From NCBI RefSeq assembly GCF_001457595.1, contig NZ_LN831039.1:3690001-3722000 (forward strand): 32,000 bases of DNA. The letters are read 5' to 3'. Within the stretch, counting starts at the first letter, position 1. Every line of letters begins with the position of its first letter. This DNA is from Mycolicibacterium smegmatis. GTDB taxonomy: Bacteria > Actinomycetota > Actinomycetes > Mycobacteriales > Mycobacteriaceae. This document shows positions 1 through 32,000 of this stretch, in pieces. The translations under genes and the position numbers were made by a program. Under the pieces are notes generated by a model. The model made no database searches and was not told where the DNA came from. It saw only the letters and a program-made list of their open reading frames with translations.

Positions 1-628
1 TCTTCTTGACCGCCTGCAGGCTGGTAACCGGTTTGGCGGCAAGGATTTCGGCGTGCCTGCGGGCCTCGGTGAGCAGATCGCCCGGTGTGCAGACCTTGAA
101 CACCAGGCCCATCTCCTTGGCCTCCGCGGCGCTGATCCACTCCGAGGACATCAGCAGCCAGGCCGCGTTCTGCCTGCCGATCAGGCGCGGCATGAGATAG
201 GACGACGCCGCCTCCGGCGCCACCCCCAGGCTGGTGAACGGGCATTTGAGCCGCGCGGTGTCGGCCATGAACACCAGGTCGGCGAAACCGAGGATCGTCG
301 CGCCGATCCCCACGCCCACGCCGTTGACCGCACACAGCAACGGCTTGGGGAAATCGGCGAGCGCCTCGATCATGCCGTAGAACCCGTGCTCCCCCGGTGT
401 GAAATCCGGGTTGGCGATCCGTGTCTGCATCTCGACCAGGTCGTTGCCCGACGAGAATGCCCGTCCGGCGCCGGTGAGCAGGACCACCGAGACCTCCGGA
501 TCCCCGCCCGCGGCCAGCAGGGCGTCGGTCACCTCGTCGTAGAGCGCTTCGTTGAACGCATTGAGCGCGTCGGGACGGTTGAGGGTGAGCGTGCGAACCC
601 GGTTGCTGTCGTCGATCTGCAGGTTCAA
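1..628 (-). CDS. enoyl-CoA hydratase/isomerase (crotonase) family protein; the 3' end runs off the left edge of the window
   Basis: Absent from the ORF track because it is open at the window edge. My minus-strand translation from TTG 628-626 (GAGGAGA Shine-Dalgarno at 633-639) reads LNLQIDDSNRVRTLTLNRPDALNAFNEALYDEVTDALLAAGGDPEVSVVLLTGAGRAFSSGNDL...LLCAVNGVGVGIGATILGFADLVFMAD...PEAASSYLMPRLIG, a typical crotonase-fold pattern. The listed + strand ORF 53..661 is its antisense shadow. Confidence 0.85.
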   Translation of the reverse strand, partial: MNLQIDDSNRVRTLTLNRPDALNAFNEALYDEVTDALLAAGGDPEVSVVLLTGAGRAFSSGNDLVEMQTRIANPDFTPGEHGFYGMIEALADFPKPLLCAVNGVGVGIGATILGFADLVFMADTARLKCPFTSLGVAPEAASSYLMPRLIGRQNAAWLLMSSEWISAAEAKEMGLVFKVCTPGDLLTEARRHAEILAAKPVTSLQAVKK

Positions 629-687
629 CGTTTCTCCTCGGGTGGGCTCGTCGACGGCTGAAGAATCGGTGCCTGTGAAGCAGCAGC

Positions 688-1431
688 CTAACTAGAACAC
701 GTTTCACTCGCGGCGGCGGGTGCGGAGAACGGCGAGCGCCAGACATAGCGACTCGTCGGCACCGTGTCGATGTTGCTGCTCGCGCCGAACGCGTCGGTGC
801 TCGCCACCATGGCCTGCATGCGCCGGGACAGGTCCTCGTCGTCGGCCGCGCCGAAGAACGCGTGCAGATCCGCCACGGCCTGCGGTGGGAACAACTCCTC
901 GACGATCCCGTCGATCGCCGGTGCGTCCGCGGTGAGCGCGCGCACCACGGTGTTCTGGACATAGCCGAACGTGGCCTGGGTTTCGATGGCCACCGGGGTG
1001 TGGTCGACGTGCCAGCGGTGCAGCCAGGTCGCGGCGTCGAGGTCGGGGGGCCTGCGCAGCAGCGCGATGTTGGCCAACGCGTCGGTACGGCGCCCCGGCG
1101 TCAGGCCCGCCCGGAGGTCCGGTGGCGGCAGCGGCTCCGATTCGGTCACCAGATACGCTGCGGCCGAGTCGCATTCGGCACCGAGGAGGTCAAGCGCGGC
1201 ACGCAGCTGTTCTCCGTGATACTGCTGCACCCATACGCTGGCGAGTGCCACGACCGGAGGATCGAGCGTCGTCAGGGTCATCAGCGAATCGCGCACCGGT
1301 GCGTCACGGATGTTGAGAACCAAGCCGGGAAGCCCGATTTCGAGCAGTTCGGCGCTGACGTCTTGGACCATCCGCGCACACCAGGCGTCGTCAGCGCGCG
1401 CGGACCGCATTGTCACGATGACCTTTTCCAC
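688..1431 (-). CDS. conserved hypothetical protein, possibly EthD-like (dimeric alpha/beta-barrel)
   Basis: 247-aa ORF with coding-like composition, unlike the Arg/Pro-rich alternatives in other frames. The segment LHRWHVDHTPVAIETQATFGYVQN resembles EthD-domain proteins. The product call is weak. Confidence 0.55.
   Translation of the reverse strand: MEKVIVTMRSARADDAWCARMVQDVSAELLEIGLPGLVLNIRDAPVRDSLMTLTTLDPPVVALASVWVQQYHGEQLRAALDLLGAECDSAAAYLVTESEPLPPPDLRAGLTPGRRTDALANIALLRRPPDLDAATWLHRWHVDHTPVAIETQATFGYVQNTVVRALTADAPAIDGIVEELFPPQAVADLHAFFGAADDEDLSRRMQAMVASTDAFGASSNIDTVPTSRYVWRSPFSAPAAASETCSS
693..706. promoter_or_regulatory. KstR-type operator candidate (TAGAACACGTTTCA, fits TnnAACnnGTTnnA)
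   Basis: Exact fit to the published KstR palindrome pattern. It lies about 65 nt upstream of the crotonase TTG start. The 14-mer AACTAGAACACGTT (691-704) is repeated identically at 4175-4188. Confidence 0.5.
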
Positions 1432-1467
1432 GCTGCGAACCTAGCCCACCGCGCCGCGTGAGCGCCG

Positions 1468-3522
1468 ATGCCCCACTTCCGGTCGCGCTCAGGCGAGAAT
1501 GGTCACGTGCAGACGGGCGGACCAGCAGCCGACGCTTTGCGGTTGAGCACGCCAGACCCCGGTGCGGTGGCGCGCAGCCTCGTCGGTGCCCTGGCGATGA
1601 CCGCGGCGGCCCTGGCGCTGGCATCCCCGCCCGCAGCGATGTGGACGCTGGGCGCCGGGGTGATCGCAGGTGCGGTCGCGCTGCAGCGCAGCCCCGGCGG
1701 TCGAGTACCGCTGGTGGTGACGGCGTCGCTGGAGATGGCCATCGTCGTGGCGCTCGCGGTACTGACCGGATCGCACGACGTCGTGTTCGTACTCGCGGTG
1801 GCCGCATGGTGTTTCGCGGCGGGCATGCAGTGGTCAGTCGGGGCGAACGCCGGGTTGATCGCCTCGGCGGCGAGTTCGTTGCTGGTGATCGCACCTCCCG
1901 ACGGGCACGCGACGGCGCCGACCGCTTTCGACGGGCTGCTGGCACCGTTGCTGGTCTTCGGTGCGGGCGTGCTGCAGGCCGTGCTGATCGCGACCCTGCC
2001 GCCGCACCGCTGGCGGGTGCAGCGAGAGGGCCTCACCCGCGCGTACCGTTCGCTGGCGACCGACGCGCGCAACGTGGCCGCCGACCGCTCGGCCGACGTG
2101 GACGACGCACCGCTGACCTGGCTGCGTGAGGTGTTCGCCGACAGGGAGGCCGCCCAGCGGTCGCGAGCCAACTACGGCGGGTACCAGGTCCCCGAGCGCA
2201 TCGCGGTGACACTCGCCGAGTTGCGCGCGGCGTACGCCGAGCCCGCATCGGACGCCCCGGGTGTGCCCCGGCTGCTGGCGGCCGCGGCCGCGCTGCTCGA
2301 CGCGATCGCCGACCAGGGACACACCGCGCGCCGCGACGCCGAGCATGCCCTCGTGCGGGTCGACAGCGCGGTGGCCGCGGTCGACGGCCCGGAAAAGGCG
2401 CTCGCGCAACGCCTCGGCGACCTATTGCGCGAGGCGGCCGTGCTGCGGTTCGGTCAGCTGCACCGACCCGACCTGATCGGCTCGCTGGCGTCGGCGCCTT
2501 CGGTCGTCCGGTCACACCTGAGGTGGACCTCACCGATCCTGCGGCACGCCGTGCGGCTTTCGGCGGCCACCGCACTCGCCGCGGTGGCCGCGCGGTTCGG
2601 CGGTGTCGAACACGGCCACTGGATCGCGCTGACCGTTCTGGTGGTGCTGCGGCCCGAGACCGCGCACACCTACACCCGGTGCGCGGGCCGCATCGCGACA
2701 CTGGCCGCGGGTGTCACGGTCGCCTCCGGGCTGACCCTGATGTGGCAGCCCGAGGCACTTCCCGCGGCGGCGTGCGCGCTGGCCCTCGTGGCGCTGGGCT
2801 ACTGGCTGTCGCGGTTCGGTTATCTCGCGGTCGGCGTACCGCTCGGGGCCGCGCTGATGTTCTTCCTCGGTGTCGGCGGCGCCGCCGAATGGTCGGGTCT
2901 CGCCGACCGTCTCGTCGAGATCCTGATCGGCGGCGGGCTGGCGGTGATGGCACATGTGGCGCTGCCCGACCACGGGCTCATCCGGTTACGGCAACGTGCC
3001 GGCGAGCTGCTGATGACCGAGATCGACTACGCGGCAATGGTGGTGCGCGCGTTCGTGCACGAGATCGACCATCCCGCCGAGGCGCTGTCGGCGGCATGGC
3101 AGCGCGCGTTTCGGGCCAGGGCCGCGTTCGAGGCGGCCTGGGGCGCCGCGCGGCTGGACTCGCCGACGCTGCGCCGGTGGCTGCGGTCCTACCGCACCGC
3201 GCTCAACTCGGTCACCAGTGCGTGTACGACGCTGGAGAACAATCTGCCGACGCATCCGTCGTCGGCGCTGCACCCCGATTTCGTGGCCGCCGTCGACGAC
3301 TACGTGACCGCGCTGCGCGGTGCGCCGCCGAGCCCGGCCGTGCCGTGGAGCCTCGACACCGGCGAACTGGCCGCGGCACTGCGGCGCGTGCAGGAGGTGG
3401 CGTCGACGCTGGCCGCGGACAACGGGGCCGCCCGCATCCTCGTCGGTGAGCTGTCGACCATCACGCGCAGCCTGATCGGCATCTCGATCGACCGGGTCAC
3501 CCCGGCCGGCGAGTCGTCGTGA
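1468..3522 (+). CDS. FUSC/ArAE-type (YccS-like) integral membrane protein
   Basis: 684-aa ORF with an N-terminal block of hydrophobic helices, an Ala/Arg-rich soluble middle, a second hydrophobic block (HWIALTVLVVLRPETAHTYTRCAGRIATLAAGV...) and a helical C-terminal domain. This architecture is typical of fusaric-acid-resistance/aromatic-acid-exporter family proteins. The start codon is uncertain. Confidence 0.7.
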   Translation: MPHFRSRSGENGHVQTGGPAADALRLSTPDPGAVARSLVGALAMTAAALALASPPAAMWTLGAGVIAGAVALQRSPGGRVPLVVTASLEMAIVVALAVLTGSHDVVFVLAVAAWCFAAGMQWSVGANAGLIASAASSLLVIAPPDGHATAPTAFDGLLAPLLVFGAGVLQAVLIATLPPHRWRVQREGLTRAYRSLATDARNVAADRSADVDDAPLTWLREVFADREAAQRSRANYGGYQVPERIAVTLAELRAAYAEPASDAPGVPRLLAAAAALLDAIADQGHTARRDAEHALVRVDSAVAAVDGPEKALAQRLGDLLREAAVLRFGQLHRPDLIGSLASAPSVVRSHLRWTSPILRHAVRLSAATALAAVAARFGGVEHGHWIALTVLVVLRPETAHTYTRCAGRIATLAAGVTVASGLTLMWQPEALPAAACALALVALGYWLSRFGYLAVGVPLGAALMFFLGVGGAAEWSGLADRLVEILIGGGLAVMAHVALPDHGLIRLRQRAGELLMTEIDYAAMVVRAFVHEIDHPAEALSAAWQRAFRARAAFEAAWGAARLDSPTLRRWLRSYRTALNSVTSACTTLENNLPTHPSSALHPDFVAAVDDYVTALRGAPPSPAVPWSLDTGELAAALRRVQEVASTLAADNGAARILVGELSTITRSLIGISIDRVTPAGESS

Positions 3523-3537
3523 TTTCCGGTGTGGGCG

Positions 3538-4167
3538 TCAGCCGCGCGCCCACTTCGGCGGGATGAACACGCCCTCGGCTTCGGCCGTGATGCCCGCGGC
3601 GTCGCGAACATGGCCGACGGCAAAGGTTTTGATGCCGTCGGTGCGGGTGATCCACCCCTCGGCCCGCAGGTCGCCGAGCGGCGTGGCGCGCAGGTAGCGG
3701 ATGGTCAGTGTCCCGGTGAACCGCGGCGTGAGCGGATCGTTGGCCGCCACCTCGCCGAGCACATGGTCGAGGACCATGGCCACGATGCCGCCGTGGACGT
3801 GGCCCGGCGGGCCTTCGTAGGCCGCACCGAGGTGGAAATCCGTGGACATCACGCCGTCGTCGTGACGGACCATCCGCAGGGGCGGCGCGATCGCGTTGCG
3901 GATCCCGATCGCCGGGTTGCCCCACGGCATGCGGTCACCGTCGGAGGTGATGCGCACGCCGAACGGGCCGTCGATCTGCCTGGCGCGCAGGAGTTCGGTC
4001 GCGGCCTCGATGTGCGCCTTGGCGGCTGCGACGTCGTCGGCGTCCACCTCCGAACGGATTGTCGCGTCGACGAGTTCGCGCACCGACTGCGCCAACGGTT
4101 CGTAGGTCGCCCGCAACCGTTGCACGTCCGCCGAACTGAGTCCTTCGACATGGGTGAAGCCCGCCAT
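3538..4167 (-). CDS. PaaI-family hotdog-fold thioesterase
   Basis: The ORF track gives 3538..4209. I prefer the ATG at 4167 (MAGFTHVEGLS...) because a KstR-like box sits at 4177-4190, inside the longer version. The motif GPPGHVHGGIVAMVLDHVLGE is typical of PaaI/4HBT thioesterases. Confidence 0.8.
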   Translation of the reverse strand: MAGFTHVEGLSSADVQRLRATYEPLAQSVRELVDATIRSEVDADDVAAAKAHIEAATELLRARQIDGPFGVRITSDGDRMPWGNPAIGIRNAIAPPLRMVRHDDGVMSTDFHLGAAYEGPPGHVHGGIVAMVLDHVLGEVAANDPLTPRFTGTLTIRYLRATPLGDLRAEGWITRTDGIKTFAVGHVRDAAGITAEAEGVFIPPKWARG

Positions 4168-4176
4168 GCAGAAAAC

Positions 4177-4190
4177 TAGAACACGTTCAC
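4177..4190. promoter_or_regulatory. KstR-type operator candidate (TAGAACACGTTCAC; 13/14 fit to TnnAACnnGTTnnA)
   Basis: Shares the identical 14-mer AACTAGAACACGTT with the site at 691-704. It lies 10 nt upstream of the thioesterase ATG, in the divergent region shared with the TetR gene. Confidence 0.45.
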
Positions 4191-4315
4191 TTCGACGGTG
4201 TCGAGTCACCCCCCTGCGCTGAGGGTCACGGCGGTCACACGCCGGTTACCACGTGTCTTAGATAACCTATGCAATCGTGGTCACCTGTCTACGAAGTCGT
4301 CTAGGCTCATGACCC

Positions 4316-4891
4316 GTGGCAGCACGCACGCACAGCGCCGACCCCCGGGCCGAACGGGTCCGCACCCGCCTGCACGAGGCGGCGTTCGCCCTCGCACACG
4401 AACGGCCGGTCGACGAGCTCACCGTGAGCGACATCGTCGGACGCGCGGGCGTCAGCCGGCAGGTGTTCTACCAGCACTTCGGCGACCGCGACGAGGCGGT
4501 CGCCGCGGCGTTCGCGACCGAGTTCACGCGCGCGATCGACGGTCTGCGCGGCGACCCGCGCGCCCGCATCGTCCGGTTGTTCGATTTCGCAGGCGAACAC
4601 CGCGCGATGTACCGCAACGTGGTGCCGAGTGCGGTCACCCAGCGTGTGGTCAACGCGTTCCGCGACGAACTCACCCCGGCCTGCGCCGAGATCGCCGAAC
4701 AGGGCATGACCGTGGTCGCGCCGATCGCCGGACTCTCACCCGAGGCCGTCACCCGCTTCCTCGTGGGCGGCTTCGTCGAGGTGCTGCGCAGCTGGATGGA
4801 AGACCCCGACGCGGGTGACGCCCGCGACCTGCGCGACCGGGTCGCCGCGGCGTTCGACACCGTCAACTCCCTTTTGACCCTGAACTTCTGA
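4316..4891 (+). CDS. TetR/AcrR family transcriptional regulator
   Basis: GTG start at 4316. N-terminal HTH LTVSDIVGRAGVSRQVFYQHFGDRDEA followed by a helical ligand-binding domain; 191 aa. Confidence 0.85.
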   Translation: MAARTHSADPRAERVRTRLHEAAFALAHERPVDELTVSDIVGRAGVSRQVFYQHFGDRDEAVAAAFATEFTRAIDGLRGDPRARIVRLFDFAGEHRAMYRNVVPSAVTQRVVNAFRDELTPACAEIAEQGMTVVAPIAGLSPEAVTRFLVGGFVEVLRSWMEDPDAGDARDLRDRVAAAFDTVNSLLTLNF

Positions 4892-4926
4892 CCCTCCCCC
4901 GCCATAGACCAGAAAGGTTGTGCGCA

Positions 4927-6060
4927 ATGGGCAGACACCATGCTCCCGAAGACCGCCGGGCCGCGACGACGCGCCCGGTGACCCGCATCCAGATCCGCCA
5001 CATCGCGATCGTGATGACCGCTCTGGCCATGGGCGTGCTCGCGATGATCGCGAGCTATTCCGGCGCGTTCGCCAAGCCCACACTGCACCACATGACCGTC
5101 GCCGTGGCCGCGCCCACACAGCTCGTCGACCAACTGCGCGAACAAGATTCGCTGTCGGTCACCGACGTCCCCGACGAGGCCGCGGCCCGTGCACAGGTGC
5201 TGCAGCGCGACGCCGACGCCGCACTGGTCGTGGCCGCCCCCGACCGCCTCGACATCTACGTGGCCGGCGGCGGCGGGCGCAGCGTCGCCACCGCCGCGGA
5301 GTCCGTCGGCCGCGCGGCCGCCGAGCAGGCCGGTCTGGTCCCGGCCGTCACCGACATCGCCCCCACGTCGCCAGGCAATCCGTCCGGCACCGTCGAGTTC
5401 TACGCGATCATCTTCATCTCGCTTGGCGCGTCGGTGGGCGCGGCGGCGTTCGGATACCTCGCGGGCCCGGTACGCCGGCCCATGACGCTGGCACTGCGCA
5501 CCGTGACCCTCGCGGCCTACTCGGCGCTGCTGGCGGGCCTGGTCACCGTCTACGTCGACCCGGTGCTCGATGCGCTCGTCGGCCACCCCTGGCAGGTGTT
5601 CGGTGTGCTGTGGCTCTACTGTTTGGCCGTCGGCGGTGCCGTCACGGGCGTGTCGGCCGCGTTCGGCCCGGTCGCATCACTGATGCTGACGGCTTTTCTG
5701 GTGATCGTGGGGAACGCCGCGGCGGCCGGACCGGTGGGCAGACCCCTCCTGTCGAGCTTCTACTCGACCTTCAACCTCATCGTGCCGCAGGGCTCCGGGG
5801 TGTCGCTGCTGCGCAGCGTCGAGTACTTCGACGGCAACGGCGCGGCACAGCCCCTCCTCACCCTGGCGGTGTGGGCCGCTGCGGGGTGCGTGCTGGCGGT
5901 GCTCGGCACCGCGGCCCGCTCGACCCGCGTGCGGAATTCGGCTCTGCGCGTTGCAAGACGATGCGCCCCCGGCCGTGGCCCGATCTATCGTGGACGACAT
6001 GACGGGAGCCGCTCCGAACGACCCCTACTACCGGCTGGGGTCCTATCACCGGCCGACTGA
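4927..6060 (+). CDS. integral membrane protein with ABC-2/YhgE-like permease topology
   Basis: ATG at 4927 lies 10 nt after AGAAAGG (4911-4917). One N-terminal TM helix (IAIVMTALAMGVLAMIA), an extracytoplasmic segment of about 130 aa, then five hydrophobic helices. Its 3' end overlaps the next gene by 62 nt or more. Confidence 0.65.
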   Translation: MGRHHAPEDRRAATTRPVTRIQIRHIAIVMTALAMGVLAMIASYSGAFAKPTLHHMTVAVAAPTQLVDQLREQDSLSVTDVPDEAAARAQVLQRDADAALVVAAPDRLDIYVAGGGGRSVATAAESVGRAAAEQAGLVPAVTDIAPTSPGNPSGTVEFYAIIFISLGASVGAAAFGYLAGPVRRPMTLALRTVTLAAYSALLAGLVTVYVDPVLDALVGHPWQVFGVLWLYCLAVGGAVTGVSAAFGPVASLMLTAFLVIVGNAAAAGPVGRPLLSSFYSTFNLIVPQGSGVSLLRSVEYFDGNGAAQPLLTLAVWAAAGCVLAVLGTAARSTRVRNSALRVARRCAPGRGPIYRGRHDGSRSERPLLPAGVLSPAD

Positions 6061-7684
6061 CACCCCGTCGGCCGAGGCCCAGGTGTGGTTCGACCGCGGC
6101 ATGGTGTGGGCCTACGCGTTCAACCACGGAGAAGCCGTCTACTGCTTCGAACGGGCCCTGGAGTACGACCCCGGTCTCGCGGCCGCGCACTGGGGTATCG
6201 CCTACTCCGTGGGACCCAACTACAACACGGCGTGGGATACCTTCGACCCGGTGGACCTCGCCGCATCTCTGGCACGCGCCAGAGCCGAACTTGCCGCCGC
6301 GGCGTCGGGTCGCGCCTCGGCCGTCGAGCGCGATCTGATCGCCGCGCTGCACAAGCGTTTTCCCACCGACGACCCCGAGGACACCGAGGCCCTGCTGGCC
6401 GGCCATCACGCGTACGCCGACGCCATGGCGGCGCTGGCCGGCACCTATCCCGACGACATCGACGTGCAGACCCTGGCCGCCGACGCGCTCGTCAACGTCA
6501 CGGCGTGGGCGCTGTGGGACGGCCGCACCGGTGAGCCCGCACCGGGATCCCGTGTGCTGGAGGCCAAATCGATCCTCGACCGGGCGCTCGCCACGCCCGC
6601 GGGCCGCGAGCATCCCGGTGTGCTGCACCTCTACATCCACACCATGGAGATGTCGACCACGCCGCAGGCCGCTCTGCCCGCCGCCGACAGGTTGCGCAAC
6701 CTCGTTCCCGACGCGGGACACCTGCGGCACATGCCCAGCCACATCGACGTGCTGTGCGGTGACTACCGCAGCTCGGTGGTGTCCAATCTGTCTGCGGTCG
6801 AAGCCGATCGACGTTTCGTCGAACATCGCGGGCCGCTGAACTTCTACTCGCTCTACCGCGCGCACGATCTGCATTTCGTGGTGTACTCGGCGATGTTCGA
6901 AGGGCAGTCGCAGATCGCGCTGAGCGCCGCCGACGAACTCGCCGCGCAACTCACCCCCGATCTGTTGTCGGTGCCCTCGCCGCCGATGGCCGACTGGCTG
7001 GAGGCGTTCGTCCCGCTGCGCATCCACGTCCTGGTGCGCTTCGGCCGGTGGGACGACCTGATCGCCGAACCGTTGCCGAGCGACCAGACGCTGTACTGCA
7101 CCACCACCGCCACCGTCCACTACGGCCGCGGCGTCGCCCACGCCGCCAAGGGCGACCTGTCGCGCGCCGACGCCGAACGCGACGCGTTCATCAAGGCCTA
7201 CGACCGGATCCCGGAGACGCGGTACCTGTTCAACAACACCAGCCGTGACATCCTGGCCATCGCGGGCGCCATGCTCGACGGCGAGATCGCTTACCGCCGA
7301 GGCGATCACGATGTGGCGTTCGAGCACCTGCGCCGGGCGATCGCCCTCGACGACAACCTGCCGTACGACGAACCGTGGGGCTGGATGCAACCCACCCGCC
7401 ACGCCTACGGCGCGCTGTTGCTCGAGCAGGGCCGCGTCGAGGAGGCCGCACAGGTCTACGCGGCCGATCTCGGCCTCGATCCCACACTGAACCGCTCGTG
7501 CCAGCACCCCAACAACGTCTGGAGCCTGCACGGCTATCACGAATGCCTGCGCAGGCTGGGCCGCGACGCCGAGGCCGCGATCATCGGCAAGCAACTCGAA
7601 CTGGCGCTGGCCCGCACCGACGTGCCGATCAACGCGTCGTGCGCGTGCCGGCTGGAGATCACCGATCCCTGCTGCGGCAACTGA
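5999..7684 (+). CDS. tetratricopeptide-repeat (TPR) protein with a Cys-rich C-terminal tail
   Basis: The track ORF starts at 5951; the ATG at 5999 (MTGAAPNDPYYRLGSYHRP...) seems more likely. Repeated Ala/Tyr/Leu helical-hairpin pattern (WFDRGMVWAYAFNHGEAVYCFERALEYDPG, AFEHLRRAIALDDN...). Ends in NASCACRLEITDPCCGN. Confidence 0.75.
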   Translation: MTGAAPNDPYYRLGSYHRPTDTPSAEAQVWFDRGMVWAYAFNHGEAVYCFERALEYDPGLAAAHWGIAYSVGPNYNTAWDTFDPVDLAASLARARAELAAAASGRASAVERDLIAALHKRFPTDDPEDTEALLAGHHAYADAMAALAGTYPDDIDVQTLAADALVNVTAWALWDGRTGEPAPGSRVLEAKSILDRALATPAGREHPGVLHLYIHTMEMSTTPQAALPAADRLRNLVPDAGHLRHMPSHIDVLCGDYRSSVVSNLSAVEADRRFVEHRGPLNFYSLYRAHDLHFVVYSAMFEGQSQIALSAADELAAQLTPDLLSVPSPPMADWLEAFVPLRIHVLVRFGRWDDLIAEPLPSDQTLYCTTTATVHYGRGVAHAAKGDLSRADAERDAFIKAYDRIPETRYLFNNTSRDILAIAGAMLDGEIAYRRGDHDVAFEHLRRAIALDDNLPYDEPWGWMQPTRHAYGALLLEQGRVEEAAQVYAADLGLDPTLNRSCQHPNNVWSLHGYHECLRRLGRDAEAAIIGKQLELALARTDVPINASCACRLEITDPCCGN

Positions 7685-7692
7685 GATCCCCC

Positions 7693-7729
7693 TACGCGCG
7701 CTCCCCCGGTCGGCAGGTCCGCGCGCGTA
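7693..7729 (+). terminator. stem-loop downstream of the TPR gene (TACGCGCGC-N19-GCGCGCGTA)
   Basis: Perfect 9-bp GC-rich inverted repeat 9 nt after the stop at 7684. No U-tract, which is common for mycobacterial terminators. Confidence 0.4.
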
Positions 7730-7739
7730 CACTCCGGCT

Positions 7740-8219
7740 GTGGCCATCAGTGACGCCGATCTGAAGTACCTGCGCAGATGTGTCGATCTCGCCCGCGAGG
7801 CTTTCGATGACGGCGACGAGCCGTTCGGATCCGTCCTCGTCGACCACACCGGCACGACACTGTTCGAGGACCGTAACCGGGTCAAGGACGGCGACGCCAC
7901 AGCGCATCCCGAGTTCGCGATCGCCCGCTGGGCCGCCGAACACCTGACCCCGGATCGCCGGGCCCGCGCGACGGTCTACACCTCCGGCGAGCACTGCCCG
8001 ATGTGCGCGGCCGCCCACGCCTGGGTGGGCCTCGGCCGCATCGTCTACGCGACGTCGTCGGCTCAGCTCGGTGACTGGCTCGCCGAGTGGGGCGCCCCGG
8101 AGGCGCCGGTGGCGGCACTGCCCATCAACACGGTGGCGCCCGGGGTCGTGGTCGAGGGCCCCGCCGAGGAACTGGCCGAGCCGATGCGCGAGCTCTACCG
8201 CGCGAAATTCGGGCGGTGA
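7740..8219 (+). CDS. CMP/dCMP-type (CDA fold) zinc deaminase, guanine/nucleoside deaminase-like
   Basis: GTG start. Zinc motifs ATAHPEF (H-x-E) and GEHCPMCAAA (PC-x-x-C); 159 aa. Confidence 0.85.
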   Translation: MAISDADLKYLRRCVDLAREAFDDGDEPFGSVLVDHTGTTLFEDRNRVKDGDATAHPEFAIARWAAEHLTPDRRARATVYTSGEHCPMCAAAHAWVGLGRIVYATSSAQLGDWLAEWGAPEAPVAALPINTVAPGVVVEGPAEELAEPMRELYRAKFGR

Positions 8220-8221
8220 CC

Positions 8222-9523
8222 ATGCCGGACTGGGTCACCCACGCCATCTGGTGGCAGATCTATCCGCTGGGCTTCGTCGGCGCTCATCCCGCGGACCCGC
8301 CGCCAGGCCCCGACGAACACCGCCTGCGGCGCATCGTCGAATGGCTGGACCACGCAGTCGAACTCGGCGCGTCGGGCCTGGCGCTGGGCCCGGTGTTCGC
8401 GTCGCGCACGCACGGCTACGACACCACCGACCACCTGCGGATCGACCCGCGTCTGGGGGACGACGCCGACTTCGACCATGTGGTCGCCGAGGCGCACCGG
8501 CGCGGTCTGCGGGTGCTGCTCGACGGTGTGTTCAACCATGTGGGAACCGATTTCGCGCGTTACCGGCAAGCGCTCGAGGGTGACGCGGACAGCGCGGCGT
8601 GGTTCCGGCACCGCGACGGGAAGTTCGAGGTGTTCGAGGGGCACGGCGAACTCGTCGCGCTCAACCACGACAACCCCGAGGTGGTTAACTACACGGCCGA
8701 GGTCATGCGGCACTGGCTGGGCCGCGGCGCCGATGGTTGGCGTCTGGACGCCGCGTACGCGGTACCGGACCGGTTCTGGGCGCAGGTCCTGCCGATCGTG
8801 CGGCGCGAATTCGGCGACGCGTGGTTCGTCGGCGAGGTCATCCACGGGGACTACGCGGCAACGGTCGCGGCGTCGACCTTCGACTCGGTGACGCAGTACG
8901 AACTGTGGAAGGCCGTCTGGAGTGCGCTCAACGACGGCAACTTCCACGAGTTGGACTGGGCACTGCAGCGGCACAACGACTTTCTGGCGTCTTTCGTGCC
9001 GATGACGTTTGTCGGCAATCACGACGTGACCCGCATCGCCAGTGCGCTGTCCGATACGCGCCACCTGGAGCACGCACTCGTCATCCTGTTCACCACCGGC
9101 GGCATCCCGAGTGTCTACGCCGGCGACGAGTGGGGCTATGAGGGTGTCAAAGAGGAACGCCGCGGCGGCGACGACGCGGTGCGCCCCGAGTTCGGCGAAC
9201 GACCGGGTCCCGACGCGCCGGGCGCGGATGTGCTGCGGCTGCACCAGTATCTGATCGGTCTGCGCCGGCGCCATCCGTGGCTGCACTCCGCGACCACGGC
9301 CCCGCTGCTGCTGACCAACACGCAGTACGTGTACCGCAGCGCCGGTGCGGCGGGTGCGCTGGTGGTCGCCCTCAACCTCGACGACGCGCCCCTGCGCGTG
9401 GCACTGCCCGAACTGGGTGTGACCTCAGGAGTCGTGGTCGCCGGATCGAAGGCGCCGCCGCAGGAACAGATCGAGGTCACCGAGGTCCCGCCGCACGGGT
9501 GGCTGGTGATCGAGCCGCGCTGA
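8222..9523 (+). CDS. alpha-amylase family (GH13) glycosyl hydrolase
   Basis: ATG at 8222 (MPDWVTHAIWWQIYPLGF), 2 nt after the deaminase stop. The 8087 start in the track is a Gly/Arg-rich extension that overlaps the deaminase. The four GH13 signature regions are present: DGVFNHVG, GWRLDAAY, GEVIHGDY, FVGNHDV. Confidence 0.85.
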   Translation: MPDWVTHAIWWQIYPLGFVGAHPADPPPGPDEHRLRRIVEWLDHAVELGASGLALGPVFASRTHGYDTTDHLRIDPRLGDDADFDHVVAEAHRRGLRVLLDGVFNHVGTDFARYRQALEGDADSAAWFRHRDGKFEVFEGHGELVALNHDNPEVVNYTAEVMRHWLGRGADGWRLDAAYAVPDRFWAQVLPIVRREFGDAWFVGEVIHGDYAATVAASTFDSVTQYELWKAVWSALNDGNFHELDWALQRHNDFLASFVPMTFVGNHDVTRIASALSDTRHLEHALVILFTTGGIPSVYAGDEWGYEGVKEERRGGDDAVRPEFGERPGPDAPGADVLRLHQYLIGLRRRHPWLHSATTAPLLLTNTQYVYRSAGAAGALVVALNLDDAPLRVALPELGVTSGVVVAGSKAPPQEQIEVTEVPPHGWLVIEPR

Positions 9524-9525
9524 CG

Positions 9526-10011
9526 TCAGACCCGGCCCAGCAGACCGAGGGTCGCGGGATCGGGCGTACCGCCGTAGAGCAGGTCGAGAACCGCGACGAA
9601 CTCGGCGTCGTCCTCACCGGCCAGGGAGGCGACCTCGGCGAACAGGGTCATCGACGAGCGGACCTTGAGGTTGTCGGGTCTGCCGAAGATCTCCTCGGCG
9701 GATCGGCCCTCGATCTGCGCCACCACCTTCGCGCACTCGCGTAACCGCGCGCCCAGCACCGGGTGTCGCAGATAGGCGAGCGCCTCATCGCGCGAGGAGA
9801 TGCCGTAATGGTGCGCCGTGGGGCTGCGGCCGAGACCGCGCAGCTGGGGAAATACGAACCAGATCCAATGTGTGCGTTTGCGGCCGGACCGCAATTCGTC
9901 GAGCGCCGTCGGATAAACGCCTTCCTGTGCATCGACGAAACGGCGCAGATCGAACGGATCGTCCTCGGCGGCCACATGGTCAAATATCCCACAAGCGCGG
10001 TGCCAGGCCAC
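9526..10011 (-). CDS. DUF1810 family protein
   Basis: DPFDLRRFVDAQEGVYPTALDELRSGRKRTHWIWFVFPQLRGLGRSPTAHHYGI matches my memory of the DUF1810 signature. The real start may be the in-frame GTG at 9975. Converges on the GH13 gene with a 2-nt gap. Confidence 0.75.
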   Translation of the reverse strand: MAWHRACGIFDHVAAEDDPFDLRRFVDAQEGVYPTALDELRSGRKRTHWIWFVFPQLRGLGRSPTAHHYGISSRDEALAYLRHPVLGARLRECAKVVAQIEGRSAEEIFGRPDNLKVRSSMTLFAEVASLAGEDDAEFVAVLDLLYGGTPDPATLGLLGRV

Positions 10012-10066
10012 GATTTCGGCACAAAGAACGCTGTTGAGGTAAAGGGCCAGCTAATCTCTCTTTTCG

Positions 10067-12253
10067 ATGACAACAATCTCGGAGCCGACCATTTCGGGCG
10101 AATCGGCCACACAATCACGAATGCCGCGACGGCGCATGCTGTCCCGGATCAGCATCCAGTCCAAATTGCTGGCGATGTTGTTGGTCACCAGCGTGCTGTC
10201 CGCGGCTGTGGTCGGCTTCATCGGCTACCAGTCGGGCCGAAGCTCCCTGCGCGACTCCGTTTTCGACCGGCTCACCGAAATCCGTACGGCGCAGGCGCGG
10301 CAACTGGAAACGCAGTTCCGGAGTTTCCGCAATTCGCTGGTGATCTATACGCGGGGTACGACGGCGATCGAGGCCTCCCGGGCGTTCACCGCGGGTTTCG
10401 ACGAATTGGGCGACGCGACCATCAGCCCGGCCCAGCAGAAGGCGCTCACCGACTGGTACGAGAATCAGTTCTCGGCGACCACGGAGCATTCCGACACCGC
10501 CGACAAATTGGACGACAACGAGGTCGATGTCGAGGCGCTGCTGCCGTCGTCCAATTCGCAGAAATACCTGCAGGCGTTCTACACCGCGCCGTTCACCGAC
10601 TGGGACAGATCGATCGAGAACGACGACGCGGGAGACGGCAGCCGCTGGTCGGCGGCCAACGCGGTCTTCAACGGGTTCTTCCGCGAGATCGTGACACGCT
10701 CCGGCTTCGACGACGCGCTGCTGCTCGACACCAGGGGCAACGTCGTCTACACCGCGTACAAGGGCTCCGACCTGGGGACCAACATCTACACCGGCCCGTA
10801 CAAGGGCGGTGAACTGTCCGAGGCCTACCGGGAAGCCCTCAACTCGAACTCCGTGGACTATGTCGCCGTCACGGACTTCGGCATCTACCAACCGTCCGGT
10901 ACGCCGACCGCGTGGATGGTGTCGCCGATCGGCGGCGGCGGTCGTATCGAGGGCGTGCTGGCGCTGCAGTTCCCCATCAGCGTCGTCAACCAGTTGATGA
11001 CCATGGACGGCAAGTGGGAAGAGTCCGGGCTCGGCGAGACCGGTGAAACCTACCTCGTCGGACCCGACGGGCTCATGCGGTCGGATTCGCGGCTGTTCCT
11101 GGAGAACCCGGAGCAGTTCAAGGCCGACGTGGTCGAGGCCGGCACGCCTCCGGGTGTCGCCGAGCAGTCGATCCTGCACGGTGGTACCACTCTGGTGCAG
11201 CCGGTCAGCGACGAGGCGTCCAAGCTTGCCGGCCAGGGACAATCGGGCTCGATCATCGAACGCGACTATCTGGGGCAGGAGACCCTGCAGGCCTACGCCC
11301 CGCTGGACCTGACCGGACTGGACTGGTCGGTGGTGGCCAAGATCGACACCGCCGAAGCGTTCGCCCCGGTCACCAAGTTCACGCGCACCCTGGTGCTCTC
11401 GACCGTGGCGATGATCTTCGCGGTGTGCATCGCCGCGATCCTGCTGGCCCGCGTATTCGTCCGGCCCATCAGGCGTCTGGAGGCCGGCGCCCAGCAGATC
11501 AGCGCGGGCGACTACGGCGTCGCGCTGCCGGTGGTGTCCCGCGACGAATTCGGTGACCTGACAGTGGCGTTCAACGAGATGAGCCGCAACCTGCGCATCA
11601 AGGAGGACCTGCTCGACGAGCAACGCAAGGAGAACGACCGCCTGCTGCTGTCGTTGATGCCCGAGCCGGTGGTACAGCGGTACCGTGAGGGCGAGGAGAC
11701 CATCGCACAGGACCACCAGAACGTCACGGTGCTGTTCGCCGACCTCATGGGCCTCGACCGCCTGTCGGCGAGCATGAGTTCCGACGAGCACCTGGCGATC
11801 GTCAACAAGCTCGTGCGCCAGTTCGACGCGGCCGCCGAGAGCCTCGGTGTCGAACGGGTGCGGACACTGCACAACGGATACCTGGCCAGCTGCGGCCTGA
11901 CCGTTCCCCGGCTCGACAACGTGCGCCGCACAGTCGATTTCGCGTTCGAGATGCAGCGCATCGTCGACCGCTTCCGCGGCGAGACCGGGTACGACCTGCG
12001 GTTGCGGGCAGGCATCGACACCGGCACGGTCAGCAGCGGTCTGGTGGGCCGGTCGAGCCTGGCCTACGACATGTGGGGCGCCGCGGTCGACCTCGCCTAT
12101 CAGGTGCAGCGCGGTATGCCGCAGCCCGGCGTGTACGTCACCGATCAGGTGCACGACGCCATACGCGATATCCGCCAGTTCACCGCGGTCGGGTCGGTGA
12201 CCGTCGACGGCACCGAGCGACCGATCTGGCGGCTGTCGGAGCGCCAGTCATGA
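10067..12253 (+). CDS. membrane receptor with periplasmic Cache-like domain, HAMP domain and a class III adenylate/guanylate cyclase homology domain (catalytic residues degenerate)
   Basis: N-terminal TM (LLAMLLVTSVLSAAVVGFIGY); extracytoplasmic domain of about 330 aa with Cache-like segments (GNVVYTAYKGSDLGTN, GETGETYLVGPDGLMRSDSRL); second TM; HAMP (RPIRRLEAGAQQISAGDYGVALPVVSRDEFGDLTVAFNEMSRNL); CHD (VTVLFADLMGLD...ERVRTLHNGYLASCGL...RAGIDTGTVSSGLVG...YDMWGAAVDLAYQVQ). Confidence 0.85.
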   Translation: MTTISEPTISGESATQSRMPRRRMLSRISIQSKLLAMLLVTSVLSAAVVGFIGYQSGRSSLRDSVFDRLTEIRTAQARQLETQFRSFRNSLVIYTRGTTAIEASRAFTAGFDELGDATISPAQQKALTDWYENQFSATTEHSDTADKLDDNEVDVEALLPSSNSQKYLQAFYTAPFTDWDRSIENDDAGDGSRWSAANAVFNGFFREIVTRSGFDDALLLDTRGNVVYTAYKGSDLGTNIYTGPYKGGELSEAYREALNSNSVDYVAVTDFGIYQPSGTPTAWMVSPIGGGGRIEGVLALQFPISVVNQLMTMDGKWEESGLGETGETYLVGPDGLMRSDSRLFLENPEQFKADVVEAGTPPGVAEQSILHGGTTLVQPVSDEASKLAGQGQSGSIIERDYLGQETLQAYAPLDLTGLDWSVVAKIDTAEAFAPVTKFTRTLVLSTVAMIFAVCIAAILLARVFVRPIRRLEAGAQQISAGDYGVALPVVSRDEFGDLTVAFNEMSRNLRIKEDLLDEQRKENDRLLLSLMPEPVVQRYREGEETIAQDHQNVTVLFADLMGLDRLSASMSSDEHLAIVNKLVRQFDAAAESLGVERVRTLHNGYLASCGLTVPRLDNVRRTVDFAFEMQRIVDRFRGETGYDLRLRAGIDTGTVSSGLVGRSSLAYDMWGAAVDLAYQVQRGMPQPGVYVTDQVHDAIRDIRQFTAVGSVTVDGTERPIWRLSERQS

Positions 12254-13644
12254 GAAGCGTCCTCGAGGCCAACTGGTTCTACTGGGCGCTGAGCGTGGCC
12301 GTCGGGCTGCCGATCGGCCTGGTGCTGCTCACCGAACTGCACAACACCCTGGCCCGCCACGGCAGCTATCTGGCGCGGCCGGTCAGCCTGCTGCGCAACT
12401 ACATCCTGCCGCTCGCAGCGCTGCTGATCCTGCTCGTCAAGGGCAGTGAGATCTCCGCAGAGGCCACGCCGGTGCGGATCGTGGCGACCGGGTTCGGTTT
12501 CGTCGTCATCATCCTGCTGCTGTCGGGGCTCAACGCCACGCTGTTCCAGGGCGCCCCGGAAGGCAGCTGGCGCAAGCGGATCCCGTCGATCTTCCTCGAC
12601 GTGGCGCGCTTCGCGCTGATCGCCGTCGGCGTCGGCATGATCATGGCGTACGTGTGGGGCGCCAACGTGGGCGGCCTGTTCACCGCGCTGGGCGTCACGT
12701 CCATCGTGTTGGGCCTTGCGCTGCAGAACGCCGTCGGCCAGATCATCTCGGGCCTGCTGTTGTTGTTCGAGCAGCCCTTCCAGCTCGGCGACTGGCTCGA
12801 CACGCCGTCGGCACGCGGCCGCGTGGTCGAGGTCAACTGGCGCGCAACGCACATCGACACCGGCGGCGGGCTTCAGATCATGCCCAACTCGGTGCTCGCG
12901 GGCGCATCGTTCACCAACCTGAGCCGCCCGGAAGCCGCGCACTCCCTCTCGGTCACCACCACATTCGGGGCGTCGGATTCACCGGATACGGTGTGCGCGT
13001 TGCTCACCCGTGTCGCCACGCAGCTGCCGCAACGCCGCGCCGGTGCGGCACCCAAGGCGATTCCCCTTGGTGCCGGCGAGTACAAGACGTCGATCCCGCT
13101 GCGTACGCCCGCCGACGACTCGGCCGCACGTGCGGTGTTCGTGCGCTGGCTCTGGTATGCCGCTCGCCGCGCCGAACTGCACCTCGACGGGGAGACCGAC
13201 GATTTCAGCACGCCAGAACGGCTCACCAAGGCCGTCCGGCAGATGGCGCCCACGCTACGGCTGAGCCACACCGAACAGCAGGAGGTGCTCAACCATTCGG
13301 CACTGGTCCGGTTCGGTGCCGACGAGATCATCCAGGAGGCCGGCGAGATCCCGACTCGCATGAGCTTCATCGTCTCGGGCCGGGTCGGGGTGAGCGTGGC
13401 CGGCGACGGCGACGCCGTCATCCCGGTCCGCACGCTGACCGAGAACGACTTCCTGGGGCAGACCGCCTTGACCAGGGAGGGGGCCCTCGCCTCCGCGCAT
13501 GCACTGACCGAGACCACCGTGCTGCAGATCAGCCGGGAGTTCCTGGAGGAACTGGTGGCAGGCAATCCCCTGCTGCTGCTCGAGCTGAGCCGGATCATCG
13601 ACGACCGGCGCAGTGCGGCGCGCGAGGCGCTCACCGCGGACTGA
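12250..13644 (+). CDS. MscS-family mechanosensitive channel fused to a C-terminal cyclic-nucleotide-binding-like domain (bCNG-type architecture)
   Basis: The ATG at 12250 overlaps the cyclase stop (ATGA); the 12073 start in the track is an Arg-rich extension. MscS TM3/beta-domain signature GLFTALGVTSIVLGLALQNAVGQIISGLLLLFEQPFQLGDWL...GRVVEVNWRATHI. C-terminal CNB-like beta-roll (RFGADEIIQEAGEIPTRMSFIVSGRVGV...NDFLGQTAL...). Confidence 0.85.
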   Translation: MRSVLEANWFYWALSVAVGLPIGLVLLTELHNTLARHGSYLARPVSLLRNYILPLAALLILLVKGSEISAEATPVRIVATGFGFVVIILLLSGLNATLFQGAPEGSWRKRIPSIFLDVARFALIAVGVGMIMAYVWGANVGGLFTALGVTSIVLGLALQNAVGQIISGLLLLFEQPFQLGDWLDTPSARGRVVEVNWRATHIDTGGGLQIMPNSVLAGASFTNLSRPEAAHSLSVTTTFGASDSPDTVCALLTRVATQLPQRRAGAAPKAIPLGAGEYKTSIPLRTPADDSAARAVFVRWLWYAARRAELHLDGETDDFSTPERLTKAVRQMAPTLRLSHTEQQEVLNHSALVRFGADEIIQEAGEIPTRMSFIVSGRVGVSVAGDGDAVIPVRTLTENDFLGQTALTREGALASAHALTETTVLQISREFLEELVAGNPLLLLELSRIIDDRRSAAREALTAD

Positions 13645-13670
13645 CTTCTCGGAGTTCGTCTCCGGCGTCG

Positions 13671-13693
13671 CCTCCCGGTGTGTCACCGGGAGG
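13671..13693 (+). terminator. intrinsic-terminator-like hairpin (CCTCCCGGTG-TGT-CACCGGGAGG)
   Basis: Perfect 10-bp stem with a 3-nt loop, 27 nt after the stop at 13644. Followed by the direct repeat GTCTCGACG x2. Confidence 0.6.
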
Positions 13694-13770
13694 TCTCGAC
13701 GTTGTCTCGACGCTGATTCGCAATCGTTGCCCAACCGCGATCCGCCCCACCGGCGTTGTTACGCGTGTGA

Positions 13771-14862
<1,092 letters not shown>

Positions 14863-14877
14863 CAAACCACCCACCCA

Positions 14878-14912
14878 GGGAGCCTGCCGTTACCCCCCGA
14901 CGGCAGGCTCCC
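14878..14912. terminator. bidirectional terminator hairpin between the convergent fbpC-like and SDR genes
   Basis: Perfect 13-bp inverted repeat GGGAGCCTGCCGT-N9-ACGGCAGGCTCCC in the 62-nt gap between the stops at 14862 (+) and 14925 (-). Confidence 0.7.
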
Positions 14913-14924
14913 TGCCTGTCTGCC

Positions 14925-15686
14925 TCACCCCTGCACGGTGGGCCGGATGGTGAGATCGCCGATCTCGACGTCGTGCGGTTGCTCGATGGCGAACGCGATC
15001 GCACGGGCCACCGCGTCCGGGGACAGGCCGATGCGGTCCATCGTGGCGCGGGCCGCGTTTGCGTCGGGATCGCCGGGCGGGCCGCCGAGTTCGGTGCGCA
15101 CGTAGCCCGGTGAGATGGACGTGGTCCGGACGACGCCGTCGGTCGATTCCTGACGCAGCGCCTCCATGATCGTGCGCACCGCATTCTTGGTGCCCGCGTA
15201 CACCCCCATCTCCGGCACGATCTTGAGTCCGGCCGTCGAGACCACCGTGACGACATGACCGCGTCCCTGGCGCTCGAAGACCGGTGTGGCCGCGGCAATC
15301 CCGTGCAGTACCCCGCGCACGTTCACATCGATCACCGCCGACCACGTGTCGGTGTCGCCGTCGGCGAGGGGACCCAGCGTGGCAATGCCTGCATTGTTGA
15401 CCAGGACGTCGAGCCTGCCGAACTCGCGCACCGCGGTGGCGACGAGGTTGTCGACGTCGGCGCGCCGGGTGACGTCGACCGCGACCGCGACCGCGGCCCC
15501 GCCGGTTGAGCGGATCTCCTCGACGATGCGGTCCAGCCGGTCGGTGCGCCGCGCACCCAGCACCACCGACGCTCCGCGCGCCGCCAGCAGGCGCGCGGTC
15601 GCCTCACCGATTCCACTGCTCGCGCCGGTGATCGTGACGACCTGCCCGGCGACGCTGTCTTCGTGTGCGTGTTCGTGTGCGCTCAT
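14925..15686 (-). CDS. classical short-chain dehydrogenase/reductase (SDR)
   Basis: ATG at 15686 (MSAHEHAHEDSVAGQVVTITGASSGIGEATA). Motifs TGxxxGIG, NNAG, YAGTK. The 15839 start in the track would run into the lon promoter region. Confidence 0.85.
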   Translation of the reverse strand: MSAHEHAHEDSVAGQVVTITGASSGIGEATARLLAARGASVVLGARRTDRLDRIVEEIRSTGGAAVAVAVDVTRRADVDNLVATAVREFGRLDVLVNNAGIATLGPLADGDTDTWSAVIDVNVRGVLHGIAAATPVFERQGRGHVVTVVSTAGLKIVPEMGVYAGTKNAVRTIMEALRQESTDGVVRTTSISPGYVRTELGGPPGDPDANAARATMDRIGLSPDAVARAIAFAIEQPHDVEIGDLTIRPTVQG

Positions 15687-15792
15687 GGCAGCTACGAGCC
15701 TCCAGCAGCATGCGTCTATTCCCCGGACTGTCGCTCTCAGCGAAATCGCCGAGCGGCCCATGCCGGTGGGGAACAAACCACCGGCCCCCAGA

Positions 15793-15813
15793 GTTGAGTG
15801 CATCAGACTGAAG
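15793..15813. promoter_or_regulatory. HAIR-like (HspR-associated inverted repeat) box, GTTGAGT-N7-ACTGAAG
   Basis: Each arm matches 6/7 of the consensus CTTGAGT-N7-ACTCAAG, with the correct 7-nt spacer. It lies 12 nt upstream of the lon ATG and abuts the GGAGGA RBS (15817-15822). Confidence 0.5.
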
Positions 15814-15825
15814 TTTGGAGGACTG

Positions 15826-18165
<2,340 letters not shown>

Positions 18166-18209
18166 CGGTTCCGAGCGGTTTGGGGCGTCGTTGGGCTGCT
18201 GTGGGAAGT

Positions 18210-18277
18210 TCTGCGCGAGCGTGCGTGTTTGTAGGTTCTGACACGGTGTGTCGCCCGACGGGCGCGCACGCTCGGCG
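18210..18277. repeat. 68-nt intergenic hairpin repeat, copy A (second copy at 25934-26001)
   Basis: TCTGCGCGAGCGTGCGT (17/17) and CGCGCACGCTCGGCG (15/15) are identical between copies and separated by exactly 36 nt in both. 51/68 identical overall with no gaps. The ends contain the 10-bp inverted repeat CGAGCGTGCG/CGCACGCTCG. Confidence 0.6.
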
Positions 18278-18325
18278 GAAGGACGGACCGCACCCATGCC
18301 TAGACGTGGTGAGCCATTGCGCAAG

Positions 18326-19321
18326 ATGGGTTTCCTGACGATCGGCCGCTTCGACACGGCCGATCCCGGGCCCGGTCACGAGGAAACCCTGCGGATGATC
18401 GAACGGGCCGAGTCCCTGGGCTTCGACACGGTGTGGGTGCGCCAGCGCCACCTGCAGCCGGGGATCTCCTCACCGGTGGCCATCCTGGCCGCCGCGTCAC
18501 AGCGCACGAGCCGTATCGAACTGGGCACCGCGGTGATCCCGCTGGGACTGGAGAACCCGCTGCGGCTGGCCGAGGATCTGGCAACGGTCGACATCCTCTC
18601 CGGCGGCCGGCTCAACCCCGGCGTCTCGGTCGGCACGCCGATGCACTACGACAACTACCGCACCGCGCTCTACCCCGAGACGCACGCCGTGGAGAACTTC
18701 ACCAAGGACCGGGTGACGCGGCTTCTGGCAGGTCTGCGCGGCGACCCCGTCAGCAGCTTCGAGGGCACGATCGGCATCGAACGGTTCTCGCGTAGCGTGC
18801 AGCCACATTCCCCCGGACTCGCCGAACGGGTGTGGTACGGCGGCGGACTCGCATCGGCGATCTGGGCCGGCACGCAGGGACTGAACTACCTCACCAGCAA
18901 CGTCGTCTCCACCGAGGGCACCACCTCACGCGACTTCGGCACCATCCAGGCCGAGCAGATCGACGCATTCCTCGCCCACCACCCGAATCCGGCGACCGCG
19001 CGCGTCTCCCAGGGCCTCGTGGTGATCCCGACCGATTCCGCGACGTCGGCCCAGGTGCACAAGTACCGCGCCTACGCCACGGCGCGGCTGGAACGCACCC
19101 GCACCACCCACGGCCCCCGCGGGATGATGTTCGCGCCCGACCTCGTCGGCACCACCGACGAACTGGCGGAGATGCTCTACGAACACCCCGGGTTCCAGCG
19201 CGCCCGCGAGGTGGCGTTCGCGTTGCCATTCACGTTCGACGAAGAGGACTACGTGCAGATCGTCACCGACATGGCCGAGAAGCTCGGCCCGAAACTGGGC
19301 TGGACCGCCGCGGAGGCCTGA
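18326..19321 (+). CDS. LLM-class (luciferase-like) flavin-dependent oxidoreductase
   Basis: ATG at 18326 (MGFLTIGRFD...). ESLGFDTVWVRQRHLQPGISSP...ELGTAVIPLGLENPLRLAEDLATVDILSGGRLNPGV is typical of luciferase-like monooxygenase TIM barrels. Confidence 0.85.
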   Translation: MGFLTIGRFDTADPGPGHEETLRMIERAESLGFDTVWVRQRHLQPGISSPVAILAAASQRTSRIELGTAVIPLGLENPLRLAEDLATVDILSGGRLNPGVSVGTPMHYDNYRTALYPETHAVENFTKDRVTRLLAGLRGDPVSSFEGTIGIERFSRSVQPHSPGLAERVWYGGGLASAIWAGTQGLNYLTSNVVSTEGTTSRDFGTIQAEQIDAFLAHHPNPATARVSQGLVVIPTDSATSAQVHKYRAYATARLERTRTTHGPRGMMFAPDLVGTTDELAEMLYEHPGFQRAREVAFALPFTFDEEDYVQIVTDMAEKLGPKLGWTAAEA

Positions 19322-19327
19322 TCGACG

Positions 19328-19380
19328 GGCACAACCGGGAACACGTGTGCCGCCGGTGCCGGATGCCCGACAGCACCGGC
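19328..19380. terminator. two adjacent hairpins between the convergent LLM and mmpL genes
   Basis: GGCACA-N12-TGTGCC (19328-19351) and GCCGGTGC-N13-GCACCGGC (19352-19380), in the gap between the stops at 19321 (+) and 19464 (-). Confidence 0.4.
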
Positions 19381-19463
19381 CGGCGCTATGCGACGGAGAA
19401 TCCGCCCCCGACTCGCCCTGCTGTGACCATGGCGATCCCATCGCGTCGCCTCCCCCAGGTGCG

Positions 19464-22325
19464 TTACCGGTCGGTCATGATGCGCCGCGACGGCCCAGGG
19501 CGGGCGAAGCGGTCAGGCGTCCGCAGCGGGCGTTGCCGGATGAAGGTGGGCCACCAGAACCACGGGCCGAGTAGGCGCAGCAGACACGGCACCACGAGCG
19601 AGCGCACGATCATGGTGTCCAGCAGCAGGCCGATGCACACCGTGGAGCCGAGCTGGCCGACCGCGGCCAGATTGCTGGCGAGCATCGACAACATGGTGAA
19701 CGCGAACACAAGACCGGCCGATGTCACCACCGCGCCGGTGCTGCCCAACGCGCGAATGAGCGCGGTGTTGAGCCCCGCGCCGCTCTCCTCCTTCACGCGG
19801 GAGATCAGCAGCAGGTTGTAGTCGGACCCGACGGCGACCAGGATGATGAACGCCAACGGCAGCACGAGCCAGTGCAGTGGAAGCCCGATCAGGTGCTGCC
19901 ACACCAGAACTGACAGCCCAAAGGCCCCGGCGAACGAAAATGTCACGGTGCCGGGTATGACCATGGCGGCCACCAGGCTTCGCGTGAGGTACAGCATGAT
20001 GAGGAAGATCAGCACGAACGCCGCGATCGCGACGATCAGAAGATCTGACGCGGCATAGTCCTGGATGTCTTTCGTGCTCGACGCGGCGCCGCCCAGATAC
20101 ACCTTGGCGCCGGCCAGCGACGTTTCCTTCAGCGCCATCTTGATGGCGTCGGGGATCTGCTCGACGTGTTCGATGCCTTCCTGCGCCATGGCGTTGCCCT
20201 CGTGGGTGATGATGAACCGGGCGGCCTTGCCGTCCGGTGACATCAGCAGCTTCATCCCGGTCTTGACGTCGTCGTTGTCGAACGCCTCGTGAGGGATGTA
20301 GAAGAAGTCGTCGCTGCGTGCCGCATCGAAGTCGTTGCCCACGTTGATCAGGTCGTCGTACGTCTGATCGGTCTGGGTGGACTGCAGATGAGCCGAGCCG
20401 TAGTTGTTCTGGAGCAGGCTCAAGGTTGCTTTGCCGGCAATCTTCATCTGCTCGAGTTGCGTGATCATCTGCGGCAGCAGGCGATCGATGGCCTCGAAAG
20501 ACTCGACAGCGTTGCCGATCTGCTCATCAAGGCGATCGATGCCGTCGAGCGAGTCGAACAACGAACGTATCGCGAAACACACGGGAATGTCGAAACAGTG
20601 CGGTTCCCAGTAGAAGTAGTTCTTGAGCGGCCGCAGGAAGTCGTCGAGATCGGAGATGCCCTCGTTGACCTCGTCGGTCACCTCCTTGAGGTTCTCGAAT
20701 GTCACCGTTGTGGCGTGCAATTCGTCGGACATCTGTGTGGTGATGCTGATGACCTGTTGGATGACCTGCAGCGAATGCGCCTGGATGTCGGCCTGCCTGT
20801 CGGTGTTCTCGTTCAGTTGTTGGTCGAACGGCAGTTGCTGGCCGTTGGTGCTGCCCTGGGTGGTGAACAGGTAGGGAATGGTCGCGTGCTCCAGTGGCCG
20901 GCCCAGTGGTCTGGTGATGCTCTGCACCATGGCCACACCGGGAAGCCGGATGAGGGATTTCGCCGCCCGGTCCAGGGAGATGAAGTCCGCCGAGTTGCGC
21001 ATATCGTGGTCGGATTCGACCATCAACAACTCCGACATGAGCTTGCTCTGGGGAAAGTGCCGATCGGCGGCCTCGAAACCGAGTTTGGCCGGGGCATCGG
21101 CAGGCTGGTACGCACGGTCGTCATAGCCGACCTGATAGGTCGGGACGAACACCGCGCCGACGAGGACGACAACCGCACTCGCCACGAAAACCGGTTTGGG
21201 CCAGCGCACCACGCTCGTGGCGATATGACGGTAGAGCCGGCCGCTGTTCAAGCGGCGCGGATCGAAGAGCCCGCGGCGACTGCCCAACGTGAGCAGGGCC
21301 GGCGCGAGCGTCAACGCCGCGGCGATCGTGCAAAGCATGCTGACCGCCACCGCCGGTCCCATGGTGTGGAAGTAGTCCAGGCGAGCCAGACTCAGACAGA
21401 AGCACGCCCCGGCGATGGTCAGGCCCGAGCCGATGATGATCGGAGCCACGCTGCGGTAGGCCGTGAAGTAGGCCTCTTCGCGGGATTCGCCCGCGCGGCG
21501 CGCCTCCTGATAACGGCCCAGCATGAAGATGCCGTAATCCGTCCCGGCGCCCAGCGTCAATGCCACCAATAGGTTGACCGCGAACGACGACAAGGGAATG
21601 ACCCCGAGGTGGCCCAGGACCGCGACAACGCCTTTGGCGGCGAGCAATTCGATGAGCACGGCGGGCAGGGGCACGAGCAGGCTCGGCACCGAGCGGTACA
21701 CCAGCAGGAGCATCGCGACGATCAGGATGATCGTCAGGATCGTGATGTTCTTGAGGCTCGCGGTGGCAATCGTCAAGGTGTCCGATGCCAGAGGCGCGGG
21801 CCCGCTGACATACACCTTGAGACCGGGAGGCGGCGCGTCGGCGGCGACGATGTCGCGTACCGCGTCCACGGACTCGTTGGCCTCGAGTTTTCCGGTGTTG
21901 CCTGCCAGCCGCAGCATCACGAACGCGGCCTTGCCATCCACACTTTGGACCGCGGCAGCCGTGATGGGCTCACCCCACAGGTCCATCACGTACTGCACGT
22001 GTGCGGGGTCGGACTGTAGGCGGCGGACCAGATCGTCGTAGAACCGGTGATCTGCGTCGTCGAGAGGCCGGTCGGCCTCGAGGACCAGCATGGTCAGGTT
22101 GGTCGAGTCGGATTCGCCGAATTTCTCGCCCATCTGGAGCAGCGCCACCTGCGACGGCGCATACGTCGGGATCATCGGACCGGCGAGTTCGTCGGCCACC
22201 TTCTCGGCCTGCGGAACGAAGATGTTGGTACCGATCGTGACGAGTATCCAGAACGCGACGATCGGCAGCGCCAGGACGCGTACGGCACGCGCGAAGAACG
22301 GCCGGCCCGCGCGGTGTGCGCTCAT
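19464..22325 (-). CDS. mmpL: MmpL family RND transporter (MmpL4/MmpL5-like, with periplasmic coiled-coil insertion)
   Basis: The ATG at 22325 overlaps the mmpS stop (ATGA). N-terminus MSAHRAGRPFFARAVRVLALPIVAFWILVTIG..., 12-TM RND layout. The pattern DHRFYDDLVRRLQSDPAHVQYVMDLWGEPITAAAVQSVDGKAAFVMLRLAGN parallels my memory of M. tuberculosis MmpL5. 953 aa. Confidence 0.9.
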   Translation of the reverse strand: MSAHRAGRPFFARAVRVLALPIVAFWILVTIGTNIFVPQAEKVADELAGPMIPTYAPSQVALLQMGEKFGESDSTNLTMLVLEADRPLDDADHRFYDDLVRRLQSDPAHVQYVMDLWGEPITAAAVQSVDGKAAFVMLRLAGNTGKLEANESVDAVRDIVAADAPPPGLKVYVSGPAPLASDTLTIATASLKNITILTIILIVAMLLLVYRSVPSLLVPLPAVLIELLAAKGVVAVLGHLGVIPLSSFAVNLLVALTLGAGTDYGIFMLGRYQEARRAGESREEAYFTAYRSVAPIIIGSGLTIAGACFCLSLARLDYFHTMGPAVAVSMLCTIAAALTLAPALLTLGSRRGLFDPRRLNSGRLYRHIATSVVRWPKPVFVASAVVVLVGAVFVPTYQVGYDDRAYQPADAPAKLGFEAADRHFPQSKLMSELLMVESDHDMRNSADFISLDRAAKSLIRLPGVAMVQSITRPLGRPLEHATIPYLFTTQGSTNGQQLPFDQQLNENTDRQADIQAHSLQVIQQVISITTQMSDELHATTVTFENLKEVTDEVNEGISDLDDFLRPLKNYFYWEPHCFDIPVCFAIRSLFDSLDGIDRLDEQIGNAVESFEAIDRLLPQMITQLEQMKIAGKATLSLLQNNYGSAHLQSTQTDQTYDDLINVGNDFDAARSDDFFYIPHEAFDNDDVKTGMKLLMSPDGKAARFIITHEGNAMAQEGIEHVEQIPDAIKMALKETSLAGAKVYLGGAASSTKDIQDYAASDLLIVAIAAFVLIFLIMLYLTRSLVAAMVIPGTVTFSFAGAFGLSVLVWQHLIGLPLHWLVLPLAFIILVAVGSDYNLLLISRVKEESGAGLNTALIRALGSTGAVVTSAGLVFAFTMLSMLASNLAAVGQLGSTVCIGLLLDTMIVRSLVVPCLLRLLGPWFWWPTFIRQRPLRTPDRFARPGPSRRIMTDR

Positions 22326-22816
22326 GCCGACTTGACCCGGCATGTGACGTCGGCATTGGCATGTGACGACGAATGTTCGTCGCGCACACGGTCGTTCACG
22401 AGTATCCGGCACCCCACCTCGCCGCCCTTGACCTGCCCGGAGATACTGCCGGACACCACGGTGAGCGTCGTGGTCTCGGTGTGCGACCACGGCAACTCGG
22501 CGATGTCGACCCGGTGCGGGTGACCGTCGACGTCGACATAGGTCAGCAGTCCGCCGCTTCCGGGGGACCCGAACAACTCGTAGGTCATGCGCTTGGGAGT
22601 GAACTGCTCAGGCGCCTGCGCCGCGAGCACCGAGACAACCGGTCCAGGAGCGGACATCTCGTGCACCTTCCACACCGCCACAGACCCGACGCCGACGGCG
22701 ATGGCGGTTACGGCAGGCAACCAGCCTCTCTGCAGGGTTTTCGGCACGACAGCGCGCCGCACGCTCCGGCGGTCACCTGCCTCGCGCGCATGTTGGTCAG
22801 TCGCCACTAGGGTCAT
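22322..22816 (-). CDS. mmpS: MmpS family membrane accessory protein
   Basis: 164 aa. A single TM (WLPAVTAIAVGVGSVAVW) followed by a beta-rich domain (TYELFGSPGSGGLLTYVDVDGHPHRVDIAELPWSHTET...VGCRILVNDRV). Translationally coupled to mmpL. Confidence 0.85.
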   Translation of the reverse strand: MTLVATDQHAREAGDRRSVRRAVVPKTLQRGWLPAVTAIAVGVGSVAVWKVHEMSAPGPVVSVLAAQAPEQFTPKRMTYELFGSPGSGGLLTYVDVDGHPHRVDIAELPWSHTETTTLTVVSGSISGQVKGGEVGCRILVNDRVRDEHSSSHANADVTCRVKSA

Positions 22817-22858
22817 GTGTTTCCACCTGTATCTGATTCTTTTTCGGGCGAGCGCTTT

Positions 22859-24178
22859 TCAGGCGTCGTCGCGGTCGCGCACCCTTGTCTGCCTGGCAGT
22901 GAGGAGCAGACCGAGGGCAGACACGACGCCGCCGAGGGCGATGTAGGCGGATATCCCGGTACTGCCGTCGTAGCGTTGCACGAGCGCGGTGGCGATCGCG
23001 GGAGACAGACCCCCGCCCAGTACAGCCCCGAGGTTGTAGGAGACCGCGACACCGGAGTAGCGCACCTCAGGGCGGAACAGGGTCGTGTAGAAGGCGGCCA
23101 TCGGGCCGAACACGAAACTCAGGCCGATGTAGGCGACCACGACCGCCACGTAGAGCGCCGGGATACCGCGCGTGTCGAGTAACCAGAAGTACGGGTACGC
23201 CCACAGCACCTGGAAGATCGCTCCGCACAGCATGACGCGGACGAGGCCGAACCTGTCGGCGAGTCCACCCGCCACGAAGACGAAAACGAGCATCCCGAAC
23301 GACCCCCACAGACCGGACAGCAAAATGTCGTCGCGCTCGATGCCGAGTTGTTGTGTGCCATAGGAACTGGTGAACGAATTGATGATGAAGATGAAGAGGT
23401 TGAACCCCAGATTCACCAGGACTCCGCCGATCAGCAGATGCGGCGCGCCCTTGAGGGCGCCCCACAGCGGAACGGCTCGGACGGCTGCCCGCTGGGCGGC
23501 GATCCTCCGGAAGACCGGGCTCTCACCGATGCTGAGCCGAACGTAGAGCCCGACGGCCACGAGAACCGCCGATGCGAGGAACGGTATCCGCCAGCCCCAT
23601 TCGACGAAGGCCGCACCCGTCGCGAGCGCGACGATGTTGAACACGCCGATGCCGAGAATGCTGCCCAGCGGTGATCCCGCGGTGACCGATGCGCCGAAGA
23701 ACGCCCGGCGCCCGGTCGGTGCGTGTTCGGTCACCACGATGAACGCACCCGCCTGTTCACCGCCCATGAAGAAGCCCTGCAGCACACGGAGTGTGACTAG
23801 CAGAATCGGTGCGAGTGTGCCGATCGAGGCGTACGTCGGCAGCGCGCCGATACCCATGGTGCACAGCCCCGTGGCGACCAGCGAGACGACCAGCATCGTC
23901 TTGCGTGACACGCGATCGCCGAAGTGGCCGAAAACCGCTCCGCCGAGGGGTCGCGACACGAAACCCGCACCAAAAGCCATGAAGGACAAGAGGGCGCCGG
24001 TGAGGGGATCCGAACCCGGGAAGAACAGTTTCGGGAACACGAGTCCGGCCGCGAGGCCGAAAATGAGGAAGTCGTAGAGCTCGATCCCCGTACCGACCGC
24101 GCCCGCAGCGCAGATCTTCCGCATGTCCTTCGGTGTGGTCGGCTCCGATACGGGCTCGACAACATCCACCGGTTTCAT
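22859..24178 (-). CDS. MFS transporter, metabolite:H+ symporter (ProP/KgtP/ShiA-like) family
   Basis: ATG at 24178 (MKPVDVVEPVSEPTTPKDMRKICAAGAVGTGIELYDFLIFG). MFS loop motif RPLGGAVFGHFGDRVSRKTMLV; 12 predicted helices. Ends 42 nt upstream of the mmpS start on the same strand. Confidence 0.85.
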   Translation of the reverse strand: MKPVDVVEPVSEPTTPKDMRKICAAGAVGTGIELYDFLIFGLAAGLVFPKLFFPGSDPLTGALLSFMAFGAGFVSRPLGGAVFGHFGDRVSRKTMLVVSLVATGLCTMGIGALPTYASIGTLAPILLVTLRVLQGFFMGGEQAGAFIVVTEHAPTGRRAFFGASVTAGSPLGSILGIGVFNIVALATGAAFVEWGWRIPFLASAVLVAVGLYVRLSIGESPVFRRIAAQRAAVRAVPLWGALKGAPHLLIGGVLVNLGFNLFIFIINSFTSSYGTQQLGIERDDILLSGLWGSFGMLVFVFVAGGLADRFGLVRVMLCGAIFQVLWAYPYFWLLDTRGIPALYVAVVVAYIGLSFVFGPMAAFYTTLFRPEVRYSGVAVSYNLGAVLGGGLSPAIATALVQRYDGSTGISAYIALGGVVSALGLLLTARQTRVRDRDDA

Positions 24179-24212
24179 GTGTGCTCCGTCCTTGTCTGTC
24201 CGCCCGAACCGG

Positions 24213-24231
24213 GCGTCATGACATATGACGC
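24213..24231. promoter_or_regulatory. palindrome GCGTCAT-N5-ATGACGC in the MFS/cycA divergent region (candidate operator)
   Basis: Perfect 7-bp arms, 35 nt upstream of the MFS start. No known regulator assigned. Confidence 0.3.
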
Positions 24232-24457
24232 GCCAGGACCCCAAAGGGATCACATCAGCGGTGGCCGATCGTGAACCCTTCGCGCTGCGGGGCCGTTCGT
24301 CTCCCATGAGGGGACTCGAACGAGCCGGATCACCCATGAGCCCATTGAAGCCTCAGAGCCGGCGACTTCCCCGAATTGCGCTCCCTTCCATCCGGTTTGA
24401 GGTTCGCCGTCGGAGAACGCGTGAACGCCAGCACCTGAACCCGAAAGGATCGGCCAA

Positions 24458-25897
24458 ATGTCGGAACAGACGCTCCCAGAGGCTGAACACCTCTCGCGTC
24501 AGCTCTCCAACCGTCACATACAACTCATCGCCATCGGCGGAGCGATCGGAACCGGCCTGTTCATGGGTTCAGGAAAGACGGTGTCGCTCGCGGGCCCCTC
24601 GGTGATCTTCGTCTACATGATCATCGGCTTCATGCTGTTCTTCGTGATGCGGGCCATGGGCGAGTTGCTGTTGTCCAACCTGGAGTACAAGTCGTTCGCC
24701 GATTTCGCCGCCGACCTGCTGGGCCCGTGGGCGGGGTTCTTCACCGGCTGGACGTACTGGTTCTGCTGGATCGTCACCGGTGTGGCCGAAGTGGTTGCGA
24801 TCGCGGGCTACGTGGCCTTCTGGTGGCCCGGCCTTCCGCTGTGGATCCCGGCGCTGGTCACCGTGGCGGTCCTGATCACGCTGAACCTGGCGACTGTCCG
24901 CGCGTTCGGCGAAACCGAGTTCTGGTTCGCGATGATCAAGATCGTCGCGATCCTTGCGCTCATCGTGGTCGGCCTGGTCATGGTGCTGAGCCACTTCAGG
25001 GCGCCCGGCGGGGCCGTGGCGAGCCTGTCCAACCTGTGGGACGACGGTGGCTTCTTCCCCACCGGGCCCATGGGTTTCGTCGCGGGCTTCCAGATCGCGA
25101 CGTTCGCGTTCGTCGGGATCGAACTCGTCGGCACCACGGCCGCCGAAGCCAGAGATCCCGAACGCAACCTGCCGCGCGCTGTCAACTCGATTCCCGTGCG
25201 CGTGATGCTTTTCTACGTCGCTGCCCTGGTGATCATCATCGCTGTCACCCCGTGGCGCGAGATCAGCCCCGACCGCAGCCCGTTCGTCGCGATGTTCAGC
25301 CTCGCCGGGTTGGGCATCGCCGCATCGGTGGTCAACTTCGTGGTACTCACGTCGGCGGCGTCGTCAGCCAACTCCGGTATCTACTCGACGTCCCGGATGG
25401 TCTACGGACTCTCCTCCGGAGGCGACGCGCCCGCCTCCTTCGGCCGGCCCACGTCCCGCCGCGTACCGGCCAACGCGTTGTTCCTGTCCGGGGTGGTCCT
25501 GCTGTCGAGTGTGGTGATGGTCGCCGCAGGTGATTCGATCATCGCGGCGTTCACCCTGGTAACCACGATCTCGTCGCTGTGCTTCATGTTCATCTGGACG
25601 ATCATCCTGAGCAGCTACCTGGTGTACCGCAGGCGGAGGCCGCAACAACACTCGGCCTCACCCTTCAAGATGCCCGGCGGCGTGGTGATGTGCTGGGTTG
25701 TGCTGGCGTTCTTCGTGTTCCTGGTGTGGGCGTTCACCCAGAAGTCCGACACCCTGCAGGCCCTGCTCGTAACACCGGCCTGGTTCGTCGTGCTCGGTAT
25801 CGCCTGGGCGTTCCTGCGACGCCGCCCGGGACACAAGGCGCGCGAAGCCGCGTTCCGTGCCGCTCTGGAAGCCGAATCGGCGGACTCGGCGGACTGA
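24458..25897 (+). CDS. cycA: APC-family amino acid permease, D-serine/D-alanine/glycine transporter CycA-like
   Basis: NRHIQLIAIGGAIGTGLFMGSGKTVSLAGPSVIFVYMIIGFMLFFVMRAMGELLLSNLEYKSFADFAADLLGPWAGFFTGWTYWFCWIVTG is almost colinear with E. coli CycA as I remember it. 479 aa. Confidence 0.85.
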   Translation: MSEQTLPEAEHLSRQLSNRHIQLIAIGGAIGTGLFMGSGKTVSLAGPSVIFVYMIIGFMLFFVMRAMGELLLSNLEYKSFADFAADLLGPWAGFFTGWTYWFCWIVTGVAEVVAIAGYVAFWWPGLPLWIPALVTVAVLITLNLATVRAFGETEFWFAMIKIVAILALIVVGLVMVLSHFRAPGGAVASLSNLWDDGGFFPTGPMGFVAGFQIATFAFVGIELVGTTAAEARDPERNLPRAVNSIPVRVMLFYVAALVIIIAVTPWREISPDRSPFVAMFSLAGLGIAASVVNFVVLTSAASSANSGIYSTSRMVYGLSSGGDAPASFGRPTSRRVPANALFLSGVVLLSSVVMVAAGDSIIAAFTLVTTISSLCFMFIWTIILSSYLVYRRRRPQQHSASPFKMPGGVVMCWVVLAFFVFLVWAFTQKSDTLQALLVTPAWFVVLGIAWAFLRRRPGHKAREAAFRAALEAESADSAD

Positions 25898-25907
25898 TCC
25901 TTCCTGG

Positions 25908-25934
25908 CTGCCTGAACTGCCTGATCTGCCTGAT
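25908..25934. repeat. tandem 9-nt repeat CTGCCTGA(A/T) x3
   Basis: Read directly: ctgcctgaa ctgcctgat ctgcctgat, then a partial ctgcg that merges into repeat copy B. A separate 9-nt duplication TCGGCGGAC x2 (25877-25894) encodes the SADSAD C-terminus of the permease. Confidence 0.7.
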
Positions 25935-26001
25935 CTGCGCGAGCGTGCGTCGTTGCTGGTGAATCCGCGGTGTGTCCAGGAGCAGACGCGCACGCTCGGC
26001 G
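25934..26001. repeat. 68-nt intergenic hairpin repeat, copy B (first copy at 18210-18277)
   Basis: Same conserved 17-nt and 15-nt ends and the same 36-nt internal spacing as copy A. The internal core CGGTGTGTC is conserved. Confidence 0.6.
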
Positions 26002-26130
26002 TGTGGGGTGAGCCGCATGCCCGCACCCGCGAGACCGCCTCGGATCGCGCCGTTTCACCGTTGCCGGCGAGAATCAGCATTAACATATCGTCACTGGCAA
26101 CGTCGTCGAGCGGTGAGGGGAAACGGTGAC

Positions 26131-26355
26131 ATGCTGACCGCGGTGCGGAAGGTTCTCGGCTTCCAGATGACCATCGCCGAGTGGATCGGCACCGCGATCA
26201 TCCTCGCGGTGCCCTACCTGGCGATCGGCACGCTGTGGTCACTGACCCACACCGGCCATCTCGCGGGTATGGGCCGCCTCGACGCGGCGGTGTCGTTCCT
26301 CGGGTCGATCGCGGCCTGGCCGGTGCTGTTGTTCACCGACGTCTGCATGAGCTGA
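26131..26355 (+). CDS. small (74 aa) two-helix membrane protein, paralog of 27232-27480
   Basis: ATG at 26131 after GGGGAAACGG. MLTAVRKVLGFQMTIAEWIGTAIILAVPYLAIGTLWSLTH...AAWPVLLFTDVCMS. The upstream part of track ORF 25972.. is Arg-rich and non-coding-like. Confidence 0.65.
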   Translation: MLTAVRKVLGFQMTIAEWIGTAIILAVPYLAIGTLWSLTHTGHLAGMGRLDAAVSFLGSIAAWPVLLFTDVCMS

Positions 26356-26356
26356 C

Positions 26357-27232
26357 ATGACCGTCGAGGGCACCACCCACACCCGCATCTCGGTCACCCG
26401 GCGCACCGCGCGCTGGGACCCCGACGAGTCCGTCACCGTCGCCGACGCGATGGATTTCTGGGCGTTCGCCGGGGGCGCGGCCAACGTCATCATGCAGCTG
26501 GCACGCCCCGGCGTCGGCCACGGCGTGGTCGAGAGTCCCGTGGATTCCGGCAACCTGCTCAAGCATCCGTGGAAACGCGCCCGCACCACCTTCAGTTACC
26601 TCGCGGTGGCCATCCTCGGCAACGACGAGGACCGCGCGGCGTTCCGCACGGCCGTCGACGGCGCCCACCGGCAGGTCCGCTCAGGACCGCAGAGTCCGGT
26701 GCGCTACAACGCCTTCGACCGTGATCTGCAGATGTGGGTCGCGGCATGCCTGTTCGTCGGGCTCGAAGACACCTATCAACTGCTACGCGGCCAGATGACG
26801 CCCGTGCAGGCCGAGCAGTTCTACGCCTCGGCCGCCACGCTGGGCACCACGCTGCAGGTCAGCCCCGACCAGTGGCCCGCCACCCGGGCCGGGTTCGACG
26901 ATTACTGGAACGCCGCATGCGGGCAGGTCGCGGTCGACGACGTCGTCGCGACATACCTGCGCGACCTGGTGCACCTCAAGATGATCAACCCGCTGCTCGC
27001 ACTGCCGTTCCGGCCGCTGCTGGCGTTTCTCACCACGGGGTTCCTGGCGCCGGTGTTCCGTGAGGTGCTCGGCCTGAAGTGGGGCCGCGGCAGGCAACGG
27101 CTTTTCGAATGGCTGTTTCTGCTGGTGGCCTTGGGCAACCGGTTCCTGCCGATCTTCGTCCGGCAGGGCACCAGCTACCTTTTGCTCGCCGATGTGCGCC
27201 GACGCGTGCGTGCCGGACTCCCGCTGATCTGA
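26357..27232 (+). CDS. DUF2236 / MpaB-family oxygenase-like protein
   Basis: 291 aa, starting 1 nt after the preceding stop. Helical protein whose pattern (FWAFAGGAANVIMQLARPGVGHGVVES...HPWKRARTTFSYLAVAILGNDEDRAAFRTAVDGAHRQV...YNAFDRDLQMWVAACLF) I recognise as DUF2236 (MpaB/Lcp superfamily). Confidence 0.7.
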   Translation: MTVEGTTHTRISVTRRTARWDPDESVTVADAMDFWAFAGGAANVIMQLARPGVGHGVVESPVDSGNLLKHPWKRARTTFSYLAVAILGNDEDRAAFRTAVDGAHRQVRSGPQSPVRYNAFDRDLQMWVAACLFVGLEDTYQLLRGQMTPVQAEQFYASAATLGTTLQVSPDQWPATRAGFDDYWNAACGQVAVDDVVATYLRDLVHLKMINPLLALPFRPLLAFLTTGFLAPVFREVLGLKWGRGRQRLFEWLFLLVALGNRFLPIFVRQGTSYLLLADVRRRVRAGLPLI

Positions 27233-27480
27233 TGAACTTCCTGCGTCGGGTCCTGAGCCGCAAGGTCAGCGTGGAACAGATGATCGAGACCGCGATGTGG
27301 CTCGCGATCCCGTACCTGACCGTCGGTCTGGTGTGGAGTTTCTTCCACGCCGACCAGGTGCAGCTGATCGAGGCGCAACTGCTGACGAAGCTTCCGGCCG
27401 GCGCCAACCTGGTCGCGTTCGGGCAGGTGGCGGTGCTGTGGCCGCTGCTGCTCCTCGGCGGCGAGGTGTGCGTCGGCTAG
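27232..27480 (+). CDS. small (82 aa) two-helix membrane protein, paralog of 26131-26355
   Basis: The ATG overlaps the MpaB-like stop (TGATG). MNFLRRVLSRKVSVEQMIETAMWLAIPYLTVGLVWSFFH...VLWPLLLLGGEVCVG. Shares R-x-VL, E-x-I-x-TA, LA-x-PYL-x-x-G-x-x-WS-x-x-H, WP-x-LL and a terminal VC with the upstream paralog. Confidence 0.65.
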   Translation: MNFLRRVLSRKVSVEQMIETAMWLAIPYLTVGLVWSFFHADQVQLIEAQLLTKLPAGANLVAFGQVAVLWPLLLLGGEVCVG

Positions 27481-27491
27481 GGTCTGGCGCC

Positions 27492-28118
27492 GTGAGGATT
27501 TGTGTCGCGGCCCGTGCGCTCCTGCTGGCCGGTGCGCTGGCCGCCCCGGTGGCCGGCTGCTCGTCGGGAGCCGTCGTCAACACCGGCGAGACGCCGCCGC
27601 GCACACCGGCCCCGACCACCACCGCGGTGCCGGTGTACGGCACCACCAACCTGGTGAACGCGGCCGATTACGCGATCTCGGTGGACGGCCGCACGGGCTA
27701 CTACTTCACCACTCCGAGCGGACGGTGGGCGTGCGCGATCCTGCCCCGCGACCGCGCCGGATGTGAATCGTCGAGCGGCCTGAGCGCTCGCCTGCCGATC
27801 ACCGGCGCTCCCGACGTGACCGTGGACGGCGAGGCCACCGCGCCCAACGCGATCGCCGTGGACCGCGACCACGACGCCGGGTTCCTCGCGCTGGAGGAAC
27901 CGTTGTTCTCCGTGGACCAGGATTCGGTGGATTCCACGACCTACAGCGAGGCGGACGGCGAGGTCGAGACTCTGCCGTTCGGCAAAGTGCTTGCGGTGGC
28001 GGGCTTTCGGTGCAACGTGCAGGAAGAGACCGGCGTGTCCTGCGTACGCGAGTTGACCGGCAAAGGTTTCACGTTCTCCGGTGACGGTTACACCCTGACC
28101 TACACCGACATCCCATGA
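27492..28118 (+). CDS. lipoprotein of unknown function
   Basis: GTG at 27492. Signal peptide plus lipobox VRICVAARALLLAGALAAPVAG/CSSG, a Pro/Thr-rich linker, and four further Cys. The longer version in the track (27297) overlaps the preceding gene. Confidence 0.7.
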   Translation: MRICVAARALLLAGALAAPVAGCSSGAVVNTGETPPRTPAPTTTAVPVYGTTNLVNAADYAISVDGRTGYYFTTPSGRWACAILPRDRAGCESSSGLSARLPITGAPDVTVDGEATAPNAIAVDRDHDAGFLALEEPLFSVDQDSVDSTTYSEADGEVETLPFGKVLAVAGFRCNVQEETGVSCVRELTGKGFTFSGDGYTLTYTDIP

Positions 28119-28124
28119 GGAGAC

Positions 28125-28853
28125 ATGATCCGGATCGGCACCTCGGGGTGGTCATACGACCACTGGCGTGACGTGCTGTATCCGCCGGGCACACCGTCGT
28201 CGGCGCGGTTGCGGCGTTACACGCAGGTGTTCGACACCGTCGAACTCAACGCGAGCTACTACCGCTGGCCACGCGACACCGCGTTCGCGAACTGGCGATC
28301 TCAGTTGCCCGACGGGTTCACGATGTCGGTCAAGGCCCACCGTGGGCTGACCCACTTCCGCCGTCTACGCTCCCCCGAACCCTGGATCGAGCGGTTCGAG
28401 CGGTGCTGGGAGGTGCTCGACGGATGCGCCGAAGCCCTGCTGGTGCAACCACATCCGGCACTCGAACGCGACGACGCACTGCTCGATGAGTTCCTGACTC
28501 TTGTGCCCGACCACATCCCGGTGGCCGTGGAACTGCGTCACGCATCGTGGCACGACCCGGCCGTGTACGCACTGCTGCGCCGCCACGGTGCGGCGTATGT
28601 GGTGATGAGCGGGCCGGGTCTGGTGTGCGAACCCGTGGCGACGAGCGATCTGGTGTACATCCGGTTGCACGGTCCGCCGCAGGAGGCGATCTATTCCGGG
28701 TCGTACCCCGCCGACCAGTTGCGATGGTGGGCCGAACACATCCTGCTGTGGCATCGCGACGGCCACCGGGTGGTCGTGTACTTCAACAACGATCTCGGCG
28801 GGCATGCGGTGCGCAACGCCCGAACGCTCAAGGAACTCGTGGCACACGAGTAG
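28125..28853 (+). CDS. DUF72 (YecE-like, UPF0759) family protein
   Basis: MIRIGTSGWSYDHWRDVLYP...FDTVELNASYYRWP...YIRLHG...VVVYFNND is the DUF72 pattern as I remember it. GAGGAGA RBS at 28117-28123. Confidence 0.8.
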   Translation: MIRIGTSGWSYDHWRDVLYPPGTPSSARLRRYTQVFDTVELNASYYRWPRDTAFANWRSQLPDGFTMSVKAHRGLTHFRRLRSPEPWIERFERCWEVLDGCAEALLVQPHPALERDDALLDEFLTLVPDHIPVAVELRHASWHDPAVYALLRRHGAAYVVMSGPGLVCEPVATSDLVYIRLHGPPQEAIYSGSYPADQLRWWAEHILLWHRDGHRVVVYFNNDLGGHAVRNARTLKELVAHE

Positions 28854-28864
28854 CCTGAGTTGGT

Positions 28865-30094
28865 ATGACTGCGGCGTCGACATTCGTGATCATCGGCGGC
28901 GGCCTGGCCGGCGCCAAAGCTGCTGAAGCGTTGCGCGACAACGACTTCGACGGCCAGGTACTGTTGTTCGCGGCCGAGGAGAAGCTGCCCTACGAGCGGC
29001 CTCCGCTGTCCAAGGACTACCTGGCAGGCAAGAAGACCCTCGACGAGTTCACCGTCGCCGCTCCGGCGTGGTACCGCGACCACGACGTGACGCTGCGACT
29101 CGGGACCGAGGTGGCCGCGATCAACCCGGCCGACCACACCGTGACGCTGCCCGACGGGTCGGCAGTGGGTTACGACAAGCTGCTGCTGGCCACCGGTTCG
29201 GCATCGCGGCGGCTGCCGATTCCCGGTGCGGACGCGTCCGGCGTGCACTATCTGCGCACGGTCGACGACGCCGCCGCACTCGATGCGGTTCTCACCGAGG
29301 GCGCCTCGCTCGCGGTGGTCGGCGCAGGATGGATCGGGCTCGAGGTCGCCGCGACCGCACGCACCCGCGGCGTCGATGTCACCGTGGTCGAGGCCGCGCG
29401 CCTGCCACTGCTCGGCGCGCTCGGCGCCGAGGTCGCCGAGGTGTTCGCGCAGTTGCACCGCGAGCACGGCGTGGACCTGCGGCTCGAACAGACCGTCGAG
29501 GAGATCACCACCGCCGACGGCCGGGCCACCGGCCTGCGTCTCGGAGATGGTTCGACCATCGCGGCCGACGCCGTGCTGGTCGCGGTCGGCGCGGCGCCGA
29601 ACATCGGACTGGCCGAACGGGCCGGCCTCGCGACCGCCGACGGGGGCGTCCTGGTCGACGCGTCGCTGCGCACCAGCGACCCGGACATCTACGCCGTCGG
29701 CGACATCGCCGCGGCGCAGCACCCGCTGCTCGGTGTCCGCATCCGCACCGAACACTGGGCCAACGCGCTCAAACAACCCGCGGTGGCCGTCGCGGGCATG
29801 CTGGGCCGGACCGCGGAATACGCCGAATTACCCTATTTCTTCACCGACCAGTACGACCTCGGCATGGAGTATGCCGGGCACGCCCCCAGCTACGAGCGCG
29901 TGGTGTTCCGCGGTGATGTGCCCGGGCGCGAGTTCGTGGCCTTCTGGCTCGACGGCGACAACCGGGTGCTGGCCGGGATGAACGTCAACATCTGGGATGT
30001 GCTCGACGACGTCAAGGCCCTGATCCGGTCGCGGGAACCGGTCGACCCCGACCTGCTGGCCGATCCGGGCCGGCCGCTCAACGCGCCCGGCTGA
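28865..30094 (+). CDS. FAD-dependent pyridine nucleotide-disulfide oxidoreductase, ferredoxin/rubredoxin-reductase-like
   Basis: FAD fold FVIIGGGLAGAKAAEAL; NAD(P) fold LAVVGAGWIGLEVAATA; YAVGDIA; HWANA; C-terminal dimerisation domain. 409 aa. Confidence 0.85.
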   Translation: MTAASTFVIIGGGLAGAKAAEALRDNDFDGQVLLFAAEEKLPYERPPLSKDYLAGKKTLDEFTVAAPAWYRDHDVTLRLGTEVAAINPADHTVTLPDGSAVGYDKLLLATGSASRRLPIPGADASGVHYLRTVDDAAALDAVLTEGASLAVVGAGWIGLEVAATARTRGVDVTVVEAARLPLLGALGAEVAEVFAQLHREHGVDLRLEQTVEEITTADGRATGLRLGDGSTIAADAVLVAVGAAPNIGLAERAGLATADGGVLVDASLRTSDPDIYAVGDIAAAQHPLLGVRIRTEHWANALKQPAVAVAGMLGRTAEYAELPYFFTDQYDLGMEYAGHAPSYERVVFRGDVPGREFVAFWLDGDNRVLAGMNVNIWDVLDDVKALIRSREPVDPDLLADPGRPLNAPG

Positions 30095-30231
30095 GCAGGG
30101 CGATCGCCGCGGCGCTGGGAATGCGCTGCGGGTCAACCGTATTCTCGGCATTCCCGGCCGTGCCCGGCGTGCGCTGTAACGTGCACACGGCCGCCCGTGC
30201 CCGGACAATCGATACACGTGACGGCAGAAAG

Positions 30232-30909
30232 GTGAGCCCGTTGAACGTCGCCCCAGCCGAACTGACCGGCACCGAACAGGCAGTTCTGCTGGTGCTCATG
30301 GCCGAGTCGCGGCCCGTGCCCAATCCGGACCTCGAACGGCTCGGACCGAAGCTCGACAAGCGGGGCCGGGACCGGCTCAACGAACTGGGGCTGATCGAGA
30401 CCACACCGGGGCGTCCGCTGGTCCACGAACTCACCGACGCGGGTTGGGCGGTGTGCCGCCAGTTGCTCGCCGCCGACACACCGCCGCGGTCGTCCGGCCA
30501 GGGCCGCGCTCTCTACACCGTGCTCAGAGCGCTGCACCGCCACCTCGAACGCGCAGATCTCGCGCCGGCCGACGTGTTCCTGCCTGGCGACTCGCCGGCG
30601 CCTGCCGCCGTCGACACGCCGGGCACCGCGAGCGGCTACGCGCTCGCGCCGCGCGCCGAGGAGGCCCTGCGGGCCGCCTACGCGAGGCTCGCGGACCGGC
30701 CCGGCGGCTGGGTCGGCCTGGCCCGGCTGCGCGGCGAGGTGCCCGATCTGCCGCGCAAAGAGGTCGACGCGGCTTTGATCAGCCTCTACCAGCAGCCGGG
30801 TGTGAGCCTGATTCCCGAAGAGAACCAGAAGACGCTGACCGAAGCCGATCGCGCCGCCGCCGTGCGCATCGGTGACCAGAACAAACACCTGATCGCGATC
30901 GAGTCCTGA
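30232..30909 (+). CDS. uncharacterised protein with two winged-helix-like modules
   Basis: The track ORF begins at 30121, but its first 37 codons look non-coding. Likely starts are GTG 30232 or TTG 30241 (GAAAGGTGAG just upstream). N-terminal MarR/PadR-like wH (LTGTEQAVLLVLMAESRPVPNPDLERLGPKLDKRGRDRLNELGLIETTPGRPLVHELTDAGWAV). Second wH-like module (GWVGLARLRGEVPDLPRKEVDAALISLYQQPGVSLIPEENQKTLTEADRAAAVRIGDQNKHLIAIE). The stop overlaps the next start (TGATG). Confidence 0.6.
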   Translation: MSPLNVAPAELTGTEQAVLLVLMAESRPVPNPDLERLGPKLDKRGRDRLNELGLIETTPGRPLVHELTDAGWAVCRQLLAADTPPRSSGQGRALYTVLRALHRHLERADLAPADVFLPGDSPAPAAVDTPGTASGYALAPRAEEALRAAYARLADRPGGWVGLARLRGEVPDLPRKEVDAALISLYQQPGVSLIPEENQKTLTEADRAAAVRIGDQNKHLIAIES

Positions 30910-32000
30910 TGCAGCAACACGAACGGGAAGCGCTCAGCGCGCTGCGGCTCACCTGGGCGCCCACGGCCGACGACCTGTGGCACTCGCAGGGCGCGCTGCA
31001 CGTGCCCGGCCTGCACGAACGGGCCATGACCGACGTGCTTGCCGCGTTCGACGACGCCGCGCGCGAGACCGATTCCAGCCCGCTCGGGGTCGTCGTGCGC
31101 GGACCGGCCGGTTCGGGCAAGACGCACCTGCTCGGTCAGGTGCGCGAACGCGTGCAGACCGCGGGCGGCTTCTTCTTCCTGGTCGAACTGCTCGACGCCA
31201 CGAGCTTCTGGCAGTCCGCACGCGCGGGCATCCTGGAGAGCCTCGGCCGCCCCGGCGGGGAGCGGGAAACCCAGCTCAAAGACCTGCTGTGGGAACTGGC
31301 GTCGATCGCCCACATCTCGCGGGCCAATCGCCGCGCCATCATCGGCGACGACGACCTGACGCCGGAGATCCTCACCGATTTCGTCACCGCGCTGCACAAG
31401 GCCAGGCGCCAGACGGTCAAACGCGCCCACCACACGCTGCGGGCGCTGGTCCTGCTGGGCGCCGCGGATCTGGACCTGCAGGACATCGGCGAGGCCTTCC
31501 TCGTCGGCAACGTGGGCACTCTCGGCGCGACCGACGGCTCGGAGGCCGAACTCGCGGCGTGGGGCCTGCCCGTGCCCACCCTGACCCCACAGGAATCGGT
31601 GCGGGACATCTCGCGGTTGGTCGCACTGGCCGGGCCCGCGGTGCTGGCCCTCGACCAGATCGACACGCTGTTGGCGCAGTCCATCGAGCGGACCGCCGAT
31701 CGTGTGTCCGGCGAGAACTCCGAGCCCGCGAGCCTGGACAACCGCGACCTCGAGCACGTGGCCCACGGGCTGATGTCGGTGCGCCAGACCATGCGCCGGA
31801 CGGTGTCGGTGGTCGCGTGTCTGCCCGCGGCGTGGGAGGCCATCGAGAACCGGGCTACCGCGAGTGTGCACGACCGGTTCCGCACCACGGCGCTGCTGCA
31901 GGGCCTGCCGACGCCCGATATCGGCCGCGCGATCCTGGAGCGCCGGTTCTCGGCGACCTACAGCGCCGTCGGGTTCAGCGCGCCGTACCCGAGTTGGCCG
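30909..32000 (+). CDS. large P-loop NTPase (AAA+, Orc1/Cdc6- or AAA_16/STAND-like N-terminal module); the 3' end runs off the right edge of the window
   Basis: Absent from the ORF track because it is open at the window edge. I translated 364 codons from ATG 30909 with no stop: MQQHEREALSALRLTWAPTADDLW...VVVRGPAGSGKTHLLGQVRERV (Walker A, nt 31101-31124)...AVLALDQIDTL (Walker B-like, nt 31641-31664)...VSVVACLP...TALLQGLPTPDIGRAILERRF (AAA+ lid-like). Confidence 0.75.
   Translation, partial: MQQHEREALSALRLTWAPTADDLWHSQGALHVPGLHERAMTDVLAAFDDAARETDSSPLGVVVRGPAGSGKTHLLGQVRERVQTAGGFFFLVELLDATSFWQSARAGILESLGRPGGERETQLKDLLWELASIAHISRANRRAIIGDDDLTPEILTDFVTALHKARRQTVKRAHHTLRALVLLGAADLDLQDIGEAFLVGNVGTLGATDGSEAELAAWGLPVPTLTPQESVRDISRLVALAGPAVLALDQIDTLLAQSIERTADRVSGENSEPASLDNRDLEHVAHGLMSVRQTMRRTVSVVACLPAAWEAIENRATASVHDRFRTTALLQGLPTPDIGRAILERRFSATYSAVGFSAPYPSWP

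What the first reader, a model, noticed from the sequence alone, without database searches (positions are those of the whole stretch)
10067..13644. Cache-HAMP cyclase-homology receptor coupled (ATGA overlap) to an MscS channel with a cNMP-like domain, where both the catalytic residues and the cNMP-binding residues look degenerate
Seen in sequence: the two ORFs overlap by 4 nt (ATGA at 12250-12253), so they are very likely co-translated. Aligning the cyclase homology domain by eye to the six canonical class III residues gives the following. The first metal Asp is present (FADL). The second metal Asp, exactly 44 residues later, is Asn (RTLHNGY versus KTIGDxY). The substrate Lys is Arg. The substrate Asp is present (YDMWG). 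The transition-state Asn (+7) is Asp and the Arg (+11) is Gln (AAVDLAYQVQ versus DTVNxAxRME). In the downstream channel, the phosphate-binding cassette reads FLGQTAL...ALASAHA where canonical CNB domains have FGE.AL...RSATVxA, so the ribose-contacting Glu is Gln and the phosphate-binding Arg is Ala. Established knowledge: homodimeric class III cyclases need all six residues in each chain, and the PBC Glu and Arg are the hallmark of cAMP/cGMP binding. MscS-CNB fusions (bCNG channels) are known. Inference: either this is a pseudo-cyclase receptor that signals to the channel by direct protein contact, or the pair uses a non-canonical nucleotide or ligand. Parallel loss of the canonical residues in both partners is an unusual pattern.
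Basis: partly seen in the sequence, partly recalled or inferred. Interest (0 to 1): 0.65.

Follow-up and report, generated by a model that had tools for sequence, protein, structure and literature searches.

The report
Dead-cyclase receptor paired with MscS channel
A membrane sensor whose cyclase domain has lost key catalytic residues is always encoded next to, and overlapping, an MscS-type channel whose cyclic-nucleotide pocket is also broken, which suggests the sensor may gate the channel without canonical cAMP signalling.

Summary
ORF1 (10067-12253) is a dCache-HAMP-class III cyclase-homology protein. Its six catalytic positions read D-R-N-D-D-Q instead of D-K-D-D-N-R. ORF2 (12250-13644) overlaps it by ATGA and is an MscS channel with a C-terminal CNB domain that lacks the ribose-contacting Glu and the phosphate-binding Arg.

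The window is Mycolicibacterium smegmatis. The pair is MSMEG_3578 plus its neighbour, published as the orthologue of M. tuberculosis Rv2435c (its neighbour there would be Rv2434c), so the genes are known.

What I did not find described:
- All 80 related actinobacterial loci keep the same two-gene order, and 68 of 78 intact junctions overlap.
- No locus has a complete metal-binding pair, the substrate Lys, or a canonical CNB Glu/Arg.
- Both "broken" domains are under purifying selection (dN/dS 0.16 and 0.23).
- Homologous pairs exist in cyanobacteria, with mostly intact cyclases and a Glu-retaining CNB.
- Four fully canonical relatives of the cyclase stand alone.

Best reading (about 45%): a ligand-sensing pseudo-cyclase receptor controls the channel directly through the CNB-homology domain. 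Residual or non-canonical nucleotide signalling is not excluded. This is a new variant of the cyclase/bCNG kind.

The parts
10067..12253 (+). Receptor gene (MSMEG_3578 / Rv2435c orthologue): N-terminal TM helix, extracytoplasmic dCache_1, TM2, HAMP, signalling helix (CTE-like), class III cyclase-homology domain. An alternative start lies at 10121.
   Evidence: ORF list. Pfam hits. 120 orthologues at >=71% identity. The published MSMEG_3578 primer matches 11796-11815 with 2 mismatches (PMC3961136).
10676..11338 (+). dCache_1 sensor domain (residues 204-424) inside the roughly 380-aa extracytoplasmic region. The ligand is unknown.
   Evidence: PF02743, E=5e-17. No solved close relative by sequence. 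dN/dS 0.20.
11441..11704 (+). HAMP domain (459-510) plus the helical linker LLLSLMPEPVVQRY (513-546) that precedes the cyclase-homology domain. These are the two most constrained segments of the receptor protein.
   Evidence: PF00672, E=3e-16, and a weak HNOBA hit at 502-538. dN/dS 0.115 for TM2+HAMP (436-512) and 0.112 for the linker (513-546).
11705..12214 (+). Cyclase-homology domain (547-716) with a degenerate catalytic set. Codons: D559 (11741-11743), D564 in place of the GF[T/S] Thr (11756-11758), R599 (11861-11863), N603 (11873-11875), D668 (12068-12070), D675 (12089-12091), Q679 (12101-12103).
   Evidence: PF00211, E=7e-29. Alignments to AC9/AC8 C1 and C2. Conservation in orthologues. 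dN/dS 0.16.
12238..12253 (+). Coupling junction: GGAG (12238-12241) inside the end of ORF1, then the ATGA stop/start overlap (12250-12253).
   Evidence: Sequence. The junction overlaps by 4 nt in 49 related loci, by 1 nt in 14 and by 8 nt in 5; gaps of at most 20 nt in 10.
12250..13644 (+). MscS-like channel gene with a C-terminal CNB-homology domain (bCNG architecture). Presumably the Rv2434c orthologue.
   Evidence: Pfam. NCBIfam MscS matches. 100% identical to the annotated M. smegmatis 'mechanosensitive ion channel domain-containing protein'. AF2 model plus Foldseek hits to MscS/YnaI and to CRP/GlxR/SthK CNB domains.
12601..12927 (+). MscS pore helix (TM3) and beta-domain (residues 118-226). 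The LGLALQ...PF..GD signature is intact.
   Evidence: PF21088 at 118-159 (weak) and PF00924 at 161-226. Invariant columns in 40 orthologues. dN/dS 0.15.
13306..13560 (+). CNB-homology domain (353-437). The phosphate-binding cassette lies at 13450-13503 (F401-A418: FLGQTALTREGALASAHA). Glu is replaced by Q404, there is no Arg at the canonical place, and R409 is conserved.
   Evidence: PF00027, E=1e-13. CAP alignment. Profile alignment to PKG. Orthologue tables. dN/dS 0.23.
13671..13693 (+). Perfect 10-bp GC-rich hairpin with a 3-nt loop, 27 nt after the channel stop codon and with no T-run. Probably the operon end.
   Evidence: Sequence. RNA fold of 13645-13720: -37.4 kcal/mol, z = -4.0, and 0 of 200 shuffles fold as well.

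Best explanation
This is a bicistronic, translationally coupled signalling module.

Gene 1 encodes a dimeric transmembrane receptor. An extracytoplasmic dCache domain binds an unknown ligand. The signal passes through TM2, the HAMP domain and the helical linker to a class III cyclase-homology domain. That domain still folds and still switches conformation. In the mycobacterial lineage it most likely no longer makes cAMP or cGMP, or makes it only very poorly.

Gene 2 encodes an MscS-type channel, expected to be a heptamer. Its cytoplasmic vestibule carries a CNB-homology domain that has lost the canonical cyclic-nucleotide contacts.

The most likely mechanism is that the CNB-homology domain reads the state of the receptor's pseudo-cyclase domain directly, by protein-protein contact. 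An extracellular chemical cue would then bias opening of the MscS pore (ion or osmolyte flux) without a diffusible second messenger.

What is shown: domain architecture, residue substitutions, operon structure, deep conservation of the pairing, and purifying selection on both degenerate domains.

What is inferred: catalytic inactivity, lack of cNMP binding, physical contact, and the effect on gating.
For: 1. Residues. The second metal Asp is Asn, Lys is Arg, Asn is Asp and Arg is Gln. The Thr/Ser of the GF[T/S] phosphate loop is Asp or Glu in 79 of 80 related sequences.
2. Family-wide pattern. In 79 readable related loci the second metal position is never Asp, except in L041, which has lost the first Asp instead. 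That position varies freely among N, S, Q, E, H, G and A, as expected if metal binding is no longer selected. The Lys position is never Lys.
3. CNB pocket. The Glu position is Q, L, V, S, I, G, T or P and never Glu. No Arg is found at the canonical position. A profile alignment puts that Arg in a one-residue deletion.
4. Not decay. dN/dS is 0.16 for the CHD, 0.23 for the CNB, 0.20 for dCache and about 0.11 for HAMP and the linker. MSMEG_3578 is transcribed in all conditions tested (PMC3961136).
5. Obligate partnership. In 80 of 80 loci, from Mycobacteriaceae, Microbacteriaceae, Promicromonospora and an Acidimicrobiia MAG at 45-76% identity, the channel lies immediately downstream on the same strand. 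68 of 78 intact junctions overlap. Some genomes carry two pairs, duplicated as pairs (L031; L005/L067; L060/L073).
6. Cross-phylum comparison. Cyanobacterial homologues of both genes are also adjacent. Four fully canonical dCache-HAMP cyclases have no channel within 4 kb. Fully canonical hexads are found in 1 of 6 paired and 4 of 4 unpaired loci (Fisher p=0.048).
7. Precedent. KCNH channels use a cNMP-blind CNB-homology domain as a docking surface for a PAS sensor domain (PMC7515569, PMC3787778).
Against: - No biochemical or interaction data exist for this pair, and AlphaFold-Multimer was not available.
- Asn can still ligate Mg/Mn weakly. Some family members have Glu at that position together with Asn and Arg (D-R-E-D-N-R in Subtercola, Leifsonia and L058), so residual catalysis in parts of the family is plausible.
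- In cyanobacterial pairs the cyclase is nearly or fully canonical (Scytonema D-K-D-D-N-R) while the CNB already lacks the Arg. That fits an ancestral module that used cAMP bound in a non-canonical way, which might persist here.
- A conserved Arg (R409, in the 'LTR[EQ]' motif) sits in the PBC helix and might substitute for the lost Arg.
- A 2-fold receptor dimer has to engage a 7-fold channel, which is a symmetry mismatch.
- The domain-level mirror-tree analysis gave only a weak CHD-CNB partial correlation (0.16).
- The Fisher test rests on 10 loci that are not phylogenetically independent.
Confidence: 0.45

Rival explanations
1. The module still uses a nucleotide messenger, but non-canonically. 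The CHD keeps a low or unusual cyclase activity, or another nucleotidyl-transfer activity. The CNB domain binds that product, or cAMP made by other mycobacterial cyclases, or a non-cyclic ligand such as a nucleoside. It would use a remodelled pocket, for example the conserved R409.
For: - The substrate-side Asp668 and the YDxWG motif are almost invariant, and most orthologues keep the transition-state Asn.
- Some relatives read D-R-E-D-N-R or D-R-N-D-N-R.
- Cyanobacterial partners have near-canonical cyclases together with a CNB that keeps Glu but lacks Arg. The family may therefore never have needed that Arg.
- bCNG channels are named and described as cyclic-nucleotide-gated in the literature (PMC13591265, citing Caldwell 2010).
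- Foldseek lists the T. brucei cAMP-independent PKA regulatory subunit among the CNB matches. From my own knowledge, its Arg-less pocket binds nucleosides.
- Purifying selection on the CNB domain fits a ligand-binding role equally well.
Against: - The second metal position varies freely (N/S/Q/E/H/G/A), which is not how a catalytic ligand behaves.
- An acidic residue sits in the triphosphate-binding loop in 79 of 80 sequences.
- The PBC Glu position is occupied by chemically unrelated residues (Q, L, V, S, I, G, T, P). That argues against one conserved ribose contact.
- Homodimeric class III cyclases need all six residues in each chain (established knowledge).
Confidence: 0.27
2. The CHD is a regulatory half-site. 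It heterodimerises with another, canonical mycobacterial class III cyclase, for example a HAMP cyclase such as MSMEG_4924, as a C1- or C2-like partner. In this way it would modulate cAMP synthesis in response to the dCache ligand. The channel would be an independent cAMP effector or a mere neighbour.
For: - Class III active sites form across the dimer interface, and mammalian ACs are C1/C2 pseudo-heterodimers (established knowledge; both halves appear in the alignments).
- In the wider dCache-HAMP-CHD family many representatives look C1-like or C2-like, for example xK[ED]DNR or DKDD with Asn/Arg lost.
- M. smegmatis has about ten annotated cyclases (PMC3961136).
Against: - This protein is defective on both sides: the metal pair on one, and Lys/Asn/Arg on the other. 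It cannot supply a complete half-site.
- A TM-HAMP receptor is expected to homodimerise.
- The hypothesis does not explain the invariant, overlapping pairing with the channel in 80 of 80 genomes, or its CNB degeneration.
- No partner gene is conserved in the neighbourhood.
Confidence: 0.1
3. Nothing special is going on. These are two decaying or functionally unrelated neighbours, and the residue changes are neutral drift or alignment artefacts.
For: Degenerate CHDs are common in bacteria. Only 9 of about 140 family representatives keep D-K-D-D-N-R.
Against: - The alignments have no gaps at the motifs.
- dN/dS is 0.16-0.23.
- Gene order and overlap are conserved across families of Actinomycetota and into cyanobacteria.
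- Both ORFs are intact. The two apparent exceptions (L062, L064) are frameshifted draft assemblies.
Confidence: 0.05

Closest known systems
M. tuberculosis Rv2435c (and its neighbour Rv2434c) / M. smegmatis MSMEG_3578
   Same: Orthologous genes. PMC3961136 (Table 2) pairs MSMEG_3578 with Rv2435. Its MSMEG_3578 primer matches the window with 2 mismatches. The window channel is 100% identical to an M. smegmatis protein. Rv2435c is described as a dCache-containing, 'mammalian-type' class III cyclase (PMC4822843, PMC3961136).
   Different: Essentially nothing; this is the same locus in a close strain. In the papers I could read, the gene is treated as one of the adenylate cyclases of the cAMP network. 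Its catalytic defects, the CNB defects of the neighbour and the conserved coupling are not discussed. The 2004 survey PMC2447327 names Rv2435c 10 times and Rv2434c 3 times, but its body text was not readable here.
bCNG channels (MscS channel + C-terminal cNMP-binding domain; Caldwell et al. 2010, cited in PMC13591265)
   Same: Same architecture. Pfam gives MS_channel_2nd + cNMP_binding. The cyanobacterial partner channels found here are full-length homologues of the window channel, at 28-30% identity and E down to 1e-77.
   Different: The window channel lacks both the PBC Glu and the PBC Arg. The cyanobacterial relatives sampled keep the Glu but also lack the Arg. The review describes bCNG as mostly cyanobacterial, with no structure and no known physiological role. 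I did not find the obligate upstream dCache-HAMP-CHD partner described.
Canonical class IIIa membrane cyclases (Rv1625c/Cya, mammalian AC C1/C2)
   Same: Same CHD fold and the same helical transducer before it. Best PDB sequence matches are AC9, AC8, AC5 and Rv1625c, at E 1e-32 to 1e-21.
   Different: Three to four of the six catalytic residues are replaced, and there is an acidic residue in the phosphate loop. The sensor is a two-TM dCache + HAMP rather than a 6-TM anchor.
KCNH (EAG/ERG/ELK) channels: CNB-homology domain docked to a PAS sensor domain
   Same: A resemblance in mechanism only. An ion channel carries a CNB-like domain that does not bind cyclic nucleotides. It serves as an interface for a sensor domain that tunes gating (PMC7515569, PMC3787778, PMC5881448).
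   Different: Unrelated channel family (voltage-gated K+ against MscS). Sensor and CNBHD are in one polypeptide. An intrinsic-ligand strand fills the pocket; no such element has been shown here.
Trypanosoma brucei cAMP-independent PKA regulatory subunit
   Same: A CNB fold whose PBC lacks the Arg. It appears among the Foldseek matches (entry 6h4g). From my own knowledge, it binds purine nucleosides instead of cAMP.
   Different: A soluble kinase regulator with tandem CNB domains. There is no evidence that the window protein binds nucleosides.

Membership tests
Class III nucleotidyl cyclase (PF00211) | Cyclase-homology fold and sequence profile | tested here: met
   PF00211 E=7e-29 over residues 547-716. 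phmmer hits to AC9/AC8/AC5/Rv1625c at E 1e-32 to 1e-21.
Class III nucleotidyl cyclase (PF00211) | Two metal-binding Asp residues | tested here: not met
   D559 is present. The second is N603. It is Asn in 121 of 121 close orthologues. It is never Asp in 78 of 79 related loci.
Class III nucleotidyl cyclase (PF00211) | Substrate-defining Lys and Asp (AC) or Glu and Cys (GC) | tested here: not met
   R599 and D668. The Lys position is always R, H or N in the family, never K or E.
Class III nucleotidyl cyclase (PF00211) | Transition-state Asn and Arg | tested here: not met
   D675 and Q679 in the window. Among close orthologues the Asn position is N in 76 and D in 44, and the Arg position is Q in 107, H in 9 and R in 5.
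Class III nucleotidyl cyclase (PF00211) | Cyclase activity | not testable with these tools
   Needs an enzyme assay or cya complementation.
bCNG (MscS-CNB) channels | MscS pore helix and beta-domain followed by a C-terminal CNB domain | tested here: met
   PF00924 3e-17 and PF00027 1e-13. AF2/Foldseek hits to MscS/YnaI and CRP/SthK. Full-length homology to the cyanobacterial MscS-CNB partner channels found here.
bCNG (MscS-CNB) channels | Canonical phosphate-binding cassette (FGE...R[ST]A) able to bind cNMP | tested here: not met
   Q404 replaces Glu, and there is no Arg at 411-418. Neither Glu nor Arg is seen in 120 orthologues or in 78 loci.
bCNG (MscS-CNB) channels | Gating by cyclic nucleotide | not testable with these tools
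   Needs electrophysiology or flux assays.
dCache_1 / HAMP transmembrane receptors | Two TM helices flanking a double-Cache domain, followed by a cytoplasmic HAMP | tested here: met
   PF02743 5e-17 and PF00672 3e-16. Hydrophobic segments at about residues 33-55 and 436-458, read from the translation.
Translationally coupled operon | Stop/start overlap conserved among orthologues | tested here: met
   ATGA at 12250-12253. In 78 intact junctions the overlaps are 4 nt in 49, 1 nt in 14 and 8 nt in 5.
KCNH-type CNB-homology domain (works-like comparison only) | Pocket filled by an intrinsic ligand, and direct docking of a sensor domain | not tested
   Model coordinates could not be inspected and no multimer prediction was available.

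The most novel reading that the evidence does not exclude
The module is a two-polypeptide, chemically gated MscS channel. A dCache receptor uses a catalytically dead cyclase-homology dimer purely as a conformational output. That output docks on the channel's cNMP-blind CNB-homology domains and opens or closes the pore. This would be an evolutionary short-circuit of an ancestral 'receptor cyclase, then cAMP, then bCNG channel' pathway. That ancestral pathway still appears to exist in cyanobacteria. The second messenger would have been replaced by direct contact.
Probability: 0.35. Interest if true: 0.8.

Novelty: new variant of a known kind. Interest (0 to 1): 0.6.

Why it matters
Rv2435c is routinely counted among the adenylate cyclases of M. 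tuberculosis. Rv2434c, from my own knowledge, is counted among its cNMP-binding proteins. If both are blind to cAMP chemistry, the mycobacterial cAMP network needs re-annotating.

More broadly, bCNG-type MscS channels have no known physiological role or gating mechanism (PMC13591265). An obligate upstream dCache-HAMP-CHD partner gives them a testable input: an extracellular ligand.

The graded series is a natural experiment in how a second-messenger pathway can collapse into a direct receptor-channel complex, and in how pseudo-enzymes keep a signalling role:
- canonical stand-alone cyclases;
- cyanobacterial pairs with mostly intact cyclases;
- actinobacterial pairs with both sites degenerate.

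It also offers a possible route to ligand-controlled ion or osmolyte release in Actinomycetota.

Tried and rejected
1. Gene fusion as evidence for contact. Leifsonia aquatica L064 looked like one ORF spanning cyclase and channel. Inspection showed a frameshift near the cyclase 3' end, with the normal 8-nt overlapping GTG start behind it. It is not a fusion. L062 is a multiply frameshifted MAG.
2. Solved relative of the dCache domain, to guess the ligand. There is none by sequence. No RxWY-type amino-acid motif was seen by eye.
3. Mirror-tree and partial correlation between domains. The CHD-CNB partial r of 0.16 is only marginally above other cross-protein pairs. Inconclusive.
4. Literature.
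- The body of the 2004 actinobacterial cyclase survey (PMC2447327) is indexed but not readable here.
- McCue 2000, Caldwell 2010 and a guessed review id are not held.
- Searches for pseudo-cyclase terms, and for MscS plus mycobacteria plus CNB, found nothing relevant.
5. Wider sampling of cyanobacterial and canonical relatives. The metagenome scan failed and its cap was consumed. Three contig look-ups were lost to machine errors. The canonical-versus-paired comparison therefore rests on 10 loci.
6. The first 16-sequence alignment was too diverse for the locus search and was replaced by a closer one.
8. The promoter and terminator consensus scan gave nothing meaningful in this GC-rich DNA.

Full report
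**1. What is there**

The window holds two same-strand ORFs. ORF1 runs 10067-12253 (728 aa). ORF2 starts at ATG 12250 and ends at 13644 (464 aa). The overlap is ATGA at 12250-12253. A GGAG lies 8 nt upstream of the ORF2 start.

Pfam gives these domains:
- ORF1: dCache_1 (204-424), HAMP (459-510), Guanylate_cyc (547-716, E=7e-29).
- ORF2: the MscS beta-domain (161-226, with a weak TM2/3 hit at 118-159) and cNMP_binding (353-437, E=1e-13).

NCBIfam gives only domain-level matches, to HAMP in kinases, to MscS and to CRP.

A perfect 10-bp GC hairpin follows the channel stop at 13671-13693. It folds at -37.4 kcal/mol with z = -4.0.

The flanking genes are unrelated:
- upstream: a deaminase, an alpha-amylase-family enzyme, and DUF1810 on the minus strand;
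- downstream: a mycolyltransferase-like esterase, an SDR, Lon, a luciferase-like oxidoreductase and MmpL.

The pair therefore looks like a self-contained bicistronic unit.

**2. Checking the residue calls**

HMMER alignments of the CHD to AC9 and AC8 C1 and C2 domains have no gaps around the motifs:

| Canonical role | Canonical motif | Window motif | Window residue |
|---|---|---|---|
| Metal Asp 1 | FAD | FADL | D559 (kept) |
| Substrate Lys | K at -4 of metal Asp 2 | R at that position | R599 |
| Metal Asp 2 | TLGDCY | TLHNGY | N603 (+44 from D559) |
| Substrate Asp | YDIWG | YDMWG | D668 (kept) |
| Transition-state Asn | GDTVNIASR | GAAVDLAYQ | D675 (+7) |
| Transition-state Arg | same motif | same motif | Q679 (+11) |

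In the channel, alignment to CAP gives Glu72 as Q404 and Arg82 as A414. A profile of 19 family CNB domains aligned to PKG CNB-B puts the canonical Arg in a one-residue deletion. Either way there is no basic residue at 411-418.

An AF2 model of the channel has mean pLDDT 70, and 80-90 over the cytoplasmic half. Foldseek matches it to MscS and YnaI, and to the CNB domains of CRP, GlxR, SthK and PKG.

**3. Identity**

The channel is 100% identical to an M. smegmatis protein. The published RT-PCR primer for MSMEG_3578 matches the CHD at 11796-11815 with two mismatches. PMC3961136 lists MSMEG_3578 as the orthologue of Rv2435 and reports it transcribed under all conditions tested. PMC4822843 names Rv2435c as a dCache-containing cyclase.

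So this is the M. smegmatis counterpart of Rv2435c and, presumably, Rv2434c. The genes are known and are annotated generically as 'adenylate/guanylate cyclase domain-containing protein' and 'mechanosensitive ion channel domain-containing protein'.

**4. The degeneracy is old and maintained**

Among 120 close orthologues of each protein:
- D559, R599, N603 and D668 are invariant.
- The Asn position is N in 76 and D in 44.
- The Arg position is Q in 107, H in 9 and R in 5.
- The PBC Glu position is Q in 113, S in 6 and H in 2.
- The Arg position is A, T, S or G, never R.

A genome scan returned 80 loci at 45-76% identity. They come from Mycobacteriaceae, Microbacteriaceae (Subtercola, Leifsonia, Clavibacter, Curtobacterium, Microbacterium), Promicromonospora and an Acidimicrobiia MAG. 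Representatives also map to Mycobacteroides abscessus, Rhodoglobus, Isoptericola, Nocardioidaceae and Micrococcaceae.

Across these loci:
- The second metal position is N, S, Q, E, H, G or A. It is Asp only in L041, which has lost the first Asp.
- The Lys position is never Lys.
- The Thr/Ser of the GF[T/S] phosphate loop is Asp or Glu in 79 of 80.
- In the channels the Glu position is Q, L, V, S, I, G, T or P, and no canonical Arg occurs.

Both domains are nevertheless under purifying selection. Median dN/dS is 0.16 for the CHD, 0.23 for the CNB, 0.20 for dCache, about 0.11 for HAMP and the linker, and 0.15 for the MscS core. dS is about 0.9, close to saturation, so these values are approximate.

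The window's N-to-D and R-to-Q changes are lineage variants. The family hallmarks are loss of the second Asp, Lys-to-Arg, and the acidic phosphate-loop residue.

**5. The pairing is obligate**

In all 80 loci a full-length channel homologue lies immediately downstream on the same strand. Of the 78 intact junctions, 49 overlap by 4 nt, 14 by 1 nt and 5 by 8 nt. The remaining 10 have gaps of 1-20 nt.

The two outliers are assembly frameshifts, not fusions or losses.

Duplications copy the pair as a unit. L031 has it in tandem, and two separate pairs occur in each of two MAGs (L005/L067 and L060/L073).

**6. Beyond Actinomycetota**

The nearest fully canonical relatives of the receptor (about 35% identity, full length) are cyanobacterial and planctomycete dCache-HAMP cyclases.

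Context look-ups gave six paired and four unpaired loci.

- **Paired.** Planktothrix, Leptolyngbyaceae JSC-12, Synechocystis LKSZ1, an unnamed 5.3-Mb genome, Scytonema and Moorena all have an MscS-CNB gene directly downstream. These channels are full-length homologues of the window channel, at 28-30% identity and E down to 1e-77.
- **Paired cyclase residues.** Five read D-K-D-D-N followed by A, I, D, K or R. Synechocystis reads E-K-D-D-N-A. Only Scytonema is fully canonical.
- **Partner CNB residues.** The five partner channels read in full have FFGEMALF.G.PS.VS, so the Glu is kept and the Arg is absent.
- **Unpaired.** Four fully canonical relatives (..NxASRMES) have no MscS or CNB gene within 4 kb.

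The canonical hexad is found in 1 of 6 paired and 4 of 4 unpaired loci (Fisher p=0.048). The sample is small and not phylogenetically independent.

This suggests an ancient receptor-cyclase plus bCNG-channel module. Its cyclase is relaxed at the catalytic Arg in cyanobacteria. In Actinomycetota it is additionally stripped of a metal ligand and the Lys, while the channel loses its Glu.

**7. Mechanism**

- **Input path.** The signal path into the CHD (dCache, TM2, HAMP, the LLLSLMPEPV helix) is the most conserved part of the receptor. The CHD dimer is therefore still being driven.
- **Likely output.** The chemistry needed to make cAMP, and the contacts needed to bind it, are both missing. The only invariant partner is the channel. 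The simplest account is that the channel's CNB-homology domain reads the pseudo-cyclase conformation directly. KCNH channels provide a precedent: a cNMP-blind CNB-homology domain docks a PAS sensor domain and tunes gating (PMC7515569, PMC3787778). I put this at about 0.45.
- **Main rival (about 0.27).** Residual or non-canonical nucleotide chemistry. Asn or Glu might still hold a metal. Asp668, and in most orthologues the Asn, are kept. R409 is conserved in the PBC helix. The cyanobacterial CNBs already lack the Arg, and Arg-less CNB domains can bind other ligands (the T. brucei PKA-R appears).
- **Heteromeric half-site (about 0.1).** This fails to explain the channel coupling.
- **Neutral decay (about 0.05).** The selection and synteny data contradict it.

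**8. Novelty**

The genes and architectures are known: Rv2435c/Rv2434c and bCNG. The accessible literature treats Rv2435c as a cyclase of the cAMP network. It describes bCNG channels as mostly cyanobacterial, without a structure or a known role.

I found no description of the following:
- the obligate dCache-HAMP-CHD partner;
- the clade-wide double degeneracy under purifying selection;
- the graded series across phyla.

Key older papers (Shenoy 2004 body text, McCue 2000, Caldwell 2010) could not be read. They may already note the adjacency and some of the substitutions.

I rate this a new variant of a known kind, with interest 0.6.

Noticed in passing
P0241-P0390 (representatives of the wider dCache-HAMP-CHD family): Only 9 of about 140 alignable 50%-cluster representatives keep the canonical D-K-D-D-N-R hexad. 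Many look C2-like (first Asp lost, K-[ED]-D-N-R kept) or C1-like (D-K-D-D kept, Asn/Arg lost). This hints at widespread pseudo-cyclases or heterodimeric halves in this receptor family. It rests on an automatic MAFFT alignment and was only spot-checked by motif search.
   Followed up: partly
window 11756-11758 (D564): The Thr/Ser of the F-x-D-x-x-G-F-[TS] triphosphate-binding loop is Asp here, and Asp or Glu in 79 of 80 related actinobacterial loci.
   Followed up: yes
window 13474-13476 (R409 of the channel): An Arg in a conserved 'LTR[EQ]' motif inside the phosphate-binding-cassette helix, five residues after the lost Glu. It is invariant in 40 orthologues. It could be a substitute ligand contact or an interface residue.
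   Followed up: partly
L031 6001-9515 and 9636-13090; L041 2108-5733 and 8485-10278; L005/L067; L060/L073: Some genomes carry two copies of the receptor-channel pair. They are in tandem in Mycobacterium simulans. M. palauense has a second receptor copy. Two MAGs each have two separate loci. The unit is duplicated as a pair. The first M. palauense receptor (L041) reads N-R-D-D-N-R, the only one that keeps the second metal Asp.
   Followed up: partly
L064 7950-8130 (Leifsonia aquatica DSM 20146) and L062 6300-7000: An apparent cyclase-channel fusion ORF in L064 is caused by a frameshift near the cyclase 3' end. L062 (a MAG) has several frameshifts in the receptor gene. These are probably assembly errors, or possibly pseudogenes.
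   Followed up: yes
L089 1-10148 (Scytonema hofmannii FACHB-248): The one fully canonical cyclase that is paired with a channel sits next to three notable genes: a large NO-synthase/EF-hand/FAD-binding multidomain gene, a bestrophin-like channel gene and a globin-pentapeptide gene. This may be a gas or ion signalling neighbourhood.
   Followed up: no
window 10067 versus 10121: The start of the receptor gene is ambiguous. ATG 10067 gives 728 aa and has no obvious Shine-Dalgarno sequence. ATG 10121 gives 710 aa, the length of the 97%-identical homologue P0001. Annotated homologues range from 686 to 722 aa.
   Followed up: partly
window 10115-12154 (-), 12145-12942 (-), 12654-14120 (+) and others: Long ORFs on the opposite strand or in other frames overlap both genes, for example 679 aa on the minus strand. 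They are the usual by-product of high G+C content, and I did not treat them as genes.
   Followed up: no
window 13783-14862, 15286-18165, 19464-22490 (-): The downstream neighbours are an antigen-85/mycolyltransferase-like esterase (PF00756), a Lon protease whose real start is probably well downstream of the listed GTG, and an MmpL transporter. None is conserved next to the pair in the window's relatives as far as I looked.
   Followed up: partly
MSMEG_3578 D113G (literature, PMC10066036): A phage-resistant M. smegmatis isolate (LM15) carries D113G in MSMEG_3578, in the extracytoplasmic region. It also carries mutations in lsr2 and in an ABC permease. The authors did not characterise LM15 further; they attribute resistance to lsr2, based on another isolate whose only change is an lsr2 disruption.
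   Followed up: no

What the first reader, a model, noticed from the sequence alone, without database searches (positions are those of the whole stretch)
30095..32000. Translationally coupled tandem winged-helix protein and large AAA+/STAND-like NTPase of unknown function, cut by the window edge
Seen in sequence: after a run of ordinary metabolic genes, a protein of about 225 aa with two winged-helix-like modules ends in TGATG, which overlaps the start of an ORF that stays open for at least 364 codons to the window end. That ORF has a Walker A (GPAGSGKT, residues 65-72), a Walker B-like hhhhDxxD (VLALDQID, residues 245-252) and an Orc1/Cdc6-style lid (LPTPDIGRAILERRF). The roughly 60-residue leader before the P-loop, followed by GxxGxGKTxL, resembles the AAA_16 modules at the front of STAND NTPases. 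Inference: a DNA-binding wH partner coupled to a long P-loop NTPase is an architecture common in conflict/defence and signalling modules, such as antiviral STANDs and BREX/Pgl-type ATPases. I could not match either protein to a named family: BrxC/PglY N-termini as I remember them look different, and conservon CvnD is a small GTPase. An 8-bp inverted repeat GGGAATGC-N23-GCATTCCC (30117-30155) sits in the upstream gap. This is the best candidate in the window for an undescribed system, but only the N-terminal NTPase module is visible.
Basis: partly seen in the sequence, partly recalled or inferred. Interest (0 to 1): 0.7.

Follow-up and report, generated by a model that had tools for sequence, protein, structure and literature searches.

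The report
Nuclease-less Orc-like/HerA DNA motor pair
This is the Mycolicibacterium smegmatis gene pair MSMEG_3595/MSMEG_3596: a small two-winged-helix DNA-binding protein coupled to a roughly 1,070-residue protein that joins an Orc/Cdc6-like ATPase to a HerA/FtsK DNA motor. It is a version, lacking the nuclease gene, of a widespread and untested three-gene module predicted to capture foreign DNA, and it sits in a genetically tractable model organism.

Summary

The window is M. smegmatis. The cut ORF is MSMEG_3596, 1068 aa. It is not a STAND sensor NTPase. It has an Orc/Cdc6-like AAA+ module, then a restriction-endonuclease-like (REase-like) α/β domain, then a HerA/FtsK ATPase with an inserted four-helix bundle.

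The wH + ATPase pair is constant in all 80 related mycobacterial loci. In 18 of them, and in Tsukamurella, Rhodococcoides, Nonomuraea, Micromonosporaceae and a Methylobacterium megaplasmid, a DUF559 nuclease gene sits directly upstream. The smegmatis/fortuitum clade lacks that gene.

This matches the Orc/CDC6-coupled "HerA/FtsK capture systems" predicted by comparative genomics (NAR 2024). No experimental test of that class turned up in the papers I could search.

Against a typical defence island:
- The pair is vertically inherited.
- It evolves at the rate of the neighbouring metabolic gene.
- It is under strong purifying selection.
- No relative was found in phage genomes or viral contigs.

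Published tagging shows MSMEG_3596-GFP at discrete cellular sites. The inverted repeat is specific to M. smegmatis.

Verdict: a new variant of a computationally known kind, of moderate interest.

The parts
30114..30158 (.). Inverted repeat: perfect 8-bp core 30117-30124 / 30148-30155, extending to 11-nt arms with one mismatch and a 23-nt spacer. Specific to M. smegmatis.
   Evidence: The right arm lies in a 10-bp insertion absent from 23 related species. About 0.5 such repeats are expected per 147 bp.
30155..30193 (.). Second perfect 8-bp inverted repeat, CGGCCGTG / CACGGCCG, also with a 23-nt spacer. It brackets the conserved -10-like hexamer.
   Evidence: It is not conserved in the alignment.
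30177..30182 (+). TAACGT, a TANNNT -10-like hexamer inside the block GCT(A/G)TAACGTGC, which is conserved in most of the smegmatis/fortuitum clade (absent from L020-L022). Candidate promoter of the operon.
   Evidence: Alignment of upstream regions. The E. coli-type consensus scan finds nothing. The promoter assignment is an inference.
30224..30237 (+). Conserved ribosome-binding block GCAGAAAGGTGAGC (core GAAAGG at 30227-30232), 8 nt before the TTG start.
   Evidence: GCAGGAAGG is conserved in all 25 aligned upstream regions.
30241..30909 (+). Tandem winged-helix protein, 222 aa. It is MSMEI_3513 and presumably MSMEG_3595. The N-terminal module is MarR-like; the C-terminal wH carries the near-invariant motif LIPEENQKxLTxxDRxAAVxIGxQxKHLIAIE.
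   Evidence: dN/dS is 0.05-0.38.
30909..32000 (+). N-terminal 363 codons of MSMEG_3596 (1068 aa in full): the Orc/Cdc6-like AAA+ module. The gene is cut by the window edge.
   Evidence: It is 361/363 identical to M. smegmatis P0195. The ORBIT oligo maps to its 3' end.
31101..31124 (+). Walker A GPAGSGKT (residues 65-72).
   Evidence: G65, G68, G70, K71 and T72 are invariant in 31 of 31 homologues.
31641..31664 (+). Walker B-like VLALDQID (residues 245-252). D249, Q250 and D252 are invariant. Q occupies the position of the usual catalytic E.
31872..31883 (+). DRFR (residues 322-325), invariant or nearly so. Candidate arginine-finger/sensor segment on strand 5.
   Evidence: The functional assignment is an inference.
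31902..31946 (+). LPTPDIGRAILERRF (residues 332-346), the start of the lid helix.
   Evidence: The model predicts a helix at 336-354.

Best explanation
The pair is M. smegmatis MSMEG_3595/MSMEG_3596. It is a two-gene version, lacking the nuclease gene, of a widespread three-gene DNA-targeting module. The full module has three parts:
1. a roughly 350-aa protein with a C-terminal DUF559 (Vsr-like) endonuclease domain;
2. a roughly 220-aa protein with two winged-helix domains;
3. a roughly 1,050-aa dual ATPase, built as Orc/Cdc6-like AAA+ – REase-like α/β domain – short helical domain – HerA/FtsK ATPase with a four-helix insert.

**Shown here:** the domain order, intact nucleotide-binding motifs in both ATPases, the conserved coupling of the two genes, and the existence of the three-gene form.

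**Inferred mechanism:**
- The wH protein binds DNA and positions or recruits the large protein.
- The Orc/Cdc6-like module has an invariant Walker A but DQ in place of DE. It would act as a slow ATP-dependent loading or assembly switch.
- The HerA/FtsK module has canonical GSGSGKT and MDEAQ motifs. It would form a ring that translocates double-stranded DNA.
- In three-gene relatives, the DUF559 nuclease would cut the captured DNA. This resembles NurA-HerA, SIR2-HerA and DUF4297-HerA, in which a HerA hexamer organises or activates an effector.
- In M. smegmatis no nuclease is encoded next to the pair. The pair would then act as a DNA-bound translocase on its own, use a nuclease encoded elsewhere, or rely on its own REase-like middle domain.

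Its most likely target is incoming or non-chromosomal DNA, but this is the least secure step.
For: **Architecture.**
- Pfam finds AAA_22/AAA_16 at residues 50-175 and DUF87/HerA at 643-766 in the 1045-aa orthologue.
- The AlphaFold2 model of M. smegmatis P0195 has a mean pLDDT of 79. It shows a five-strand AAA+ core, an α-β-β-β-α-β domain at 449-567, and a HerA domain at 657-1045 with four inserted helices at 777-868.
- The top 50 Foldseek PDB matches are all HerA/FtsK-superfamily ATPases: mostly HerA (including its NurA, SIR2, DUF4297 and TdpAB complexes), plus VirB4 and a type IV coupling protein. E-values reach 2e-10.
- PADLOC matches mad8 at 2.7e-19 and several HerA models on residues 635-1005.

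**Motif invariance** in 31 homologues.

**The pair is a unit.** The TGATG overlap occurs in about 75 of 80 loci. The wH + ATPase pair is constant across at least three different genomic contexts.

**Three-gene form.** A DUF559 gene overlaps the wH gene in:
- Tsukamurella
- Rhodococcoides fascians
- Nonomuraea and Methylobacterium aquaticum
- Micromonosporaceae
- one unidentified assembly
- 18 of 80 mycobacterial loci, plus a 54-aa remnant in L046.

**Breadth.** 619 clusters at 50% identity score E<=1e-30, many aligned end to end. Members include Desulfobulbaceae and Ca. Magnetomorum.

**Literature.**
- The domain set matches the Orc/CDC6-coupled HerA/FtsK capture systems, including the four-helix-insert HerA version and an accessory 2-4 wHTH protein (PMC10853773).
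- MSMEG_3596-eGFP expressed from its native locus localises to distinct sites rather than diffusely (PMC6299477; gene identity confirmed).
- MSMEG_3595 co-purified with RNA polymerase cross-linked to nucleic acids (PMC7092591).
Against: - No nuclease gene lies beside the pair in the window or in about 60 of 80 related loci.
- Even so, both genes are under strong purifying selection there (dN/dS 0.04-0.15 and 0.05-0.38).
- The ATPase co-diverges with the adjacent ferredoxin reductase at the same rate (r = 0.85; mean identity 0.765 against 0.769). This is unlike fast-turnover defence islands.
- No relative was found in phage genomes or viral contigs.
- There is no PADLOC system match.
- Flanking genes are metabolic.
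- The Orc/Cdc6 and REase assignments of the N-terminal and middle domains rest on weak Pfam hits, motifs and secondary-structure order. Domain-level fold searches could not be run.
- M. smegmatis mc2 155 is a famously permissive phage host (my own knowledge).
- The MSMEG_3595-to-wH mapping is inferred from gene adjacency, not verified by sequence.
Confidence: 0.55

Rival explanations
1. The pair is a domesticated housekeeping factor. In Mycolicibacterium it no longer serves conflict. It acts instead on the cell's own DNA, as a chromosome-associated loader/translocase in repair, segregation or handling of replication intermediates.
For: - The pair is vertically inherited and co-diverges with the neighbouring metabolic gene at an equal rate.
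- dN/dS is low.
- Synteny is stable over many species.
- The nuclease was lost repeatedly without decay of the pair.
- The protein is expressed and focal in growing cells.
- In Rhodococcoides and Tsukamurella the cassette occupies the same gap between the S10 and spc ribosomal operons.
Against: - The same module crosses phyla, reaching a Methylobacterium megaplasmid and Desulfobacterota. This points to horizontal spread of an accessory unit.
- The ancestral form carries a dedicated endonuclease.
- No slow-growing mycobacterium appeared among the named hits, though those lists were truncated.
- No known repair or segregation genes are linked to it.
Confidence: 0.28
2. The wH protein is only a MarR-type autorepressor of the operon. 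The large ATPase works alone.
For: - The N-terminal module's best structural matches are MarR-family repressors.
- Some databases name homologues MarR family.
- A conserved promoter-like block lies upstream.
Against: - Conserved translational coupling implies co-production of the two proteins.
- The second wH domain has a near-invariant 30-residue motif unlike any regulator family.
- No Pfam MarR match reaches even E<=1.
- The published class includes a multi-wHTH target-recognition subunit.
- The inverted repeat proposed as an operator is not conserved.
- This reading and the main one are not mutually exclusive.
Confidence: 0.12
3. This is the first reader's reading: an antiviral STAND-type or BREX/Pgl-type NTPase, whose C-terminal sensor or effector lies beyond the window.
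For: - AAA_16 scores above its cut-off.
- There are weak nSTAND5, NACHT and Avs2 P-loop hits.
Against: - The STAND and Avs2 hits cover only about 25-35 residues around the P-loop, at E 1e-4 to 0.1.
- The full protein has no repeat or sensor domain and instead ends in HerA/FtsK.
- No BREX/Pgl genes (PglZ, PglX, BrxC) lie nearby in any of the loci with annotated or Pfam-scanned genes.
- No PADLOC BrxC or PglY hit was found.
Confidence: 0.04
4. The pair is a remnant of an actinomycete conjugative element, with an FtsK/TraB-like DNA-transfer ATPase and a wH protein that recognises a clt-like site.
For: - There are weak matches to FtsK_SpoIIIE, TrwB, TraD and VirB4 models.
- Foldseek hits include VirB4 and a type IV coupling protein.
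Against: - No integrase, replication or other transfer genes lie in any of the annotated or Pfam-scanned contexts.
- The pair is vertically inherited.
- In the plasmid database it occurs only on mislabelled chromosomes or a megaplasmid.
- Similarity to HerA is stronger than to FtsK or TraB.
Confidence: 0.03

Closest known systems
Orc/CDC6-coupled 'HerA/FtsK capture systems' (comparative-genomic prediction; NAR 2024, PMC10853773)
   Same: - The domain set is the same: Orc/CDC6-type AAA+, a REase-like domain right after the AAA+ core, helical/wHTH elements, and a HerA/FtsK ATPase with an inserted four-helix bundle.
- There is a separate protein with multiple wHTH domains.
- In relatives there is an active REase gene.
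- The proposed logic is the same: the Orc-like part localises the complex on DNA, the HerA part intercepts DNA, and the nuclease cuts it.
   Different: - The window's locus has no active REase gene.
- The paper describes mobile neighbourhoods, whereas here the pair is a stable, vertically inherited chromosomal resident.
- The paper does not name DUF559 as one of its two REase families, and I could not check whether this exact family is in its dataset.
- No experimental data on the class turned up in the papers I could search.
HerA-effector complexes: NurA-HerA, SIR2-HerA, DUF4297-HerA, TdpAB
   Same: - The C-terminal 400 residues share the HerA fold (Foldseek E 2e-10 to 1e-6).
- Walker A and B motifs are intact.
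- In three-gene relatives the ATPase is paired with a nuclease.
   Different: - The HerA part is fused behind an Orc-like AAA+ and a REase-like domain, rather than having a free HAS-barrel N-terminus.
- The partner nuclease is DUF559, not NurA, SIR2 or DUF4297.
- Sequence identity is only 12-18%.
- All curated HerA models score far below their cut-offs.
MADS Mad8 (PADLOC model PDLC04140)
   Same: This is the best defence-database match for the HerA/FtsK-type domain: 2.7e-19 over residues 635-960.
   Different: - Mad8 is a protein of about 314 profile positions that sits inside an eight-gene methylation-associated operon.
- None of the other mad genes is present here.
- The similarity is at domain level only.
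DndH of DndFGH
   Same: The published tree places the Orc/CDC6-coupled HerA/FtsK domains of this class in the same clades as DndH HerA domains. There is also a weak PADLOC DndH hit.
   Different: There are no DndF/G genes, no phosphorothioate-modification genes, and no SWI2/SNF2 or Dam-like domains.
STAND NTPases (Avs/AVAST) and BREX BrxC/PglY
   Same: Both have an N-terminal Orc/Cdc6-STAND-type P-loop module with a long leader, and matches to AAA_16.
   Different: - There are no sensor repeats and no BREX partners.
- Matches are limited to the P-loop region.
- The C-terminus is a second, HerA-type ATPase.
MarR-family winged-helix regulators
   Same: The N-terminal module of the small protein has a MarR-like wHTH plus helices (Foldseek probability 1.0, TM-score normalised to the target 0.4-0.6).
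   Different: - No sequence-family match was found.
- There is a second wH domain with a unique invariant motif.
- The gene is translationally coupled to an ATPase gene.

Membership tests
Orc/CDC6-coupled HerA/FtsK capture system (PMC10853773) | Orc/CDC6-family AAA+ ATPase | tested here: inconclusive
   - AAA_16 (38 bits, above its cut-off) and AAA_22 match.
- The LDQID.L, DRFR and lid motifs are Cdc6-like.
- NCBIfam Orc1/Cdc6 models reach only E 0.03-0.15.
- No domain-level fold search was possible.
Orc/CDC6-coupled HerA/FtsK capture system (PMC10853773) | Inactive REase domain inserted between the AAA+ core and its C-terminal wHTH | tested here: inconclusive
   - The model shows an α-β-β-β-α-β unit at residues 449-567, followed by helices at 571-615.
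- Conserved E449, D450, D478, D496, E502 and H504 lack a canonical (D/E)xK.
- No Pfam hit was found.
- The fold was not verified by structural comparison.
Orc/CDC6-coupled HerA/FtsK capture system (PMC10853773) | HerA/FtsK ATPase (one version with an inserted four-helix bundle) | tested here: met
   - Pfam DUF87 matches at 8e-11.
- Foldseek matches HerA at 2e-10.
- Helices at 777-791, 802-820, 826-834 and 846-863 are inserted in the ATPase core.
- This domain lies outside the window, in the full-length M. smegmatis protein.
Orc/CDC6-coupled HerA/FtsK capture system (PMC10853773) | Active REase-fold nuclease encoded in the neighbourhood | tested here: not met
   - It is absent from the window and from L084 within 10 kb.
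- It is present as DUF559 in 18 of 80 mycobacterial loci and in six distant relatives.
- Whether DUF559 is one of the paper's two REase families is unknown.
Orc/CDC6-coupled HerA/FtsK capture system (PMC10853773) | wHTH component or separate multi-wHTH protein | tested here: met
   The model shows two wH modules with MarR-type structural matches. The gene is always adjacent to the ATPase gene.
Orc/CDC6-coupled HerA/FtsK capture system (PMC10853773) | Mobile gene neighbourhood | tested here: not met
   - Within Mycolicibacterium the pair is vertically inherited (r = 0.85 with the adjacent FdR) and flanked by metabolic genes.
- Across phyla the distribution does imply transfer.
STAND NTPase (AVAST/Avs, NACHT, nSTAND) | STAND NTPase core followed by a sensor or repeat domain, with or without an effector | tested here: not met
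   NACHT, nSTAND5 and Avs2 hits fall below their cut-offs and are restricted to the P-loop. The C-terminal two-thirds are a REase-like domain plus HerA, not repeats.
BREX / Pgl (BrxC/PglY) | BrxC/PglY-type ATPase together with PglZ and PglX/BrxX genes | tested here: not met
   No PADLOC BrxC or PglY hit was found. No such neighbours occur in any of the annotated or Pfam-scanned loci.
Canonical HerA (NurA-HerA; anti-phage HerA) | Match to the curated equivalog models, and a NurA, SIR2 or DUF4297 partner | tested here: not met
   NCBIfam HerA models score 19-25 bits against cut-offs of 800-970. No such partner genes are present.

The most novel reading that the evidence does not exclude
In Mycolicibacterium the module may have shed its nuclease and been kept for tens of millions of years as a nucleoid-associated, focus-forming dual-ring DNA motor. 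It would have either a nuclease-independent function or its own cryptic nuclease in the REase-like middle domain. One possibility is exclusion or processing of incoming DNA by translocation alone. Another is a new chromosome-maintenance activity. That would make MSMEG_3595/3596 the first tractable example of a 'capture' system working without a dedicated effector.
Probability: 0.25. Interest if true: 0.7.

Novelty: new variant of a known kind. Interest (0 to 1): 0.5.

Why it matters
- **No experimental test found.** I found none in the searchable literature for Orc/Cdc6-HerA capture systems, although the family is large: 619 clusters at 50% identity, across several phyla.
- **The model organism is tractable.** This instance lies in M. 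smegmatis mc2 155, the standard mycobacterial model and the host of thousands of sequenced phages. A tagged allele already exists and shows discrete localisation.
- **Nature has already run an informative comparison.** Related species carry the same pair with or without the DUF559 nuclease. This allows a direct test of what the two ATPases and the wH protein do with and without an effector.
- **The inheritance pattern raises a question.** It shows a conflict-type module can persist like a core gene. Is it still immunity, or has it been co-opted?

Tried and rejected
- **First protein search.** The search with the 363-aa fragment returned only 57 clusters, all 636 aa or shorter. At first this looked like a rare or short family. 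A profile search and exhaustive HMMER showed these were frameshifted fragments of a large family of roughly 1,050-aa proteins.
- **My own frame error.** My first synteny script used a wrong frame for the wH gene (30233 instead of 30232/30241). This made the gene look poorly conserved. I corrected it.
- **CATASP hit.** The match for the wH orthologue (E 0.067) is noise and did not recur.
- **Wrong ORF in Methylobacterium.** ORF 6200-7321 is in the wrong frame. ORF 6240-7301 is the DUF559 homologue.
- **Negative sequence searches.** A profile of the N-terminal half found nothing significant in PDB sequences. Pfam found nothing on the middle region.
- **Phage and viral searches.** They found nothing beyond weak P-loop hits.
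- **Literature.** Searches for DUF559 with HerA or DUF87 found nothing relevant. The supplement of PMC10853773 that is held here has no taxon names.
- **Inverted repeat as operator.** Rejected, because the repeat is not conserved.
Full report
**1. The observation**

- The upstream ORF is open from 30121 to 30909.
- Alignment with 35 homologues, plus a conserved GCAG(G/A)AAGG ribosome-binding block 8 nt upstream, puts the real start at TTG 30241, giving 222 aa.
- Its stop overlaps the ATG at 30909 (TGATG). The same junction is found in about 75 of 80 orthologous loci.
- The second ORF runs for 363 full codons to the window edge.
- It carries GPAGSGKT (residues 65-72), VLALDQID (245-252) and LPTPDIGRAILERRF (332-346).
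- Pfam AAA_16 and AAA_22 both score above their cut-offs.
- An AlphaFold2 model of the small protein shows two winged-helix modules joined by a variable linker. The first module resembles MarR-type regulators.

The 8-bp inverted repeat is real, but it is not a conserved feature.
- Such repeats occur about 0.5 times per 147 bp in this window.
- Its right arm sits in a 10-bp insertion unique to M. smegmatis.

What is conserved upstream is a TAACGT -10-like hexamer (30177-30182) within a conserved block, and the ribosome-binding site.

**2. Identity and full anatomy**

The window is from Mycolicibacterium smegmatis.
- The fragment is 361/363 identical to a 1068-aa M. smegmatis protein.
- That protein is annotated only as 'helicase HerA/DUF87 domain-containing protein' or 'ATPase' (UniProt A0QYB1, MSMEI_3514).
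- A published ORBIT targeting oligo for MSMEG_3596 matches the 3' end of this gene exactly. The ATPase is therefore MSMEG_3596.
- The wH gene is MSMEI_3513 and, by adjacency, MSMEG_3595.
- On a longer M. smegmatis contig the ATPase gene is followed by convergent sugar-ABC-transporter genes, MSMEG_3598/3599. The operon therefore has two genes.

Pfam, PADLOC, NCBIfam and an AlphaFold2 model (mean pLDDT 79) give this layout:
- **Residues about 55-355:** an AAA+ core with a large helical insert (97-241) and a lid.
- **Residues 367-394:** two helices.
- **Residues 449-567:** an α-β-β-β-α-β domain that looks like a restriction-endonuclease fold but lacks a canonical (D/E)xK.
- **Residues 571-615:** helices.
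- **Next:** a disordered linker.
- **Residues 657-1045:** a HerA/FtsK ATPase with four inserted helices (777-868).

All of the top 50 PDB fold matches belong to the HerA/FtsK superfamily: mostly HerA and its NurA, SIR2, DUF4297 and TdpAB complexes, plus VirB4 and a type IV coupling protein.

In 31 diverse homologues:
- Both Walker A motifs are invariant.
- The HerA Walker B is a canonical MDEAQ.
- The AAA+ Walker B is invariably D-Q-x-D, with Q where the catalytic E normally sits.

This suggests an ATP-binding switch with slow hydrolysis in the AAA+ module and an active motor in the HerA module. That reading is an inference.

**3. Relatives and context**

A scan of one genome per species found 108 close relatives, and I kept 80 loci. 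All are Mycolicibacterium/Mycobacterium species at 63-82% identity, with full-length ORFs of 1030-1071 aa in 75 of them. The wH + ATPase pair is constant across at least three flanking contexts.

A roughly 350-aa gene with a C-terminal DUF559 (Vsr-like endonuclease) domain lies immediately upstream of the wH gene, usually overlapping it, in:
- 18 of the 80 mycobacterial loci
- Tsukamurella
- Rhodococcoides fascians
- Nonomuraea and a Methylobacterium aquaticum megaplasmid
- a Micromonosporaceae MAG
- one unidentified assembly.

One mycobacterial locus keeps only a 54-aa remnant of this gene. The three-gene cassette is therefore the widespread and probably ancestral form. The smegmatis/fortuitum clade, and several other lineages, carry a two-gene derivative without the nuclease.

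Exhaustive HMMER finds 619 clusters at 50% identity with E<=1e-30. Most of the 150 best hits listed align nearly end to end at 33-54% identity. Named members include Natronoglycomyces, a Desulfobulbaceae MAG and Ca. Magnetomorum. No relative was found in phage genomes or viral contigs. None of the three proteins matches a PADLOC system.

**4. Comparison with what is known**

A comparative-genomics paper (PMC10853773) describes 'HerA/FtsK capture systems' in which HerA/FtsK domains are coupled to a particular Orc/CDC6 AAA+ version. The core domains listed there are:
- an Orc/CDC6 ATPase;
- an inactive REase inserted after the AAA+ core;
- an active REase;
- HerA/FtsK, in one version with an inserted four-helix bundle;

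The domains are said to be combined in single or multiple polypeptides. A 2026 follow-up restates the theme.

The present architecture fits this description point by point, including the four-helix insert. Three caveats apply:
- The Orc/CDC6 and REase assignments could not be confirmed by domain-level fold search.
- The active nuclease is missing from this locus.
- The neighbourhood here is not mobile.

I found no experimental work on the class.

**5. Evidence on function**

*For action on DNA as a complex:*
- the domain logic;
- the conserved translational coupling;
- MSMEG_3596-eGFP, expressed from its native locus, localising to distinct sites rather than diffusely (PMC6299477);
- MSMEG_3595 appearing among proteins co-purified with RNA polymerase cross-linked to nucleic acids (PMC7092591).

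*For an anti-invader role:*
- the dedicated endonuclease in the ancestral cassette;
- the cross-phylum spread;
- the precedent of HerA-effector defence complexes.

*Against a typical defence island:*
- dN/dS is 0.04-0.15 for the ATPase and 0.05-0.38 for the wH protein, including in nuclease-less lineages.
- Pairwise divergence of the ATPase tracks that of the adjacent ferredoxin reductase (r = 0.85) with the same mean identity.
- Flanking genes are metabolic.
- In Rhodococcoides and Tsukamurella the cassette occupies the same gap between the S10 and spc ribosomal-protein operons.

**6. Verdict**

It is wrong in its specifics: the NTPase is not a STAND sensor, the system is not wholly undescribed, and the inverted repeat is not an operator.

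I file it as a new variant of a computationally predicted kind, because it lacks the nuclease and is vertically fixed. The most likely mechanism is:
- DNA recognition by the wH protein;
- ATP-dependent loading by the Orc-like module;
- DNA translocation by the HerA ring;
- cleavage by DUF559 in three-gene relatives.

In M. smegmatis the effector step is open. Interest is moderate (0.5). The family is large, no experimental test of it turned up, and it sits in an ideal model organism. Against that, the architecture has been noted in silico, and the defence role is unproven and somewhat at odds with its evolutionary behaviour.

Noticed in passing
L089/L090 6307-11165 (Rhodococcoides fascians); L081 6284-11252 (Tsukamurella tyrosinosolvens): In two genera of Mycobacteriales the three-gene cassette (DUF559 + wH + ATPase) lies in the same place: the gap between the S10 and spc ribosomal-protein operons, between rpsQ and rplN. 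In Rhodococcoides a TerD/AIM24 gene accompanies it. In Tsukamurella it sits with VapBC and a DEAD/DEAH helicase. This is either an ancient position or a recurrent insertion site.
   Followed up: partly
L046 9181-9342: A 54-aa C-terminal remnant of the DUF559 gene sits directly upstream of the wH gene in a Mycolicibacterium hodleri strain. It looks like a snapshot of nuclease loss by deletion.
   Followed up: no
It brackets the conserved TAACGT hexamer. It is not conserved in related species.
   Followed up: partly
window 30250-30295: A 15-nt inverted repeat, 87% complementary with a 16-nt spacer, lies inside the first codons of the wH gene.
   Followed up: no
L036, L052, L055, L080 (ATPase ORFs of 855, 789, 558 and 578 aa): A few loci have prematurely terminated ATPase ORFs. 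Two (L052, L055) are metagenome-assembled genomes. L036 and L080 are isolate genomes, and the L036 form is also annotated at 855 aa in NCBI. These are either occasional pseudogenes or assembly errors.
   Followed up: no
L082 6240-11249 (Methylobacterium aquaticum pMaq22A_1p, 1.57 Mb): The complete three-gene cassette occurs on an alphaproteobacterial megaplasmid, with 38% identity in the ATPase. Full-length relatives also occur in Desulfobacterota. This implies transfer of the module between phyla.
   Followed up: partly
L091 1-7171: In an unidentified assembly (GCA_037975565.1) the cassette is preceded by eight co-oriented genes with no Pfam match at all. This could be a mobile element or a prophage-like region. 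The ATPase there is split into several ORFs.
   Followed up: no
L057, L060, L071, L073, L075, L078 upstream of the pair (for example L057 6283-8640): In one Mycolicibacterium clade the pair lies next to a 785-aa protein with an N-terminal GKAGTGKS Walker A motif. I take it to be a RecD/Pif1-like helicase, judged by eye from its sequence and not checked with any tool.
   Followed up: no
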